A DNA stretch of 64,000 nt from Anaerolineales bacterium (GTDB taxonomy: Bacteria > Chloroflexota > Anaerolineae > Anaerolineales > UBA11858): assembly GCA_024763275.1 (NCBI GenBank), contig JANTFT010000001.1, positions 63,457 through 127,456 of the forward strand, given 5' to 3'. The notes under the pieces are model-generated. The model saw only the letters and a list, made by a program, of their open reading frames with translations. It had not been told where the DNA came from and ran no database searches. The position numbers and the translations under genes are program-made. The stretch's first letter is position 1. The number at the start of each line of letters is the position of its first letter. Shown here piece after piece: positions 1-64,000 of this stretch.

Positions 1-22
1 TAGTGAGAGTGTATCCATACCG

Positions 23-1351
23 TCAGGGTATCCAGCCGGGGGCGAAGCCGTTGATGATCAGGCGCAGGGCATCCTCGCCGCTGGACTCAATCAGCCAGAT
101 CTCGGGTGGTTCGGAAAGGGCAGCCTGGTTGTAGCGCACGTATGCCAGCCGCTCTCCATCCGGATGCCAGGCAAATGACGTGTGCTGGTAGTCAACCTCC
201 TCGGTCAAGGGAAATGTTTCCCCGCTGTCCAGATCCATCACCCACAGCTGTCTGCCGGGAGTCCATTCCTGAGGTTTGAGCGATTTGCGGCTGAAAGCAA
301 ATCGCAATCCCTGAGGAGCGAAGCTGGGATTAAGGTCCTCCAGGAAGTTTCCCTGGGTGAGGTCCCTGGAGTTCTTCTCCACCAGGTCAAAGAGCTGCAG
401 GTGGCGGGGAGCGAGAGTTTCGCTGACGAACAGGATCTCTGAAGTCAGGAAATAGCGCCCGTCCGCTGACCAGCTTCCGTCCCCGCCGGTATCGTTAGCC
501 AGGAAGAGCGTTTTGTCGGATATCGGGTTCCAGAACTGGTATCCTTTGTGGGTTTGGTTGTAATAGGCCAGCCAGCCGGCAGGGGACCAGAGTGGTTTTT
601 CCAGATATTCATCCGGCGATCCCAGATCGCGGTAAGTTTGTTCCGGGATACTATATACTCTGACCCCGGGTTTTGATTCTGGCTGGTCGGAAATGAACTC
701 AAAGGCCAGCCAGTTACCGTCCGCTGACAGCTGGGGGGCTGTACACAGGCCATCCTGGCAGTTTATGATCCGGGTTTCCTCTTCAGACCCCGGGTCCAGG
801 AAAATGATCTGGCTTGTACCGCTCTCTCCAGGGGTGCTGAATATGATGCTCTCTCTGTCGGGGGAGATGGAATAAGCCAACACTCCAGCAGTCAGGTCCG
901 TTAAAGCCTCGCTTTCGCCGTTTACGGGGTTGATCTTGTAAAGATTGCTGACCCCGTCTGCCGGCCAGAGGTAGACCAGTGATGTGGGACTGACCGGCCA
1001 GTTCACCTGTAACTCCCGCAGCAAGGGCAGTCTCAACCTCGATTTTGATCCTCTGCCAATTTGCAGAGTGACTGTTCCGCCTGAAGGCCAGATTCTCAGA
1101 GGTGTGAAAGTGATTATCCTGTGGTCCTCATCCCAGCTGATTTCCCCATCATAATCCGGCGAGAGACTGAGATGCTCCTCAACGCTGGCCGGATCCATCG
1201 GTCGATTGAAGGAGACCTGGAGGGTTTGCCGACCCTGAATTTCCCCCGGATCGGGAAAGGTAGAGTCCACCCGGGGGAGCAGCAGCCAGCCAAGCAGCAA
1301 ACCAGCTACCAGCAGAGCAATACCGAGCAAAATCCCGGTTTTCCAGTTCAT
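23..1351 (-). CDS. membrane-anchored beta-propeller protein (TolB/PD40-like repeats) with N-terminal Ig-like domain
   Basis: ORF 23..1417. Starting at ATG 1351 gives an N-terminal anchor MNWKTGILLGIALLVAGLLLGWLLL. Repeated PD40-type motifs (SADGNWLAFEF, SADGRYFLTS, HPDGERLAYV). TATAAT lies 6 nt upstream of ATG 1351. Confidence 0.6.
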   Translation of the reverse strand: MNWKTGILLGIALLVAGLLLGWLLLPRVDSTFPDPGEIQGRQTLQVSFNRPMDPASVEEHLSLSPDYDGEISWDEDHRIITFTPLRIWPSGGTVTLQIGRGSKSRLRLPLLRELQVNWPVSPTSLVYLWPADGVSNLYKINPVNGESEALTDLTAGVLAYSISPDRESIIFSTPGESGTSQIIFLDPGSEEETRIINCQDGLCTAPQLSADGNWLAFEFISDQPESKPGVRVYSIPEQTYRDLGSPDEYLEKPLWSPAGWLAYYNQTHKGYQFWNPISDKTLFLANDTGGDGSWSADGRYFLTSEILFVSETLAPRHLQLFDLVEKNSRDLTQGNFLEDLNPSFAPQGLRFAFSRKSLKPQEWTPGRQLWVMDLDSGETFPLTEEVDYQHTSFAWHPDGERLAYVRYNQAALSEPPEIWLIESSGEDALRLIINGFAPGWIP

Positions 1352-1357
1352 AAGGCA

Positions 1358-1363
1358 ATTATA
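1358..1363 (-). promoter_or_regulatory. -10 box TATAAT, 6 nt upstream of ATG 1351 (leaderless-type arrangement)
   Basis: Minus-strand sequence reads TATAAT-tgcctt-ATG. No Shine-Dalgarno can fit in the gap. The -35 region is weak. Confidence 0.4.
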
Positions 1364-1457
1364 ATCGACTTCTACCCGCACCGGTTTGTCCGGGGATTCG
1401 CCTTCTAATAAAAGCATTTTACAGCTTTGAGAGGCCCGGATTTCCCCCTGGATAACA

Positions 1458-1466
1458 TGGTAGAAT
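1458..1466 (+). promoter_or_regulatory. extended -10 TGgTAGAAT, 7 nt upstream of ATG 1474
   Basis: Sequence catggTAGAATgagggccATG. The ORF-track ATG at 1465 lies inside the -10 hexamer, so 1474 is the more likely (leaderless) start. Confidence 0.4.
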
Positions 1467-1473
1467 GAGGGCC

Positions 1474-2496
1474 ATGAAACGCTGGCAGTTCTGGGTAGGG
1501 TTGGTGATCAGCGCCGGCTTCCTGTACCTGGCCTTGCGCGGCCTGGAACTCAGCGAAGTCTGGGGTCCGCTGCGAACGGCCCGCTACTGGTGGCTGCTGC
1601 CGGGGGTTGGGGTCTATTTTGTTGCTGTGTGGGTCCGGGCCTGGCGCTGGCACTACCTGCTCCGCCCCGTGAAAGTAGTACCTACCCCGAAGATGTTCCC
1701 CATTGTGGCTATAGGTTATATGGGCAACAACATTTACCCTGCTCGGGCCGGCGAGGTACTGCGAGCATATGTCCTCAAGCAGAAAGAGGACGTTTCTATC
1801 TCGGCCTCCCTGGCAACCGTGATTGTGGAGCGGATCTTTGACGGTGTGGTCATGCTGGGATTTGTGTTCTTGAATCTGCCAGAATTGGCTACCCTGACTG
1901 GCTCATCAGGTTTTATCGGCAATATTCAGACCCTGGCTTTATGGGGATCTGTCGCGTTTCTGGGTGCTCTGGCGGTATTCCTGCTGGCTGCTATGTTCCC
2001 CATTCGGGCCGAAAAAGTGATTACCAGGCTGGTGGGAATATTTCTACCCGAAAGAATCCGCCAGGCTGTCCTTGAGGTCGTGCTCAAGTTCCTCCACGGC
2101 CTGGAGTCCCTCCGCTCTCCCCGGGAAGCGATCATGGTGCTGATCACCTCCATTATCATCTGGCTGCTGGAAACCGGAAAATACTGGCTGGTGATGCATG
2201 CCTTTGATTTTCAGGTGAGCTTTTTTGCGCTGATGCTCATGAATGGAATTGTCAATCTGGCAACCACGATTCCATCTGCCCCGGGCTACCTGGGTACCTT
2301 CGATGGCCCTGGCATTGCGGTTTTATCCGCTTTCGGTGTCGATCAGGGAGTGGCCACCGGATACACCCTGGTGCTGCATGCTGCCCTGTGGTTCCCGATC
2401 ACCCTGCTGGGTGGGTATTTCATGCTCCGCGAAGGGATCCGCTGGCAGTCCGGTAAAGTGATTGATCAGGAGCTTGAGGCTTCTGAGGGAGAATAA
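1474..2496 (+). CDS. flippase-like / lysylphosphatidylglycerol-synthase transmembrane-domain family (UPF0104) membrane protein
   Basis: Polytopic membrane protein. The N-terminal pattern WxFWxGLxISxxFLYLALRG and the basic WxRAWRW loop are typical of this family as I recall it. Confidence 0.65.
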   Translation: MKRWQFWVGLVISAGFLYLALRGLELSEVWGPLRTARYWWLLPGVGVYFVAVWVRAWRWHYLLRPVKVVPTPKMFPIVAIGYMGNNIYPARAGEVLRAYVLKQKEDVSISASLATVIVERIFDGVVMLGFVFLNLPELATLTGSSGFIGNIQTLALWGSVAFLGALAVFLLAAMFPIRAEKVITRLVGIFLPERIRQAVLEVVLKFLHGLESLRSPREAIMVLITSIIIWLLETGKYWLVMHAFDFQVSFFALMLMNGIVNLATTIPSAPGYLGTFDGPGIAVLSAFGVDQGVATGYTLVLHAALWFPITLLGGYFMLREGIRWQSGKVIDQELEASEGE

Positions 2497-2562
2497 TTAA
2501 AGCTGTATAATAAATATTGATTGCGAATGAGGGCAGTGTGTCTTGTTCAAGGAGATTAGATC

Positions 2563-3207
2563 ATGGACCAGCCTAAAAAAAGAAACCCCTATCGGGTATT
2601 GATCGCGGATGACGTTCTGGAAACCCGCCGGAATACCCGTTTGATGCTGGCTGACAATCCCATGGTGGATATTGTAGCCATTGCCCACAACGGCCGGGAG
2701 GCTGTAGAACTGGCGAAGAAACATCAGCCTGATATTGCCCTGATGGACATCAATATGCCGGAAATGAACGGATTTGAGGCCTTTCAGGAAATGTACAACA
2801 TCTTCCCCACCATGGCCTGTGTGATCATTTCTGCTGAGGATGACAACCAATCATTTCGGTCGGCAATGAATGTGGGCGCCAGGGAGTACCTGGTGAAACC
2901 CTTTACAGTTTATCAGTTGAATAATGCCATTAAGCGGGTTGGAGATATCGTTAAAGCTGAGCGGGAAAAAGCCGATGTGGCTGAACGCCTCCGCAAGCAG
3001 CGGGCAGCCTACCTGCTGCAGCTGGCACATGAATATTCCAAATCCAGGCGGACCGACGACGAAGCCCTGGAAGTCTTTGAGCAGCTGGCGGCCAATCCAA
3101 AATGCGAACTGCGCTGGCTGCGAACTCTGGCGATGCTCTATATCATTCGCCAGGAGTGGAGGAAGCTCCAGGTGCTGTCCGGTCGGCTGGCCCGCCAGTT
3201 TGGCTAA
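2563..3207 (+). CDS. response regulator (CheY-like receiver) with uncharacterised helical C-terminal domain
   Basis: Receiver motifs: LIADD acidic pocket, phospho-acceptor context IALMDINMPEMNG, and KPF. AAGGAGA SD upstream. Confidence 0.8.
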   Translation: MDQPKKRNPYRVLIADDVLETRRNTRLMLADNPMVDIVAIAHNGREAVELAKKHQPDIALMDINMPEMNGFEAFQEMYNIFPTMACVIISAEDDNQSFRSAMNVGAREYLVKPFTVYQLNNAIKRVGDIVKAEREKADVAERLRKQRAAYLLQLAHEYSKSRRTDDEALEVFEQLAANPKCELRWLRTLAMLYIIRQEWRKLQVLSGRLARQFG

Positions 3208-3231
3208 CTTTTTCCATTAAAGGACCAATCA

Positions 3232-4509
3232 ATGAAAATAGCCGTAGTTGGCGCTGGTTACGCGGGTTTGGCAGCGGCCTACGACCTTACCCGGGCAGGC
3301 CACCAGGTGGTCATTTATGAGGCTCAGGATAGGGCTGGAGGGCTGGCTGTCGGTTTTAAGGAGCCCCACTGGGACTGGTCTGTGGAAGCGTTTTACCACC
3401 ACTGGTTCGCTTCTGATGAGCATGTGCTGGGACTGATCGATGAGCTGGGACATTCTGAAAAGGTCCGCTTTCCACGCCCCTATACCGTGATGCTTTATCA
3501 GGATAAGTGGTATCCCTTTGATTCGGTCCTGCAGGCGCTGCTCTTCCCCGGGCTGGGCTGGGGAATCAACAAAGTCCGCTTTGGGCTGGTAGGTCTCTAT
3601 CTGCGCCTGACCAAGAACTGGCAGTCGATGGAAAATACCACCGTGGATGCCTGGATGCGCAAATGGGCCGGTAAACAGGTTTATGAGACCATGTGGGAGC
3701 CGATGCTCAAAGGTAAGTTTGGTTCCTACTACAAAGACGTGAATATGGCCTGGATGTGGGCCAGGTTTCACGCCCGGACTTCCCGGCTGGGCACCTACCA
3801 GGGAGGATTTCAGGCCTTTACGGATGACTTTGTGGGAATCCTAGAAGAACTGGGTGTGCAATTCCATTTATCAACGCCTGTAACCGCTATTTCTGCTGAT
3901 CTGGAAGTAAGCACAGCGAGCGAAACCGAGAAATATGACCGGGTACTGGTAACCACCTCCCCCGGGCTGCTGTCAAGGATGGTGCCCGCCCTGCCAGAAA
4001 GCTATCAGGCCGGTTTGGGGAAGTTGAAAAGCATGGGAGCGATCGTGCTGACCATGGCTATGTCCCACCAGCTCTCCAATCAGGGTTATTACTGGTACAA
4101 CATACCCAAGGAGCAGGGTTTTCCCTTCCTGGCAGTGGTTGAGCATACCAACTACCTCTCCCCGGAATACTTCGGGGGAGACCATATTATTTATTGTGGG
4201 GATTACCGCGACGCTGATCATCCCTATTTTTCCCTCTCTGAAAAGGAAATCAAAGCTCTTTTCCTGCCGCATTTAAAGAAAATAAATCCAGACTTCGATC
4301 CTTCCTGGGTGAGAAAAACCTGGCTATACCGGGCCAAATATGCCCAGCCGGTGCCGGAGCTCAATCATTCCCAATCCATTCCCCCTCTGGTGACGCCCAT
4401 CCCCGGTTTGTATTTTGCCAGCATGAGTCAGGTTTATCCCTGGGACCGGGGAACCAACTTTGCAGTGGAAATCGGCCGCAGAGCTGCCTCCCTTATCCTG
4501 GGAGAGTAG
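3232..4509 (+). CDS. FAD/NAD(P)-binding oxidoreductase (amine-oxidase / phytoene-desaturase-like fold)
   Basis: N-terminal dinucleotide-binding motif MKIAVVGAGYAGLAAAY...YEA..R.GG. Length about 425 aa. Confidence 0.7.
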   Translation: MKIAVVGAGYAGLAAAYDLTRAGHQVVIYEAQDRAGGLAVGFKEPHWDWSVEAFYHHWFASDEHVLGLIDELGHSEKVRFPRPYTVMLYQDKWYPFDSVLQALLFPGLGWGINKVRFGLVGLYLRLTKNWQSMENTTVDAWMRKWAGKQVYETMWEPMLKGKFGSYYKDVNMAWMWARFHARTSRLGTYQGGFQAFTDDFVGILEELGVQFHLSTPVTAISADLEVSTASETEKYDRVLVTTSPGLLSRMVPALPESYQAGLGKLKSMGAIVLTMAMSHQLSNQGYYWYNIPKEQGFPFLAVVEHTNYLSPEYFGGDHIIYCGDYRDADHPYFSLSEKEIKALFLPHLKKINPDFDPSWVRKTWLYRAKYAQPVPELNHSQSIPPLVTPIPGLYFASMSQVYPWDRGTNFAVEIGRRAASLILGE

Positions 4510-4715
4510 CCTCCCCCAGCCCCCTTCTGCCGGGGAGTTATCTCTCCGGCGGAGTGTTTTAAGTCATTTTCTCCTGGAATGTTATTCTAGGGGTGATAAA
4601 TGTCTGCCCTTTTATGAGTTTTTCCACTTTTAATTTGGACCCCTTTTGAGTATAGTACTCTCATTATTGGCAGCAGCCTGGACCTGGGGGAAAGTCAGGC
4701 CAGTACTGTCAGACG

Positions 4716-5204
4716 ATGAGGATGGAAATGGAAGCCGATTTGTTGGAGCGTTTTGCATTCATTGAGGGATTCTCAACGGAACAGGTCGCTGCCTTGAGCC
4801 CGCTGATCTCTGATATCAGATTTGAGGCTGGTCAGGTGATCTTTTCTCAGGGCGACCAGGCGGATTACCTGTATTTTGTGCTTGATGGCAGTGTGTCTAT
4901 CAGATTCAAACCTGAGGATGGGCCGGTTCTGTCCGTGGCGGAAGTCAATCAAGGGGATGTGTTTGGTTGGTCTTCAGCTCTGGGCAGCTGCTGTTATACC
5001 TCGTCCGCGGTCTGCACCGCTAGTGGTTTATTTATCAGGATTTACGGCCAGGATTTGAAGAACCTCTGTCAGGAATATCCGGAAACGGGTATACTGATAT
5101 TGAATCGCCTGGCCGGGGTGATTGCCCAGCGCTTGCGGGGTACTCATGAGCAAGTTGTGGCACTGCTCCATCGGGGATTGAATCATACAGAGCCCGGAGG
5201 TTAA
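4716..5204 (+). CDS. cyclic-nucleotide-binding (cNMP/CRP-type beta-barrel) domain protein, no DNA-binding domain
   Basis: Pattern F..G..IF.QGD.AD.LYFVL.G.V.I... plus GDVFG, typical of the cNMP-binding fold. Only 162 aa. Confidence 0.65.
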   Translation: MRMEMEADLLERFAFIEGFSTEQVAALSPLISDIRFEAGQVIFSQGDQADYLYFVLDGSVSIRFKPEDGPVLSVAEVNQGDVFGWSSALGSCCYTSSAVCTASGLFIRIYGQDLKNLCQEYPETGILILNRLAGVIAQRLRGTHEQVVALLHRGLNHTEPGG

Positions 5205-5205
5205 T

Positions 5206-5451
5206 ATGAGCGAAGTTGAAAATGATCTGCGAGTTGAACAGATGGAAAATCTCATTGAAAGCATCAGCGCTTATATTGAACAGTACCACGGTGGATCTGC
5301 CAAATTGGTGTCTTTTGAGGGCAATGTAGTTAAGGTACAGCTTGGTGGGTCCTGCCTGGGCTGTCCGCTCTCAGCCGCGACCCTGAAAGGCTGGGTCCAG
5401 GGAACCATCCATCAATTCTTTCCTGAGGTAACGGTTGAATCGGCTGACTGA
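5206..5451 (+). CDS. NifU/Nfu-type Fe-S cluster scaffold domain protein
   Basis: 81 aa with GGSCLGCP (CxxC) in the usual Nfu C-terminal-domain context. GGAGG SD. Start abuts the stop of the upstream gene. Confidence 0.7.
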   Translation: MSEVENDLRVEQMENLIESISAYIEQYHGGSAKLVSFEGNVVKVQLGGSCLGCPLSAATLKGWVQGTIHQFFPEVTVESAD

Positions 5452-5630
5452 AAGCAGCCGATCTTAAGCTTGATCCATCGTAAGTCGGTCAAACACTGTA
5501 GCACACCTGCATCCCCCTCGGGGGGTTTGCCCTTTAAGGTCTGATAATGGAGATGCATTGCTGATTGTCTGCAGGAATGGGTTTTTGAAAAGAATACGGT
5601 GATTGAAATCGGAATTGCAAGTCGATACAA

Positions 5631-5666
5631 GTAGGGACCTGGTCCCTTAAGGGACCCGGTCCCTAC
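5631..5666. terminator. 36-nt near-perfect palindrome between convergent genes (bidirectional terminator candidate)
   Basis: gtagggacctggtcccttaagggacccggtccctac. 17 of 18 possible pairs form. It ends 3 nt from the stop of the cooC-like gene. Confidence 0.5.
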
Positions 5667-5669
5667 TTA

Positions 5670-6461
5670 TCATAATCCCAAGCTTTTCTCCAGCATGGAC
5701 GCCGCAGCCTGGTATACGGGGGAATCGTCTCCCAGCTCCAGCAGAGGCCTCCCGTCAAAGTCGAATTCCATCACGTTATCATCAGCGGGAATGGGCCCCA
5801 GGAAGGGAACTTCCAGTTTATCAATTCGTTCCTGGAGGGGTGGGGGTATCTCCCCGGGCACCCGGTTGAGGATGAAATATGTATTCTTGACTTTGATTTG
5901 CAGCTCATCCTTGAGTTCAACGATATTGGCGGCCGCGGCCAGCCCCCGCTGGGTAGGGCCGCTGATGATGAACAGATGGTCGACGTCCTCGGTGGTCCGC
6001 CGGCTGAGATGTTCCATGCCGGCTTCATTGTCCATCACCACGTAAGGATAACTGTGGCTCAACTTATCCAGGATTTCCCTCAGGTTGTGGTTTACCGCGC
6101 AGTAGCAGCCGGGTCCTTCCGATCGGCCCATTGCGATCAGATCGAAATCATCGCTTTCGATCAGCGAGGAATGGATCTCGTAGTCCAGGTAGTCATGTTT
6201 CGACATCCCACCGCCAATGCTGCCTCTGGCTGCCCCGGTGACGTTCTGGGCACTCTGTACCTGCTCGAGCATACCCTCCCGGATGCCTCCGATTGTGTAG
6301 TCTAGGTCAACACCCAGGACCATGTTCAAGTTCGCGCTGGGATCGGCATCGATGGCCAGAATGGGCCCTTTGCCCTTGTTGATCAGATATTTGATAATCA
6401 TGGCAGAAAAGGTGGTTTTTCCGGTTCCGCCCTTTCCTGCCACAGCGATAGTGGTGGTCAT
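5670..6461 (-). CDS. cooC: CooC/AcsF-type nickel-insertion ATPase (MinD/ParA fold)
   Basis: Deviant Walker A AVAGKGGTGKTT and a CxC metal motif GPGCYCAVN. Confidence 0.75.
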   Translation of the reverse strand: MTTTIAVAGKGGTGKTTFSAMIIKYLINKGKGPILAIDADPSANLNMVLGVDLDYTIGGIREGMLEQVQSAQNVTGAARGSIGGGMSKHDYLDYEIHSSLIESDDFDLIAMGRSEGPGCYCAVNHNLREILDKLSHSYPYVVMDNEAGMEHLSRRTTEDVDHLFIISGPTQRGLAAAANIVELKDELQIKVKNTYFILNRVPGEIPPPLQERIDKLEVPFLGPIPADDNVMEFDFDGRPLLELGDDSPVYQAAASMLEKSLGL

Positions 6462-6468
6462 AGATAAG

Positions 6469-7263
6469 CTACTCCTGTATAAATTCTTTCGGGTAAGGCT
6501 CCAGTAATTTTGCGGCGATCATCTCTGCGGATCCCTTTAGGGCGGGTACGTGGTCATAAACTGCCACGCCAATCCGGTCAGCATCCAGCACCCCCAGATC
6601 CATGGGCAGGGTTCCCAGCAGGGGAAGGCCGGGAGAGTTCGCTTGAAGGAACTCGATCTCTTCTTCTGTGCGGATCTTGTTGCCCACCAGCCAGAGGCGA
6701 TTCAATCCGATATCTTTGGAAAGGCTCTTGATCTGGGCCGCGGTTCCCAGGCTGCGCTGAGTGGGCTCGACCACGACGATCATTGCATCCACAAAGTCAA
6801 CCGTCGCCCGCCCCAGGTGTTCAACTCCGGCATACATGTCAATGATCAGCACTTCGTCATCGCGGAACAGCAGGTGAGTGAAGAGGGTCTTTAACATAGC
6901 GCTTTCCGGGCAGATGCAGCCTGACCCTCCTAGGTCTACGCTGCCCATTTCCAACAGGCGGACATCCCGGTATTTGACGCTGAAACGATCCGGTATGTCG
7001 TCAACCCGCGGGTTGATGGTGAAAAAACCACCCGTAGTTCCCGGTTTGGCACCCGTGCGCTCCTCGATCAGCTGGTCCATTTCTGCGATCGGGCTCAACT
7101 TTTCCCGCAGCTCCGCGGGCAGACCGAGAGCCCCGGCCAGGCAGGGTGAAGGATCCGCGTCAACAGCCAGAACATCCTTGCCCTGGTCAGCAAAGTACTG
7201 GGCCAGGAGAGCTGAGAGGGTGGTTTTGCCGACGCCCCCCTTTCCGCTGATAGCTAGTTTCAT
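6469..7263 (-). CDS. cooC: CooC-type CO dehydrogenase maturation (Ni-insertion) ATPase
   Basis: MKLAISGKGGVGKTT Walker A and a GSGCICPES CxC motif. Collinear by eye with Carboxydothermus CooC1 as I remember it. AAGGAG SD before ATG 7263. Confidence 0.8.
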   Translation of the reverse strand: MKLAISGKGGVGKTTLSALLAQYFADQGKDVLAVDADPSPCLAGALGLPAELREKLSPIAEMDQLIEERTGAKPGTTGGFFTINPRVDDIPDRFSVKYRDVRLLEMGSVDLGGSGCICPESAMLKTLFTHLLFRDDEVLIIDMYAGVEHLGRATVDFVDAMIVVVEPTQRSLGTAAQIKSLSKDIGLNRLWLVGNKIRTEEEIEFLQANSPGLPLLGTLPMDLGVLDADRIGVAVYDHVPALKGSAEMIAAKLLEPYPKEFIQE

Positions 7264-7289
7264 GTCTTGCTCCTTATCATAAACGTGAT

Positions 7290-7925
7290 TCAAACAGCTT
7301 CAGTCAATTTCCCCGTGAGCATGCTCGCCAGAATGGCAGAGCCCTCTGTGGGTAAGTAGTTATCGATGTTGTCTTCAAAGAGGATTTTATAGGAGGGAGG
7401 AAAATCCTCATCCCCTTCCCAGAGCACCACCAGCAGCGCCAATTTGGGGAATATCTGGTGCCGGTAGGCGCTGTCGCCAAAGCTGGTTTTTTCACCCCCG
7501 AGCTGCTGGTTGGCTTGATGGAAAGCCTGATAGTCTTCCCCGAAGACCCTGAACAGCACCTTGGATGTGTAGCCCTGAAAAGCAGCGTTGTAAAATTGTC
7601 CTTCTTCCAGTTCGGAAAAAGAGATCCATTTTGCCGCCAGGGGACAACTCCTGGGGGTGGAGAAATAATACAGGATCATGGCCTGGTGCACAGAAGGAAG
7701 AACCTGCTGGGTCTCTCGGTCCCTGGCGATATAATCCTGGCAGGAGAGTTCGACCGGCTTGTTCCAGTACTGAAAGGTGAAGGACGCGCTCTCCCCGGCC
7801 CCTTCCAGGGCGGCCCCTGTGAACTCTGCCAACCGCCCCGGTTCGGCTTTCAGCAGAGCGGCCTGAAGTTCATCAACCCGGCGTTCCAGAGGTTTCTGGT
7901 CCTTGTCGATTGTAAACTCACTCAT
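7290..7925 (-). CDS. conserved hypothetical protein, operon partner of the two CooC ATPases (possibly DUF3786-like)
   Basis: ORF 7290..8012, with ATG 7925 preferred (MSEFTIDK). Stop is 27 nt upstream of the cooC start. The family assignment is memory-based and weak. Confidence 0.5.
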   Translation of the reverse strand: MSEFTIDKDQKPLERRVDELQAALLKAEPGRLAEFTGAALEGAGESASFTFQYWNKPVELSCQDYIARDRETQQVLPSVHQAMILYYFSTPRSCPLAAKWISFSELEEGQFYNAAFQGYTSKVLFRVFGEDYQAFHQANQQLGGEKTSFGDSAYRHQIFPKLALLVVLWEGDEDFPPSYKILFEDNIDNYLPTEGSAILASMLTGKLTEAV

Positions 7926-8057
7926 AGCTAATTTCCCTGTCTGGCGTGGTTCCGCCCGGTAAAGACCTATAATACCATGCTGAACATTGAAGTTGGTTTT
8001 GTCACACAGCATCAGATATATTTCTTATCTTTTTGAATTGCTCCGGAAAATTTGCTC

Positions 8058-8086
8058 TTGACCGCCCCGGTCAGGGATGTTACACT
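8058..8086 (+). promoter_or_regulatory. sigma70-type promoter TTGACC-17 nt-TACACT
   Basis: Hexamers at 8058-8063 and 8081-8086 with exactly 17-nt spacing. The -35 overlaps the palindrome TGACCG-ccc-CGGTCA. Confidence 0.6.
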
Positions 8087-8120
8087 ACCGACTGTTCGGT
8101 AATATTAGAAAGGCGGAAGA

Positions 8121-8195
8121 ATGAACATGCTCAATGCTGTAAAAGCTGTATCCGGCGGATACGCAAATCTGTCTGGGAGGGTTCCCTGCGCTTGA
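8121..8195 (+). CDS. 24-codon small ORF (candidate leader peptide) MNMLNAVKAVSGGYANLSGRVPCA
   Basis: ATG 8121 is preceded by the purine-rich AAAGGCGGAAGA. Stop TGA at 8193-8195. The last codons overlap one strand of a putative antiterminator. Confidence 0.3.
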   Translation: MNMLNAVKAVSGGYANLSGRVPCA

Positions 8196-8222
8196 GCTTG
8201 TTAATATCCTAACACCTCTAAA

Positions 8223-8256
8223 GCTCCGGGAACATCAGAACCCGGGGCTTTTTTCT
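8223..8256 (+). terminator. intrinsic terminator T1
   Basis: Stem gctccggg (8223-8230) pairs with cccggggc (8241-8248): 8 bp including one G.U. 10-nt loop, followed by TTTTTTCTT. Confidence 0.65.
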
Positions 8257-8265
8257 TAATCGGAT

Positions 8266-8297
8266 CAGGCCGCGGGTTGCCCGCGGCCTGTTTTGTT
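8266..8297 (+). terminator. intrinsic terminator T2
   Basis: Perfect 11-bp stem caggccgcggg / cccgcggcctg with a 3-nt loop, followed by TTTTGTT. Confidence 0.75.
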
Positions 8298-8338
8298 AAA
8301 ACAGGCAGTCAACCGAGGGTTATGCAAGGAAAACTGCA

Positions 8339-9601
8339 ATGTTGTTCAGTAATTCGCTTGAGAAAATCAACTCAATATACCGGGAATATCCCCGGCAGTT
8401 CTGGGTGATTATAGGCGCTAATTTCATCGATCATGTGGGAGGGGCTTTGATCTTCCCCTTCTTTGCCCTGTATATCACTCAAAAATTCTCTGTGGGCATG
8501 ACGGAAGTGGGGCTGCTCTTTGCCCTGTTTTCGTTTACCGATATGCTCGGGAATATGGTGGGCGGCGCGCTGACTGATTTTCTAGGAAGAAAGACCATGA
8601 TTATCCTGGGATTGATCATCAGTGCCCTGACCAGCCTGGGGATGGGACTGGTCCAGCAGCTGGAATGGTTCTACGTAATGGGCGCGGTTTCTGGCCTGTT
8701 TGCCACGGCAGCGGGGCCGGCCCATGAGGCCATGCTGATCGATATCCTGCCCGAGAGCAAGAGGTCGGAAGGCTTTGGCGTGATGCGGGTGGCCATGAAT
8801 CTTTCGGTGGCGATTGGACCGGCTGTCGGCGGTTTCATCGCTTCCTACTCCTATCTGGTGCTGTTCATAGCTGATACCATCACCAGCCTGATCACAGCTC
8901 TGATTGTCTACCTGGTGGTAGAGGAGAGCATGCCGGAAGAGAGGGGTGCACACGCTTCCCGGAAGGGTTTCAAGGAGACTTTCGCGGGCTACGGGGCGGT
9001 GTTGAAAGACCGCAAGTTCATGCTCTTTGTGATCGTCTCCACGATCGCGACGCTGGTGTACTCCCAGATGTACAGCACTCTGTCGGTTTTCTTGCGGGAT
9101 ATCCACGGAGTTCCGGAATCCGGCTACGGCTGGCTGATGACTCTGAACGCCGCCATGGTGGTCCTGTTCCAGTTCATGATCACCCACAGGATTTCCGATA
9201 AGCCGCCCATGCTGATCCTGGCTTTGGGATCGCTGTTCTACGTGTTCGGGTTTGGCATGTATGGCTTTGTGGACCTCTACATCCTGTTCATGCTGGCTAT
9301 GGCAATCATCACTGTTGGAGAGATGGTCATCATCCCGGTGGCCCGGGCTTATGTCGGCCAGGCTGCTCCGGAGGATATGCGGGGGCGTTATTCCGGGATG
9401 ATGGGTTTCTCCTGGATGATACCCTGGATGATCGGTCCGCTGCTGGCAGGCCTGATCATGGATTACGGCAATCCCAACTGGGTCTGGTACGGCAGCGCTA
9501 TTCTGGCTTTGATCGCGGCCGCTGGCTTCCTGTGGCTGCGCAAGGACCATGAGGAGATTCCCGCTACCTCCCAGCCGGAACCTGGTTTGGAAACAGGTTA
9601 G
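8339..9601 (+). CDS. MFS transporter, drug/H+ antiporter-like
   Basis: About 12 predicted TM segments. MFS motif A GALTDFLGRKTMIILG. Antiporter motif C-like AIGPAVGGFI in TM5. Confidence 0.85.
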   Translation: MLFSNSLEKINSIYREYPRQFWVIIGANFIDHVGGALIFPFFALYITQKFSVGMTEVGLLFALFSFTDMLGNMVGGALTDFLGRKTMIILGLIISALTSLGMGLVQQLEWFYVMGAVSGLFATAAGPAHEAMLIDILPESKRSEGFGVMRVAMNLSVAIGPAVGGFIASYSYLVLFIADTITSLITALIVYLVVEESMPEERGAHASRKGFKETFAGYGAVLKDRKFMLFVIVSTIATLVYSQMYSTLSVFLRDIHGVPESGYGWLMTLNAAMVVLFQFMITHRISDKPPMLILALGSLFYVFGFGMYGFVDLYILFMLAMAIITVGEMVIIPVARAYVGQAAPEDMRGRYSGMMGFSWMIPWMIGPLLAGLIMDYGNPNWVWYGSAILALIAAAGFLWLRKDHEEIPATSQPEPGLETG

Positions 9602-9613
9602 AATAAGGAAAAG

Positions 9614-10648
9614 ATGATGAAGAACAAACTACCTGAAGGATTCAATACCCGAATGGCTTCGATGGCGGATCTGCCTGCCATCCATCTCCTGGAACAGAAA
9701 TGGACGCTCCATTACCTGGGAGTAGAGGGGATGACCTTGGAGAGGCTGCGGAATGAATACGAACTGCCGGGATTTGATGTCTCAAGCAGCGTCCATCTTG
9801 TTGAAGATCCCGGCGGTCTGCTGGTTGGTGTGATTGAGGTCTGGGATGAAAGCGACCCTCCTGTGAGCCCTTATGTCTATTTCGCGGTTGATCCGGATCT
9901 TGAAAATCTCGGGCTGGAGAACTATCTGCTGGAATGGGGAGAAACCCGGGCCCGGCAGGCGCTGGCGCGGGTCGACCCGGAATTGCGGGTGGCCATACGT
10001 GTCCATATTAACCATGTTGTCGAATCCTCCCGGCGGGCTCTGCTGGCAGCGGGATTCCAGCAGATCCGCTACAGCTTCCGGATGCGGATCGAGATGGATC
10101 AGGCGCCGCCTGATCCGACCTGGCCGGAAGGTATCAGCCTGCAGCCCTATGATCCTGAAAGGCACGCCCGGGTTGTTTTTGAAACGGACGAAGAGGTCTT
10201 CCAGGACCATTTTGGTTTTGTTAAGGAAGACCCCGAGGAAGGGTTCGAGAGATTCCTCCACCATATGACCGGGGATGATTCTTACGATCCCAGTCTGTGG
10301 TTCCTGGCCTTCGACGGCCCTGAAATTGTGGGAATATGCCTGTGCCGCCGCTACGGGCCGGAAGATCGGGAGGCGGGTTACGTGTCCAGTCTGGGTGTAA
10401 AACGCGCCTGGAGGCGCCGGGGGCTGGCCCAGGCCCTGCTGCACCAGGCTTTTGGGGAATTCTACCGGCGCGGTAAATATAAAGTCGATCTGGGTGTTGA
10501 TGGGCAATCACTGACCGGCGCCACAGACCTTTATAAAAAAGTGGGCATGCGGGTGCTGCGGCAGTATGACCTGTACGAAAAGGTGCTGCGCCCTGGCGTG
10601 GATATCAGCGTCAACACCCTGGAATCGTCGGGTGAGATTGACAGCTAA
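9614..10648 (+). CDS. GNAT-family N-acetyltransferase (two-domain, mycothiol-synthase-like architecture)
   Basis: Acetyl-CoA motif A LGVKRAWRRRGLAQALL in the C-terminal half. At 344 aa it is consistent with tandem GNAT folds. Confidence 0.7.
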   Translation: MMKNKLPEGFNTRMASMADLPAIHLLEQKWTLHYLGVEGMTLERLRNEYELPGFDVSSSVHLVEDPGGLLVGVIEVWDESDPPVSPYVYFAVDPDLENLGLENYLLEWGETRARQALARVDPELRVAIRVHINHVVESSRRALLAAGFQQIRYSFRMRIEMDQAPPDPTWPEGISLQPYDPERHARVVFETDEEVFQDHFGFVKEDPEEGFERFLHHMTGDDSYDPSLWFLAFDGPEIVGICLCRRYGPEDREAGYVSSLGVKRAWRRRGLAQALLHQAFGEFYRRGKYKVDLGVDGQSLTGATDLYKKVGMRVLRQYDLYEKVLRPGVDISVNTLESSGEIDS

Positions 10649-10663
10649 TTAATAAGGAGATTT

Positions 10664-11296
10664 ATGATCACCACGGTAATTTTTGACATGGGCGGGGTGC
10701 TGGTCCGTACAGAAGACCGTCAACCCCGCCAACGCCTGGCTGACAAACTCAACCTGAGTTACCAGGAGCTGGAAGAGCTGGTTTATAGATCAGCCACGTC
10801 CAAGCAGGCCACGGTAGGGATGATCCCGGCAGAGACCCATAAGAAGGCGGTGCTGGAAAGTCTGGGTTGGCCTGCAGATTCAATTCAGGAGTTTAGCGCT
10901 GAGTTCTGGGGTGGTGATCGGGTGGACCGCCAGCTGGTCGATTTTATCCGCGGTTTGCGAGGGAGCTATACTACCGTCTTGTTAAGCAACGCCTGGGATG
11001 ATCTGCGGTCAGTGCTGGCAGAGAGATGGCAAATTGCCGATGCTTTTGATCATATTTTTATCTCATCTGAAATTGGCCTGGCTAAGCCGGATCCTAGAAT
11101 CTATCAGTGGGTAACAGCGGAGCTGTCTGCCGATCCGACTGAACTGGTTTTCGTGGATGATTTCATCGAAAATGTGCTGGCTGCCAGGGAGGCTGGCTGG
11201 AATGCGGTGCACTTCAGGTCCCGGGAGCAGGCCCTGGACGAGCTGGCGGAATATCTCGACAACGACCTGGGAAGCCTGCCCGGGGATTCCTATTAA
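10664..11296 (+). CDS. HAD-superfamily hydrolase (subfamily IA)
   Basis: Motif I VIFDMGGVLV, motif II LLSN, motif IV FVDD. Confidence 0.8.
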   Translation: MITTVIFDMGGVLVRTEDRQPRQRLADKLNLSYQELEELVYRSATSKQATVGMIPAETHKKAVLESLGWPADSIQEFSAEFWGGDRVDRQLVDFIRGLRGSYTTVLLSNAWDDLRSVLAERWQIADAFDHIFISSEIGLAKPDPRIYQWVTAELSADPTELVFVDDFIENVLAAREAGWNAVHFRSREQALDELAEYLDNDLGSLPGDSY

Positions 11297-11312
11297 GTAA
11301 GGCTGGATCGTT

Positions 11313-11882
11313 ATGTCCGGGAAACTGTTTTTTACACTCCAGTACTGGATCAAGAATCCTCCCTGGGATACCGGGATCACACCTCCGGAGCTGTACCGGT
11401 TCCTGCGCGAGAATCCCCCTGGAAGAGCGCTGGACCTCGGCTGCGGGACCGGTACCAATGTGATCACTCTGGCTAAATATGGTTGGCAGGCGAGTGGGGT
11501 GGATATCGTTCCCCGGGCCATCCGGATTGCCAGGAGGAAAGCCCGCCGGGAAGGGGTAGAGGACCTCACTGAATTTTCTGTGGGGGATGCCCTGGCGCCG
11601 GAAACTTTCCAGGGGGAATATGACCTGATCCTTGATATCGGCTGTTTTCACGTTTTTCCAGAATCGGCGGCTGAGATCTACGGGCGCAATCTGAGGGCTC
11701 ATTTGGCAGAAGGGGGGCGGTTTTTGCTGTATGTCCACCTCGATCGGGGGCCGGGACCCGGGCATGGGGCCTCGGAAGCCGGCCTGGAGAAGCTGGGGGA
11801 ATATCTACATTTGATCAGGCGAACGGACGGGGAAGAATCCTCCCGCCCTTCTGCCTGGCTGGAATTCGGGAAGCGGAAATAA
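11313..11882 (+). CDS. class I SAM-dependent methyltransferase
   Basis: SAM-binding motif ALDLGCGTGTN and a downstream acidic loop GVDI. Confidence 0.75.
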   Translation: MSGKLFFTLQYWIKNPPWDTGITPPELYRFLRENPPGRALDLGCGTGTNVITLAKYGWQASGVDIVPRAIRIARRKARREGVEDLTEFSVGDALAPETFQGEYDLILDIGCFHVFPESAAEIYGRNLRAHLAEGGRFLLYVHLDRGPGPGHGASEAGLEKLGEYLHLIRRTDGEESSRPSAWLEFGKRK

Positions 11883-11919
11883 TCAGCAGTAAATTGTAAT
11901 AATTGTCCAGCTATCATCC

Positions 11920-12888
11920 TCAGCTGTTCCGGTTGTCAAATATCCCCTTCACCTTTTTCTTGAAGCTCTTCACATCAGTTTCTGTCAAGAGCTTTTTTCT
12001 CAATTCTGGCTCCAGGTTGTAAGGTTCCAGGTAACTGGCAGCGAATTTGCGGAACAGCACCAGACCGTCCCGGGGTCCAAAAAAGGACAGCGAGCGCTCC
12101 AGGTGCTCTTCCAGTACGGACCGCACTTCGCCTGGGGAGACCTCCTCTCTGTCCCGGCCGTTGAATATCCAGGGGTTACTGATCGCGGCTCGGCCGATCA
12201 TCACCCCGTCACAATCCGTCTCCTCGATCATGGCCTCGATATCAGAGGCGCGGCGGATTCCGCCATTGCCAAGCACTGGGATTTCCAGGGCATTTTTAAT
12301 CTCCTTAAGCGCCGGGAGATCAGCTCTTCCCTGGTGCCCCTGTTCCTTGACCCGGGCATGGACTGCCAGCAGGGATCCGCCGTACTCTTCAATGATACGG
12401 GCGATCAGCAGCTGTTTGGGGCAATCCTGCCAGCCAAGGCGGATCTTCGCGGTGACAGGGATGTCCAGGTTCCTGGTGAGCCTGTCGAAGATCCGGGCGA
12501 CTTTCAGCGGCGATCGCATCAAACCTGCCCCGGCTCCCCGGCGGGTGATAGAGCGGTTCGGGCAGCCCAGGTTGATATCAATGGCGTCTGGTTCCGCTTC
12601 CTGGAGTTTGCGGGCGGCGGCCAGAATGGTCTCTGGGTCATGGCCGTAGAGCTGGATGATCAGCGGGCGCTCTTCCGGGGTGAAGTAAAGCTTGCTTTTG
12701 ATGTAGTGGGGGCGGTCAAGCACATCCTCAGCCTTGACGAACTCAGTGTAGCTGATGGAGGAGCCCAGCATCCTGCACAAAGAACGGAATGGCCAGCTGG
12801 AATACCCGTCCATGGGGGCCAGAACCAGATTTCCCTGGACAGGGAGGGCAGCGATCTTGAAAGCTGGAGTCTGCCCTGCCGCGGTCAT
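11920..12888 (-). CDS. tRNA-dihydrouridine synthase
   Basis: Dus motifs LAPMDGYS, IDINLGCP, and a TIM-barrel FMN-binding pattern (GNGGI, MIGR). Confidence 0.85.
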   Translation of the reverse strand: MTAAGQTPAFKIAALPVQGNLVLAPMDGYSSWPFRSLCRMLGSSISYTEFVKAEDVLDRPHYIKSKLYFTPEERPLIIQLYGHDPETILAAARKLQEAEPDAIDINLGCPNRSITRRGAGAGLMRSPLKVARIFDRLTRNLDIPVTAKIRLGWQDCPKQLLIARIIEEYGGSLLAVHARVKEQGHQGRADLPALKEIKNALEIPVLGNGGIRRASDIEAMIEETDCDGVMIGRAAISNPWIFNGRDREEVSPGEVRSVLEEHLERSLSFFGPRDGLVLFRKFAASYLEPYNLEPELRKKLLTETDVKSFKKKVKGIFDNRNS

Positions 12889-14282
12889 TTGGGAAGCAGG
12901 GCGGCTGACAGGGCCTGGCTGAGTGATCTGGCCTCAACGACCTCGAGGGTTTTCGGCCAGGAGATCCCTCCTCCACGCAGACGCTTGGGAATGATTGCGG
13001 ATTTGAAGCCCAGCTTGGCGGCTTCCCCCAGGCGGTCGCTCATCCGGCTGGCCATGCGCAGCTCGCCCGATAGCCCGACTTCACCGATCAGGATGGTGTC
13101 CGCTTTCACCGGCGTGTCTTTGATGGAACTGGCGATAGCGGCCGCCACAGCCAGGTCGGCGGCGGGTTCACTTATCTTTAAACCTCCTACAACATTGACA
13201 AAAACGTCCTGGTCGGTGAGCTTGACCCCTGCCCGGCGGGTGAGGACAGCGCTGATCAGCAGCAGGCGGTTGAACTCGATCCCGTTCGGGGTTCGGCGAG
13301 GATTTCCGAATGTTGTCGGGTTGGTCAGCCCCTGGATCTCGACCAGTATGGGTCGGGTGCCCTCCATGGTAACGGCGATAGCTGACCCGGGGGCGTTGAC
13401 CATGCGTTCCGCCAGGAAGGCTTCCGAGGGGTTAGAGATTTCGATCATGCCCCTGTCACTCATTTCAAAGACACCGACCTCGGAGGTGGCGCCAAAGCGG
13501 TTCTTGACCGACCGCAGCAGCCGGTATGCCTGGTAGCGGTCGCCTTCCAGGTAGAGGACGGTGTCAACAATGTGTTCCAGGACTCTGGGGCCCGCGATGG
13601 CCCCTTCCTTGGTGACATGCCCGATCAGAAAAATGCTGGTGAAGGTCTTTTTAGCGTATTCCCTGAGCCGGGAAGCACTTTCTCGCACCTGGGATACTGA
13701 CCCTGCTGAGGATTCCAGGTCAGGAAGATAGCTGGTCTGAATCGAGTCTAAGATCAATAGGGTGGGTCTGGTGCTGTCCGCGTGGTCGAGGATGGCTTCC
13801 AGATTTGTCTCTGTTACCAGCAGCAGCTGATCTGGCAGTGCCAGCGGTTTTCCCTGCCCGTCCCGATGCAGGCGGTCCGCCCGCATTTTAATCTGCTGCT
13901 CGGATTCTTCCCCTGAGATATACAGAACCGGGAAGGATTTTGCCAGTTCCAGAGCGACCTGCAGCAGCAGAGTGGATTTACCGATGCCAGGATCGCCGCC
14001 GATCAGGTTGATCGATCCGGGGACCAGGCCGCCTCCCAGCACCCGGGAAAACTCTTCCTGTTTGAGGGGAATTCTTTTTCCCTCATCCGATTGGATATCC
14101 TGGATGGGTTTCGGCACGGATGTTGCAATAAAACGGGAGGAAGAGGAGGCCGGGGAAGCTCTTCGCTCCACCCGCTCTTCGACCATGGTGTTCCAGGAGT
14201 TGCAGTTCGGGCAGCGGCCCAAGTAGCGGGGATTGCTGTACCCGCATTCCTGGCAGACGTATTGTTGAATTGTTTTTGCCAT
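12885..14282 (-). CDS. radA: DNA repair protein RadA/Sms
   Basis: N-terminal Zn finger CQECGYSNPRYLGRCPNCNSW, Walker A GDPGIGKST, KNRFG motif, and a Lon-like C-terminal domain. Confidence 0.95.
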   Translation of the reverse strand: MAKTIQQYVCQECGYSNPRYLGRCPNCNSWNTMVEERVERRASPASSSSRFIATSVPKPIQDIQSDEGKRIPLKQEEFSRVLGGGLVPGSINLIGGDPGIGKSTLLLQVALELAKSFPVLYISGEESEQQIKMRADRLHRDGQGKPLALPDQLLLVTETNLEAILDHADSTRPTLLILDSIQTSYLPDLESSAGSVSQVRESASRLREYAKKTFTSIFLIGHVTKEGAIAGPRVLEHIVDTVLYLEGDRYQAYRLLRSVKNRFGATSEVGVFEMSDRGMIEISNPSEAFLAERMVNAPGSAIAVTMEGTRPILVEIQGLTNPTTFGNPRRTPNGIEFNRLLLISAVLTRRAGVKLTDQDVFVNVVGGLKISEPAADLAVAAAIASSIKDTPVKADTILIGEVGLSGELRMASRMSDRLGEAAKLGFKSAIIPKRLRGGGISWPKTLEVVEARSLSQALSAALLPK

Positions 14283-14288
14283 GCAACC

Positions 14289-14294
14289 ATTATA
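14289..14294 (-). promoter_or_regulatory. -10 box TATAAT, 6 nt upstream of the radA ATG (leaderless-type)
   Basis: Minus strand reads TTTATAAT-ggttgc-ATG. There is no room for an SD. Confidence 0.45.
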
Positions 14295-14356
14295 AACGCT
14301 TAAAGAAAAGGGAAAGGGCGCCGGGAAAAATACTGAAAATCATTCTGGTATCTCTC

Positions 14357-14385
14357 TTGCAAAAGGTCGAATTATCCACTATAAT
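14357..14385 (+). promoter_or_regulatory. sigma70-type promoter TTGCAA-17 nt-TATAAT
   Basis: Hexamers at 14357-14362 and 14380-14385 with exact 17-nt spacing. Confidence 0.7.
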
Positions 14386-14390
14386 GAAGT

Positions 14391-14404
14391 AGAACAAGTG
14401 TTCT
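14391..14404. promoter_or_regulatory. LexA-type SOS box AGAAC-AAGT-GTTCT (Gram-positive GAAC-N4-GTTC class)
   Basis: Perfect 5+5 inverted repeat with a 4-nt spacer, starting 6 nt after the -10 hexamer and so covering the predicted transcription start. Confidence 0.6.
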
Positions 14405-14469
14405 AGTAAAGAGGTAGGCCAGCCGGGTCGGGATCGAAAAGACTGGTAGTGACGGACAGGGAGCAGGAA

Positions 14470-14745
14470 ATGGAAATTGGTATGTTGTGGTTTGACAATG
14501 ACAGAAAAGCCTCCATCCCCAACAAGGTGGAAAAGGCTGCCCGCTATTATCAGCAGAAATATGGGGTCAACCCAGATTTATGTTATGTGCACCCGCAGAT
14601 GATGAAGGGGGAAAACGGAAAAGGCCAGGGCTCTCGAGCCAAGGCGGAGGGGAAACCGCTGAAGATCGGGAAAATTCTGGTATTGAAAAACGAAAAAGTG
14701 CTCCCAGATCATTTTTGGATCGGGATCAGGAACGGAAAAGAGTAG
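14470..14745 (+). CDS. hypothetical small protein (91 aa), predicted SOS-controlled
   Basis: ORF 14449..14745 starts at a GTG without an SD. ATG 14470 has AGGGAG 7 nt upstream. I recognise no family. Confidence 0.5.
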   Translation: MEIGMLWFDNDRKASIPNKVEKAARYYQQKYGVNPDLCYVHPQMMKGENGKGQGSRAKAEGKPLKIGKILVLKNEKVLPDHFWIGIRNGKE

Positions 14746-14746
14746 T

Positions 14747-15619
14747 TCAATTCGGGTGGGTGATATAGATTTCCCAGCTCCCCCAATAGCTGTCTTCCTC
14801 TTCGGTCTGACAGGTGGGAACTTCAATGTCAGAGATTAGCAACCCGCTTTCAGGTACCTCCAGCTGATAGGTCAATCCCGGCTCCGCCAGGTAATCGGCG
14901 TAGCCCAGACCGAGCTCTGGTTTCAATCCGGTGAAAAACACCTCCTTGGGATCGGCTCCCAGAGATATTTCCAGCTTTACGCCAGGAACCCCTTTGCCTT
15001 CAGCATCGGTGGCGATGATCTGGATCAACGGTTCACCGAGGGTGGGATCGCAGATAGGAGATGAATCCTGGAGGATGAAAGGAAGGGAATTTGTCGGGGA
15101 AGGAGCAGGGTTGGCCGCTGTGGTTTCTGAGGCCGGAGTGCTGCTTACTGCTGGATCTGATGAAGTGGGGCTGGCGGCGGCCCTGGTCGTCTCCCCTGTC
15201 GGCTGTTCCTCACCCTCCGGCGAAGCTGGTGGGGGAGGTGTCTCGGCTGTGATGGCGGCCTGCTGCAGGGCGGCGGATAGATTGGCAAGTACCTTGGCCA
15301 TCTCGTTATCTCCGCTTTCTGCCAGATACCGCTGGGCCTGAGCTGCCAGGGCGAGGGCTGGATCCTCATCTCCGAGCAGTTCCAGACGGGCTTTAGCCCG
15401 GGGCAGGTTGTTATTGGCCTGGTAGGCCCGGGATATCAGCTCCCGGTAGATATCTTTGTAATCGTCCCGGAGCAAATTGGGGTGAGTGTCAACTTCCCGG
15501 ACAGGCGCGATGGCCCAGGCATAGACGATTCCCATGATCAGCCCAAAAATCAGACCGGTCAGCAAATACCAGTTGCCGCGATTTTGATCCATGAGCTCAG
15601 TTGGTCTCCTTGATGGCAT
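14747..15619 (-). CDS. hypothetical N-terminally anchored protein with Pro/Thr/Ser/Ala-rich linker and C-terminal globular domain
   Basis: TM segment WYLLTGLIFGLIMGIVYAWAI. The N-domain is paralogous to the upstream gene. Low-complexity region PPPPASPEGEEQPTGETTRAAASPTSS. Alternative start at ATG 15592. Confidence 0.55.
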   Translation of the reverse strand: MPSRRPTELMDQNRGNWYLLTGLIFGLIMGIVYAWAIAPVREVDTHPNLLRDDYKDIYRELISRAYQANNNLPRAKARLELLGDEDPALALAAQAQRYLAESGDNEMAKVLANLSAALQQAAITAETPPPPASPEGEEQPTGETTRAAASPTSSDPAVSSTPASETTAANPAPSPTNSLPFILQDSSPICDPTLGEPLIQIIATDAEGKGVPGVKLEISLGADPKEVFFTGLKPELGLGYADYLAEPGLTYQLEVPESGLLISDIEVPTCQTEEEDSYWGSWEIYITHPN

Positions 15620-15929
15620 TATGCAGGTCCCGTAACAGGAACATGTCCGGGAGGGTGTATTCGGCCTGGGAGGCGAATTTAAGGGCGTTCTCTACACTGG
15701 TCAATGGATTCGGATCTCCCAGCAAGGTCAGTCGGTTCAGAGCCCAATCCAGATCGTTTTCCTGGTGGTAGACTTCCGCAACCATCAGAGTGTAATCGGT
15801 CTTGTAATCGATCCTCAAATCTGGCAAAGTGGTATCCTGGTAGCTTACCGGGTTGATCACCCAGCCATAGACCAAGCCCAGGCCCAAACCTACCAGCATC
15901 ACTATCAAAAACAATGTCCAGCGTGACAT
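15597..15929 (-). CDS. hypothetical N-terminally anchored protein (paralog of the N-domain of 14747..15619)
   Basis: ATG 15929 has a GAGAGGG SD. TM segment WTLFLIVMLVGLGLGLVYGWVI. Shares the pattern VY.W.I.PV...DT.P..LR.DYK..Y...RL.LLGD with the downstream gene. Confidence 0.55.
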   Translation of the reverse strand: MSRWTLFLIVMLVGLGLGLVYGWVINPVSYQDTTLPDLRIDYKTDYTLMVAEVYHQENDLDWALNRLTLLGDPNPLTSVENALKFASQAEYTLPDMFLLRDLHNAIKETN

Positions 15930-16073
15930 AGCAGCCCTCTCTAAATTCCCTTCTAATTGTGCCACAGAGCCCATTAATTAACAAGTCATCCATCCTGAAA
16001 TGGGTCTGAGAGCCCCCCGGGAAAGGTTTATCCCCACCCTTGTTAAGGGATTGTTAATCCGGAATTGGCTTTC

Positions 16074-16102
16074 TTGACGCTATTTAATGTAGGTGATATA
16101 GT
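16074..16102 (+). promoter_or_regulatory. sigma70-type promoter TTGACG-17 nt-TATAGT
   Basis: Exact 17-nt spacing, about 35 nt upstream of ATG 16138. Confidence 0.65.
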
Positions 16103-16137
16103 GAGCGCGGAGGATTTCCAGCAAGGAAAGTCACTCA

Positions 16138-17316
16138 ATGGAAAAGGAACAAAACACACCGCCCCCTGAGGAGTCCAGCGGATTAATGAACAAGATCAAA
16201 AGCATCCTGGCAGAAAGCCTGGCCGGTGAAAACGGGCGCCGGACACTGACCGTTCTGGCCGTCATTATCCTGGCCGGGGGTGTTGTGCTGGCGATCAACG
16301 CCTTTTTCCCCCGCTCCCAGGGAGATAAGGCCTCTCTTCCAGCCTTTCCCCTCGGGAAGGTGGAAAGTGCTGGCGCAGAGAACACGGCAGACCAGCAAAA
16401 CCTCCTGGAAATGCCCAGCTTTGTCGAAGACAGGTCATCCCTCAATCGGGGCATTCACCGTGCGGCCGTGATCCATACCACCATTCCCACCAGACCCCGG
16501 GTGGATGTCATTAAATACGTTGTGGAACAGGGAGATTCCCTGTTCGCGATCGCAGACAAATTCGGTTTGAAACCGGAAACTATCCTGTGGGGCAACTTTG
16601 ACATCCTGGCAGATAATCCCCATACCCTGCAGCCTGGACAGGAGCTCAATATCCTGCCTGTAAATGGCACCTACCATAAATGGCGGGAGGGTGAATCCCT
16701 TTCCAAAGTCTCTGAATATTACGGCGTTGACCCGCTGGACATCATTGAATACCCCGGCAACCACCTCGATATCTATGATTTCGATCTTGACAATCCTTCC
16801 TTTGAGAACGGGCAGATGCTGATTGTGCCAGGTGGAACACGGGAGCTGGTTGATTATGGTCCTCCGGCGATCACCAGGGACAACCCGGCGGTCGCATCCA
16901 CCTATGGTCCCGGCCACTGCGGCACAATTTACACAGGCGCTGTTGGCGTGGGCGTCTTTATCTGGCCGACCACGGAGCGCTGGATCTCAGGGTATGACTA
17001 CAATCCGGGGGTCCACCCGGCTATCGACATTGCGGGATCTCTCGGAAATCCTGTTTGGGCTGCTGATAATGGCGTTGTTGTCTATGCTGGCTGGAGCAAT
17101 TACGGCTATGGAAACCTGGTGGTGATCGATCACGGCAATGGCTGGCAAACACTTTATGCCCATTTGAATAACATCTATGTGGGCTGCGGCCAGAGCGTGA
17201 ACCAGGGCGAGGCTATCGGTGGATTGGGCACCACGGGCAACTCTTCCGGCCCTCACCTGCACTTTGAGATGATTTATATGGGGACTAAAGTCAATCCCCA
17301 TGATTTCCTTCAATAG
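16138..17316 (+). CDS. LysM-domain M23-family peptidoglycan metalloendopeptidase
   Basis: Two LysM repeats (YVVEQGDSLFAIADKFG, HKWREGESLSKVSEYYG). M23 motifs HPAIDIAG and GPHLHFEM. Confidence 0.85.
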   Translation: MEKEQNTPPPEESSGLMNKIKSILAESLAGENGRRTLTVLAVIILAGGVVLAINAFFPRSQGDKASLPAFPLGKVESAGAENTADQQNLLEMPSFVEDRSSLNRGIHRAAVIHTTIPTRPRVDVIKYVVEQGDSLFAIADKFGLKPETILWGNFDILADNPHTLQPGQELNILPVNGTYHKWREGESLSKVSEYYGVDPLDIIEYPGNHLDIYDFDLDNPSFENGQMLIVPGGTRELVDYGPPAITRDNPAVASTYGPGHCGTIYTGAVGVGVFIWPTTERWISGYDYNPGVHPAIDIAGSLGNPVWAADNGVVVYAGWSNYGYGNLVVIDHGNGWQTLYAHLNNIYVGCGQSVNQGEAIGGLGTTGNSSGPHLHFEMIYMGTKVNPHDFLQ

Positions 17317-17344
17317 CAGATCACGCTAACCTGATTTTGGAAAA

Positions 17345-17374
17345 GCAAGGTACAATTCTGTACCTTGCTTTTTG
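17345..17374. terminator. intrinsic terminator (A-tract / 10-bp stem / T-tract, potentially bidirectional)
   Basis: aaaaGCAAGGTACAattcTGTACCTTGCttttt, located right after the M23 peptidase stop. Confidence 0.8.
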
Positions 17375-17412
17375 TTACAATAGGGATGTGCTTTAGAAGA
17401 ATCCAGAGAATT

Positions 17413-18855
17413 ATGAAATTTTCCAGCTTGGCGTACAAGTGGTTTGCACTGCTTCTAATCGTTCCTCTGTTCAGCTCCTGCCAGATCAGCCCGGCTGAGG
17501 ATCCTGGTCAGGGATCTGAATCCCGGATCATTCAGACCATTCCCCCGGCCACGCTGACCGCTATCAGCGAAATGGCAGCTGCCAGCCAGACACCTGTTCC
17601 TGCCCCGATGGGCATTCCCTGGTCGGAGCTGGAAGGTCTGCACCTGGAATTCTGGTATATCTGGGATCTGGACGAGTCGGGGGTGGGCATGCATGCCATC
17701 GTTGAGCGCTTCAACAACGAGAACGAATGGGGGATTACCGTGAACGCTGTTGATCAGGGACTTGTGCTGGACCCTATCGCAACCGTGGAAGCGGCTTTTG
17801 CGGATGGGCTGGTGCCGCATCTCATGCTCAGCGACTCTTCGGTAATTGCGGGCTGGTATGAAAAGGGACTGACGATCGATTTGAGCTATCTATTGGCTGA
17901 TCCAGCTGCCGGGATGGCCAGGGAAGAGCAGAAAGCCTTTTATCCGGGCATCTGGGAGAATTTCACCCTCAGCGGCGATGACCTCCCCGGGATACCTTTC
18001 AGCCAATCAATTCAGGTGATCTATTACAACGAGAGTTGGGCCAGGGAGCTGGGGTATAATTCGCCGCCGTATAGCATAGAGGACCTGATGGAGCAGAGCT
18101 GCACTCCTGTTGAGGAAGATCAACCCGCCGGGATGGTATTTTCTCCCCAGGCGGAAAATATCCTCTCGTTCCTGTACGCCAATGATGGAGTACTCTATCA
18201 GCCCGGGGCGGATGCCTACCAGTTCTCTTCCCCTGAGATCAAGGAACTGGCCAGGGATTGGCGGGCATTTTTCCAGGATGGTTGTGGAACCCTGATTGCC
18301 AATTATCCTAACCCGATGGCCATCGAAACGGAGTTTGAGAGTTTTAATCAGCGGGATGCGCTGATGATCATGGGATCTTCTAGAATGATGGAGCATGTTC
18401 ACACCGGTCCTAATCAAACAGGACGCGCAGATGATTGGACCATGCTGCCCTTCATGGGCCCCGGGGGGTCAAAGGCTGTCGCTTCGGATTTGCAGTCAGT
18501 GGTGATTTTCAAGACATCCCCGCCAGAAGAACTGGCATCCTGGCTGTTCTTGAAATACCTGGTATCCCCAGAGGTCCAGTCTGAATGGGCGCAGTACAGC
18601 TATTACTATCCCACCAGGAAGGATAGTTTCTGGTTCCTGCGCGAGTTCCGCAAAGAGAACCCCTCCTGGGCAGAGGGGCTGAATTTGCTCAAGTACAGCC
18701 GTTCTGCCCCCCTGCATCCCTCGTGGAATCTTGTGAAGCTTGCCCTGGAGGACGCCTTTGAGGTTATCCTGGCCAGGCCGGACCTGGACCCGGACGAGCA
18801 GCTTGATTACCTCAATCAGATAGCCGCTGAACTATGGGAAAGGTCCGACCGCTGA
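17413..18855 (+). CDS. extracellular solute-binding lipoprotein (ABC-transporter family-1 SBP-like), no adjacent permease genes
   Basis: Signal peptide plus lipobox LFSSC when started at ATG 17413. The track start at 17365 lies inside the terminator. SBP-like pattern VIYYNESWARELGY. Confidence 0.65.
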   Translation: MKFSSLAYKWFALLLIVPLFSSCQISPAEDPGQGSESRIIQTIPPATLTAISEMAAASQTPVPAPMGIPWSELEGLHLEFWYIWDLDESGVGMHAIVERFNNENEWGITVNAVDQGLVLDPIATVEAAFADGLVPHLMLSDSSVIAGWYEKGLTIDLSYLLADPAAGMAREEQKAFYPGIWENFTLSGDDLPGIPFSQSIQVIYYNESWARELGYNSPPYSIEDLMEQSCTPVEEDQPAGMVFSPQAENILSFLYANDGVLYQPGADAYQFSSPEIKELARDWRAFFQDGCGTLIANYPNPMAIETEFESFNQRDALMIMGSSRMMEHVHTGPNQTGRADDWTMLPFMGPGGSKAVASDLQSVVIFKTSPPEELASWLFLKYLVSPEVQSEWAQYSYYYPTRKDSFWFLREFRKENPSWAEGLNLLKYSRSAPLHPSWNLVKLALEDAFEVILARPDLDPDEQLDYLNQIAAELWERSDR

Positions 18856-18887
18856 AACTGGCCTGAGCCAGTTCTGGAGTGTAAAAG

Positions 18888-19337
18888 ATGAATGAAAAAC
18901 CCAAAGTAGTCATCTACACAGATGGTGCCTGTTCAGGCAATCCCGGCCCGGGTGGTTGGGGCGCGCTGCTGAAGTTTGGGCCCCATGAGAGAGAACTGTC
19001 TGGCGCAGAAAGGAAAACCACCAATAACCGGATGGAAATCACCGCGGCGGTGATGGCGCTGCGGGCTTTGAAGGAGCCCTGTCAGGTTGATCTGTACACG
19101 GATTCCGAGTACCTCAAGAAAGGGATCACCGAGTGGATCTCCAACTGGAAGAAACTGGGCTGGCGGCGGGGATCGCCCGGTAAAACCAAACCGCTTGCCA
19201 ACGCCGACCTCTGGCAGGAGCTGGACAGGGAAATCTCGTCTCACGAGATCAACTGGCACTGGCTGCGCGGCCACGCCGGGCAGGAGGGAAATGAGCGGGC
19301 TGACCAGCTGGCTGCAGCCGCTATGAGAAAACAATAG
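18888..19337 (+). CDS. rnhA: ribonuclease HI
   Basis: [17 protein letters not shown] and NNRMEI..., with the conserved D/E/D/D catalytic context. 149 aa. Confidence 0.9.
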
Positions 19338-19376
19338 GCCGGAGGGATTTGCGGAGTTCGGCCATCCCCTTCACGG

Positions 19377-19382
19377 TATAAT
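19377..19382 (+). promoter_or_regulatory. -10 box TATAAT, 7 nt upstream of ATG 19390 (leaderless-type)
   Basis: cggTATAATcctgagtATG, with no SD. Confidence 0.4.
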
Positions 19383-19389
19383 CCTGAGT

Positions 19390-19749
19390 ATGGAAAGCTC
19401 CAGGCTTCAAGTTCAGGAGGAGATCCTGCTGGCAAAACAATCCCGGCGGGAAGGAAATGAGGGCCGGGCCCGGGTTTGCGCCCGCCGAGCGGCCGGCGTG
19501 GCGGCTCAGGGTTATCTTCAAAAAGTAGGTCTTGGCGATCGGACCGAAAATATGCTCGAATCGCTTAGCACATTGAAGATTGAGCTGAAATTACCTGAAC
19601 GGGTGGAAAAGGCTGTTGATTATCTACTGCGAAGGGTCGACCTGGATTTCAATCTTCCCGGTGATGTGGATCTGATAAATGAGGCAGAGACAGTCATTGA
19701 ATATATTAACTCTGAAGAACAAGATCAACCTTCTCCCGATCCATGCTGA
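19390..19749 (+). CDS. hypothetical protein (119 aa)
   Basis: ORF only. Overlaps the next gene by 7 nt, which suggests co-translation. No family recognised. Confidence 0.45.
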   Translation: MESSRLQVQEEILLAKQSRREGNEGRARVCARRAAGVAAQGYLQKVGLGDRTENMLESLSTLKIELKLPERVEKAVDYLLRRVDLDFNLPGDVDLINEAETVIEYINSEEQDQPSPDPC

Positions 19750-21275
19750 ATTCATTCCTTCGTAGACCTGTCTGGTTGATAATAACCGGCTTGATAATTT
19801 TCGGTATTACGTTTGCGTCGGGCTGCAGTAAGGTTGCCGGGCCGGCTGCAAAGGACTCCACCTCGACTTCTGCGCCAGAGGTCACACCCAGGGTCGCTGC
19901 CCAGTTGACTTCTACCCCGGAAGCTGCCTCCACCGAGGAAATTCCCCCCACCCCCATCAAGGAACTCCTGGAGAGACCCCTGTATAAGATCTCGGCCAAC
20001 CTTGATTATCCAAATCATCAGCTGATTGTGGAGGAAAGGATCCTGGTCTCAAATCCTGCAGGCAAGTTTCTGGATGAGATCGATCTGGTGGTACCTCCCA
20101 ATAACTGGCCGGGAGTTTTTTCGATTCAGGATATCACTGCGGGTGATTTGCCCCTTGAGGGGTATAGTCTGACTGGAGTCACATTAAGTCTGGACCTGGG
20201 CGATTCTGGCTGGCAGCCTGATGAATTGCTTGAGCTGCAAATCCGGTATACGCTGAACCTGCCACCACAGAACAGCCTGCGAGGTTATGGACCTTCCCCG
20301 TTTGGATACACTTCCTTACAAACGAATTTGGTGGATTGGTATCCCATGGTTCCTCCTTATCAGGAAGATGAGGGTTGGTTGATCCACAAACCCTGGATTT
20401 TCGGGGAATACCTGGTCTATCCAGCCGCGGATTTTGAGATCAGCCTGAATCTGGGGACGCCGGGATTGATCGTGGCTGCCAGCTCGGCTTCATTGACTGA
20501 AGGCGATCCACTTCAATATACACTTTCAGAGGCAAGGAACTTCGTATTTTCCATCAGTCCTGCCTATCAGGTGCTGGAAGCGGACTTGAACGGTGTCAAG
20601 GTTTACGGATATATCCTTCCTGGTTATCAGGTGCCGGGACAAGCGGCTCTTGAGGCAAGCCTGCAGGCATTGACCCTTTACCAGGATTTATATGGCCCTT
20701 ATCAGCAGGCCAGCTTATCTATGGTTCAGGCTGATTTCAATCACGGGATGGAATATGAAGGTTTATTTTTCCTGAGCCGGGGATTCTTTGATACCTATAC
20801 TGGCTCTGAAAAGAGCTATTTGGTGACTATCGCTGTCCATGAGACGGCTCATCAATGGTGGTATGGACAGGTTGCCAACGACCAGGCCCTCGAGCCCTGG
20901 CTCGATGAAGCCTTCTGCACCTACAGCGAGCTGGCCTATTATGAGAATTTATATCCCCAGAGCGTGGATTGGTGGTGGGCTACCAGAGTAAATTACTATC
21001 AGCCTTCTGGCAGGATCGATCGGTCCATTTATGGGTTCCAGGATTTTGTCGACCAGTATTTAAGCTACCGGAATGCGACCTATCTCCAGGGAGCGAAATT
21101 CCTGGCTGCACTCAAGGACTACCTGGGGGAAGAGGAATTTTACCGATTCTTAAGAGAATATGGGTTCCGGAACCGGAATCAAATTGCCACCAGCGATGAT
21201 TTCTTTGAAGTGTTAGGAGAATATCTTGATCTTAAAGAATTGACCTGGCTGGGAGACTATTTCCTGATTAAGTGA
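19743..21275 (+). CDS. M1-family (gluzincin) metallopeptidase, lipoprotein
   Basis: HETAHQWWYGQV...18 residues...E, i.e. HEXXH-X18-E. N-terminal signal with lipobox FASGC. Confidence 0.75.
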   Translation: MLNSFLRRPVWLIITGLIIFGITFASGCSKVAGPAAKDSTSTSAPEVTPRVAAQLTSTPEAASTEEIPPTPIKELLERPLYKISANLDYPNHQLIVEERILVSNPAGKFLDEIDLVVPPNNWPGVFSIQDITAGDLPLEGYSLTGVTLSLDLGDSGWQPDELLELQIRYTLNLPPQNSLRGYGPSPFGYTSLQTNLVDWYPMVPPYQEDEGWLIHKPWIFGEYLVYPAADFEISLNLGTPGLIVAASSASLTEGDPLQYTLSEARNFVFSISPAYQVLEADLNGVKVYGYILPGYQVPGQAALEASLQALTLYQDLYGPYQQASLSMVQADFNHGMEYEGLFFLSRGFFDTYTGSEKSYLVTIAVHETAHQWWYGQVANDQALEPWLDEAFCTYSELAYYENLYPQSVDWWWATRVNYYQPSGRIDRSIYGFQDFVDQYLSYRNATYLQGAKFLAALKDYLGEEEFYRFLREYGFRNRNQIATSDDFFEVLGEYLDLKELTWLGDYFLIK

Positions 21276-21450
21276 TAACCTCACTGAGGGCTTTGGGTCC
21301 GTGTTTCCTCTATATAGACGGGAAAATTTATTATTCATGATCCTCCAACAGTTCTTTCCTTAACGAAACTGATAACTGAGAGGAGGGATTTTTAAGCTAC
21401 ACTGGAGTCAAGGAAAAGCAATACTTCCACTTCTTCTCCTCCTTAGATAT

Positions 21451-21488
21451 GCATACACCTCACCGAGGGCAGCCGGTGAGGTGTATGC
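21451..21488. terminator. 14-bp perfect hairpin; terminator candidate between the M1 peptidase gene and the tRNA operon
   Basis: gcatacacctcacc-gagggcagcc-ggtgaggtgtatgc, followed on the + strand by cttttaataaaa. Confidence 0.5.
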
Positions 21489-21504
21489 CTTTTAATAAAA
21501 TAAG

Positions 21505-21575
<71 letters not shown>

Positions 21576-21649
21576 TTGATAAAAAGAAACTGATGGTTTC
21601 CGGCTGTTCTGTGTCAGCCTTCTGCCACCAGCCGAAAGAGGAAAACAAG

Positions 21650-21721
<72 letters not shown>

Positions 21722-21728
21722 TTGAAAG

Positions 21729-21801
21729 TGCCGAGAGCCAGACTCGAACTGGCGACACCTTGATTTTCAGTCAAGTGCTCTACCAACTGAGCTATCTCGG
21801 C
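21729..21801 (-). tRNA. tRNA-Phe (GAA)
   Basis: Acceptor GCCGAGA/TCTCGGC, D-loop AGTTGGTA, anticodon stem-loop CTTGA-CTGAAAA-TCAAG, T-loop TTCGAGT. 73 nt, no CCA. Confidence 0.9.
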
Positions 21802-21831
21802 CTGAGCTCATTCCTCGCTATAGCACCGCCA

Positions 21832-21860
21832 ATTTTACTCGCTCGGTATAGCCTTGTCAA
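21832..21860 (-). promoter_or_regulatory. sigma70-type promoter TTGACA-17 nt-TAAAAT for the tRNA operon
   Basis: Minus strand: TTGACA (21860-21855), 17 nt, TAAAAT (21837-21832), about 30 nt upstream of tRNA-Phe. Confidence 0.7.
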
Positions 21861-22321
21861 GCTTCCGGCTTTGGGGAGGTAAGAAAGGGCAAATAAAGCA
21901 GAAAACCGATTGCGATGATAATTTCACCGGCTACCACGCCTGCTGCCTGCTGAGGACCAAAAAAGGGCAGGGATGGCCACGATTGTGTGCCAAACCCGAA
22001 TACATCCGCCATCCCTGAAATCAAGGAAACCAGATATCCGGTAGCAACCAGACGCGCACCGATGTCCTGGGCCAAAGATTGATCGCGAGCTCTCCGCTGA
22101 CAGCTTTTAAAGCTGACAAATCCGCCCAGGCAGATCAGGGCCAATCCAACGGAAAAGGTGGCGGTCTGGACAAAACCGATCACCGGGCTGCGGTCCAGGC
22201 CAAACCAGCCTGGTTTGGCTCCCAGCACGAGTATCAGAAATCCGATCACTGTTGTGCCCAGCCCGAGATTGACTCGTAATTTGGTCATTTTGCCATTTGA
22301 CTTAGGGTTTCTTCCATCCAT
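21857..22321 (-). CDS. hypothetical integral membrane protein (about 4 TM)
   Basis: Hydrophobic segments VIGFLILVLGA, ATFSVGLALICLGGFV, GYLVSLISGMADVFGF and AGVVAGEIIIAIGFLLY. Confidence 0.5.
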   Translation of the reverse strand: MDGRNPKSNGKMTKLRVNLGLGTTVIGFLILVLGAKPGWFGLDRSPVIGFVQTATFSVGLALICLGGFVSFKSCQRRARDQSLAQDIGARLVATGYLVSLISGMADVFGFGTQSWPSLPFFGPQQAAGVVAGEIIIAIGFLLYLPFLTSPKPEA

Positions 22322-22333
22322 AGGGGACTTTGA

Positions 22334-22636
22334 TTATAACTGAAAACCCGTCCGGGCAGGGATAACTTTGTAGGAGAAATTCTCCACGAAATTCATCAGG
22401 TTGTCAATCAAGCGCTGCCAATCCTTGGAAGCCATGGCCACATTGAGAGCTGCCTGACTCTGGGTTTTTGCGGCAACCATGATCTGAGGCTGGTCGCCGT
22501 ACATGGTATACCATAGATCTGTAGGGCTGATGCCCAGCTGCTTGATCTCCGGGATAAAATCGCTGATCACGAATTCGAAATATTCCTGTTCCTTGTTGGG
22601 CAGGATATCCCAAGTCATGAGGAGCTTAACAGTCAT
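22334..22636 (-). CDS. hypothetical small protein (100 aa)
   Basis: ORF with normal-looking composition in an operon position between the MBL hydrolase and the membrane protein. No family recognised. Confidence 0.45.
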   Translation of the reverse strand: MTVKLLMTWDILPNKEQEYFEFVISDFIPEIKQLGISPTDLWYTMYGDQPQIMVAAKTQSQAALNVAMASKDWQRLIDNLMNFVENFSYKVIPARTGFQL

Positions 22637-22647
22637 GCAGGGCCTCT

Positions 22648-23307
22648 TTATCCGGTTTCCCGGGTGTATTCCAGCACGACCACATTGGTCTCACTGCTGG
22701 AGCGGGTGCTGCTGATATTCAGCTCGGGGCGGGGCTCAACCTTGTCCAGCCCCATCTCTTTGATGAATTTATCGAGGGGATCCAGTTCCAGCTTGCATTC
22801 CGCGGTCTGGTAGTACATGGGTATCGCGTAGCTGGGCTCAAGGATACGAATAGCTTCAACTGCTTTGGAAGCAGTCAGACTGCTTCCACCTCCGACCGGA
22901 ACCAGGGCTACGTGCACGTCCCCGGCAATGGACTTGACATCGGATTGACTGGGGACCCGGGCGAGGTCCCCCAGGTGAGCAACCAGAATCCCGTTGTAAT
23001 CGAAGATGTACATGACGTTGCGGGGGGCATCCTTCTTTTTGTTGTGGTTTGTGCGGATGCCGGTAATAAAAACCTCCCCGATCTCATATTCTCCAGGACC
23101 GGCAAGAATGTGCTGAGTGGATTTTCTCTTTTTTATTACCTTGGTGTAATTGTGCCCCGGGTCATCATGGCTGACTGTCACAATATCGGCCGATAAATTG
23201 AGCTCGCTGTAGCCGATCTTTCTGTGGTCGTAAGGGTCGGTTACGACGGTGGCCATACCGCGCTCAGTCAATCGAAAACATGAATGCCCATGCCAGGTGA
23301 TGTTCAT
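22648..23307 (-). CDS. metallo-beta-lactamase-fold hydrolase (UPF0173-like)
   Basis: N-terminus MNITWHGHSCFRL plus VVTDPY, typical of this MBL subfamily. 219 aa. Confidence 0.75.
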   Translation of the reverse strand: MNITWHGHSCFRLTERGMATVVTDPYDHRKIGYSELNLSADIVTVSHDDPGHNYTKVIKKRKSTQHILAGPGEYEIGEVFITGIRTNHNKKKDAPRNVMYIFDYNGILVAHLGDLARVPSQSDVKSIAGDVHVALVPVGGGSSLTASKAVEAIRILEPSYAIPMYYQTAECKLELDPLDKFIKEMGLDKVEPRPELNISSTRSSSETNVVVLEYTRETG

Positions 23308-23541
23308 TAAGCCTCCTGCCGGCTTCCTTTTTTTTCTATTTTGCTCTTGTCTTGCAAGAAGTGATTATACTTCAAACCGCCAATTTCTGATAGTTTCCTG
23401 ACCGCCCCGGGTCGGCTCCTCACCCAGCTGGAACCCCGCGCCGACCTCGATGAGTTCTCTCCCTCTTATCCTCTTTTGGGGTAGATTGGGGGACTTCTCT
23501 CAGGCCTGGACTCCCTGCAAACAGGAGGGACTCCTGAGAGT

Positions 23542-23550
23542 TGGTATAAT
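23542..23550 (+). promoter_or_regulatory. extended -10 TGgTATAAT upstream of uvrA
   Basis: gagagtTGgTATAATtgctc. There is no TTGACA-like -35; the palindrome CAGGAG-gga-CTCCTG occupies that position. Confidence 0.5.
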
Positions 23551-23616
23551 TGCTCATGTTCGTCGATCAGCTGTTTGGGAGGGATTCCCGGGCCCGGCCC
23601 GGTTGCCTGAGTGAAT

Positions 23617-26511
23617 ATGGAAAAGAAGATCAAAGTCGTTGGTGCCAAGGTCCACAACCTGAAGAATATTACCGTGGAAATCCCCCGGGACAAACTGGTA
23701 GTCATCACCGGACTGTCTGGCTCAGGGAAATCCTCCCTGGCCTTTGATACCATCTTTGCGGAGGGACAGCGCCGGTACGTGGAATCGCTTTCCTCCTATG
23801 CGCGCCAATTTCTGGGGCAGATGGACAAACCGGAAGTGGAATATATCGAAGGCCTCTCTCCCGCGGTGTCCATTGATCAGCGGGGGACCTCGCAGAACCC
23901 CCGCTCAACGGTAGGTACAGTCACCGAGATTTATGATTATCTGCGCCTGCTTTTCGCCCGGGCAGGCATACCCCACTGCCCCCAGTGCGGCCGGGAAGTG
24001 ACAACCCAATCCGCCCAGGAAATTGTCGAGCACCTGGCGGGTCTTCCCGAGGGGACGCGTTTTAATATCCTTGCCCCGGTGGTGCGCGGTAAAAAGGGCG
24101 AACACCAGGGCATCCTGGACGAGATCGCAAAATCAGGTTTTGTGCGGGCCAGGATCGATGGGAAGATCCGCCGCCTGGAGGAGGACATCCAGCTGGAGCG
24201 CTACCAGCAGCACACCATCGAGGCGGTTGTTGACCGCCTGGTAATCCAGGATTTTAAAGAGCGGGAAGACCGCGACAATTTCCTTTCCCGGCTGACCGAT
24301 TCTGTTGAAACTGCCTTGAAATATGGGGACGGCTACCTGACAGTTTATGATGAGACCGATCCTGAGAATCCGCTTACTACCAATTACTCCGAGCACCTGG
24401 CCTGCCCGGTATGTGAGATCAGCCTTCCAGAAATTGAACCGCGCACGTTTTCTTTTAATACTCCCCACGGAGCCTGTCCCACCTGTGAGGGAATTGGCAC
24501 CAAGCTGGAGGTCGATGTTAACCTGCTGATCCCGGACCCAGGGCTCTCCGTCAATGCCGGGGCGATCGATGCCCAGGAATGGGGCGGTCCTCGAGCTCAG
24601 GGAGGGTATTACTGGAGAGCGCTGGTTGGAGCAGCCGATCTTTACCAGATCGATCTGGATAAGCCTTTCCAGAAGCTCTCGGAAAAGGAACAGCGGGTCG
24701 TTCTCTACGGCACTCAGGGGGAAGAGGTGCCGATGACCTATACGGATAAGGAAGGCCGGGAGTACGAGTTTTACCGGTCATTTGAGGGCGTGATCAACAA
24801 TCTTGAGCGCCGCTTCAAGGAAACCCAATCGGAGTATATGCGGACCCGCATCATGGGGTATATGAACGACAACCCCTGCCCGACCTGTCAGGGCGCCAGG
24901 CTGCGCCCCGAGGCTCTGGCAGTGACCGTAGACGATGTGAACATTGTGGAAGTGTCCGGCTGGCCGATTCAAAAGACCCTGGAGTGGATCAATCATCTCC
25001 GAGGAGAGAAATCCCCGCTGAACGAACGTCAGGGGATCATCGCTGACCGGGTGCTGCGCGAACTGGCTGAACGCTTGGGTTTCCTGGTGGATGTAGGTTT
25101 GGATTATTTGACATTAAGCCGGTCTGCCGGCACCCTTTCAGGGGGCGAAGCCCAGCGCATCCGCCTGGCGACCCAGATCGGATCCCATCTCATGGGGGTG
25201 CTGTATGTGCTGGATGAGCCCTCGATCGGGCTCCATCCTCGGGATAACAAGCGGCTGCTGCGCACGCTGGAAGGACTTCGCGACCTGGGCAACACGGTGA
25301 TGGTGGTTGAGCATGACGCCGAAACGATCGAGACCGCTGATTGGATCCTCGATCTGGGTCCGGGTGCAGGCGAGCAGGGTGGCGAGGTGGTCGCAGCAGG
25401 CACGATCAAGGATATCCTGGTTCACCCTGATTCGCTGACCGGCGCATACCTGTCAGGCCGGCTCCAGGTCCCTGTACCTGAGCAGCGCCGCCAGGGCAAC
25501 GGCCAAGCCCTGAAGATCCTGGGGGCCCGGGAGCACAACCTGAAAAACATCGATGTCACCATCCCTCTCGGGCGGCTGGTGTGCATCACCGGTGTCTCGG
25601 GATCCGGTAAATCCACCCTGATGATAGAGATCCTTTATAAAGCCCTGGCCCGGCAGCTGAACAAGGCCAAGAGCAAGCCAGGGGACCATGATGGCATCGA
25701 GGGTGTGGAGTACATCGACAAGGTCGTTAACATCGATCAATCTCCCATCGGACGGACTCCCCGTTCAAATCCGGGCACTTATACCAAGTTGTTTGACTAC
25801 ATCCGGGATCTGTTTGCCAATCTGCCGGAGAGCAAGATCCGCGGGTATGACAAGGGCCGATTTTCCTTCAACGTCAAAGGGGGGAGGTGTGAGGCCTGCC
25901 GGGGACATGGACAGCTGGAAATAGAAATGCAGTTTCTTCCGGACGTTTTTGTGCCCTGTGATGTCTGCCACGGAGCACGCTACAACCGGGAAACTCTCCA
26001 GGTTCGCTATAAGGGCGAATACAACATCGCCGATGTGCTGAATATGACCGTTGATCAAGCGGCTGAGGTATTCGAAGCCTTCCCGGCCATGATGAGCCGC
26101 ATCAAAACCCTCCAGGATGTGGGATTGGGATATATCAGGATCGGCCAATCCTCCACAACCCTGTCCGGAGGGGAAGCCCAGCGTATCAAGCTCTCCCGTG
26201 AGCTGGCTAAAAAATCCACAGGATCCACCCTATATGTCCTGGATGAACCCTCGGTGGGTTTGCATGCTGCGGACGTGCATAAGCTGATCGAGGTCCTCCA
26301 GCGCCTGGTAGATGAAGGCAACACTGTGCTGATCATCGAACACAACCTGGATATCATCAAGGTAGCGGACTATATCATCGATCTGGGGCCGGAGGGGGGA
26401 GATGCCGGAGGCGAAGTGATCGCGGAGGGGCTGCCCGCTGAGATCTGCAGTTCCCCGGATTCCTATACCGGGAAATATCTCAAATCATATATCAAGGAAA
26501 ATCATTCCTGA
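23617..26511 (+). CDS. uvrA: excinuclease ABC subunit A
   Basis: Two ABC modules (GLSGSGKSS and GVSGSGKST Walker A, two LSGGE signatures), CxxC zinc modules, and an N-terminus collinear with E. coli UvrA. Confidence 0.97.
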
Positions 26512-26566
26512 AATTGGACAGGAAGCGAGCTCCTTCGAAGGCCCCCTTTTCCATAGATCCTTTTCT

Positions 26567-27523
26567 CTACTTCTTCCGGGCAACGTATATATCCGCGTCC
26601 AGCATGACTCCATCCTGGATGAAGTGGTGAACGAAGTAGAGATTCCCCTCACTGTCCAGGGTTGGTTCAGCCGCAAACTGAGAAATGATCAGGATTGGCT
26701 CTTTCCAGCTCCCATTTTCCCGGTATGACACGTAAATTGCCGGAGATCCCTGGTAGGTTCTGGTGAACCACAGCGCCTGCCCGTCAGGGGTGACAAAAGG
26801 TCTGGTGTCATCTTCCGGGCTGTTGACTGCGGTGATATTGACCGGTTCCCCCCAGCTTCCATTTTCCAGCTGGCTGACCCAGATATCGTTCTTCCCCAGC
26901 GACCCGGGGCGAGAGCTGTGAAAATACAGCTCCTGACCATCGGCGGTGATATGCAGTTCTCCCACCTGGTAGTCAGGATCGAAATCCGCCTGCTGCCAAT
27001 CTCCCCAGACACCGAAATCATAACTTGCCCTGAACCAGTGCAGCCCGGTGAGACCTTCCCTCGCTGTGCAGAACCAGAGCTGGTTCCCCACCAGCATGGG
27101 ACATCCATCCAGTGCCAACCCGTCACTGAGAACGACGCGCTCAGGCTCGCTCCAGACCCCGGAAACCAATTTGCTCTGGTAGATTCCGGTCACGCTGTCA
27201 GTGAGCTGCTGTTCAGCGCTTTTTGAGACGTCAGGGGTGAAGAAAAAGAAGAATGTGTTTCCATCCGGCGTGATAAAAGGGGAATCCTCTCCACCGGAGG
27301 AGTTGATGGGTCCCGGCATGGGCTGGGGCTCCTCCCAGGCGGGATTGTGCAGGATGGGCGGGAATGAGTCCGTTTGGGGGTTCATCTTCACGGTGTCCGC
27401 AGGGATGCGGCTGTATCTGGATGGAAGAGAAGTGGCGGCTGTGATGGCCGGCTCGGTTTCCGCGCACCCCGCCAGGATTAAAAGGGAGGCACACAGGACC
27501 GCAAAGCATATTATCCTTTTCAT
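26567..27523 (-). CDS. PD40/TolB-like beta-propeller lipoprotein
   Basis: Signal peptide with lipobox LILAGC. Repeated motifs of the form SP(F/V)(I/V)TPDG..(L/F)(W/F)F. Confidence 0.6.
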   Translation of the reverse strand: MKRIICFAVLCASLLILAGCAETEPAITAATSLPSRYSRIPADTVKMNPQTDSFPPILHNPAWEEPQPMPGPINSSGGEDSPFITPDGNTFFFFFTPDVSKSAEQQLTDSVTGIYQSKLVSGVWSEPERVVLSDGLALDGCPMLVGNQLWFCTAREGLTGLHWFRASYDFGVWGDWQQADFDPDYQVGELHITADGQELYFHSSRPGSLGKNDIWVSQLENGSWGEPVNITAVNSPEDDTRPFVTPDGQALWFTRTYQGSPAIYVSYRENGSWKEPILIISQFAAEPTLDSEGNLYFVHHFIQDGVMLDADIYVARKK

Positions 27524-27541
27524 CTTCCCTCCCTGGTTATT

Positions 27542-29671
27542 CTAGCTTCCTGAATTACCCTGGTCCTTGTCTATCCTGATCCGGACATCCACTGCTGCCG
27601 ATCCCTGCCCTTCCTGGAACACCTGCAGAGGATTGATCTCTATTTCTGCCAGCTGGGGGAAGTCATCCGCCAGCTGTGCCAGCCGGATCAGGGATTCTTT
27701 CACCGCTTCAATGTCCGCCGGCTGGAGGTTCCGGTAGCCGGACAATTTCTGACCGGCCCAGGTTCCCTGCAGCATGGCGGTGATCTCGCGCTCGGTCAGG
27801 GGAGCCAATCCGAATGCCAGATCTTTGAGTCCTTCCACCTCGGTGCCGCCAGAGCCGAACATCACTACCGGCCCGAATTGGGGATCGCGCACAGCCCCGA
27901 TGATCACTTCCTGTCCGGGAGGAACCATTTCCTGAACATACACTCCAGCCAGATCTGCCCCGGGCATAGCAGACTGAGCCTCCTTGATGACCCGCTGATA
28001 TCCTCCCCGGACTGATTTCTCATCGGCCAGGTTCAACAGCACCCCCCCGACATCGGATTTATGGCTGATATCCGCTGAGGCTATTTTAAGGACTACCGGC
28101 AGTCCGATTTCTTCTGCCAGGGCGGCTGCTTGATCCTCATTCTGTGCAAGTCCCATGTGGGGGGAGGCAATTCCGTAAGCGGCCAGGATTTGGGAAACTT
28201 CCGGTGCGGGCAGGTTGCCTGTATTCTCATGCCGTTCGAGAATGGAGCGGACGATGTCCGGGTTGACATCCTCCCGGCGGATCGGTTCTTCCGCGGCGTG
28301 TTTCAGGAGATCCACACGCTGGACCAGAGCTGCCAGGGCTGCCGCGGCGCGCTCGGGAAAGCGGTATTCTGGTATGCGGGCAGCGCGCAGATGTTCAACT
28401 GCTTCCTGAATGAGCCGTTCACCCATCACAGATACCACAACTGGCTTTTCGGCCTGGTGAATGATCGGGATGAGCGCCTTGGCGACCGCTCCGGCGGTGT
28501 GCATGGGGGGCGTGGGGAAGATGACCATCACACTGTCCACTCCCGGGTCTTTCAGGAGCACCCGCAGGCAGGCGGCGAACTGATCGGGAGTGGCTGAGGC
28601 AAGCATGTCGATCGGGTTATGCAGGCTGGCCGCTGCCGGCAGGATTTCTGCCAGTTCGGCTGTTGTTTCAGCGCCCAGCGCTGCCATTTTCAGCCCCCGG
28701 GATTCCAGGGCGTCGGCAGCTGTGACGCCAGGACCGCCGGCGTTGGTCAGGACCGCCACCCGCTCCCCACCAGGAAGAGGGCACCAGGCCAGGGCTCTGG
28801 CCTGGTCAAACATTTCCTCACTTGTATCCGCGCGCAGCACTCCGGCTCTCCGGAAAGCCGCGTTGTAAGCGCTCTCTTCACCGGCCAGCGCCCCGGTGTG
28901 AGAGGCGGCGGCCCGGCGGCCGGATTCAAAGCGCCCTACCTTGAGGGCAATGATCGGTTTTGAGGCCACAACAGAGCGAGCCTGTTCGATGAATCTGCGG
29001 CCCGATCGGATGCCTTCCAGATAGAGAGCGATCACGTGAGTGTGTTCATCAGCTGCGACGGGAGCCAGCAGATCCGTTTCGGTCACATCAGCCTGGTTGC
29101 CCAGGCTGATCAGGCGGGAGATGCCGTATCCCTGGCCCCTGGCCCAGTCGATGGCTGCAGCGCAGATGGCCCCGGAATGGGATAAAAAGGCCACATCCCC
29201 GGGTGTTGGACCGGGTGGGGGCAGGAAGGTGGTATCCAGGGGAAGATGGGTGTCCAGCAGGCCGATGCAGTTAGGCCCGATCAACCGGATGCCTTCCTCC
29301 CTGGCTACCCGAAGGGTTTCCTGTTCCAGGGCAAGGCCCTCGGGCCCGATTTCCCGGAAGCCGCCGGAGCCGATGATCGCTGCCCGGATGCCTCTTTTAC
29401 CGCATTCCCGCAGGGTCGGGATCACAAAATGGGCTGGGATGAGCACCGCGGCCAGATCCACCGGATCGGGCACATCCAGGATCGATTGATAGATTGGCTC
29501 ACCCAGCAGCGTACCGCCTTTGATGTTTACAAAATGGACGGCACCTTTATAGCCGCTGCGGTGCAGGTTGGTCGCCAATCCATAACCAAGTTTGGTGGGA
29601 TCCTGAGAAGCGCCGATGACGGCAATGCCTTTAGGATCGAAGAAAGGTTTGAGGGAATCTGTATCTGACAT
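27542..29671 (-). CDS. ADP-forming acetyl-CoA synthetase / acetate--CoA ligase (fused alpha-beta, NDP-forming acyl-CoA synthetase family)
   Basis: N-terminal CoA-binding IAVIGAS....K.G, succinyl-CoA-ligase-like central region, C-terminal ATP-grasp. 709 aa. Confidence 0.8.
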   Translation of the reverse strand: MSDTDSLKPFFDPKGIAVIGASQDPTKLGYGLATNLHRSGYKGAVHFVNIKGGTLLGEPIYQSILDVPDPVDLAAVLIPAHFVIPTLRECGKRGIRAAIIGSGGFREIGPEGLALEQETLRVAREEGIRLIGPNCIGLLDTHLPLDTTFLPPPGPTPGDVAFLSHSGAICAAAIDWARGQGYGISRLISLGNQADVTETDLLAPVAADEHTHVIALYLEGIRSGRRFIEQARSVVASKPIIALKVGRFESGRRAAASHTGALAGEESAYNAAFRRAGVLRADTSEEMFDQARALAWCPLPGGERVAVLTNAGGPGVTAADALESRGLKMAALGAETTAELAEILPAAASLHNPIDMLASATPDQFAACLRVLLKDPGVDSVMVIFPTPPMHTAGAVAKALIPIIHQAEKPVVVSVMGERLIQEAVEHLRAARIPEYRFPERAAAALAALVQRVDLLKHAAEEPIRREDVNPDIVRSILERHENTGNLPAPEVSQILAAYGIASPHMGLAQNEDQAAALAEEIGLPVVLKIASADISHKSDVGGVLLNLADEKSVRGGYQRVIKEAQSAMPGADLAGVYVQEMVPPGQEVIIGAVRDPQFGPVVMFGSGGTEVEGLKDLAFGLAPLTEREITAMLQGTWAGQKLSGYRNLQPADIEAVKESLIRLAQLADDFPQLAEIEINPLQVFQEGQGSAAVDVRIRIDKDQGNSGS

Positions 29672-29721
29672 ATCCCTGATTGTAACCGATTGAGTTCGTT
29701 TTCTAAGAGAGCAGAGCAGGA

Positions 29722-32178
29722 TTATCCGGTGATGGTTTTACAGAAGACATCCACGATTTTAGGATCAAAATGGGATCCGCTGGACCTTCTTATTTCAGCG
29801 ATGGCTTCTTCGTGGGTGTGGCTTTTACTGTAAATTCTTTCATCGCGGATGGCAATATAAGCGTCCACGACCGCCAGAATGCGAGCGCCCAGGGGAATCT
29901 CCTCGCCCTCCAGACCGTAGGGATAACCTGTGCCATCGTATTTTTCATGATGGGACCTGATGATGGGAGATACCGTTCTCAGGAACTTGATCGGAGCGAC
30001 GATCTGGGCGCCGATGACTGGATGCTCTTTCATGAATTCCCACTCTTCCTTGGACAAGGGGCCTTTTTTGTTGAGGATCATGTCCGGAACGCCGATCTTG
30101 CCGATATCGTGCAGGATAGAAGCCCAGTGCAAGGCCTCAATTTGCTCTGATTCCAAATTCATCACCTCACCGATTTTAGTGGAGAGGTCGGCCATGCGCT
30201 GACTGTGGTCACCGGTATAGGTATCGCGGGCATCCACTGCGTTGGCCAGGGCGACGATGGTTTCCAGGAAATTCTCCTCGAGCTGTTCGTGCAGCAGGGC
30301 TCTCTGGATGGCGCTGGCCGCATAATCCGAGATCACATCGATCAGCCGGCGCGTGATATTTGAGAACGAATCCTGAAGGTTCTCGCCATTGTCTCCCAGT
30401 ATCAGCAGACCGATGTATTCGTCAATGCCTTTAAGGGGGGAAAGGCAAACTGACAGGGTATCTTCAAAGAACACGGCAGCGCTTTCTTCCGGGTACAGAT
30501 TGGGGTCATCCCTAGGGAAAATGGCTGCCTGATCTTCCTGGAGGACCCAGTTGTAGAAATGTTCAGCGACCAGGGGTTCTTTCTTACCAATTCTGTATGC
30601 CAGACTCGGCAGTGTGGAAGGAAAGATTGCCCTGCAGATATAGTCCCCATTCTCTTCCCGGGTGAGGATGCGCGCGTAGGAGACCTGAGTGCTGGTAACC
30701 GCGTGCTCGGCCACGGTGGCAGCCACCTCGTACAGGTTGTCAGTGGTGGCCAGCTGCCTGGCCATGTTGTACAGGGTGTCCATCTCCCGCAGTCGATTCT
30801 GCTCGGAAGTGAACAGGCGGGCGTTTTCAATGGCGACCGCGGTTTGGTTGGCAACCGCCGACAGGGTAATGATATCCTCCATGGTGTAGGCTTGTTCGGA
30901 CTGCTTGGAGCCGACCAGTAATATCCCGACCAGCAATTCCTGGACTTTGATAGGGATGAACAGCTCCGCGTTGAGGTCCTCCAGATCCGCACGCTCGCTG
31001 CGCCACAGAGATCGGAACTGAGGATGCACCCCAATATCTTGGCTGGTGATGGGCTGGTCATGAGTGGAGAGCCACAGCACCACTGGGTGGTTCTGCCGGA
31101 ACTCAACCAGCTGATATGAGTTTTGATAGCCAACCTGAGTGATCAGCTGGAAGCGGTTGTTTTTTTCATCCCTGAGGAAAATAGCAGCGGTAGGAATGTG
31201 CAGGGTGGCACTGACCTCTGCCAGAACGGTCTTGGTAACCTCATTTAGGTCGAGTATGGTAGCCACGTTGCCGGAGAGGGTTTGCAGCATTTTGGCGGCA
31301 TCATATTTGTCTCTGAAGAAAAAACGGTCAATCATATTCTGAGCCCGTACGCGAAAAGGATCAGCCAGCAGAGCAGAGAGTATTGCCACAACCAGGGATA
31401 ACAAGAAAATTTCCACCCCTGAGAATTGTTTGAACAAGTTAAGCGCCAAGTTGATTATCAGGAAATAGGTTGCACCAATGACCATCGTAGGGATAGAGTA
31501 AATCAACCCTTGTCGGATCACTACCCGGATATCAAGGAGCTGGTAGCGTAGAATTGCATAAGCAATGATCAGTGCAGAAATCCCATTAACTGCAATATCC
31601 ACTGGGTATCTGCCATATGGGGTGAAGTTTATTGGTGAGACCAGGACGATTAATGAAAGAGCAATAATAAGATATAACAGGCGGTTTCTCTGGATGGCAT
31701 CTTTTGTTTGTTGGTAGTTCTTAGTAAGCCGGAAGATGCTGTAAATCAACAGTAGGTAGCTTGGTCCAATGAGGAAATACATCAAAATACCAAAGGTATA
31801 GACTACCTCACTGTTTATTACATATGCTTCAGGGATTGCCAGATTGGTAAATAGAGTGAGGGATGCGCTGATAATCCCGTAGAATATGACGTAGCGGGAA
31901 AGGATGGTTTTAGTATCTACAATAGTTTCAATAAGATAGTAGGTGCTAACCATCACCGTCATTGCGCTGGCGGAAAGCAATCGCATCCAGATGGTAGCGC
32001 GGGCGGTATCCACGAGGACCAGTAAAGCGCTCAAAGACCACAGGGTCATAGTCAGCAGGAACCATCTGAACCTGCGGCGGGATTCTGTTTGCGGCCTAGC
32101 GATAACAATCAGAACCAGCAGGGTCGCATACAGGAAAAAGGTTATGAGCGGTACGACAGTACTTATATTCCAGAGCAT
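29722..32178 (-). CDS. membrane sensor with N-terminal multi-TM domain, GAF domains and a C-terminal HD-GYP (c-di-GMP phosphodiesterase-type) domain
   Basis: C-terminus carries HD...HDIGK...HHEKYDGTGYPYGL. About 7 N-terminal TM helices, encoded by AT-rich DNA. ATG 32178 is 1 nt after the upstream stop. Confidence 0.85.
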   Translation of the reverse strand: MLWNISTVVPLITFFLYATLLVLIVIARPQTESRRRFRWFLLTMTLWSLSALLVLVDTARATIWMRLLSASAMTVMVSTYYLIETIVDTKTILSRYVIFYGIISASLTLFTNLAIPEAYVINSEVVYTFGILMYFLIGPSYLLLIYSIFRLTKNYQQTKDAIQRNRLLYLIIALSLIVLVSPINFTPYGRYPVDIAVNGISALIIAYAILRYQLLDIRVVIRQGLIYSIPTMVIGATYFLIINLALNLFKQFSGVEIFLLSLVVAILSALLADPFRVRAQNMIDRFFFRDKYDAAKMLQTLSGNVATILDLNEVTKTVLAEVSATLHIPTAAIFLRDEKNNRFQLITQVGYQNSYQLVEFRQNHPVVLWLSTHDQPITSQDIGVHPQFRSLWRSERADLEDLNAELFIPIKVQELLVGILLVGSKQSEQAYTMEDIITLSAVANQTAVAIENARLFTSEQNRLREMDTLYNMARQLATTDNLYEVAATVAEHAVTSTQVSYARILTREENGDYICRAIFPSTLPSLAYRIGKKEPLVAEHFYNWVLQEDQAAIFPRDDPNLYPEESAAVFFEDTLSVCLSPLKGIDEYIGLLILGDNGENLQDSFSNITRRLIDVISDYAASAIQRALLHEQLEENFLETIVALANAVDARDTYTGDHSQRMADLSTKIGEVMNLESEQIEALHWASILHDIGKIGVPDMILNKKGPLSKEEWEFMKEHPVIGAQIVAPIKFLRTVSPIIRSHHEKYDGTGYPYGLEGEEIPLGARILAVVDAYIAIRDERIYSKSHTHEEAIAEIRRSSGSHFDPKIVDVFCKTITG

Positions 32179-32179
32179 G

Positions 32180-33790
32180 TTAATCGGATTTGAATTTTCT
32201 GTCCTTTATTAAGATACCCAACTGCTCCTTGGAGGGGTTCATGTGGGGCGGTTTAGTATGCGCCAGATCAGCTCCTTGACTCCGCATGTATTCCATGTAA
32301 GCTTGAAAAGCCCCAGGGTTAAGGATGTTCAGCTTCAGGGGATCGTAATTAAGCATTTCCTCAATGCTTTTCATGTCATCATTGATTTTATATAGGGTAT
32401 CTTTCACTTTCTGGCGAATCTCCTCTTCTCCTAGGTCATTTTCCGGGCCAACTTCAACAAAGAGGTGCAGGTAGGAACGATTGTCAACAACCTCTTTGCG
32501 GGCAATCCACTCGTTATATTCAACCCCAGATTCCTCCATGGCAAACCAGATATCTTTTTCAGTCAGGAATGCAAAATTGGCAAGATTGATCATATCAGAG
32601 GTGCGGGAATAGTAACGTACCTGCGGCAGGTTGACGTTGATTTCTGGATCGCTGGTGGAGATGACCTCAAACATATCTCCCACTCGATAGCGGATGAAAA
32701 TACCTCCATGGAAATTTGAAAAAACCAGTTCGTAGACACCAGGTTCCAGTTCATCATAAAGTACGGTTTTTGGCTTATAATCAGGGTTTTCACGTTCCTT
32801 TTGGAGCTCGGCTTCAGGTATAAATTCCAAGAAATCATTTTCGGCAAAGAAGGTCATGCCATTCAGGTTCCAGGCTTGGCAGGCTAACAAAGAGCCCTCG
32901 GTGCAGGCATACCCTTCAAGAGGGTCGCGTCCCCAGTATTCCTTGATTAAGCTGCTGTATACAGAAGAATCAGCTCCTCCTGTCATAATGCCTTTGACTT
33001 TCCAGATGTCTTTAGGTAGTAAGGCTCTACCCTGGAGTTTTGATTTGATAAAGCCAATCCCCATTCTGATGATAAAACGGGGATCCAGCATGTCTTTGGA
33101 TAGTTTTACGCCTGTCCCACCTTCCTCAAGCTGCTGACCGATGCGCACTAACACACTGGAGATGCCATAGAAATAATCCAATCCTTTTACCATGGCCTGT
33201 TTAAAGCCGGCTTGAACCCTTTCCGCATAGCCCATCTTCTCGCCTTCGTCCAGGGGAGGTAAAAAGCGTACGGCTGCATGATTATCGGTTGCCCGGGTCA
33301 CTAGAGCGGAGAAATAGGGCGGAGGAGCCGTGGTGAGCAGGACAGTGTCATTGTTTTCCAGGTTGATATCTCCCCGTCGATTTACTGAGGACATTATCAT
33401 CGCAGCGACTACAACTTCTGCCAGGCGGTCATACATTTCCTGGGTGTAGGGCACCCATTTGAATTTGTATTCCCCGGTCCGTCCAGAAGTATGGCACCAG
33501 GTCTTGGGCTGCCGGGGGAGGACATCCTCGCGCTGGACATCCAGGTAGCCCAGGTAATCCTTGTAAGTGGTCAGGGGCACGATCTCCCGGAATTCCTCCA
33601 CGCTGGTGGGGATCACATCGCCCATCAACATACGCCCCAACATGCTCTTACCCAGCAGGTCGATCTGTTCCAGCAGTAATCTTTCCTGGATTTCCATGAA
33701 TTCGTCGATGCTCAGATCCAGGAATCCGCAGTATTTGGTCCAGATCTCCTCCTTACGGCCCTGTTTGATGAGTGTCTCTAAACTAGTCAT
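32180..33790 (-). CDS. GH3-family (ANL-superfamily) adenylate-forming acyl-acid amido synthetase-like protein
   Basis: 536 aa. P-loop-like HTSGRTGEYKFKWVP corresponds to the GH3 SSGTT.GK.K..P motif. GGGAGAAAAG SD. The family call is memory-based. Confidence 0.55.
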   Translation of the reverse strand: MTSLETLIKQGRKEEIWTKYCGFLDLSIDEFMEIQERLLLEQIDLLGKSMLGRMLMGDVIPTSVEEFREIVPLTTYKDYLGYLDVQREDVLPRQPKTWCHTSGRTGEYKFKWVPYTQEMYDRLAEVVVAAMIMSSVNRRGDINLENNDTVLLTTAPPPYFSALVTRATDNHAAVRFLPPLDEGEKMGYAERVQAGFKQAMVKGLDYFYGISSVLVRIGQQLEEGGTGVKLSKDMLDPRFIIRMGIGFIKSKLQGRALLPKDIWKVKGIMTGGADSSVYSSLIKEYWGRDPLEGYACTEGSLLACQAWNLNGMTFFAENDFLEFIPEAELQKERENPDYKPKTVLYDELEPGVYELVFSNFHGGIFIRYRVGDMFEVISTSDPEINVNLPQVRYYSRTSDMINLANFAFLTEKDIWFAMEESGVEYNEWIARKEVVDNRSYLHLFVEVGPENDLGEEEIRQKVKDTLYKINDDMKSIEEMLNYDPLKLNILNPGAFQAYMEYMRSQGADLAHTKPPHMNPSKEQLGILIKDRKFKSD

Positions 33791-33809
33791 GATCTTTTCT
33801 CCCGATAGA

Positions 33810-34541
33810 TTAATACGATGACTGGATATGGAGTGGTTCAGGAACCCAGGTATATTTAGATTTCAGCTTTTTCACGCTTATTTGATTAAACCCCGCCTGT
33901 GCCAAATCGTTCTTCCAGCCTAACGGAGTGCGCAGGTTTCTGACTGCGGCAGCTTCGGCCCAGGCGCGGGTAGGATTCTCTTTGATGAGGAAGTATCCGA
34001 ACGCGATCACTCTGGCCAACCCCTGGAAAATCCTGGTTTCCCAGATCGGGGAGGTGCCCACATCGATGATGGATAGCAGCCCGCCAGGTTTCAAGACCCG
34101 CTTCATTTCAGAAAGCATCAAGGGGATGTTCATATGATGGGAGGCCAGCCCGGAAACCACGACGTCAAAACTGTTCCCGGCCAGGGGCAGGACCATGGCG
34201 TCCCCGCAGACCAGGCGAATTGCGTTCTGTTTGTCCAAAGCGCGGATCTTGTGCTGGCCATGCCTCAGCATGGACTCGGTGATGTCCAGGCCGGTTATCT
34301 GTATGCCGGGGATATTCTGTTCCAGTAATTCGCGGGGAATGACCGATGTGCCGGTGGCGATGTCAAGAATCTTCTGGTCGGGCTGGATCCTGGTGTGCCG
34401 GACCAATTCTTGCAGGAAGCTCCGGTAGCTCCAGCCCCAGAACAACCTCAATTCGCCATCCACAACCTCTTCATAGTGGGACGACATCTCCTTAAAAGCA
34501 TCCTGGATGGCTTGTTTTTCTTTCATGCTCGGCTGCGGCAT
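33810..34541 (-). CDS. class I SAM-dependent methyltransferase (UbiE/Methyltransf_11-like)
   Basis: ILDIATGTS motif I, and post-I/II motifs GLDIT and LKPGGLLSIID. The track start is a GTG at 34568; ATG 34541 is preferred. Confidence 0.75.
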   Translation of the reverse strand: MPQPSMKEKQAIQDAFKEMSSHYEEVVDGELRLFWGWSYRSFLQELVRHTRIQPDQKILDIATGTSVIPRELLEQNIPGIQITGLDITESMLRHGQHKIRALDKQNAIRLVCGDAMVLPLAGNSFDVVVSGLASHHMNIPLMLSEMKRVLKPGGLLSIIDVGTSPIWETRIFQGLARVIAFGYFLIKENPTRAWAEAAAVRNLRTPLGWKNDLAQAGFNQISVKKLKSKYTWVPEPLHIQSSY

Positions 34542-34622
34542 CGCCCCTTGATGTATTTCTGGTAGCACAGCAGTTGACCCGAATTATACACCTGATCAGA
34601 ATGTCGGGATTTCCAGCTGTTC

Positions 34623-35390
34623 CTAAATATAGAATCTGTCCTTGTCAACTTCCTCCCGCAGAATCCTCAGCTCTTCAGCGCTGGGAGGAGGGTTTTCTCC
34701 AATCTCATCGGCCAGCAGCAGCTCAAACCCGGTGTTCTCCAGCACCTGGTCTACCTCCGTGCCTGGCTGCAGAGCCAGCAGTTTCATGCGTTTGCTGACC
34801 TTGTCATAGCCCAGGATCCCCAGGGTGGTTACTACCCGGTAAGGGCCTGTGCCGGGAGGGAGCCCTGCCCTCTCCCGCGCCCCCGGTCCGTCCAGATACC
34901 CCGGGGTGGTGATGAAATCAACTTTTTCCACGAAGCGCAGACGGTCGTGTTTCATGATGGCGATCGTGCGCCAGCAGTGAGACCCCACATCATTGCCTCC
35001 CCCGCTGCCCGGCAGGCGGACTTTAGGGTGATCGTGGTCGCCGATAACAGTTGAGTTCAGGTTGCCGTAGGGGTCGATCTGGGCTCCACCTAAAAAGCCG
35101 TAATCGACAAAACCGCGCTGGGCGGTTTCCACGATGTCCGTTATCCCTGAAGCGGCCAGGGCTTTGTGGAAGGACCTCCGCTCGCCAACAGCCAGCGGCA
35201 GTTCTTCCAAAATGGCGCCTGTTCCTCCAAACTCAAAGATGCTTATCAGATTAGGAGCGTGCATCTTTTGTGCCAAAGCGCCGGCCAGCATGGGAATTCC
35301 TGTGCCGATGAATACGGTCGAGTTGTCTTCCATCAGCCGGGAGGCGCTGCAGATCATCAGCTCGTTGGGATTATAGTCAGTTCCTGCCAT
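34623..35390 (-). CDS. CoA-transferase subunit B (glutaconate/3-oxoacid CoA-transferase family I)
   Basis: Size and order (A then B, 1-nt gap) fit the family. Contains FEFGG / SGGGND-type motifs of beta subunits. Confidence 0.75.
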   Translation of the reverse strand: MAGTDYNPNELMICSASRLMEDNSTVFIGTGIPMLAGALAQKMHAPNLISIFEFGGTGAILEELPLAVGERRSFHKALAASGITDIVETAQRGFVDYGFLGGAQIDPYGNLNSTVIGDHDHPKVRLPGSGGGNDVGSHCWRTIAIMKHDRLRFVEKVDFITTPGYLDGPGARERAGLPPGTGPYRVVTTLGILGYDKVSKRMKLLALQPGTEVDQVLENTGFELLLADEIGENPPPSAEELRILREEVDKDRFYI

Positions 35391-35391
35391 C

Positions 35392-36363
35392 TCAACCCTC
35401 CGGGACCATGTCCCTAAGTTCCGTCAGCCGTTTTTCCCCGATCAGCTGCAGGTATTCCTGGTGGTCTTTTAAGTCGTAGATATATTTTTGCAGATAAGCT
35501 TGAGTGGTTTCTGGATCGCGGGAAGCCTCTACCCAGGCTTTGATCTGGGGTTCGTCCCGCTCATAGACGTAACACATCTCTCCAGGGTGGGATCCAAAAG
35601 GAGCTTCCACCACGGCATCTACCAGGTAGTAGGGGATGATCGTTCTGTCAGGATGTTTGCGGATCTCTTCTGTGGGCACGATTTCCTCTGTGCTGATCAG
35701 CAGGTTCTTGGAAGCCCGGGCCATCTCAATAGCGAATCCGCTGATGCCGTCAATCTGGGCGTTGCCGTATTTATCGGCCCGGTGCACATGGATCAGACCG
35801 ACATCCAGGATCAAAGCAGGCAGCAGGGCGATCGGCCCGCCGCCGAAAGGATCCTCAATGACCTTGGCGGCGCTGTAAGCCAGAGTGTCGGTTCCCAGCA
35901 TGGAGCGGGTCGGTATGAAAGGAACTCCCATGGCAGCCGCCTTGAAACGCCAGGCAATGGCCGCGTTGCTCCACTCCACACAGTGCTCCACCCGCCCGCT
36001 TTCCACTTCGCGGCGCAAGCAGTTTGATATTCCGTACACTTCCATTCCAATGTAGGTGTGGTCCAGGTCTTTGACCAGACCAGCCCCGAGCAGCAGGTCC
36101 AGCTCATATACCCCCTGACCGGCCACGCGGAGATCTTTTTTCCCCTGGCGGACGATCTCATTGATTAAAGATTGGGGGCAGCGAACTGTTCCATACAGCT
36201 CTGTGCCGATGTAATCCCCATCGTGGACAAACCGGCTGATCGCTTCCGCCTCGCTCAGGCGTTTGTCAATCAGCCCGCGGGGCTTGTTCCTGTTATGTTC
36301 CCGAAAGCCGTCAAGGTCCGGAGGTTGGAGCAATGGACCCTTTCCGGATTGGATTACAGTCAT
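35392..36363 (-). CDS. CoA-transferase subunit A (glutaconate CoA-transferase-like)
   Basis: 323 aa, immediately upstream of subunit B. Family-I alpha-subunit-like pattern (DGDYIG...YG...P). Confidence 0.75.
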   Translation of the reverse strand: MTVIQSGKGPLLQPPDLDGFREHNRNKPRGLIDKRLSEAEAISRFVHDGDYIGTELYGTVRCPQSLINEIVRQGKKDLRVAGQGVYELDLLLGAGLVKDLDHTYIGMEVYGISNCLRREVESGRVEHCVEWSNAAIAWRFKAAAMGVPFIPTRSMLGTDTLAYSAAKVIEDPFGGGPIALLPALILDVGLIHVHRADKYGNAQIDGISGFAIEMARASKNLLISTEEIVPTEEIRKHPDRTIIPYYLVDAVVEAPFGSHPGEMCYVYERDEPQIKAWVEASRDPETTQAYLQKYIYDLKDHQEYLQLIGEKRLTELRDMVPEG

Positions 36364-36515
36364 AGTTGCCTCCCGCAGTTAGCGACGCTGGCCTGGAGGG
36401 TATCCGCAGACCAGCTTGCTTGGTAAAGATCGGGATTGACCGAACAATCCCAGAAGTGCTAATTCCAGCTCAGCCTATCGGGCAGGCTGGGTATTCTCCG
36501 GAGACAGTAAGCCCG

Positions 36516-37778
36516 CTATTTGTGCAGATTTGGTGCTGCCAGGAAAGACAGCCCGTTTTCCGTCAAGGCCCGGGCGGTTTCATTCAAGGTCAGGAACTTG
36601 TCCATGAAGTTGCCTGTCAGGTGATCCCAGTCCCCAGAGGCGATGATCTCTGCTTTATCGCGGAAGTAATCCAGGATATCGGACGGGTGCTCCCGGGTTT
36701 GATCTATTTCCGGATCGCCGCCCTCGTGTTTGGCTGAGATATTGGCCACATGATCAGCGATCTCGACCAGTTCGTCTCTTCTGTTATAGGGTTGGATCAC
36801 GATGCTTTTGTAGGTTTCCGTGATGTGATGCTCAAAGCGGATGATGTCTTCAAAGCCCAGGCTCTTGCGGAACTGGGCGGTCAGTTCCATGGTCCGATTG
36901 TCAACCGAGTTGCTCCAGTTGAATCCGATCAGGGGAGTGGTGCCGTCGTCACGGGTAAATAACTTGGCTCCCAGCAGGGTCCACAAAGCCGCGTAGGGAT
37001 TATCGTTTCCCATGTAAACCGAGATCTTGAACTCGTTATCCACCCCCAGCCGGTGCAGCATATAGCCCAGCAGCACTGTGCCCGGGTTGATGTTCAGGAC
37101 CTGGCGGATGCCGTAATTGGTGTAGTAATACAGGAACTCATCCAGCCAATCCAGAGCGTGCTGGTTGGGCTGGCCAACGCCTCCAAAGTAGCCGGTGATG
37201 GTTGCCGGCCCTCCCAGATGGATGTTAGAGCCATCGGTGCCTTTGGTATCCAGGGTTTCCACGTAGCTGGAGCCCAGGATCTGCATGGCGGCCGCGAAGG
37301 CAGGCAGGTCGCCATCCTCTTCCTGTTCCTTCATTTTCCGGACCCGGATGAACCTGCCGGGCATCAGCAGGCCTTTTTCAATAGCCCTTTCAGCGATCAT
37401 CCGCACCCAGGGGAAGTACTGGCAGGCGCTGATTTCCAGCGTCACGGCAAAATCATCCGCAAAGGCCATGCCCTTGACCTTATCCCCCAGGATCTTCCTG
37501 CGGTAGTCAGCTACGCTGATAAAGGCCCCCTGGTCCCTTTGCTTTTCCAGCCATTCCAGATCGTCCAGGTATTCCGGTTTGGTTTGCTCTACCTTTTTCA
37601 GAAGATTTTCCTTCTGGCGGGCCTGAATGGCCTTGGCGTTGATCTCTTCTGGCGTGCCGTACTTCTTGACCACCTCCAGAAAGTCATTGATGATCTGCAG
37701 ATCGGGGTCGAGCAGGACGGCGTTGATCTCGGCGATCTTTTCGGGGCCTATTTCTAATCTTGAGCGCAGATCTGTCAT
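36516..37778 (-). CDS. hypothetical protein, 420 aa, no recognisable family
   Basis: ATG 37778 has an AGGAGA SD. Soluble-enzyme-like composition with a single Cys. The opposite-strand ORF 37053..37757 has typical antisense composition. Confidence 0.6.
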   Translation of the reverse strand: MTDLRSRLEIGPEKIAEINAVLLDPDLQIINDFLEVVKKYGTPEEINAKAIQARQKENLLKKVEQTKPEYLDDLEWLEKQRDQGAFISVADYRRKILGDKVKGMAFADDFAVTLEISACQYFPWVRMIAERAIEKGLLMPGRFIRVRKMKEQEEDGDLPAFAAAMQILGSSYVETLDTKGTDGSNIHLGGPATITGYFGGVGQPNQHALDWLDEFLYYYTNYGIRQVLNINPGTVLLGYMLHRLGVDNEFKISVYMGNDNPYAALWTLLGAKLFTRDDGTTPLIGFNWSNSVDNRTMELTAQFRKSLGFEDIIRFEHHITETYKSIVIQPYNRRDELVEIADHVANISAKHEGGDPEIDQTREHPSDILDYFRDKAEIIASGDWDHLTGNFMDKFLTLNETARALTENGLSFLAAPNLHK

Positions 37779-37822
37779 GGGTAGTCTCCTGTATGTTTTT
37801 GCAAATAAGTAAGTTGTAAATC

Positions 37823-37835
37823 GTAAGTTGTAAGC
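37823..37835. repeat. left arm of the inverted repeat flanking the four-helix-bundle gene (GTAAGTTGTAAGC)
   Basis: 12/13 complementary to 38306-38318. Part of a flank carrying three GTAAG(T/C) units, including the 11-nt direct repeat gtaagttgtaa at 37809 and 37823. Confidence 0.6.
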
Positions 37836-37864
37836 CGTGTCAGTTGTTTTGTTATACCTGCCTG

Positions 37865-38269
37865 TCAGTGTAAACAATCTGTGTTGCAAAACAAGTCGGC
37901 TTTCTTAATCATGCCTCCCAGCAATCTGTTGATATCAAAGCATTGTTTTTTTAACTTATTTCTGGAACTAATGGAAATGTACTGACAGTTATAAGCAATA
38001 TCAATCCAGTGTTCTGTTTCGTTTATCTCCGCTTCAGCGTCGGTTAATTTTGAGGTGAAATGTTTTATATATGCTCGTTTGCCCCAAGCCTCCGCAATTT
38101 GCGCCCCAATGGAACGGGATGACCTTCTTATTTGACTTGTTAGGGAATATCTCTCCTCTCTTGGAAATGACAATGATATTGTGAAAGTATCCTCAGCCAG
38201 CTCCATGGCTTTTTTTTTATACACAAGCAAATCCTGAAAATTGCTCGCATATGGTAATTTCTCTCTCAT
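37865..38269 (-). CDS. four-helix-bundle protein (23S rRNA intervening-sequence protein / Avd-like family)
   Basis: FQDLLVYKKAMELA..., ..ERYSLTSQIRRSSRSIGAQIAEAWG, and TE.W... are typical of this family. DNA is much more AT-rich than the flanks. Confidence 0.8.
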   Translation of the reverse strand: MREKLPYASNFQDLLVYKKKAMELAEDTFTISLSFPREERYSLTSQIRRSSRSIGAQIAEAWGKRAYIKHFTSKLTDAEAEINETEHWIDIAYNCQYISISSRNKLKKQCFDINRLLGGMIKKADLFCNTDCLH

Positions 38270-38305
38270 TCCAGTGCCCCCCTGATTGTGCGCTGTTGGT
38301 GATCT

Positions 38306-38318
38306 GCTTACAGCTTAC
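38306..38318. repeat. right arm of the inverted repeat flanking the four-helix-bundle gene (GCTTACAGCTTAC)
   Basis: Three GCTTAC units at 7-nt phasing (38306, 38313, 38320), 37 nt upstream of the gene start. Confidence 0.6.
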
Positions 38319-38370
38319 TGCTTACTACATATACTACTTGCTATTTCACTGAAAATACAAGAGCTAAAGG

Positions 38371-39222
38371 CTACAGCATCCCCATCAGTTCGTCGTACTC
38401 GTCATCCTTCATGGTGAACCAGTTCTCTTTCTGGGGGAAGGTCTTGTCCTTGACCTCTTGGTTGTACTGGATGAGGCCATTTTGCAGGACTTCGCCGGCG
38501 TTGCCGTAGACCTTGGCCATTTTGGGGGTGAACTTGGGGTAAAGGCCGAACATGTCGTGGAAGATCAGCAGCTGGCCGTGTGCATCCGGCCCGGACCCCA
38601 GGCTCATGATCAAGCATTCTTCTGCCCTTTCGGTGATGATCTTTGTGACCCGATCCGGCACCATTTCCAGCAGGATGCAGAATGCGCCGGCCTCTTCGAG
38701 CGCTTTGGCGTCGTCGATGATCTCCTTGGCCTGAGCTGCCCCGCGCCCCTGGACCCGGAAACCGCCCAGGGCGGCCACGCTCTGAGGAGTGAGTCCCAGG
38801 TGACCGATGGCGGGGATCCCGGCAGAGACGATAGCGTGCATCCGGTCCACCATGGACTGGCCGCCTTCCAGCTTGATAGCGTCGCAGCCGGCTTCTGCCA
38901 TAAAGCGGCCGGCGTTCAGAACAGCCGATTCGGAGCTGGCCTGGTAGGACATGTAGGGCATATCCCCTACCAAAAAAGCCGTCGGGGCTCCCCGACGGAC
39001 AGCCTGGGTGTGGCGGATCATGTCATTCATGGTCACCGGCAGGGTACCGTCATAGCCCAGCATGGTCATACCCAGACTGTCTCCTACCAGCAGCATATCG
39101 ATTCCCGCCTGTTCCTGGAAATAGGCTGTCGGATAATCATAGCTGGTCAACCAGGAGATAGGTTCTCCCTTGGCGGCCTTGTCGAACAGGGTGCGGATGG
39201 TCACTTTTTTTCTGTCTGTCAT
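38371..39222 (-). CDS. panB: 3-methyl-2-oxobutanoate hydroxymethyltransferase (ketopantoate hydroxymethyltransferase)
   Basis: KKVTI..L...K......LT.YDY..A, LVGDSLGM, and KLEGG motifs. ATG 39222 has an AGGAG SD; the 36-codon 5' extension in the track is unlikely. Confidence 0.9.
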   Translation of the reverse strand: MTDRKKVTIRTLFDKAAKGEPISWLTSYDYPTAYFQEQAGIDMLLVGDSLGMTMLGYDGTLPVTMNDMIRHTQAVRRGAPTAFLVGDMPYMSYQASSESAVLNAGRFMAEAGCDAIKLEGGQSMVDRMHAIVSAGIPAIGHLGLTPQSVAALGGFRVQGRGAAQAKEIIDDAKALEEAGAFCILLEMVPDRVTKIITERAEECLIMSLGSGPDAHGQLLIFHDMFGLYPKFTPKMAKVYGNAGEVLQNGLIQYNQEVKDKTFPQKENWFTMKDDEYDELMGML

Positions 39223-39541
39223 GGAAAACACTCCTGGAAATATAAGGGATAAGAACCCGGTCGGGTCAGACCCTGATCCGATTCGGGAGAAAAATTTAAG
39301 GCCGGGAAAATCTGCCCCTTCTGTGGTCATTCCAGCGCAGTGCCTCGCGGGCCCTGTGTAAGCAATTTCCCGGCAGGATATATCTAATTGTAAGTCAAAT
39401 AAGCTCCTCTAGCAACTTGACTGCACCCCGCCGGACTGTCAAATTGAGGTGTGATTTCCAGGGAATTGCGACCGGCAGCGGTAAATTCTGATAATATATT
39501 TGATATTCATCTATCAACAGCAATATGGTGATGAAAATAAC

Positions 39542-39570
39542 TTGCTAAGGGGTTGTTTTTTCATGATAAT
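39542..39570 (+). promoter_or_regulatory. candidate promoter TTGCTA-17 nt-GATAAT for the folD operon
   Basis: Hexamers at 39542-39547 and 39565-39570, leaving a 5' UTR of about 90 nt. Confidence 0.45.
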
Positions 39571-39665
39571 GTTTTAGTGTGTTGGAATAGGCCAGCAGTA
39601 GTTTTCCACCCGAATTTACAATCGAAAACGTTGGTTGACCTCATTATTTATTAAGGGAGTTGTAT

Positions 39666-40547
39666 ATGACCGCGAAAATCATAGATGGGCGGGCTGTTGC
39701 CCAGGAAATCCGCGACGCAGTAGCCGCTGATGTGGCAGCCATGGTTGCTGAAGGGAAAAATCCGCCAGGATTGGCGACCGTGCTGGTAGGAGAAAACCCG
39801 GCATCCCAGGTTTATGTCAACATGAAGCATAAGGCCTGCGAAAAAGCTGGTATAAAATCCATTGGCCATGTGCTTCCAGCCACTGCGACCCAGGAAGAAG
39901 TTGAGGAGCTGGTTAAGCAGCTTAACGAGGATCCAAATGTGCACGGCATTCTGGTCCAGCTGCCCCTGCCCGATGGGTTGGATGACGAAAGCGTCCTGCG
40001 GACCATCAGCATTGAAAAGGACGTCGACGGCTTCCATCCCCTCAATATCGGCCGTCTGGCCCAGAAGGGACGGGAGCCCATGTTCGTCCCTGCTACCCCG
40101 GATGGGGTGCTCTACCTGCTGAAGCATTCCGGTGTGGAGCTCGAAGGAGCAGACGCTGTGGTGCTGGGTCGCTCCTTTATCGTGGGAATGCCGGCCGCGC
40201 TGCTGCTGGTAAGGGAAAACGCCACGGTCACGATCTGCCATTCCCGCACGAAAAACCTGAAGGAGAAGTGTGCCGAAGCGGATATCCTGATCGCCGCTGT
40301 TGGCCGGCCCGAGATGGTCAAAGGAGACTGGATCAAGCCCGGCGCGGCGGTCATCGATGTGGGCACCAACCGCGTAGACGATGACAGCGTGGAGAGAGGC
40401 TACCGCCTGACCGGCGATGTTGATTTCAAAGAGGCTCTGGAAGTGGCAGGCTACATTACCCCCGTACCTGGAGGTGTGGGGCCGATGACCATCGCCATGC
40501 TGCTTCGCAATACGGTCCGGGCCGCCAAGTTAGCCTATAATAAATGA
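39666..40547 (+). CDS. folD: bifunctional 5,10-methylene-THF dehydrogenase / methenyl-THF cyclohydrolase
   Basis: KIIDGRAVA, YV..K.KACE..GI, and GRS.IVG.P motifs. AAGGGAG SD 6 nt before ATG 39666; the track start at 39660 is a TTG. Confidence 0.95.
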   Translation: MTAKIIDGRAVAQEIRDAVAADVAAMVAEGKNPPGLATVLVGENPASQVYVNMKHKACEKAGIKSIGHVLPATATQEEVEELVKQLNEDPNVHGILVQLPLPDGLDDESVLRTISIEKDVDGFHPLNIGRLAQKGREPMFVPATPDGVLYLLKHSGVELEGADAVVLGRSFIVGMPAALLLVRENATVTICHSRTKNLKEKCAEADILIAAVGRPEMVKGDWIKPGAAVIDVGTNRVDDDSVERGYRLTGDVDFKEALEVAGYITPVPGGVGPMTIAMLLRNTVRAAKLAYNK

Positions 40548-40585
40548 TCTGGGATTTTATTGTCGTTTAGAAGAAAAGGAGTGGA

Positions 40586-42502
40586 ATGATGACCTTTGAG
40601 AAGAAAGCCGTAAAACCATCCCCGCTGGAACTGCTCTCCCCGGTTCCGTCGGACATCGATATCGCTCATGCGGCCAATATTAAACCGATCAAGGAGCTCG
40701 CTCATGAGATTGGTTTGCAGGAAGATGAGCTGGAGTTGTTCGGTAAGTTCAAGGCCAAGGTCAAGCTGGAGGTCCTGGACCGCCTGAAGGATGTTCCAGA
40801 CGGTAAATACATCGATGTGACTGCCATCACGCCAACTCCTTTGGGTGAGGGCAAAACCACCACCACGGTGGGATTAAGCCAGGCCATGGGCGCCCATCTT
40901 GGCAAGAGCGTCTTTACCTGCATCCGCCAGCCCAGCCAGGGACCAACCTTCGGCATCAAGGGTGGCGCGGCAGGAGGTGGATACAGCCAGATCATTCCCA
41001 TGGAGGATTTCAACCTCCACCTGACCGGAGATATCCATGCCATCACGGCTGCTAACAACCTGGTAGCGGCAGCCATTGATACCCGCATGTACCATGAGAG
41101 CCGCCAGACAGACGAAGCCCTCTTCAACCGCCTGTGCCCGACCGATAAGGAAGGCAAACGGGAATTTTCCCCGATCATGTTCCGCCGCCTGAAGAAGCTG
41201 GGTATCGATAAAACAGATCCCGATGACCTGACCCCTGAAGAGGTCAGTAAGTTCGTTCGCTTGGATATAGACCCCGATTCCATCACCTGGCGCCGGGTAG
41301 TGGATACTAATGACCGTATGCTGCGGGGGATCGAAATTGGAATGGGTCCCAAGGAAAATGGATTCACCCGACAAACGGGATTTGACATCACTGTTGCCAG
41401 TGAGATCATGGCCATCCTGGCTCTGACCACCAGTCTGGCAGATATGCGGGAGCGTTTAGGTCGTGTGGTAGTTGCCACCAATAAAGCCGGTGAACCCATT
41501 ACCATGGATGACCTGGGCGTATCCGGCGCTGCAACCGTGCTGATGAAAGACGCCATCAAGCCTAACCTGATGCAAACTTTGGAAGGTACGCCCGCATTTG
41601 TGCATGCCGGGCCTTTTGCCAATATCGCCCACGGCAACAGCTCGATCCTGGCTGATAAGATCGCTCTTAAACTGGCGGATTACGTGTTGACGGAATCTGG
41701 ATTTGGCGCCGATGTCGGTATGGAGAAGTTCTTTGACATCAAGTGCCGCTATTCAGGACTTATACCCGACGCAGTGGTGCTGGTTGCCACGGTGCGGGCT
41801 CTGAAGATGCACGGCGGCGGGCCCAAGGTCACGGCTGGAACACCTCTTGATCCGGCCTATACTACGGAGAACCTGGAGCTGCTCAGGAAAGGCATTGCCA
41901 ACCTCGAAGCCCACATCGAAAACGCTTTGAAGTTTGGAATTCCGACTGTAGTGGCCGTTAACAGTTTTAAGGATGATACAGAGGCAGAAGTCCAGATGGT
42001 GCGGGAGGCTGCTATCAAAGCCGGGGCCTTTAATGCTGTGGTCACCCGCCACTGGATGGAGGGCGGTCAGGGCGCAGTTGATCTCGCCAAGGCAGTTGTG
42101 GAAGCCTGCGAACAGCCCAGCGATTTCAAATTCCTTTATCCATTGAAAGGCACTTCCATCAAGGAAAAGATCGAGATCATCTGCAAGCAGATTTATGGAG
42201 CAGATGGGGTAACCTATGAACCGCTGGCTGAGAAAAAGGTTGAACTATATACCAAATTGGGTTTTGACGAACTGCCCCTCTGCATGGCCAAAACCCATCT
42301 GAGCCTGAGCCATGACGGCACACTTAAAGGTCGGCCGACAGGATTCACTGTCCCCATCCGGGATATCCGCGCCTCGGTAGGGGCAGGATTCCTCTTCCCG
42401 CTGCTGGGCACCATGAGCACCATGCCAGGGCTGCCAACCCGGCCAGTTTTCTATGATATCGACCTTGATGTGGAGACTGGAAATGTGCTCGGGCTTTCGT
42501 AA
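40586..42502 (+). CDS. fhs: formate--tetrahydrofolate ligase, long (eukaryote-like) form, 638 aa
   Basis: [13 protein letters not shown]-loop, [40 protein letters not shown], and the C-terminal [16 protein letters not shown]. Confidence 0.95.
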
Positions 42503-42542
42503 ATCAAATCCCGTAAGGAGTTGGTTTAATGCCTGAAGTAAA

Positions 42543-42582
42543 CTCCGGGGCAGACTGCCCGGCAAAGGCGTCTGCCCTGGAG
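42543..42582 (+). other. 13-bp intercistronic hairpin between fhs and fdhD (attenuator/stabiliser candidate)
   Basis: ctccggggcagac (42543-42555) pairs with gtctgccctggag (42570-42582), with one G.U. 14-nt loop. Followed by the T-rich tgatttagtggttgttttt. Confidence 0.45.
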
Positions 42583-42620
42583 GTGATTTAGTGGTTGTTT
42601 TTAAGAGCTGAAAGGTTGCG

Positions 42621-43412
42621 ATGGTAAATCGCGGAACAGAGACCACCCGATGGTGGGAATTCCATCATGACTGGCGGGAAGGCGGGGGAGAAGTCATTGA
42701 GGAAATGACCCTCACTATTTACGTTAATGGTGGAGAGTTTGTCTCTATCATGGGCACGCCGCTGAACCAGGATTGGTTGGCGGTTGGTTTCTTAAGGAAC
42801 GAGGGCATAATCACCGGTCTAGATGAGATCAGCGATCTGAAAATTTCCGGCGATGGCTGCTGCATTGATGTCTGGCTGAAGAAGGATGTGGAGCTGCCTG
42901 ACAAAATGATCATCACCTCCGGCTGCGGCAGCGGAGCAGCCCGCGAAGATCGCGACGAAGTCATTGAACCGTTTCCGATTCTTGAGCAAGCGACCCCCAC
43001 GGTGTTGTTGGATGCCTTTACTGAGCTGCAGACCAAGGACAGCCTCTACGCCCGGGCCAGAGGCGTGCATGCTGCCGGACTGCTGGAAATTGATAGCGGC
43101 ACGATCCTGCAGGTCGCGGAGGATATCGGCCGCCACAACGCCATCGACAAACTCCAGGGAGCCTGTATGTTTGGGGACATCACTACCCGGGGAAGAGCGC
43201 TGTTGACCACCGGCAGGATCTCCTCGGAAATGCTCCGCAAAGGCGCGGCCATGGGATGCCCGATCATCGCTTCCCGAACGTCCCCGACCACAGCGGCGGT
43301 GGATCTGGCCCGCATCTGGCAAATCACCCTGGTTGGTTACGCCCGACAGGGAAAACTCCGGGCTTATTCTTCCCCGGAGAGGTTGGGCTTCATGCGAAGT
43401 GATCGATCGTGA
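42621..43412 (+). CDS. fdhD: formate dehydrogenase accessory sulfurtransferase FdhD
   Basis: GRHNAIDKL motif and TSGCGS/CG cysteine loop. 263 aa. Confidence 0.85.
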   Translation: MVNRGTETTRWWEFHHDWREGGGEVIEEMTLTIYVNGGEFVSIMGTPLNQDWLAVGFLRNEGIITGLDEISDLKISGDGCCIDVWLKKDVELPDKMIITSGCGSGAAREDRDEVIEPFPILEQATPTVLLDAFTELQTKDSLYARARGVHAAGLLEIDSGTILQVAEDIGRHNAIDKLQGACMFGDITTRGRALLTTGRISSEMLRKGAAMGCPIIASRTSPTTAAVDLARIWQITLVGYARQGKLRAYSSPERLGFMRSDRS

Positions 43413-43458
43413 ATGAGGTTGAATATAGGTCTATAAGAGCAGGCAAGGATACTTAATT

Positions 43459-43926
43459 ATGAGTGGCAATGATATCGATGTGGCTTTGATTGATCCCATA
43501 CTCCAGGAGTTCAAAGAACAGAAAGGTGCAGTTATCCCCATCTTGCAGCGCACCCAGGATATCTATGGCTACCTGCCTGAGGATGCCATGCAGGAAATTT
43601 CCAAAAAGAGCGGCATCTCCATCAGCCAGCTATATGGTGTGGCGACCTTTTACGCTCAGTTCAATCTTGAGCCGCGGGGCCGCCATTTGATCCAGATCTG
43701 TGATGGAACTGCCTGTCATGTCCGGGGTGCGCCGAAACTTGTGGAGGCGGTCGAGGGTCAGTACAACCTGGAAGCTGGCGGAAGCGATCCTGATTTCCAG
43801 TACACCCTGGAAATCGTTTACTGCCTGGGTTCCTGCGGCCTGGCCCCCATTGCACTGGTTGATGGGCAGGTATACGGCAACACCACGCCGGACTCTCTGG
43901 TGGAGAATATCAAAGAGCTGGATTGA
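43459..43926 (+). CDS. NuoE-like [2Fe-2S] subunit (HydC/HylC/FdsG type)
   Basis: Thioredoxin-like ferredoxin with the Cys pattern ICDGTACHV...CLGSCGLAP. Confidence 0.85.
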   Translation: MSGNDIDVALIDPILQEFKEQKGAVIPILQRTQDIYGYLPEDAMQEISKKSGISISQLYGVATFYAQFNLEPRGRHLIQICDGTACHVRGAPKLVEAVEGQYNLEAGGSDPDFQYTLEIVYCLGSCGLAPIALVDGQVYGNTTPDSLVENIKELD

Positions 43927-43949
43927 CGGTACTACGAGGAGAATACCCA

Positions 43950-45866
43950 ATGCCGGTGTTAAAAAACCTGACCGAATTGAAAGAGCTGCGTGAAAAAGCC
44001 CGGGCCCAGAAGGCTGACAGGGAAAACAACAAGCTTACCATCATCCTGGGAATGGGCACCTGCGGGATCGCCGCCGGAGCGAACGAGGTTGCAGCAGCAG
44101 TCCGGGAGGAATTGGACAAACGCAATATCGAAGCGGAAATCGTCAACGTGGGCTGCATTGGCATGTGCCACAATGAGCCTTTGCTGGACATCCAGGAGCC
44201 CGGAGGCCCCCGGGTCACCTATACTAAAGTCAAGCCGGCCATGGTGGGCAAGATCATTGAAAAGCATCTGGTGAAAGGAGAGCTTAGCAAACGCTGGATT
44301 TTCGGCCAGCTGCCGGGTGAAAACGGCCAGACGATCGAGGGATTGAAGACATATGATGAACTTCCCTTTTACAGCAAACAGATCCGCATTGCTCTCCGCA
44401 ACTGCGGGATCATCGACCCCGAGAGCATTGAGGAGTACCTTGCTTCCGGAGGCTACGGAGGTCTGGAAAAAGCGCTTTTCCAGATGAGCCCTGATGAGGT
44501 GATCGAAGAGATCAAAGATTCCGGTCTGCGGGGCCGGGGCGGCGCCGGGTTCCTGACCGGATTGAAATGGGAGTTCTGCCGGAAAGCTAAAGACTATCCC
44601 AAATACGTCATCTGCAACGCGGATGAAGGCGACCCGGGCGCTTTTATGGATCGTTCGGTCCTGGAAGGCGATCCCCATGCCCTGCTGGAGGGGATGATCA
44701 TTGCCGGATATGCCATTGGCGCACCAGAGGGTTATATATATTGCCGGGCTGAATATCCGCTGGCCATCGTGCGCCTGAAAAAAGCCATCCAGCAGGCATA
44801 TGACCTGGGTTTCCTGGGGGAGAATATCCTTGGTTCTGGTTATTCATTTGATCTGAAGATCAAGGAGGGTGCCGGTGCTTTCGTGTGCGGGGAAGAGACA
44901 GCGTTGATTGCCTCCATTGAGGGCAAGCGGGGTGAACCCAGGCCCCGCCCGCCCTATCCGGCTGCATCTGGTTTGTGGGGGAAACCCACCAACGTCAATA
45001 ATGTCAAATCCTATGCAATCGCCAGCCAGATCATGGTCAGGGGAGCTGATTGGTTCAGTAAGATCGGCACTAAAAAGTCTCCCGGTACAGCGGTCTTCGC
45101 CCTGACGGGGAAGATCAAGAACACCGGCCTGGTCGAAGTTCCTATGGGGATTTCCCTGCGGGAAATCATCTACGACCTCGGTGGCGGTATCATTAATAAT
45201 AAAAGATTCAAAGCCGTCCAGACCGGCGGACCCCTGGGTGGATGTTTGCCAGAAGATGCGCTCGATACGGCGGTGGACTTTGACTCGCTCACCGCAGCCG
45301 GGGCGACCATGGGCTCGGGGGGCATGATCGTGGTCGATCAGGATACCTGCATGGTGGAATTTGCCCGCTACTTCCTGACCTTCGCTTCGGCAGAGTCCTG
45401 CGGCAAATGCGTTCCCTGCCGGATCGGCGGACAGCGCCTCCTGGAAGTGCTCACCCGCATCACCAGGGGTGAAGGCAGTTTAGAGGACCTGGACGAGATC
45501 GAGAGAATCTCCAAATACATGAGGGAGGGATCCCTGTGCGCTCTCGGACAGCTCACTCCCGGCCCGGTGATGGCTTCCCTGCGGTTTTTCCGCGAGGAGT
45601 ATGAAGCCCATGTAACGGAAAAGTTCTGTCCGGCTGGCGTTTGTGCTGGTATGTATGCCTATGAGATTGATGCCGATCCCTGCACCGGATGTGGGTTGTG
45701 TGCCAAAGCCTGTCCGACTAATGCCATTACTGGGGAGAAGAAAGAACCCCATGCCATTGATCAACTGCAGTGCATCCAATGTGGGGCCTGTTATGAGGTC
45801 TGCAATTTTGGAGCTGTGCTGGTGAAGAGAAAACATGAGCTGCCGGTGGCAGAGGTCAATAAATAA
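43950..45866 (+). CDS. NuoF-like NAD(H)/FMN subunit with N-terminal thioredoxin-like domain and C-terminal 2x[4Fe-4S] ferredoxin extension (HydB/HylB type)
   Basis: GLRGRGGAGF FMN site, ESCGKCVPCR N3 cluster, C-terminal CTGCGLCAKACP and CIQCGACYEVC. GAGGAG SD before ATG 43950. Confidence 0.85.
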   Translation: MPVLKNLTELKELREKARAQKADRENNKLTIILGMGTCGIAAGANEVAAAVREELDKRNIEAEIVNVGCIGMCHNEPLLDIQEPGGPRVTYTKVKPAMVGKIIEKHLVKGELSKRWIFGQLPGENGQTIEGLKTYDELPFYSKQIRIALRNCGIIDPESIEEYLASGGYGGLEKALFQMSPDEVIEEIKDSGLRGRGGAGFLTGLKWEFCRKAKDYPKYVICNADEGDPGAFMDRSVLEGDPHALLEGMIIAGYAIGAPEGYIYCRAEYPLAIVRLKKAIQQAYDLGFLGENILGSGYSFDLKIKEGAGAFVCGEETALIASIEGKRGEPRPRPPYPAASGLWGKPTNVNNVKSYAIASQIMVRGADWFSKIGTKKSPGTAVFALTGKIKNTGLVEVPMGISLREIIYDLGGGIINNKRFKAVQTGGPLGGCLPEDALDTAVDFDSLTAAGATMGSGGMIVVDQDTCMVEFARYFLTFASAESCGKCVPCRIGGQRLLEVLTRITRGEGSLEDLDEIERISKYMREGSLCALGQLTPGPVMASLRFFREEYEAHVTEKFCPAGVCAGMYAYEIDADPCTGCGLCAKACPTNAITGEKKEPHAIDQLQCIQCGACYEVCNFGAVLVKRKHELPVAEVNK

Positions 45867-45884
45867 GAAGGAGAAATCCATACT

Positions 45885-48686
45885 ATGGGAAAGGTAAATT
45901 TCATCCTCGATGGAAAAGAAATCCAGGCGGAAAAGGGCGATACCATCCTGCAGGCTGCTCGCCGGCTTGGCATCTATATACCTGTCTTGTGCGATCATCC
46001 TGCCCTGCCCCCGGAAGGCGCCTGCCGCATCTGCCTGGTAGAGATTGAAGGACAGCGGGCGCTGCATCCCTCATGCACATATCCGGTTTCAGAGGGCATG
46101 GTTGTGGAGACCAATACCGAACGCATCCGGGCGGCCCGCAAATTCAACCTGGAACTGCTGGTCTCTGACCATCCCCTGGATTGTATGACCTGTGATGCGA
46201 CCGGCGACTGTTTGCTGCAGGACCTGGCCTATGAATACGACGTTACCGAAGACCGCTTCGAGGGAACCAAACATCACTACTCTGTGAACGATCCCAACCC
46301 CTTCATCCAGGTGGACCGCAACAAATGCATTCTCTGCCGGCGCTGCGTCCGGGCCTGCCGGGAAGTCAACGGTGTGGAAGCAATCAGTGTCTTCTACCGG
46401 GGATTCTCCGCTTATATTGGCTTTGGGGCCGACAGCTCGATGGATGACAGCCCCTGTGAATTCTGCGGGAGCTGCGTGGAGGTCTGCCCGACAGGCGCTT
46501 TGTGGCCCAAGCAGTCCCTCGGACAGGGTCGGCCCTGGCAGGTGGAGAAGGTGCGGACTACCTGCCCCTACTGCGGCGTTGGCTGCCAGCTGATCCTGGA
46601 AGTGAAAGACAACAAGATCGTCAAGGTGGATTCAGCCTGGGAGGGACCCTCCAACCACGGCTGGACCTGCGTCAAAGGGCGGTTTGGATATGATTTCACC
46701 AGCCACGCTGACCGTCTGTCCCATCCCAGGGTCCGAAAGTATCTTCTGGATGGTAAGAAAAAACCAACCGCCAGCAAACGCGACCCGGAGAAGGAAGCCA
46801 ATCCCTGGCAGTGGGTGGAAGTCGATTGGGAAACAGCCCTGGGAATTGCTGCTGACAGGATGCGTCAGATACGAGATGATCACGGCCCGGGCAGCATCGG
46901 GTTCTTGACCTCGGCGAAATGCCTGAATGAAGAGAACTACTTGATGAACAAGCTGGCCAGGCAGGTGATTGGAACCAACAGCATAGATCACTGCGCCAGG
47001 CTTTGACACTCCTCTACTGTGGCCGGTCTGGCCACCGCGTTTGGTTCAGGAGCAATGACAAATTCAATTGATGATATCGCTGATTTTGCCCAGGCGTTCT
47101 TCGTGATTGGTACCAATACCACCGAGAACCACCCTGTGATCGGGATGCGCATCCGTCAGGCAGTTCGCCAGCGGGGAGCAAAGCTGATCGTGGCTGATCC
47201 CCGCAAGATCGACCTGACGGATTTTGCGACCCTGCATCTGCGACATAAATCAGGCACGGACATAGCCCTGATCAATGGGTTAATGCATATCATCCTGGCC
47301 AATGGTTGGGAAGACAAAGATTTCATTAAGGAGCGGACGGAGGGCTTTGAGGAGTTCAAGGCCGTGGTTGAAGAATATCCACCGGAGAGAGTAGCGGAGA
47401 TCACCGGTGTGGCGGTGGAGCAGCTCCAACAAGCAGCCGAGATTCTGGCACAGGAGAAACCAGCAGCTGTCTTGTGGGCGATGGGGATCACCCAGCATAC
47501 AACCGGAGTTGCCAATGTGCTGAGCCTGGCAAATCTGCAGATGCTGCTGGGGAATATGGGAGTTCCTGGCGGGGGGGCGAATCCCCTCCGGGGACAGAAT
47601 AATGTTCAGGGGGCTTGCGACCTGGGTGGCCTGCCCAATGTATACCCGGGATACCAAAAGGTTACCAATCCGGAATTCCAGGGTAAATTCGCACAAGCGT
47701 GGGGCCTGCCTGAAGACCAGCTTTCTCTGGATGTGGGATTAACCGCAACGGAAATGATGCCATTGGCAGCGGAAGGAAAGCTGAAGGCAATCCATATCCT
47801 GGGCGAGGATCCTTTGATGAGTGAGCCGGATACGAACCATATCCGCAAGGCTATGGAAACCATCGAGCTGGTGATCCTGCAGGAAATCTTCCCTTCGGAG
47901 ACGGCCCCTTATGCCGATATTCTGCTTCCCGGAGCGAGTTTCGCGGAGAAAAGCGGCACCTTCACCAACACCGAGCGCAGGATCCAGCTGGTGCGCAAGG
48001 CGATCGAGTCACCGGGGGAGGCTAAACCTGATTGGTGGATCATCTCCGAACTGGCTAAAAAGATTTTGGCCAGCGGTGAACGCCAGGTCAAGGGGGCGGA
48101 GTTCAGCGCATGGGATTATCATGATACCGGTGAGATCATGGATGAGATCGCTGCCCTGACGCCAATCTATGCGGGAGTGAGCTACCAGCGCCTGCTGAAT
48201 GGAGAGACCTTACAGTGGCCTGTGAAGGATCAGGATCATCCGGGGACACCAATTCTGCATGTCGGCCAGTTCTCACGGGGTAAAGGTCGATTCAGTCCCG
48301 TCGAGCATATCCCTCCTGCGGAGGTTCCTGACAAGGAATATCCCCTGCTGCTCAGCACCGGACGGGTGCTGTATCACTGGCACGGAGGGCAGATGACCCG
48401 CCGCTCCCAGGGTCTGCTGAAGATTTATCCTCAGCCGCTGATCGAGGTAAGCGATCTGGACGCCGAAAAGATAGGCTTGAATGGCAGCAAACGGGTCCGG
48501 GTTTCTTCGCGCAGGGGCTCCATAGAGGCTGAAGCCCTGGTCACCGACCGGGTGCCGCCAGGTATGGTCTACGCCAACTTCCATTTTCCGGGAGCTGGCG
48601 CAAATGAGCTGACCATAGCGGCGCTGGATCCAGTGGCTAAGATCCCGGAATATAAGGTTTGTGCAGTCAAGATAGAAGCTGTTTGA
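45885..48686 (+). CDS. fdhA: formate dehydrogenase catalytic subunit (Mo/W-bisPGD) fused to a NuoG-like Fe-S N-terminus; in-frame TGA 47004-47006 read as selenocysteine
   Basis: Track ORFs 45885..47006 and 47019..48686 are in the same frame. Read-through gives ...[28 protein letters not shown]. N-terminal 2Fe-2S and 4Fe-4S motifs; CPYCGVGC cluster. Confidence 0.85.
47019..47035 (+). other. SECIS-like hairpin
   Basis: GUGGCC-GGUCU-GGCCAC begins 12 nt after the UGA. The apical GGUC resembles the E. coli fdhF SECIS loop as I recall it. Confidence 0.6.
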
Positions 48687-48706
48687 TGACAAAAAGTCAG
48701 AATTGA

Positions 48707-48752
48707 GCAGACAAAAGGCAACTAATATCTAGTTAAGTGGTCTTTTGTCTGC
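48707..48752 (+). terminator. 11-bp perfect hairpin after fdhA (terminator/processing candidate, no clear T-tract)
   Basis: gcagacaaaag ... cttttgtctgc, with an inner aacta/tagtt stem. Sits in a 219-nt AT-rich spacer. Confidence 0.4.
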
Positions 48753-48904
48753 GTACTTCTTGTCATAAGACCATCAAGGTTTTATCATAATAGCTGTGAT
48801 ATATCTTTTCTACAGCAAAACCATGGATTGATAGAGCCAGTCTTATTTACAGGTCTATTAGGCAACTTCAGAGAAAGTTTAACTAAACAAGTGACCAGAA
48901 AAAG

Positions 48905-49378
48905 ATGGCAGACAGCGATCGGCTGGAAAATTCCCCAATAATTGCTAATCCACAAAAACAGACAAAACTTCTGGCTGCGCTGTACCTGGCCCAGGAAGAG
49001 TATGGTTGGCTCAACCCGGAAGCCATTGAGCATGTAGCCGATCGCTTAGGGCTTTCCCCGGGACAGGTCCGATCAACAGCCAGTTTTTATTCGATGTTCA
49101 ACCTGGAACCCCAGGGAGAATACCGGATCCAGGTTTGTGAAGGTTTGTCCTGTTATCTGGCGGGCGGGGCGGAAACGATAATTGATTATCTTGCCCATTT
49201 GCTGAATATCCAACCCGGGGAGACGACGGCTGATGGGAAGTTTTCATTGGAAGTCGTGCAGTGCATTGCCGCTTGCGGATCTGCCCCGGCAATGAGAGTG
49301 AATGATGAGCTATATGAAAATTTGACCCTGGAAAGGATAGCGTTGATAATCCGCGAACTGGAGGGAGGGAGCCCTTGA
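48905..49378 (+). CDS. NuoE-like [2Fe-2S] subunit, second copy
   Basis: Cys pattern VCEGLSCYL...CIAACGSAP. 157 aa. Confidence 0.8.
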   Translation: MADSDRLENSPIIANPQKQTKLLAALYLAQEEYGWLNPEAIEHVADRLGLSPGQVRSTASFYSMFNLEPQGEYRIQVCEGLSCYLAGGAETIIDYLAHLLNIQPGETTADGKFSLEVVQCIAACGSAPAMRVNDELYENLTLERIALIIRELEGGSP

Positions 49379-50682
49379 GCAAAAAGAATCCAGCCTCTTC
49401 ACACTCGCAGGACTTTCAACCAGTTCTGACCCGGAATATAAATCGTCCAGGGTCTGAACGTATCTCTACTTATCTGGAGCATGGTGGTTACCAGGCATTT
49501 CGTAAAGCATTGGGGATGCCCCCCCTGGAGATTATTGAGCAGGTGAAGCAATCAGGCTTGCGGGGAAGGGGTGGAGCGGGGTTTCCAACGGGAACAAAGT
49601 GGAGCTTTATGCCCCGGGAGAGTGACCTCCCGAAAATAGTAGCAGTCAACACCGATGAGGGGGAACCGGGAACTTTCAAGGATCGAGAAATAGTAGAACA
49701 GGATCCCCACCAGGTGATCGAAGGAGTGCTGATCGCGGCCTATGCTATAGGCGCGAGCCGGGCGTACGTATATATCCGGGGGGAATTTTTCCTGGGTGTG
49801 AAGCGCTGGATAAAAGCTATCGCGGATGCTTATGAAGCCGGTTTTTTGGGGAAGGATATCCTGGGGTCTGGTTTTAACCTGGATATGTCTGTCCACCGGG
49901 GGGCGGGCGCCTATATTTGCGGGGAAGAGACCGCGATGCTGGAATCGCTGGAAGGCAAAAGGGGAGAACCCCGCCAAAAGCCACCTTATCCAGCCAGTGT
50001 GGGCCTGTTCGGTTTACCCACCTTGGTACAGAATATTGAAACTCTGGCCTGTATTCCCCATATTATCCAGCGTGGTCCAAGCTGGTTTGCGGGCATCGGC
50101 ACTGCGGAGAGTAAAGGCCCCAAGATTTTTTCGATCAGCGGTCACGTCAATCGTCCTGGAAATTATGAACTGCCCTTGGGTATTTCCCTGTCTGACATTA
50201 TTTTCGGGTATGCTGGCGGCATTCCTGGAGGAAGGCACCTGAAGGCTGTGATTCCTGGTGGGGCTTCGACCCCGTTCCTGCGGGGAGATCAGGTGAATGT
50301 TCCCATGTCTTTTGAGGGCCTGGCAGAAGCAGGTTCCGCTTTGGGAACAGGGGGGATCATCGTGATGGATGAATCCACCTGCATCGTAGAAGCAGTTCGC
50401 AGACTGAGCAAGTTCTTTGCCCATGAATCCTGCGGGCATTGTACTCCCTGCCGGATCGGATCCTGGCGGATATATGAAATCCTGGAGAGAGTTGAAAAAG
50501 GTGAGGGGCATTCAGGAGACATTGATCTTCTGCTTGATCTGGTGGACGGGATTGACGGACATACTTACTGTCCCATGGGATCCGCGCTGGTCAATCCGGT
50601 GCGTTCGGCAATTCAGCACTTTCGGCCAGAGTTCGAATATCACCTCACCCACAAATCATGTCTGGTGAATGGTGTTAAATAA
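49375..50682 (+). CDS. NuoF-like NAD(H)/FMN/[4Fe-4S] subunit, second copy (classical length)
   Basis: GLRGRGGAGFPTGTKW and ESCGHCTPCR. TTG start overlaps the upstream stop (cTTGAgc), behind GGAGGGAGGGAG. Confidence 0.85.
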   Translation: MSKKNPASSHSQDFQPVLTRNINRPGSERISTYLEHGGYQAFRKALGMPPLEIIEQVKQSGLRGRGGAGFPTGTKWSFMPRESDLPKIVAVNTDEGEPGTFKDREIVEQDPHQVIEGVLIAAYAIGASRAYVYIRGEFFLGVKRWIKAIADAYEAGFLGKDILGSGFNLDMSVHRGAGAYICGEETAMLESLEGKRGEPRQKPPYPASVGLFGLPTLVQNIETLACIPHIIQRGPSWFAGIGTAESKGPKIFSISGHVNRPGNYELPLGISLSDIIFGYAGGIPGGRHLKAVIPGGASTPFLRGDQVNVPMSFEGLAEAGSALGTGGIIVMDESTCIVEAVRRLSKFFAHESCGHCTPCRIGSWRIYEILERVEKGEGHSGDIDLLLDLVDGIDGHTYCPMGSALVNPVRSAIQHFRPEFEYHLTHKSCLVNGVK

Positions 50683-50697
50683 GAATAGGAGTGAATT

Positions 50698-51072
50698 ATG
50701 TCAAAAATCCTGATAATTGACGATGATCCCGATTTTGTAAATGCCACCCGCATTGTATTAGAACATGAAGGATACCAGGTGGAGAACGCGGATGGAGGTA
50801 AAGCGGGTTACCAGAAAGTCCTGGAACAGAAACCCGATCTTGTGATCCTTGATGTGATTATGGATTCTGTCCTGGACGGCGTCACCTTATCCAGGAAGTT
50901 ATTTGATAATCCAGAGACAAATAAGATTCCAATAATTATGGTGACTTCCATTGCCAATACTGACTACGCAGAACTTTTCCCCACTGATGAGTACATCCAT
51001 ATCGATGCTTTCTTAAGCAAACCGATTGATCCTGAAAACCTGATCAAGAAAATAAGGAAAAGCCTTTCGTAA
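50698..51072 (+). CDS. single-domain response regulator (CheY-like)
   Basis: ILIIDDD, phospho-acceptor context LVILDVIM, and SKP. AGGAG SD. Begins 15 nt after the nuoF-like stop. Confidence 0.85.
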   Translation: MSKILIIDDDPDFVNATRIVLEHEGYQVENADGGKAGYQKVLEQKPDLVILDVIMDSVLDGVTLSRKLFDNPETNKIPIIMVTSIANTDYAELFPTDEYIHIDAFLSKPIDPENLIKKIRKSLS

Positions 51073-51136
51073 GGTCATTTCTTTCTGCGCGGTTTGATAG
51101 GATCATAAGTGGTAATTCCTGAGGAATGTTTCTCTG

Positions 51137-53146
51137 ATGAAAAGGGCCTTAAATTATATTAGAAACCTTTATAGTGGTCCAGTTCAGGCCGTGATGGTAT
51201 TTTCCTTCACCCTGGTAGTTGCGGTCACTATTGGCATTAGCACCTGGGTGATTTCTAATATGATCACCTCTTACCTGGCCGAAGCGATGAATGAACGGAT
51301 CGACCAGGACTTCCTTACCGCCGAGTTATTCTACCAATTCCGGCTGGATGATATTGCCAGAACAGCGAACCAGCTGGCCCTTTCCAATACCGTTAACGAC
51401 TCCTTTTTTGAAGCGAGAGACGGGAATCCTTTAGCGATCAGTACTTTAGAGAGCAAAATTGAAAAAGCGATTCATGATTGCACCATGAAGGGAAACCGGG
51501 TTGCTGTGATCCTGGATAACCAGGGTAACCTTGTTGCAGGAGTCCTGCGTTCGACAGATCAGCAGCTAACTCATCTTCAAGCTGGGGGGAAATGGTCCGG
51601 TTTATCCAGTGTTGATGATGTGCTGCGGGAAGGAAAGTTGATTTCGTCTACAGAGGTGATTCCCGAGGAAATCCTCACTGTTGTCGGCCTTGCTGATCAG
51701 GCTCGTATAGAATTGTTGGATACGCCGAAAGCGGCCCAGGTGCCGTTCGATCCCCGGGAGGGATCTGCCGGATTGGGAATTGTGGGAGCCGCCCCTATCC
51801 AGCAGAATGGCCGGACGGTAGGCGTTGTGGTGGTTTTTCATCTGCTTAACAATGATTTTTCTCTGGTTGATGCCATCAAAGACAATACGCAAATTGATAC
51901 AGCAACGATTTTCTTCGGTGATCTGAAAGTCTCCACAAACGTGATGACCGAGCAGGGGAAGCGGGCTGTCGGAACCCGGGTCTCTCAGGATGTGAATGAG
52001 ACAGTGCTCCAGAATGGATCGGAATACGTCGGCACAGCATTTGTAGTCAATGAATATTACATCACGCGTTATGAACCGCTCCTGGATCACCAGGGTCAGA
52101 TTGTTGGGATTCTCTATGTTGGCTCCCGCCAGAAAACCTTCCTGGATTTTCTGAGCTCATTCCGGAAGAAGACTTTGCTCGTGGCCGGGATCACTGTTCT
52201 GATGACTTTTCTGATAGCCACACCGATTTCCCGGAAGATCACCAAACCACTGCTGGAACTGCGCACTCTCTCCTGGGTCAGCCAGCAGGTAGCAAAAGGT
52301 AATTTACAGGCCCGGGCCCCTTGTTGTGGAGGAGGAGATGTTGGACTGCTCGCCGACTCCTTCAATGAGATGCTTGACCGGCTGCAGGAAACTCAAAAAC
52401 AACTGGTGGAATCTGAAAAACTGGCTTCTCTGGGACAGCTGGCAGCAGGTGTTGCCCATGAATTGAACAATCCGCTTACAACCGTGCTTTTGTTCGCTGA
52501 AGTATTGCTCAGGGATAATCAGGCAAATGACCAATCTCAAACCGATATTAAGACTATTATTCGTGAAACAGAACGGTGCAAAACCATTGTCGGATCCCTG
52601 CTTGATTTTGCCCGCCAGCATCAGGTGGATGCTTCTGAATTCGACTTTAACCAGCTTATCATACGGATTATCGACCTGGAGAAAATGCATCACCGCTATG
52701 CTCATGTAGACATTGAGATGGACTTGGACCCTCATTTGCCCCAGATCCAGGCGGATGAGGTTCAGCTTCAAGCAGTGATCAGGAATTTGATGATAAATGC
52801 TTCCGATGCTATGCCAGAGGGAGGAAAGCTGACCTTGCGAACGCGGGTGAAAAATGATGACCAGATTATCTTTGAGGTGGAGGATAATGGGGAGGGAATC
52901 ACTCCTGAGAACCAAGCCAAGCTTTTCACCCCCTTCTTTTCCACAAAACAACCTGGAAAGGGTATTGGATTAGGATTGTCAATTGTATATGGGATTGTAA
53001 AAATGCACCGGGGCCAGATCAGCGTCCAGAGTAAATCAGGGGAAGGGACCACCTTTACCATCCAGCTTCCTGTCAGGCAGCCAGAAACAAATCTCCCTGG
53101 TGGTCAAGATGGTAAAGTGAACAGCGCTGGAACCCTGATTGGATGA
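51137..53146 (+). CDS. sensor histidine kinase (periplasmic Cache-like domain, HAMP, HisKA, HATPase)
   Basis: Two TM helices flank a roughly 300-aa extracytoplasmic domain. H-box GVAHELNNPL, N-box NLMINASDA, G-boxes DNGEGI and GIGLGLS. Confidence 0.85.
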   Translation: MKRALNYIRNLYSGPVQAVMVFSFTLVVAVTIGISTWVISNMITSYLAEAMNERIDQDFLTAELFYQFRLDDIARTANQLALSNTVNDSFFEARDGNPLAISTLESKIEKAIHDCTMKGNRVAVILDNQGNLVAGVLRSTDQQLTHLQAGGKWSGLSSVDDVLREGKLISSTEVIPEEILTVVGLADQARIELLDTPKAAQVPFDPREGSAGLGIVGAAPIQQNGRTVGVVVVFHLLNNDFSLVDAIKDNTQIDTATIFFGDLKVSTNVMTEQGKRAVGTRVSQDVNETVLQNGSEYVGTAFVVNEYYITRYEPLLDHQGQIVGILYVGSRQKTFLDFLSSFRKKTLLVAGITVLMTFLIATPISRKITKPLLELRTLSWVSQQVAKGNLQARAPCCGGGDVGLLADSFNEMLDRLQETQKQLVESEKLASLGQLAAGVAHELNNPLTTVLLFAEVLLRDNQANDQSQTDIKTIIRETERCKTIVGSLLDFARQHQVDASEFDFNQLIIRIIDLEKMHHRYAHVDIEMDLDPHLPQIQADEVQLQAVIRNLMINASDAMPEGGKLTLRTRVKNDDQIIFEVEDNGEGITPENQAKLFTPFFSTKQPGKGIGLGLSIVYGIVKMHRGQISVQSKSGEGTTFTIQLPVRQPETNLPGGQDGKVNSAGTLIG

Positions 53147-53163
53147 TCGAGTTGTTATGGTAA

Positions 53164-54309
53164 TTGACCGTGAGTGAAAACAAACAGATTTTAGTCATTG
53201 ATGATGAAATCGGGATTTGTGAAGGGGTTCAACGCGCCCTGGAACCAGAAGGCTTCCAGGTTGCGATAGCCCTGGATGGAGAATCGGGGCTGGAACTCAT
53301 CAAGGGAAATGGTTATGACCTGGTCTTGCTTGATGTCAAAATGCCTCAAATCTCTGGTTTAGACCTGATTGGCATGATTCATGAAATTGACCCGGAAATA
53401 ATCTGTATAGTTATCACTGGATATGCAACTGTTGAAATGGCAGTGTCAGCGATCAAGATGGGGGCTTATGATTTCCTCACCAAGCCGTTTTCTGTGGACG
53501 TTCTCTTACTGGCGATCAATCAGGGTTTGGAGCGCAGAAAGCTCTCGATAGAGGCTAAGCGGGCTGCTCAGGTGGAAGCAGAAATGCAAAAGATGGCTGA
53601 GGAGAAAGCCCGCCTAGAAAAACTTGATCAGGCAAAAAAGCAATTCATCCGCCTGGTCACTCACGAACTGAAATCCCCCGTATCCGCGGTTGAAACCTAC
53701 CTTAAGCTTATCTTGCAAGGCTATGTGGACCCTGCAGATCAGGATGATATTTTAAAGCAGTGTTTACTGCGTGCGGAGGAAGAGTTAAAACTGATCGACG
53801 ACCTGCTGGAACTGGGGCATCTGGATGTTGTTGGTTCCTCTGCCTCTGTGCCTGTCCATCTGGGAGCTGTCTTGGAACAGGTGCTTGATGAGTTTCAGAG
53901 TGACATCACCCGAAAAGAGCTTCAATTGACAGTAAGTGTAGATGAGGAGATCCCTGAACTTGAAGCGGATCCGGAGCGGATCAAAAGTGTTTGGCGCAAT
54001 CTGATCAGCAATGCGATAAAATATACCCCGGGAAAAGGAAAAATAACTGTTGGGCTTCAAGTCCAGGATGGCAAACTCATTGGACGGGTTCAAGATAGCG
54101 GGATTGGGATTTCTCGAGCTGACCAGAAAAATCTGTTCAAGGAGTTTTTCAGGGCTTCAAACGCTAAAAAAGCCAGTCTGCCTGGAACAGGATTGGGATT
54201 GGTGCTGGTAAAAAAGATTGTGGAGGACCTGGGAGGAACTATCTCTGTAGATTCCAGGTTGGGGGAGGGAAGCACGTTTAAATTCATAATTCCCCTCAAC
54301 AGTGAATAA
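53164..54309 (+). CDS. hybrid response-regulator/histidine kinase (REC-HisKA-HATPase)
   Basis: N-terminal receiver (ILVIDDE, LVLLDVKMP, TKPF), then H-box THELKSPV and G-boxes DSGIGI and GTGLGL. Confidence 0.85.
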   Translation: MTVSENKQILVIDDEIGICEGVQRALEPEGFQVAIALDGESGLELIKGNGYDLVLLDVKMPQISGLDLIGMIHEIDPEIICIVITGYATVEMAVSAIKMGAYDFLTKPFSVDVLLLAINQGLERRKLSIEAKRAAQVEAEMQKMAEEKARLEKLDQAKKQFIRLVTHELKSPVSAVETYLKLILQGYVDPADQDDILKQCLLRAEEELKLIDDLLELGHLDVVGSSASVPVHLGAVLEQVLDEFQSDITRKELQLTVSVDEEIPELEADPERIKSVWRNLISNAIKYTPGKGKITVGLQVQDGKLIGRVQDSGIGISRADQKNLFKEFFRASNAKKASLPGTGLGLVLVKKIVEDLGGTISVDSRLGEGSTFKFIIPLNSE

Positions 54310-54417
54310 CCCGGGTGCTGCATCGCTCCTGGCATTTGAAAGATTACCAAATCTTCTCTGTTTATAGCAGAAGATCGCCTTGCTTGAATTCCCCCAATAT
54401 TAATTGGGGTTCACCCT

Positions 54418-55002
54418 ATGGCAAACAGAAAACCACCTTCGAAAGGCCTGGGTAAAGTCAACCCGGATGATTATTTCAATTATGAGGACCAGTTTCTGGA
54501 AAGAGGGGGAGGGGGGAAGGGTTCTGGTGGGAAAGGGCCCAAGACTCTCCAGGACCTGAGAAGGCAGGAACGCCAAGCGGCCCGGGACCAGCGTCAGTCA
54601 GAGCTCGAAGCTGCCCTGCGCACCGTGCTGACTGGTTTTCTGGATTACGCCACCCGGGAGAATGCGGAGCGATTCCTCGCCAGCTATGTCAGCTGGGTGG
54701 AGAGCAATCTCGATCAGCTGGCTCCCCTTGATCCTGGCCAGATCGAGATCAAGTTCAGTAAATCCGGTGGACCTGGAGGGCAGAACGTCAATAAACGGGA
54801 GACCAGGGTCGCCCTGCTGCACAAACCCACCCGGATCGGGGTGGTCAATGATCAGACCCGCAGCCAATCAGAAAACCGCCAGCGAGCCCTTGCGCAGCTG
54901 CGGCAGCGCCTGGAAGACCACCTGCGGGATTGGAAACTGTATTTAGGGGCAAGGCAGATTGATGTCCAGCTGGTGCAGGAGCTTCTGGAAAGAGAAAGTT
55001 AA
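54418..55002 (+). CDS. GGQ (RF-1/peptidyl-tRNA hydrolase) domain protein with Gly/Lys-rich N-terminal extension
   Basis: SGGPGGQNVNKRETRVALLHKPT...SQSENRQ matches the class-I release-factor GGQ domain. No codon-recognition domains. 194 aa. Confidence 0.65.
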   Translation: MANRKPPSKGLGKVNPDDYFNYEDQFLERGGGGKGSGGKGPKTLQDLRRQERQAARDQRQSELEAALRTVLTGFLDYATRENAERFLASYVSWVESNLDQLAPLDPGQIEIKFSKSGGPGGQNVNKRETRVALLHKPTRIGVVNDQTRSQSENRQRALAQLRQRLEDHLRDWKLYLGARQIDVQLVQELLERES

Positions 55003-55130
55003 GTAATGTTTTAGCAATTGATCTGCCCGGGTGGCTTGATTCCAACTACAAGCTGGGGTCTCTGCGGGTCCGACCCGATTGCCAGGGGTAGAATCCGGGG
55101 GCTGCTTTTTCGGAAACAGGGTTTCTCCGC

Positions 55131-55181
55131 TGGAATAATAAAAGGGCTCAAGCAAGATTTAGGGACATGCTTGAGCCCTTT
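55131..55181 (-). terminator. intrinsic terminator downstream of secF
   Basis: Minus strand: 14-bp stem aaagggctcaagca / tgcttgagcccttt, followed by TTTTATTATT. Confidence 0.75.
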
Positions 55182-55206
55182 ACGGTTTCCTGGCAATGCT
55201 TCCTGA

Positions 55207-56115
55207 TTATGCAGGAGATCTCCTGAACCAGGTTTTCCACTCTTTGTTCTCCCAGACTACCAGGATAGGCGAGGCGTTGAAGATGGAAGAGTAAGTTCCT
55301 GAAAAGACGCCTATCAGCAGGATCAACACGAAGTGGCGGATTGTGCTGCCTCCAAATAATACCAGGGAGAGCAGGGTTAGCATCACGGTCAACTGGGTGT
55401 TGATCGAGCGAGCAAAGGTTTGTATGATGGAGGTATTGACGACTGTTTCGAAGGGCTGTTTGCGCTGGAGCCGGGCATTTTCGCGGATTCTGTCAAAGAC
55501 AACGATCGAATCGTGAACTGAAAACCCGATCACAGTCAGCAGGGCGGTCAGAAACAGGGCGTCGGCTTCCCAACCAAGAAAGTGTCCCAGGATGGCTTCC
55601 ACTCCCAGGACTACAACCACGTCATGGAGCATGGCCAGGATGGCGGCAATCCCATAGCGGTGGGCGTGTTTGACTCCTCGGAAAGCATAGGTGATGTAGA
55701 TCAGAATACCCAGGGAGGCCAGCCCAACAGCTCCGGCAGCCCGCTGAGCCACTTCCTTCCCGATCGTCGGTCCAACGCTTTCAAAGCGGTTCAACTCGAC
55801 ATTGGTGTTGTAACGGCTTTCAATTTCCGAGATGATCGTTCCTAAAGTTCCCTCATCCATGGCTTTTGAGCGGATGATCAGGATGTCGTTGCCAGAAGTC
55901 TGGATTTTAGTGTCCGTGAATCCCTGTTCCGCAAAGATTGCCAGCACGCCCTCAGTGTCCGGGAGAGTATTATCGACCCGGATCTCCAGGTAACTGCCCC
56001 CTGAAAAGTCGATCCCGGTTGGCAAACCCCATGCCAGTAAAGCGGCCATCCCGGGCAGGATGACGACGAGCGAGATGGCAAAATACAGATAACGGTGTTT
56101 GATGATATTGATCAT
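55207..56115 (-). CDS. secF: protein translocase subunit SecF
   Basis: Six-TM SecF pattern (GIDFSGG, FDRIREN). Overlaps secD by 4 nt. Confidence 0.9.
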   Translation of the reverse strand: MINIIKHRYLYFAISLVVILPGMAALLAWGLPTGIDFSGGSYLEIRVDNTLPDTEGVLAIFAEQGFTDTKIQTSGNDILIIRSKAMDEGTLGTIISEIESRYNTNVELNRFESVGPTIGKEVAQRAAGAVGLASLGILIYITYAFRGVKHAHRYGIAAILAMLHDVVVVLGVEAILGHFLGWEADALFLTALLTVIGFSVHDSIVVFDRIRENARLQRKQPFETVVNTSIIQTFARSINTQLTVMLTLLSLVLFGGSTIRHFVLILLIGVFSGTYSSIFNASPILVVWENKEWKTWFRRSPA

Positions 56116-57476
56116 GATTTCACTCCAAACAATCTCGGATGCTGTGACGCTTTGATATTATCCAGGACGAGGTGCAGGAAAGTCCTGGTTGCGGTTACAG
56201 CGGTGAACAAACTGACCATAACTCCAATGGCCAGAGTCAGCGAGAAGCCTTTGACGATACTGGCACCGAAAGTGGAGCCGAACCAGAAGAGGATGGCCGA
56301 GGTGATCAGCGTTGAGATATTCGAGTCCCGAATCGACGGCCAGGCTCTCTCCCAACCAATTGAGATTGCGGAATGGAGCGAGGCTCCTTTGCGCATTTCC
56401 TCTCTCATCCTTTCGAAAATGAGCACGTTGGCATCCACCGCAACCCCAATACTCAAGACAAACCCGGCGATTCCCGGCAGGGTCAGGGTAACTGGGATCC
56501 ATTTATAGATGGCGAAAGTCAACAGGGCGTACATCATCAGGGCAAAGTCGGCGATGACCCCGGGCAGGCGGTAATAAAGAGCCATGAACAGCATCACTGC
56601 GACCAGGCCGATGATCCCGGCTTTCAAACTCTTTTGGAGGGATTCTTCGCCCAGTGTTGGCCCAATGGTCTCTGTTTGGACGACCTTGAGGGGAACGGGC
56701 AGGGCACCGTACTGCAGCTGGATTGACAGATTGCGGGCGGTTTCCCGGGTAAAGTTCCCTGTGATAGATCCCCGGCCAGCTGTAATTGGTTCCTGGATGC
56801 GGGGAGCTGAGATGAGCTCTTTGTCGAGGACGATAGCCAGTATTTTCCCGACGTTTGCAGTTGTGTAATCCCTGAAAATCTGGGCACCTTCCGTTGTAAG
56901 TTCAAAGACGACCAGGTAGTTCCCCGCCGCGTCAGTAGTTACACCCACGCCCTTAATGGCCGACCCGGTCATCACTGTGTGAAAAACCTGTTCTTCCGAA
57001 GTTGGGTTAGCAGATTCCAGTTCATCGCTGGCAGTTTGATAATCAGTCAGGATTTTTGTATGAAGCAGCTGGGTTACTTCCTGACTTGAGATATCCTTGA
57101 AGTCAACGAATTCCAGCAGGGCCGTGTCCTTGATAGTGGAGAGGGCTTTTTCTGGATCTTTCTGCCCTGGCAGTTCAACCAGGATGCGGCGGTCACCGGC
57201 CACCTGCACTACGGCCTCACTGACTCCCAGGCCGTTTACGCGGTCTTCGATGATTTGCCGGGCCGTCTGCATGTTCTCCTGGGTTACTTCCACATCCGGT
57301 GGTAGGTCCGCTTCTAGCAGGGCCTGTACGCCACCAACCAGATCCAGCCCCAGCTGGGTATTGAAATCCCTTGGATTTTTACCGAGTTTGATTCCCCCGT
57401 GATTGGGCAGGTCAATATAGAGTGATATCCCGAGCAAGATCAAAATCGGGATTATCCAGCGTCGATTTTGTTTCAT
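56112..57476 (-). CDS. secD: protein translocase subunit SecD
   Basis: LGLDLVGG, the periplasmic P1 domain, and C-terminal TM bundle with LTLPGIAGFVLSIGVAVDANVLIFER. ATG 57476 has a GGAGGAAG SD. Confidence 0.9.
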   Translation of the reverse strand: MKQNRRWIIPILILLGISLYIDLPNHGGIKLGKNPRDFNTQLGLDLVGGVQALLEADLPPDVEVTQENMQTARQIIEDRVNGLGVSEAVVQVAGDRRILVELPGQKDPEKALSTIKDTALLEFVDFKDISSQEVTQLLHTKILTDYQTASDELESANPTSEEQVFHTVMTGSAIKGVGVTTDAAGNYLVVFELTTEGAQIFRDYTTANVGKILAIVLDKELISAPRIQEPITAGRGSITGNFTRETARNLSIQLQYGALPVPLKVVQTETIGPTLGEESLQKSLKAGIIGLVAVMLFMALYYRLPGVIADFALMMYALLTFAIYKWIPVTLTLPGIAGFVLSIGVAVDANVLIFERMREEMRKGASLHSAISIGWERAWPSIRDSNISTLITSAILFWFGSTFGASIVKGFSLTLAIGVMVSLFTAVTATRTFLHLVLDNIKASQHPRLFGVKS

Positions 57477-57550
57477 TTGTGAGACTCTTCCTCCAGCCCC
57501 CGGGTCCATCCAGGGCTGATATGGATCATACAATCAACTTAACAGGCAAA

Positions 57551-57579
57551 TTTATACTCCCTATTTGGCTGTCTGTCAA
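57551..57579 (-). promoter_or_regulatory. sigma70-type promoter TTGACA-17 nt-TATAAA for secDF
   Basis: Minus strand hexamers at 57579-57574 and 57556-57551 with exact 17-nt spacing. Confidence 0.7.
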
Positions 57580-57688
57580 ACCCCCCTTGGCTGTAAATTT
57601 CCCCCTTACTGACTTTTGACATCCAGAAAGATGAGCTGTTTCCCATCTGGTTCTGCTCTCAAATACCTTGATATGGCCTGCCTGGGGG

Positions 57689-59209
57689 TCAAATCTCGTC
57701 GCGGGGCTGGTACTGAAGGGCTTCTGCCAGGTGGATGGAAGTGATGTTCTCGGACCCGGCCAGATCCGCGATGGTGCGCGACAATTTCAAAACCCGGTGG
57801 TAAGCCCGGGCGGATAATCCCAGCTGAGAGAGGGCGCCGCGCATCAAAGCCCGGGATTCCTGGTCGAGCTGGCAGAACTGGCGGATCTCCTTGGGAAGCA
57901 TATCCCCGTTGGCCCTGCTTGAGGAGCCAGCCAGCCGCTGGGCCTGGATCTGGCGGGCTTTTTCAACTCGCCGGCGGACCTGCGCGGAAGGTTCGCCCAG
58001 GCGGTCGGAGCTCAGCTTCTCGAAATCGACTCGCGGCACGGATACCAGGATATCGATCCGGTCCAGGATAGGCCCGGAGAGCCGCTTCTGGTAGCGGGTG
58101 ATGGTTGCTGCCGAGCAGGTACAGGCTTTAAGGGGGTCCCCATAATAGCCGCAGGGACAGGGGTTCATGGCAGCTACCAGCATGAAGTTGGCTGGAAAGG
58201 TCAGTGAGCCCTGGGCCCGACTGATGGTAACGGCTTTATCTTCCAATGGCTGGCGCAGTACTTCCAGGACCCGGCGGCCGAACTCGGGAAACTCATCCAG
58301 AAAAAGCACGCCCCGGTGGGCCAGGGATATTTCCCCGGGCTGGGGCCAGGTGCCTCCGCCTACCAGACCGGCGTGGGAGATGGTGTGGTGGGGCGCCCGG
58401 AAAGGACGCTGCTGGATCAGGGGTGTATGAGCGGGCAGCCGGTCCAGAATAGAGTAAATTCGGGTCACGTCGAGGGCTTCTTCGATGGACATAGCAGGCA
58501 TGATGCCAGGAAGCGCCCGGGCCAGCAGAGTCTTACCTGCCCCGGGCGGACCGACCATGAGCATGTTGTGATTTCCGGCGGCCGCCACTTCCAGGGCGCG
58601 TTTGACGTGCTCCTGGCCTTTGATCTCCTGGAAATCTGTTTGGGCCTGCGGGGGCGGCAGCTCATCCGAAGGAGACCGCTGGAAAGGGAGGATCGGACTG
58701 TCCCCGGTTAAATGCCAGACCAGCTCTTCCAGGGAATGGACCGGGAAGACCTCCAGCTCCGGGATCAAGGCGGCCTCCGGGGCATCTGGTGCTGGAACGC
58801 AGATGCCCTGGAATCCTCTCTCCTTGGCCATAGCTGCCATGGGCAGCAGGCCCGGGGTGTGGCGAACGGTTCCATCCAGAGAGAGTTCCCCGACGATGAT
58901 CAGCTTCTCGGCCGCCTCTCCGGGGATGATTCCCTCTGTGATTAAGATGCCCACGGCCATCGGCAGGTCGTAGGCTGGCCCTTCTTTGCGCACGTTGGCG
59001 GGAGCCAGGTTTATGATTAACGATTTACGGGGGAATGGCACAGGGATGTTCTGGATGGCGGCCCGGACCCGCTCGCGGCTTTCCTTGACGGCGGTATCAG
59101 GCAGACCTACTACAATGATGTAGCCAAAACCATGGGTGGTATCGACCTCTACCTCTACTAAAACCCCCTCCAGCCCCAGCACGGCGCAGGAGTGAACGCG
59201 TGCAGGCAT
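57689..59209 (-). CDS. comM: YifB/ComM-family Mg-chelatase-like AAA+ ATPase
   Basis: N-terminal Lon-protease-like domain, Walker A GPPGAGKT, and the ChlI-type motif VLFLDE. ATG 59209 preferred. Confidence 0.9.
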   Translation of the reverse strand: MPARVHSCAVLGLEGVLVEVEVDTTHGFGYIIVVGLPDTAVKESRERVRAAIQNIPVPFPRKSLIINLAPANVRKEGPAYDLPMAVGILITEGIIPGEAAEKLIIVGELSLDGTVRHTPGLLPMAAMAKERGFQGICVPAPDAPEAALIPELEVFPVHSLEELVWHLTGDSPILPFQRSPSDELPPPQAQTDFQEIKGQEHVKRALEVAAAGNHNMLMVGPPGAGKTLLARALPGIMPAMSIEEALDVTRIYSILDRLPAHTPLIQQRPFRAPHHTISHAGLVGGGTWPQPGEISLAHRGVLFLDEFPEFGRRVLEVLRQPLEDKAVTISRAQGSLTFPANFMLVAAMNPCPCGYYGDPLKACTCSAATITRYQKRLSGPILDRIDILVSVPRVDFEKLSSDRLGEPSAQVRRRVEKARQIQAQRLAGSSSRANGDMLPKEIRQFCQLDQESRALMRGALSQLGLSARAYHRVLKLSRTIADLAGSENITSIHLAEALQYQPRDEI

Positions 59210-59215
59210 GGTTTC

Positions 59216-59244
59216 AGTGTATAAAAAACCAGTCTGGTTGTCAA
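59216..59244 (-). promoter_or_regulatory. promoter TTGACA-17 nt-TACACT ending 6 nt before the comM ATG (leaderless-type)
   Basis: Minus strand reads TTGACA accagactggtttttta TACACT gaaacc ATG. Confidence 0.6.
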
Positions 59245-59424
59245 TTCGTAAGGGAGTTTGATTTCGGTTCTGACAGCCAGCGTTAGAGACTGGAGGCAAA
59301 ATCCCTGCCCGATCCTTCTAATTTCGCTATAATCATACAGAAATAGCTCCTCTACCAGCTGACGGCAGAAGACGCAGTTAAGACATAGTTCCTCGTTTCG
59401 TTTACTTGATAGGAGGGATAATAT

Positions 59425-60060
59425 ATGATCAGCGAATCTGCCAGCCAGGCGCTGGCTATCCTGCGGGACCCAGGCCAGTTTCAATGGTATGTCATCACCC
59501 TGTTTGCCCTGGTGGTATACGTTTATGCGGTCGAGATCGAACGGCGGAACTGGAACCTGGTCTTTGCGGGCCTGGCTTTCTGGGGTATGGATTGGTTCAA
59601 TGAACTGTGGAACAGCCTGGTCTTCCACCTGACGGATTACGCACCGGTCTGGGGTGCGCCAGGGAAGACCGCATACCTGATCCTGATCGGCCTTAATATC
59701 GAGATCTGCTTCATGTTCGCCATCGCCGGGATCGGGTTTGGGAAGATGCTGCCACCGGATAAGGATCTTAAGATCCTGGGTATTCCCAACCGGCTGCTGA
59801 TCGCCATCGGCGGCTCTGCTTTCTGTGTTTTCGTTGAGATCCTGCTGAACAGGATGGGAGCGCTGACCTGGGATTACAGCTGGTGGAATGCCGGAGCTCC
59901 CTGGCTGATCTTCCTGATCGGCTACCTGCCCTTCTTCCTGGTCTCCTTCTGGGTCCATGATCTGGAAAGTCTGAAGGAAAAACTGACCGTTGTGAGTCTG
60001 GTTTACGGTGTTGACCTGGCCCTGGTGGGGGTTTTGGGGATTGGGTTGGGTTGGCTTTGA
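59425..60060 (+). CDS. hypothetical integral membrane protein (about 6 TM)
   Basis: Strong SD TAGGAGGGA. Hydrophobic helices. The overlapping 338-aa minus-strand ORF has antisense-type Q/P/D-rich composition. Confidence 0.55.
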   Translation: MISESASQALAILRDPGQFQWYVITLFALVVYVYAVEIERRNWNLVFAGLAFWGMDWFNELWNSLVFHLTDYAPVWGAPGKTAYLILIGLNIEICFMFAIAGIGFGKMLPPDKDLKILGIPNRLLIAIGGSAFCVFVEILLNRMGALTWDYSWWNAGAPWLIFLIGYLPFFLVSFWVHDLESLKEKLTVVSLVYGVDLALVGVLGIGLGWL

Positions 60061-60360
60061 AAACTGAGGATTTCGTTCAAAATGCCTGCATAGTACTGCT
60101 CCTGCACCAATAAACCAGACCTGAAGCAAGCAAGCTGCCGGTGTACCTGGCAGGTCAGGTTGGGCCAGAACCATCTCTTGCGCTGGAAGTTGAATGCCTC
60201 AGCAGCTCCTACTTGGGGGTATGAAAGGAGTGCAAGGAATCCGGATCTGGATCTGCCGCCAGTTCTTCCTCGAGCGCTTCGATCTGTTCCCGAGAATTCT
60301 CCAGAACAATAAAAAGAGGGGCCCTGTCAATAATGGGCTGGATCGTTTCCGGGCGATTTT

Positions 60361-61866
60361 TTACTGATCGGCGAGGAAATTCCTGGTGGTTTCAATCCTT
60401 TCACTGGTATGTTGAACCAGACCTGCTAGCGACCGGTCAAAGACCTGAGGTGCAAGGGCCAGCTTAAAACCCTCACTCTCCGCAAGTACATAGGGAGCAA
60501 TCAGGTCATGGTAGTACTGGTAGGTCTCCTCCATCTCCTCCAGGATGAACACCTCGTCCAGAAAGGCTTCCAGATAAGCCAGATACTTCTGGTAGTAGAC
60601 TGGATCATCCCGCAGATAGCTGATCAGGGGCCATTCATCGCCTACAGTGCTGAGATCCAAGGGGAGGGATTTCCTCGTCCCGGACCCGGGGTCCAGGGCT
60701 TGATTGTTGTCCCAGGGAATCCATACCAATTGGCCGGACTCGGGGTCATTGTAGAGGTAGTAGTTGTGACTGGCCACCCCATAGCAGTCCCAATTCTGGA
60801 TGACGGTGTTCACGGCCAGCCAGTTGAGAAAGGTGTCCACATTAAAGACGGCTTTCAGTCCCTCCCTCCAGCTTTCCGGGTCAGAGATTCGGGTTTCAGA
60901 GTGCAGAGCATCGTAGAGGGCCAGGATATCGCTGTAATCGTCCTCCTCCTGGTTGGTCTCCTTGTCGAAGCTGGCTTCAGAGAATGATCCTTCCGCGAAA
61001 GTCGCCCCGGCCCCCTCTGGCTTATAGACATTTCCGCTGTCATCGCTGAATTGGGTTTCGATCACGGTGTCATCCACGATTTCCACCGCGGTGTAGAGCC
61101 CAAAATAGACCGGACCCTCGCCACAGTCTACGCTGACACTGTAAAAGGCTGTATGGGCTGCAGGAACCCCTGCGTCCCGGAGGAGGTCGGCGGCGATCTT
61201 TTCATGAAGGAATGAGTCGTCATGGAAGTTGCTGGAGAGACTGAGCTGCTTGAATCCATAAAACCGCTGGTTCTCTGTTTCTGGATACTCGTCCTCGTAC
61301 TGGTCAAAATCGAGCTTGAAAGGGAGTTTCAGGGAGCCGGCCCCCCAGGTGGACTTTAAGCTCGAGTTGCCTTTAAAGCGGACCCCGACATGCTCCCAGT
61401 TCTGGCCCTCAAAGCTGATCTCTGCTTCCACCCAGATGGGATTCTGATCATCCGCCCCGCCGATGAACATGCCCTGGTCGGCCGGGCGTCCGGCGGGAGC
61501 TCCTGCCGGATGGTCCTCCCCCGGAGGGGCGGGATTGTCCTCTTCCTGAGGGGGTGGACCGCCGGCCCGGGGGCTCTGACCGCTGCCCGGTTCGCCGTAC
61601 AGTTCAGTCAGATCATCCAGCATCGCCTGCCAGTTGTCAGGTGAGATGATGATAGTGATCTCATTGACCCTGTCCTGGGGAAAGACGATCCCGTAATCCG
61701 GCTCATCCCCAACTGAGCTGCTTGCTTCCTCGCTCCAGGGTTGAGGGCTGGCACTGTAGATCCCTTCCGCATCTCCATCCGAGGATGAACCTTCCAGCTG
61801 GATGCAGGCACTGACGACCAATGCCAAGACCGCCAGAGTTATAAACACGATGTTCATCTTTTTCAT
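60361..61866 (-). CDS. cotH: CotH-family atypical kinase-like protein, secreted lipoprotein with Pro-rich linker
   Basis: Signal peptide plus lipobox LVVSAC. CotH-like core (KLPFKLDFDQYEDEYP, FYGFKQLSLSSNFHDDSFLHEKIAADLLRDAGVPA, GNVYKPEG). Confidence 0.7.
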   Translation of the reverse strand: MKKMNIVFITLAVLALVVSACIQLEGSSSDGDAEGIYSASPQPWSEEASSSVGDEPDYGIVFPQDRVNEITIIISPDNWQAMLDDLTELYGEPGSGQSPRAGGPPPQEEDNPAPPGEDHPAGAPAGRPADQGMFIGGADDQNPIWVEAEISFEGQNWEHVGVRFKGNSSLKSTWGAGSLKLPFKLDFDQYEDEYPETENQRFYGFKQLSLSSNFHDDSFLHEKIAADLLRDAGVPAAHTAFYSVSVDCGEGPVYFGLYTAVEIVDDTVIETQFSDDSGNVYKPEGAGATFAEGSFSEASFDKETNQEEDDYSDILALYDALHSETRISDPESWREGLKAVFNVDTFLNWLAVNTVIQNWDCYGVASHNYYLYNDPESGQLVWIPWDNNQALDPGSGTRKSLPLDLSTVGDEWPLISYLRDDPVYYQKYLAYLEAFLDEVFILEEMEETYQYYHDLIAPYVLAESEGFKLALAPQVFDRSLAGLVQHTSERIETTRNFLADQ

Positions 61867-61871
61867 TGGAT

Positions 61872-62534
61872 TCACCTTGCCCTCTCCCAGGATGTGGGGG
61901 GTAACCTGTGCTTATTCCCCGGCGGGGTGCTGGCTGCGGGGATCTCAAGGGACCCTGGTTGCTTTTTGTCATTATAGATGATTTTGATTCTGGCTGTGTC
62001 CTTCAACAGGTTGATGCGGCCAATTTCCAGACGGTGGATGATCATCCCGGTGCGTTCTTCCAGATCCGCGATCAGCAATCCTCGGTTCTCAGGACGGATG
62101 AGGTCGATCCTGTCATAGGTGATGGTCTGGGAGGATTCAAAAGCGAACCCCCATTCATTTTCCAGGGTGAATAAGATAGCTATCACACCCAGATTAGCGA
62201 TCACCAATTCCATCCAATGGTCCCCAGTGGCGGCTGTCGCGTTCATCACCGGCAATGCAGCGATGATGAACAGGTAGGTCATCTCCCGGATGGGGATGGG
62301 GTTTGTGCGGTAGCGCAGCACGGAAAAGATCGCGAAAAGACCGAATCCGACCCCGATGCTCATGTCCACGCTGGCCATCATACTCAACACGAAGAAGATG
62401 ATGGCGTTGAAGGACAGAAAGGTGAAGACATATTTCTTGCTGTGGTGTCTGGGGTAGTAGATCCAGCGCACCAGGATGATGGCGGTAGCCAGATTCAACC
62501 CGAATGCTGTCAGGAAATCAAAAAGTCCGTTCAT
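61872..62534 (-). CDS. DUF4956-family membrane protein
   Basis: The pattern IYYPRHHSKKYVFTFLSFN...FGLFAIFSVLRYRTNPIPIREMTYLF matches my memory of DUF4956. GGAGG SD. Confidence 0.65.
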   Translation of the reverse strand: MNGLFDFLTAFGLNLATAIILVRWIYYPRHHSKKYVFTFLSFNAIIFFVLSMMASVDMSIGVGFGLFAIFSVLRYRTNPIPIREMTYLFIIAALPVMNATAATGDHWMELVIANLGVIAILFTLENEWGFAFESSQTITYDRIDLIRPENRGLLIADLEERTGMIIHRLEIGRINLLKDTARIKIIYNDKKQPGSLEIPAASTPPGNKHRLPPTSWERAR

Positions 62535-63366
62535 TTAGTTTGCCTCCAGTTGTGAAGTGGTTAATCGACCGCAGGACTGGTTTGAAGCGGTTGTGTTTCA
62601 GGGCAGGGTTCAGCAGCGCGCTTCCGGCGCAGTATTTGCTGAAACTTACCGGACGTACGCCCTTATCCTTGAAGCGCTTGATCGCTGGTGACTGGCGATC
62701 TCTGGAACTCTGCTTGACTTCGGCGATCATCAGTCCTGGCAGACGTCTTGACCGTTTTCCTGCCGAGAAAGAAAGCTGGAAATCCAGGGTGATCCTTTCC
62801 CGCCCCCCGGCATGCACCAGGGTGACCCTGGAATAGCTTGTTTCCAGTACAGCCTGCAGCGAAGCGGGTTGGACTGGGAGCGCTCCCCCGGCCAGCTCAT
62901 TCACCAGGATGGGGTAGGCGGCGGGGCTGCCGGCGGCTTTCAAGCGGGTTTTGTGGGTTCTGTCGTGGTTGTCCCGGCATTTGATTTCCAGAAAGGTTGA
63001 GCCGGAATTAAGATATATCCTCTGGCGGATCTTCCAGCGCGGCTGAGTTCCCGCATGATGCTGGTGATAGAACAGCAGATCCGGCGTATCGTAGTAGACC
63101 GTCCGGTACTGGAATATTCGGCCTCTGGCTATTTCCAGTATCTGGTATTCCTGCTCCAGCCCCCTCAGCAGGGAGGAGAGCCAGTCCTGGCGGAAGAGGA
63201 ACTTGGTATCCTGGCGGTCGAGCAGGGCGGCTGATCCGAGATCCTCTAGATGAACGGCTGGAAAGCGCCCCAATTCCTCCGACAGGGAAATACCCTGGTG
63301 AGAAAAGAAATAGGGGAGAAAAGCTGTTTGCGACAGACGGGGTGGAAGGGAACAGGTATTTGTCAT
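62518..63366 (-). CDS. VTC-domain (CYTH-like, polyphosphate-polymerase-type) protein
   Basis: The RQDTKFL...YRTVYYDTPDLLFY...RWKIRQRIY...FLEIK pattern is typical of bacterial VTC-domain proteins. Overlaps the DUF4956 gene by 17 nt. Confidence 0.65.
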   Translation of the reverse strand: MTNTCSLPPRLSQTAFLPYFFSHQGISLSEELGRFPAVHLEDLGSAALLDRQDTKFLFRQDWLSSLLRGLEQEYQILEIARGRIFQYRTVYYDTPDLLFYHQHHAGTQPRWKIRQRIYLNSGSTFLEIKCRDNHDRTHKTRLKAAGSPAAYPILVNELAGGALPVQPASLQAVLETSYSRVTLVHAGGRERITLDFQLSFSAGKRSRRLPGLMIAEVKQSSRDRQSPAIKRFKDKGVRPVSFSKYCAGSALLNPALKHNRFKPVLRSINHFTTGGKLNERTF

Positions 63367-63524
63367 GGGTTCGTCCTCACTTACCCCAGGATACACAGGG
63401 AATGTTTAGGAATAATTAAGCTGCTGTAAAAAGAAGGTAAGCTGTTTGTAACGGGCCCTCAGAAGATTTTTTAAGATTTATCCCTGGAAAATCAGGAACA
63501 TTTCCGTGCTACAATATCGTTACT

Positions 63525-63938
63525 ATGGTAGAGAAAAAGAAAAGCCCAGCGGGATCTGGTTTCTGGCAGATCGTTTTCCCCGCATCTGTCAGTGCGCTCC
63601 TGGTGATCTTGCTAGGGGGCTGGTTTGTCATCTCCACCAGCCCGGGAAACCTGTCCCGCTTTGCGGAAATCTCAACTGTCCTGCTGGTAGTTCCAGTGTA
63701 TATCATTGCTCTGGTGTTCGCCCTGCTGCTGGTGGGGTTGATCTACCTGGTAGGACGGGTCAGGGAGTTGATTCCCCGGGCAACAGGACCGGTTTTGAGG
63801 CTGCTGGAAAGGACCCGTCAGATTGCCGGAGCAGTCTCAAGGAACGCAGCCGGATTGATTATCATCCCAACCTCTTTGCTGGCAGGTTTTCGGAGAAAAA
63901 ATCCCCCTACTGATCAGGAAATCAAGATAAATGATTAA
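63525..63938 (+). CDS. hypothetical membrane protein (137 aa, 3 TM)
   Basis: ORF with hydrophobic helices. TACAAT lies 9 nt upstream of the ATG and there is no SD. Confidence 0.45.
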   Translation: MVEKKKSPAGSGFWQIVFPASVSALLVILLGGWFVISTSPGNLSRFAEISTVLLVVPVYIIALVFALLLVGLIYLVGRVRELIPRATGPVLRLLERTRQIAGAVSRNAAGLIIIPTSLLAGFRRKNPPTDQEIKIND

Positions 63939-63957
63939 CAAAGGTGGTACGCAGATA

Positions 63958-64000
63958 TGAACGTTGAAGGTCAGGAAAAACAAGCCAATTACAATCTTTA
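63958..64000 (+). CDS. 5' end of an unidentified CDS running off the window
   Basis: ATG 63958 is preceded by AAAGGTGG. Only 14 codons are visible. Confidence 0.25.

Follow-up and report, generated by a model that had tools for sequence, protein, structure and literature searches.

A candidate ribosome-dependent transcription attenuator with two interlocked terminators ahead of an MFS transporter operon in Anaerolineales

An MFS transporter gene of an Anaerolineales bacterium is preceded by a promoter, a short open reading frame and two terminators, which raises the question of how transcription is allowed to reach the transporter, and in response to what. The locus was examined within a 64,000-nt stretch of DNA (the window) and in its relatives. 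The first-pass annotation had proposed a ribosome-position-sensing attenuator before an efflux gene, and the comparative evidence from 37 aligned leaders and a group of diverged leaders supported that reading. Judged from sequence, the element probably acts in cis as a ribosome-dependent transcription attenuator like those of bmrB, vmlR, mef(E)L and erm(K), gating an MFS-GNAT-HAD-methyltransferase operon. Its outer parts are as follows:

8058-8086, plus strand: promoter (sequence reading, consensus scan, conservation)
8112-8119, plus strand: SD of the leader ORF, GGCGGAAG (GAGGA in most relatives)
8121-8195, plus strand: leader ORF of 24 codons plus TGA, MNMLNAVKAVSGGYANLSGRVPCA (frame open in 37/37 leaders)
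8221-8254, plus strand: intrinsic terminator T1, with a 10-bp stem, a 10-nt loop and U6 (conserved pairing)
8266-8297, plus strand: intrinsic terminator T2, with an 11-bp stem, a 3-nt loop and UUUUGUU (consensus scan, conservation)
8339-11882, plus strand: operon of MFS transporter (8339-9601), two-domain GNAT (9614-10648), HAD phosphatase (10664-11296) and SAM methyltransferase (11313-11882) (Pfam, NCBIfam)

The promoter, first reported as TTGACC-17-TACACT, was found at 8058-8086; it read as a -35 hexamer TTGACC (8058-8063), a 17-nt spacer and a -10 hexamer TACACT (8081-8086) that was additionally extended by TG (8078-79) and a T. The TG and both hexamers were near-invariant among relatives in the leader alignments, and the spacer was constant in length and variable in sequence. 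The leader transcript would start near 8093. A consensus scan of 8087-8338 returned no promoter-like sites, in agreement with the earlier remark that none lies between T2 and the MFS ATG at 8339; the 41-nt spacer between T2 and the MFS gene had no sequence conservation and no conserved promoter in the leader alignment and the scan. The element thus appears, on sequence grounds, to be a promoter-proximal leader in the same orientation as the regulated gene, which would have no separate promoter. Motif matching alone was not above chance, with 2 promoter-like sites seen in 3 kb versus 1.6 expected, and 4 terminator-like sites versus 3.2 expected. Promoter and terminators rise above chance because of the fold of 8090-8300 (z = -4.1; 0/200 shuffles were as stable) and the conservation of every element in relatives.

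The regulated transporter matched PF07690 at 1.8e-68, and its nearest solved structures were the NorA multidrug pump (E = 1.3e-14) and LmrP. The DHA1-like signature comprises motif A (GxLxDrxGrkxxl) after TM2 and the antiporter motif C (GxxxGPxxGG) in TM5. Both were present in the translation, as GALTDFLGRKTM and AIGPAVGGF, so that the drug/H+ antiporter motifs noted earlier were recovered and the protein, with its MFS_1 fold, belongs with the 12-TMS drug:H+ antiporters (DHA1-like). All NCBIfam efflux models scored far below their cutoffs against it, hence no subfamily or substrate was assigned. Gene order and the short spacers of the operon were conserved at all leader-bearing loci, and the upstream neighbour varied. 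The MFS SD (8326-8331) lies 29 nt beyond the end of T2 (8297). In the window its region showed only a weak local pairing (8305-8309/8333-8337), in a spacer that is not conserved. Translational attenuation of the erm/cat type, where stalling on the leader opens a hairpin that hides the SD or start of the resistance gene, was rejected for this SD, no conserved sequestering pairing having been found.

The leader ORF ran from ATG 8121 to TGA 8193-8195, behind the SD-like purine tract seen in the first reading, and this arrangement recurred in the 37 leaders. GAGGA was conserved 5-8 nt 5' of the ATG in alignments A1 and A2. No in-frame stop occurred in any of the 37 aligned leaders, whereas the two alternative frames contained 57 and 18. 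The only indel among the ORFs was a 3-nt in-frame deletion (L078), and one leader, in which the stop had changed from TGA to TAA, carried a compensating change in the pairing partner, segment 3. SD, ATG, frame, codon-sized indel and stop were all conserved, and the ORF is probably translated. The encoded peptide varied freely at codons unpaired in the RNA and was not conserved beyond the demands of pairing, indicating that the ORF is a ribosome track rather than the source of a functional peptide; a functional small protein was rejected for the same free variation. Codons 6-11 and 13-14 encoded 5-8 different residues across relatives. Single conserved codons were Cys12 (TGC), Arg20 (AGG), Gly19 and Pro22, and neither a conserved arrest motif nor a run of regulatory codons was found in the ORFs of the 37 leaders. 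Nucleotide entropy in the ORF was about 0.3 at paired sites, whichever of the three codon positions they occupied, showing that conservation tracked RNA pairing. A pause at a rare Arg20 codon was not compelling, AGG making up 13% of Arg codons in the window.

The whole module (promoter, SD-ORF, T1, T2 and operon) was conserved in approximately 45 distinct Anaerolineales genome and metagenome sequences, always directly 5' of the same MFS gene. Homologous leaders were present at about 21 loci in a protein-seeded genome scan. An independent DNA-pattern scan of metagenomes returned 29 true leaders, all directly 5' of the same MFS gene (MLFSNS...), and 6 other matches that were due to chance. The covariance model found a single copy in the window and, elsewhere among the loci, only L018 (35 bits) and a marginal L020. 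MFS homologues below about 58% identity (for example Levilinea, L028, L033 and L034) carried no leader, being preceded by a plain promoter or by another gene. At 58-67% identity, the MFS genes of L018-L021 were preceded by diverged leaders with different sequences and ORFs of 22-29 codons that kept the promoter-ORF-T1-T2 layout, a layout shared by three sequence-diverged versions of the leader. Scanning the whole window against Rfam at gathering thresholds gave nothing beyond 3 tRNAs, and E-value thresholds assigned the leader to no family either. The best sub-threshold match was SorX (32.5 bits, below the gathering score of 46.6), which aligned with the two terminator hairpins only; SorX identity was rejected on these grounds.

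These distributions bear on the alternative offered in the first-pass annotation, a stand-alone small-protein or sRNA gene. Such a gene, with its own promoter and two terminators, would yield a protein of 24 aa or an sRNA about 160-205 nt long, and the MFS operon would be transcribed independently. The unit of promoter, ORF and double terminator is complete in itself, and the terminated leader RNA, once accumulated, could have effects in trans, as described for rnTrpL and peTrpL (PMC7968998, PMC7298713). However, none of the 29 pattern-selected metagenome leaders stood apart from this MFS gene, the window held one copy, the 41-nt spacer offered the operon no conserved promoter, and the peptide showed no conservation at codons outside paired RNA. 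A separate gene would also have no use for the conserved, mutually exclusive pairings that overlap with T1 and T2. This explanation is disfavoured, less firmly so for the terminated short RNA, and we consider it very improbable. The attenuator reading depends on those pairings, and their elements inside the ORF and around the terminators are:

8124-8134, plus strand: segment 1, AACAUGCUCAA, codons 2-5, the 5' strand of the anti-antiterminator H1 (pairs with 8192-8202)
8153-8166, plus strand: hairpin H1a inside the ORF, CUGCG-NNNN-CGCAG (conserved pairing)
8174-8187, plus strand: hairpin H1b inside the ORF, (U)GGGA-GGNU-UCCC(A) (conserved pairing)
8181-8202, plus strand: switch strand, from the last ORF codons through the stop codon to 7 nt past it (conserved pairings)
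8241-8276, plus strand: antiterminator AT2, the T1 3' arm and first Us (8241-8250) with the T2 5' arm (8267-8276) (conserved pairing)
8286-8306, plus strand: hairpin 6:7, the T2 3' arm GCCUG (8286-8290) with downstream CAGGC (8302-8306) (conserved pairing)

Missing from the first-pass annotation were H1, the hairpins H1a and H1b, and the helix between the T2 3' arm and CAGGC. The terminating (OFF) set was defined as H1 (codons 2-5 with the stop region), H1a and H1b inside the ORF, T1 and T2. In T1, GCTCCGGG (8223-8230) pairs with CCCGGGGC (8241-8248) ahead of T6 (8249-8254), as first described; the stem lengthens to 10 bp (8221-8250), its energy was -16.4 kcal/mol, and over the 37 leaders it was 95.1% paired with a conserved U-tract. 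T2, likewise borne out, is a perfect 11-bp stem (8266-8276/8280-8290) followed by TTTTGTT (-23.6 kcal/mol); it was 89.9% paired over the 37 leaders and occurred in the diverged leaders L018-L021 too. Two intrinsic terminators therefore stand between the leader ORF and the structural gene. Across the 37 leaders, 92.8% of the OFF cells were paired, compared with 30-49% in slid controls; 21 cells had changed on both sides, and the covariation score of 0.083 was reached by 0/500 shuffles. The leaders are mutually related and the tested structures were derived from those same sequences, so the shuffle controls overstate significance. RNAalifold independently yielded the H1 core, H1a, H1b, T1 and T2.

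H1 (8124-8134/8192-8202) had 89.9% of cells paired versus 17-41% in slid controls, with one position that was A-U in 13 leaders and U-A in 9, and L018 had an equivalent 8-bp H1 helix of completely different sequence. Its segment 1 falls within the footprint of a ribosome on the start codon, and H1 is predicted to act as an anti-antiterminator that makes termination the default. H1a was 95.7% paired, with a loop free to vary and a closing loop pair that alternated between G-C, G-U and A-U. H1b was 97.8% paired; its closing pair was U-A in 22 leaders and A-U in 9 (third position of Ser18 versus first position of codon 23), and L013 carried an AGGA/UCCU variant. The unpaired loop GG of H1b was invariant. 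In L018-L021, the 5' strand of the anti-antiterminator again lay in the footprint of the initiating ribosome (codons 2-5 or the SD itself), and the stop codon lay inside the antiterminator strand.

A ligand- or protein-responsive RNA switch, in which the three-way junction of H1, H1a and H1b would do the sensing and the ORF would be incidental or merely clear structure, could account for part of this: nucleotide conservation in the ORF followed pairing instead of codon position, the H1b loop GG was invariant while unpaired, and the fold z-score was strong (-4.1). Against such a switch, the spacing of SD and ATG was right, the frame was open in 37/37 leaders, the sole indel was one codon long and the stop was kept with compensation. 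L018-L021 did not have the same junction sequences, yet they placed the SD-ORF start and the stop on the switching strands, and no Rfam family matched. We regard this explanation as improbable, a little less so than that of a stand-alone gene.

Read-through, the other state of the proposed attenuator, has its own pairings. The ON set was defined as the ORF 3' end with the T1 5' arm (AT1), the T1 3' arm with the T2 5' arm (AT2), and the T2 3' arm with downstream CAGGC; 92.4% of its cells were paired in the 37 leaders versus 22-50% in slid controls, and six pairs had changed on both sides, a number reached by 0/500 shuffles. The switch strand forms the 3' strand of H1 and H1b or, alternatively, the 5' strand of AT1, and it is covered by a ribosome at the stop codon. 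The AT1 pairings of the first reading, 8181-8186/8228-8233 and 8194-8199/8221-8226, exist and were conserved at 85-97% in the 37 leaders, as was the alternative to the second (8190-8196/8216-8224). The two registers, GAGCUU:AAGCUC and GCUUGAG:CUUAAGC, were both well conserved (90.1% paired for the alternative), and compensatory changes in AT1 were seen twice, in L031 and L003. The AT fold of 8179-8236 had an energy of -19.2 kcal/mol. The reported complementarity of 8241-8248 to 8269-8276 at 7/8 positions was also recovered and conserved; AT2 cells were 96.4% paired, and those of the extended AT2 94.8%. The variable T2 position N paired within AT2 in 23/37 leaders and within T2 in 5/37. T1 and T2 are alike, so the complementarity of AT2 could stem from duplication. 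Hairpin 6:7, with an energy of -11.3 kcal/mol in the window, was 96.8% paired. Both partners had changed in 2 of its pairs, and its 6 U-G wobbles favour pairing at the RNA level.

The expectation of covariation in homologous leaders held in part: the pairings of both sets were conserved, but covariation was limited, and support for AT1 and AT2 came mostly from conserved complementarity. For nascent RNA that stopped short of the T2 3' arm, the MFE structure was AT1 plus AT2 (-43.0 kcal/mol with the end at 8279), compared with -30.9 kcal/mol for the T1 fold with the end at 8262. The pairings define an antiterminator that excludes the terminator, as mask folding bore out, and whose upstream strand, which includes the stop codon, lies within reach of the ribosome.

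When ribosomes were represented as masks on the nascent RNA, H1 had a probability of 0.88 in the window without a ribosome. AT1 approached 1.0 with the P-site at codons 1-8, and once the P-site had reached codon 20 the T1 5' arm was free. Over the 37 leaders, sequestration of the T1 5' arm was 0.65 with the ribosome at codons 3-16 versus 0.21 at codons 22-24. A stall at codon 8 gave a T1 probability of 0.16 and an AT2 probability of 0.79, whereas a ribosome at the stop gave 0.63 and 0.33; the stalled-state calculation still yielded T1 in 7/37 leaders. By this geometry, a ribosome stalled on the start codon or anywhere up to about codon 17 would allow read-through, and one at the stop codon would bring about termination. 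At equilibrium the complete leader formed T1 under every ribosome mask, and nascent end points were used instead; the switch would therefore have to be kinetic. In most orthologues the unmasked nascent RNA already preferred AT1 at equilibrium (mean sequestration 0.60), so that the prediction of termination without translation depends entirely on folding order.

We propose the following mechanism. Transcription from the extended -10 promoter would begin at about 8093, and the nascent leader would fold in one of two mutually exclusive ways. In the OFF state, segment 1 and the stop region (segment 2) would form the anti-antiterminator, enclosing the two small hairpins; the T1 5' arm would then be free, so that T1 forms and terminates transcription. 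Where polymerase leaks past T1, the T1 3' arm would be locked in its stem, so that T2 forms as a second stop. In the ON state, AT1 would form between the last codons plus stop region and the T1 5' arm and loop. The released T1 3' arm would pair with the T2 5' arm (AT2) and the released T2 3' arm with CAGGC, and both terminators would be bypassed. A ribosome on the start codon or the first 17 or so codons would cover segment 1 or keep it apart, leaving the switch strand free for AT1 and permitting read-through, and one that reached the stop codon would cover the switch strand and cause termination. With no ribosome, the earlier-transcribed anti-antiterminator would, on kinetic grounds, fold first and termination would follow. 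The position of the ribosome would choose the fold, and expression would thus be induced when initiation or early elongation slows. In this scheme we infer both the efficiency of termination and the kinetic order of folding. The inducers would most likely be translation-inhibiting compounds that the pump or the enzymes counteract.

The same architecture could instead sense a shortage of one charged tRNA, or metabolite-dependent arrest of the nascent peptide, and not general translation inhibitors. Leaders that respond to tRNA or amino-acid shortage include trp, his and leu, and metabolite-dependent arrest is known from TnaC and SpeFL. The structural logic here is identical to that of amino-acid attenuators, single conserved codons exist, as listed above, and the similarity of the GNAT to two-domain MshD-like acetyltransferases means that the operon could serve metabolism instead of resistance. 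By contrast, there was no run of identical codons, the conserved codons coincided with paired RNA sites, and the variable codons (6-11 and 13-14) are those at which a productive stall would be needed. Stalled at the conserved C-terminal SGR[FV]P codons, a ribosome would hide the antiterminator strand, with termination and not induction as the outcome, and AGG is not especially rare. This explanation is unlikely, though less so than an RNA switch. An amino-acid biosynthesis attenuator of the trp/his/leu/thr class was rejected separately: no codon class was repeated, and the downstream genes are MFS, GNAT, HAD and methyltransferase.

A few invariant features had no explanation in pairing, namely the H1b loop GG (Arg20 AGG), the G-[RD]-hydrophobic-P tail of the peptide, which was common to the sequence-diverged leaders, and hairpin 6:7 after T2. 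A more speculative extension, which we hold to be about as unlikely as the tRNA or metabolite sensor, is that the leader goes beyond generic sensing of translation speed and is a hybrid sensor specific for the substrate of the MFS/GNAT/HAD/methyltransferase operon in Anaerolineae. It would act through either an aptamer within the translated ORF or a novel arrest peptide specific for a metabolite or drug, with the interlocked terminators as a two-step proofreading cascade.

For an efflux/modification operon, the attenuator model is concrete and testable: it names the promoter, the ORF that would serve as sensor, alternative pairings at three levels and two points of termination. Anaerolineales are almost entirely uncultured, and a literature search found no described leader-ORF attenuator in Anaerolineae/Anaerolineales (Chloroflexota). 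If translation inhibitors induce the operon, it would be a module of intrinsic, inducible resistance that is widespread among Chloroflexota of sediment and sludge, and further modules of this kind could be sought through the conserved leader. With its interlocked terminators in tandem, the leader would also be a natural example of cutting attenuator leak without lowering the induced level. The class of mechanism is a textbook one, and the finding therefore extends known biology and overturns none.

Experiments have established this three-structure logic in the leaders of bmrB-bmrCD (PMC4191407), vmlR (PMC9226507) and mef(E)L (PMC4335068). As in bmrB, the leader of the Bacillus subtilis multidrug ABC transporter bmrCD, a leader ORF, here probably translated, is combined with an anti-antiterminator, an antiterminator and a terminator, the terminator is stabler than the antiterminator at equilibrium, and drug efflux is what is controlled; efficient translation of bmrB blocks the weaker antiterminator and slowed translation permits it (PMC4191407). 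However, bmrB has 53 codons with the terminator inside the ORF, whereas the present ORF has 24 codons with two serial terminators downstream. The two share no sequence similarity, the transporter is ABC there and MFS here, and the phylum differs. The placement of the anti-antiterminator is closer to that of B. subtilis vmlR (uORF MIN, AAT/AT/T), where its 5' strand is covered by a ribosome that has stalled on the start codon and antibiotics that stall initiation prevent AAT and allow AT (PMC9226507); here the equivalent position is taken by segment 1 (codons 2-5) and, in L019-L021, by the SD. Unlike the present leader, vmlR has a uORF of 3 codons, a single terminator, NusG-dependent pausing and an SD-sequestering hairpin, and controls an ABCF gene; the MFS SD lacks conserved sequestration.

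Like mef(E)L of the mef(E)/mel macrolide efflux operon (PMC4335068), the element would be a leader-peptide transcription attenuator before an MFS pump, with a 17-bp-spaced promoter and an intrinsic terminator followed directly by the pump gene. By contrast, mef(E)L encodes 8 codons with the macrolide arrest motif MTASMRLR in a 327-nt leader with one terminator, and no such arrest motif is recognisable in the Anaerolineales leader. In the erm(K) attenuator, too, a leader peptide is followed by two tandem intrinsic terminators before the resistance gene. It regulates an rRNA methylase, is macrolide-specific and combines this with translational attenuation. That erm(K) has two adjacent Rho-independent terminators is noted in PMC4335068. 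Compared with attenuators of the trp type, the present leader has no tandem regulatory codons, precedes genes that are not biosynthetic and adds a second terminator stage. It shares with them the 1:2 / 2:3 / 3:4 pairing logic, the masking of segment 2 by a ribosome at the stop codon and the prediction of superattenuation without translation.

The leader upstream of the MFS transporter gene (ATG 8339) was read directly in the window, and the promoter, short ORF, tandem intrinsic terminators (T1 and T2) and alternative pairings described in the first-pass annotation were all present at the positions it gave. The features are listed below, together with an anti-antiterminator (H1) that was absent from that annotation and was added in this analysis; OFF denotes the terminating fold and ON the read-through fold.

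8058-8086, + strand: promoter, TTGACC 8058-8063, 17-nt spacer, TACACT 8081-8086; TG at 8078-8079 gives an extended -10
8112-8119, + strand: SD-like purine-rich tract 5' of ATG 8121
8121-8195, + strand: leader ORF, 24 codons, TGA 8193-8195
8124-8134 with 8192-8202, + strand: H1, segment 1 (codons 2-5) with segment 2 (stop region), OFF
8153-8166, + strand: H1a, hairpin inside the ORF, OFF
8174-8187, + strand: H1b, hairpin inside the ORF, OFF
8221-8230 with 8241-8250, + strand: T1, 8-bp stem extendable to 10 bp, then U6
8266-8276 with 8280-8290, + strand: T2, perfect 11-bp stem, then UUUUGUU
8181-8186 with 8228-8233 and 8194-8199 with 8221-8226, + strand: AT1, switch strand (8181-8202) with T1 5' arm, ON
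8241-8248 with 8269-8276, + strand: AT2, T1 3' arm with T2 5' arm, ON
8286-8290 with 8302-8306, + strand: 6:7, T2 3' arm GCCUG with CAGGC, ON

From T2 to the MFS start at 8339, a consensus scan gave no promoter-like site, in agreement with the earlier claim that this gap lacks a promoter. Bare motif matches were not above chance (promoter-like, 2 vs 1.6 expected; terminator-like, 4 vs 3.2 expected). Folding of 8090-8300 was far better than that of shuffled sequences (z = -4.1). The leader matched no Rfam family, and a covariance model of its ORF-T1 part detected it just once across the 64-kb window.

Searching genomes with the MFS protein as seed yielded 47 loci, which were Anaerolineales or Chloroflexota MAGs apart from a few distant ones. 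The leader was recognisable by blastn in approximately 21 loci, where the MFS was at least 67% identical; MFS homologues with about 53% identity or less had no such leader. Among the aligned leaders, the -35 hexamer, TG and -10 hexamer were nearly invariant, the promoter spacer was constant in length and variable in sequence, and the SD, ATG, ORF, T1, T2 and the CAGGC after T2 were conserved; no conservation was observed in the last 25-35 nt ahead of the MFS SD. When metagenome contigs were scanned independently with a degenerate pattern based on the end of the ORF, without use of the MFS, 35 loci were returned (29 true leaders and 6 chance matches), and the same MFS (MLFSNS...) lay directly downstream in 29/29 true leaders. 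The MFS-GNAT-HAD-MTase order was preserved at all leader-bearing loci, and the leader's upstream neighbour and its distance differed between them. The strict MFS linkage, fixed operon order, variable upstream neighbour and single window copy argue that the leader is a cis element of the MFS-GNAT-HAD-MTase operon. A stand-alone small gene is disfavoured, since the linkage to the MFS is strict and the conserved pairings overlap the terminators. The terminated leader RNA could have a role in trans.

Two distant relatives (L024:1788-4143 and L043:1859-4242) lacked the leader and had two MFS paralogues in tandem. Two terminator-like hairpins were also seen ahead of a Desulfosporosinus MFS gene 25% identical to that of the window (L047:9-128), where the leader model scored weakly (17.4 bits, E about 0.5); these hairpins probably reflect chance or convergent design. 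In four loci on MAG contigs (L005, L017, L038 and L079), tblastn matches to the MFS or GNAT were broken into adjacent pieces in different frames, which suggests frameshifts by assembly error or pseudogenisation.

Genes for an MFS_1 transporter, a two-domain GNAT, a HAD phosphatase and a SAM methyltransferase follow the leader in the same orientation, separated by short spacers. The drug/H+ antiporter motifs attributed earlier to the transporter were found in its translation as motif A (GALTDFLGRKTM) and motif C (AIGPAVGGF), and its nearest solved relatives were the multidrug pumps NorA (E = 1.3e-14) and LmrP. Every score against the NCBIfam efflux models was far below cutoff, so no substrate could be assigned. 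The upstream DUF3786 gene, followed by two CooC-like ATPase genes, is divergent from the leader, indicating that T1 and T2 do not serve it. This trio (window 5670-8012, - strand; a DUF3786 protein and two CooC/CbiA-type P-loop ATPases) represents a gene neighbourhood characteristic of CO dehydrogenase/acetyl-CoA synthase maturation, and it was kept upstream in many, not all, leader-bearing loci at distances of 0.4 to >5 kb. A three-tRNA cluster (Cys-GCA, Gly-GCC and Phe-GAA) was located at window 21504-21801 (- strand).

Two mutually exclusive pairing sets were tested on a 37-sequence leader alignment, with partners slid by 1-3 columns as controls. In the OFF set (H1, H1a, H1b, T1 and T2), 92.8% of cells were paired vs 30-49% in the slid controls; the covariation score was 0.083 with 21 cells changed on both sides, and 0/500 shuffles reached either value. 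For the H1b closing pair, between the synonymous third position of Ser18 and the first position of codon 23, 22 sequences had U-A and 9 had A-U. One H1 position was A-U in 13, U-A in 9 and mismatched in 15. RNAalifold independently found the H1 core, H1a, H1b, T1 and T2. The ON set (AT1, AT2 and 6:7), which includes the alternative pairings proposed in the first pass, was conserved to a similar degree, with 92.4% of cells paired vs 22-50% in the slid controls and 6 pairs changed on both sides (0/500 shuffles reached 6). Another AT1 register (8190-8196 with CUUAAGC just 5' of T1) was equally conserved (90.1%), and the extended AT2 was 94.8% paired. The lone variable base of the T2 5' arm paired in AT2 in 23/37 leaders and in T2 in only 5/37. 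This support is mostly conserved complementarity rather than covariation, in sequences that are related to one another and from which the tested structures were derived. Since T1 and T2 are alike, AT2 complementarity may in part be a free by-product of duplication.

The 6:7 pairing (8286-8306), with its CAGGC just past the U-tract, was paired in 96.8% of cells with six U-G wobbles, and one relative (L012) had a covarying CCCG/CGGG. It is transcribed later than the T2 decision point; candidate roles are an ON-fold lock, mRNA stability and processing. The two Gs of the H1b loop (8179-8180, codon 20 AGG) were nearly invariant, yet unpaired in both folds; together with the GGGA of H1b they form an SD-like GGGAGG within the ORF, and their near-invariance might reflect an internal SD-like pause or a tertiary contact.

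No stops were found in the ORF frame among 37 distinct leaders, compared with 57 and 18 in the other two frames, and the only ORF indel was one codon (L078). The stop was TGA except in L031, where TAA was accompanied by a compensating C-to-U in the segment 3 pairing partner; L013 lost the first ATG and retained an in-frame ATG at codon 3. These results point to a frame maintained for ribosomes, and to a putatively translated ORF. The conserved SD, ATG, frame and stop also disfavour a ligand-binding RNA in which the ORF is incidental. Across the 37 leaders, mean entropy at paired nucleotides was about 0.3 in each of the three codon positions, and unpaired nucleotides had 0.7-1.05; unpaired codons specified up to 8 different residues. 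ORF variation thus tracked RNA pairing, not codon position. It is therefore unlikely that the peptide functions as a protein or is a sequence-specific arrest peptide; the ORF resembles a ribosome track.

More diverged leaders retained the claimed attenuator logic with unrelated sequences, which also speaks against a ligand-binding RNA. In L018 (MFS 67% identical), an unrelated ORF of 22 codons had codons 2-5 (CAGCAAUC) perfectly complementary to its own stop region (GAUUGCUG). In L019-L021 (MFS 58-59% identical; ORFs of 26-29 codons), the SD region itself formed the anti-antiterminator 5' strand (GGAGACGCAC, complementary to AGUGCGUC close to the end of the ORF), the antiterminator strand contained the stop codon (CUUUAGA with UCUAAAG, abutting T1), and two terminators followed downstream. 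With the window type, these make three sequence-unrelated solutions to one layout, in which a ribosome at the start is predicted to cover one switching strand and a ribosome at the stop the other. L018 also carried an insertion of about 183 nt between T2 and the MFS start (L018:329-511), flanked by 39-nt imperfect inverted repeats that were 79% complementary (TTAACTTGACAATGTTAG... / ...CATTGTCAAATTAA); it looks like a MITE-type element, and its TTGACA-like hexamers might be a source of a leader-independent promoter.

When complete T1 was present, it formed at equilibrium under any ribosome mask, implying that the decision would have to be kinetic; the bmrB terminator is likewise more stable than its antiterminator (PMC4191407). 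We therefore folded nascent window RNA ending just 5' of the T1 3' arm with the ribosome footprint masked. Without a ribosome, H1 probability was 0.88 and no AT1 formed. With the P-site at codons 1-8, AT1 was about 1.0, and it remained so up to about codon 17 provided that RNA behind the ribosome could not reach across; from codon 20 onward, the T1 5' arm was free. Mean T1 5'-arm sequestration across the 37 leaders was 0.65 at codons 3-16 vs 0.21 at codons 22-24. With a stall at codon 8 and window RNA ending 5' of the T2 3' arm, the MFE structure was AT1 + AT2 (-43.0 kcal/mol at end 8279; the T1 fold had -30.9 kcal/mol at the earlier, different end 8262). Across leaders, the stalled state gave pT1 0.16 and pAT2 0.79, and a ribosome at the stop gave 0.63 and 0.33. 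The stalled state still yielded T1 in 7/37 leaders. Most orthologues already favoured AT1 at equilibrium without a ribosome (mean sequestration 0.60), so termination without translation would depend solely on folding order.

In the proposed mechanism, transcription would start near 8093. A ribosome at the stop codon during T1 transcription would cover the switch strand, allowing T1 to form and the transcript to end at about 8254; leaked polymerase would meet T2, whose 5' arm is free in the OFF fold since the T1 stem sequesters the T1 3' arm. A ribosome held at the start codon or within the first 17 or so codons would cover segment 1 or separate it from segment 2, and the switch strand would then pair with the T1 5' arm, leaving the T1 3' arm to capture the T2 5' arm. 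The T2 3' arm, freed in turn, would pair with CAGGC, and both terminators would be bypassed so that the operon is transcribed. The operon's NorA-like pump, with an acetyltransferase and a methyltransferase encoded after it, makes translation inhibitors the most economical guess for the inducer. The same attenuator sensing tRNA hunger or a metabolite-dependent arrest is possible; however, the ORF has no regulatory codon run, and a stall at its conserved C-terminal codons is expected to cause termination instead of induction.

The conserved pairings, MFS linkage and diverged leaders support the first-pass reading of a ribosome-position-sensing attenuator, with H1 among the refinements. On this comparative evidence, the conserved leader is most probably a genuine leader-ORF transcription attenuator in which two terminators are interlocked, and its analysis yields a precise, testable regulatory model. 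A literature search for a leader-ORF attenuator in Anaerolineae found none; the kind is well known and its principle established, and this Chloroflexota example would apparently be the first described for the phylum. The general logic is the same as in bmrB-bmrCD (PMC4191407) and mef(E)L (PMC4335068), and erm(K) has two adjacent terminators according to the mef(E) paper (PMC4335068). As in vmlR, whose design responds to antibiotics stalling initiation, the anti-antiterminator 5' strand would lie under the initiating ribosome (PMC9226507).
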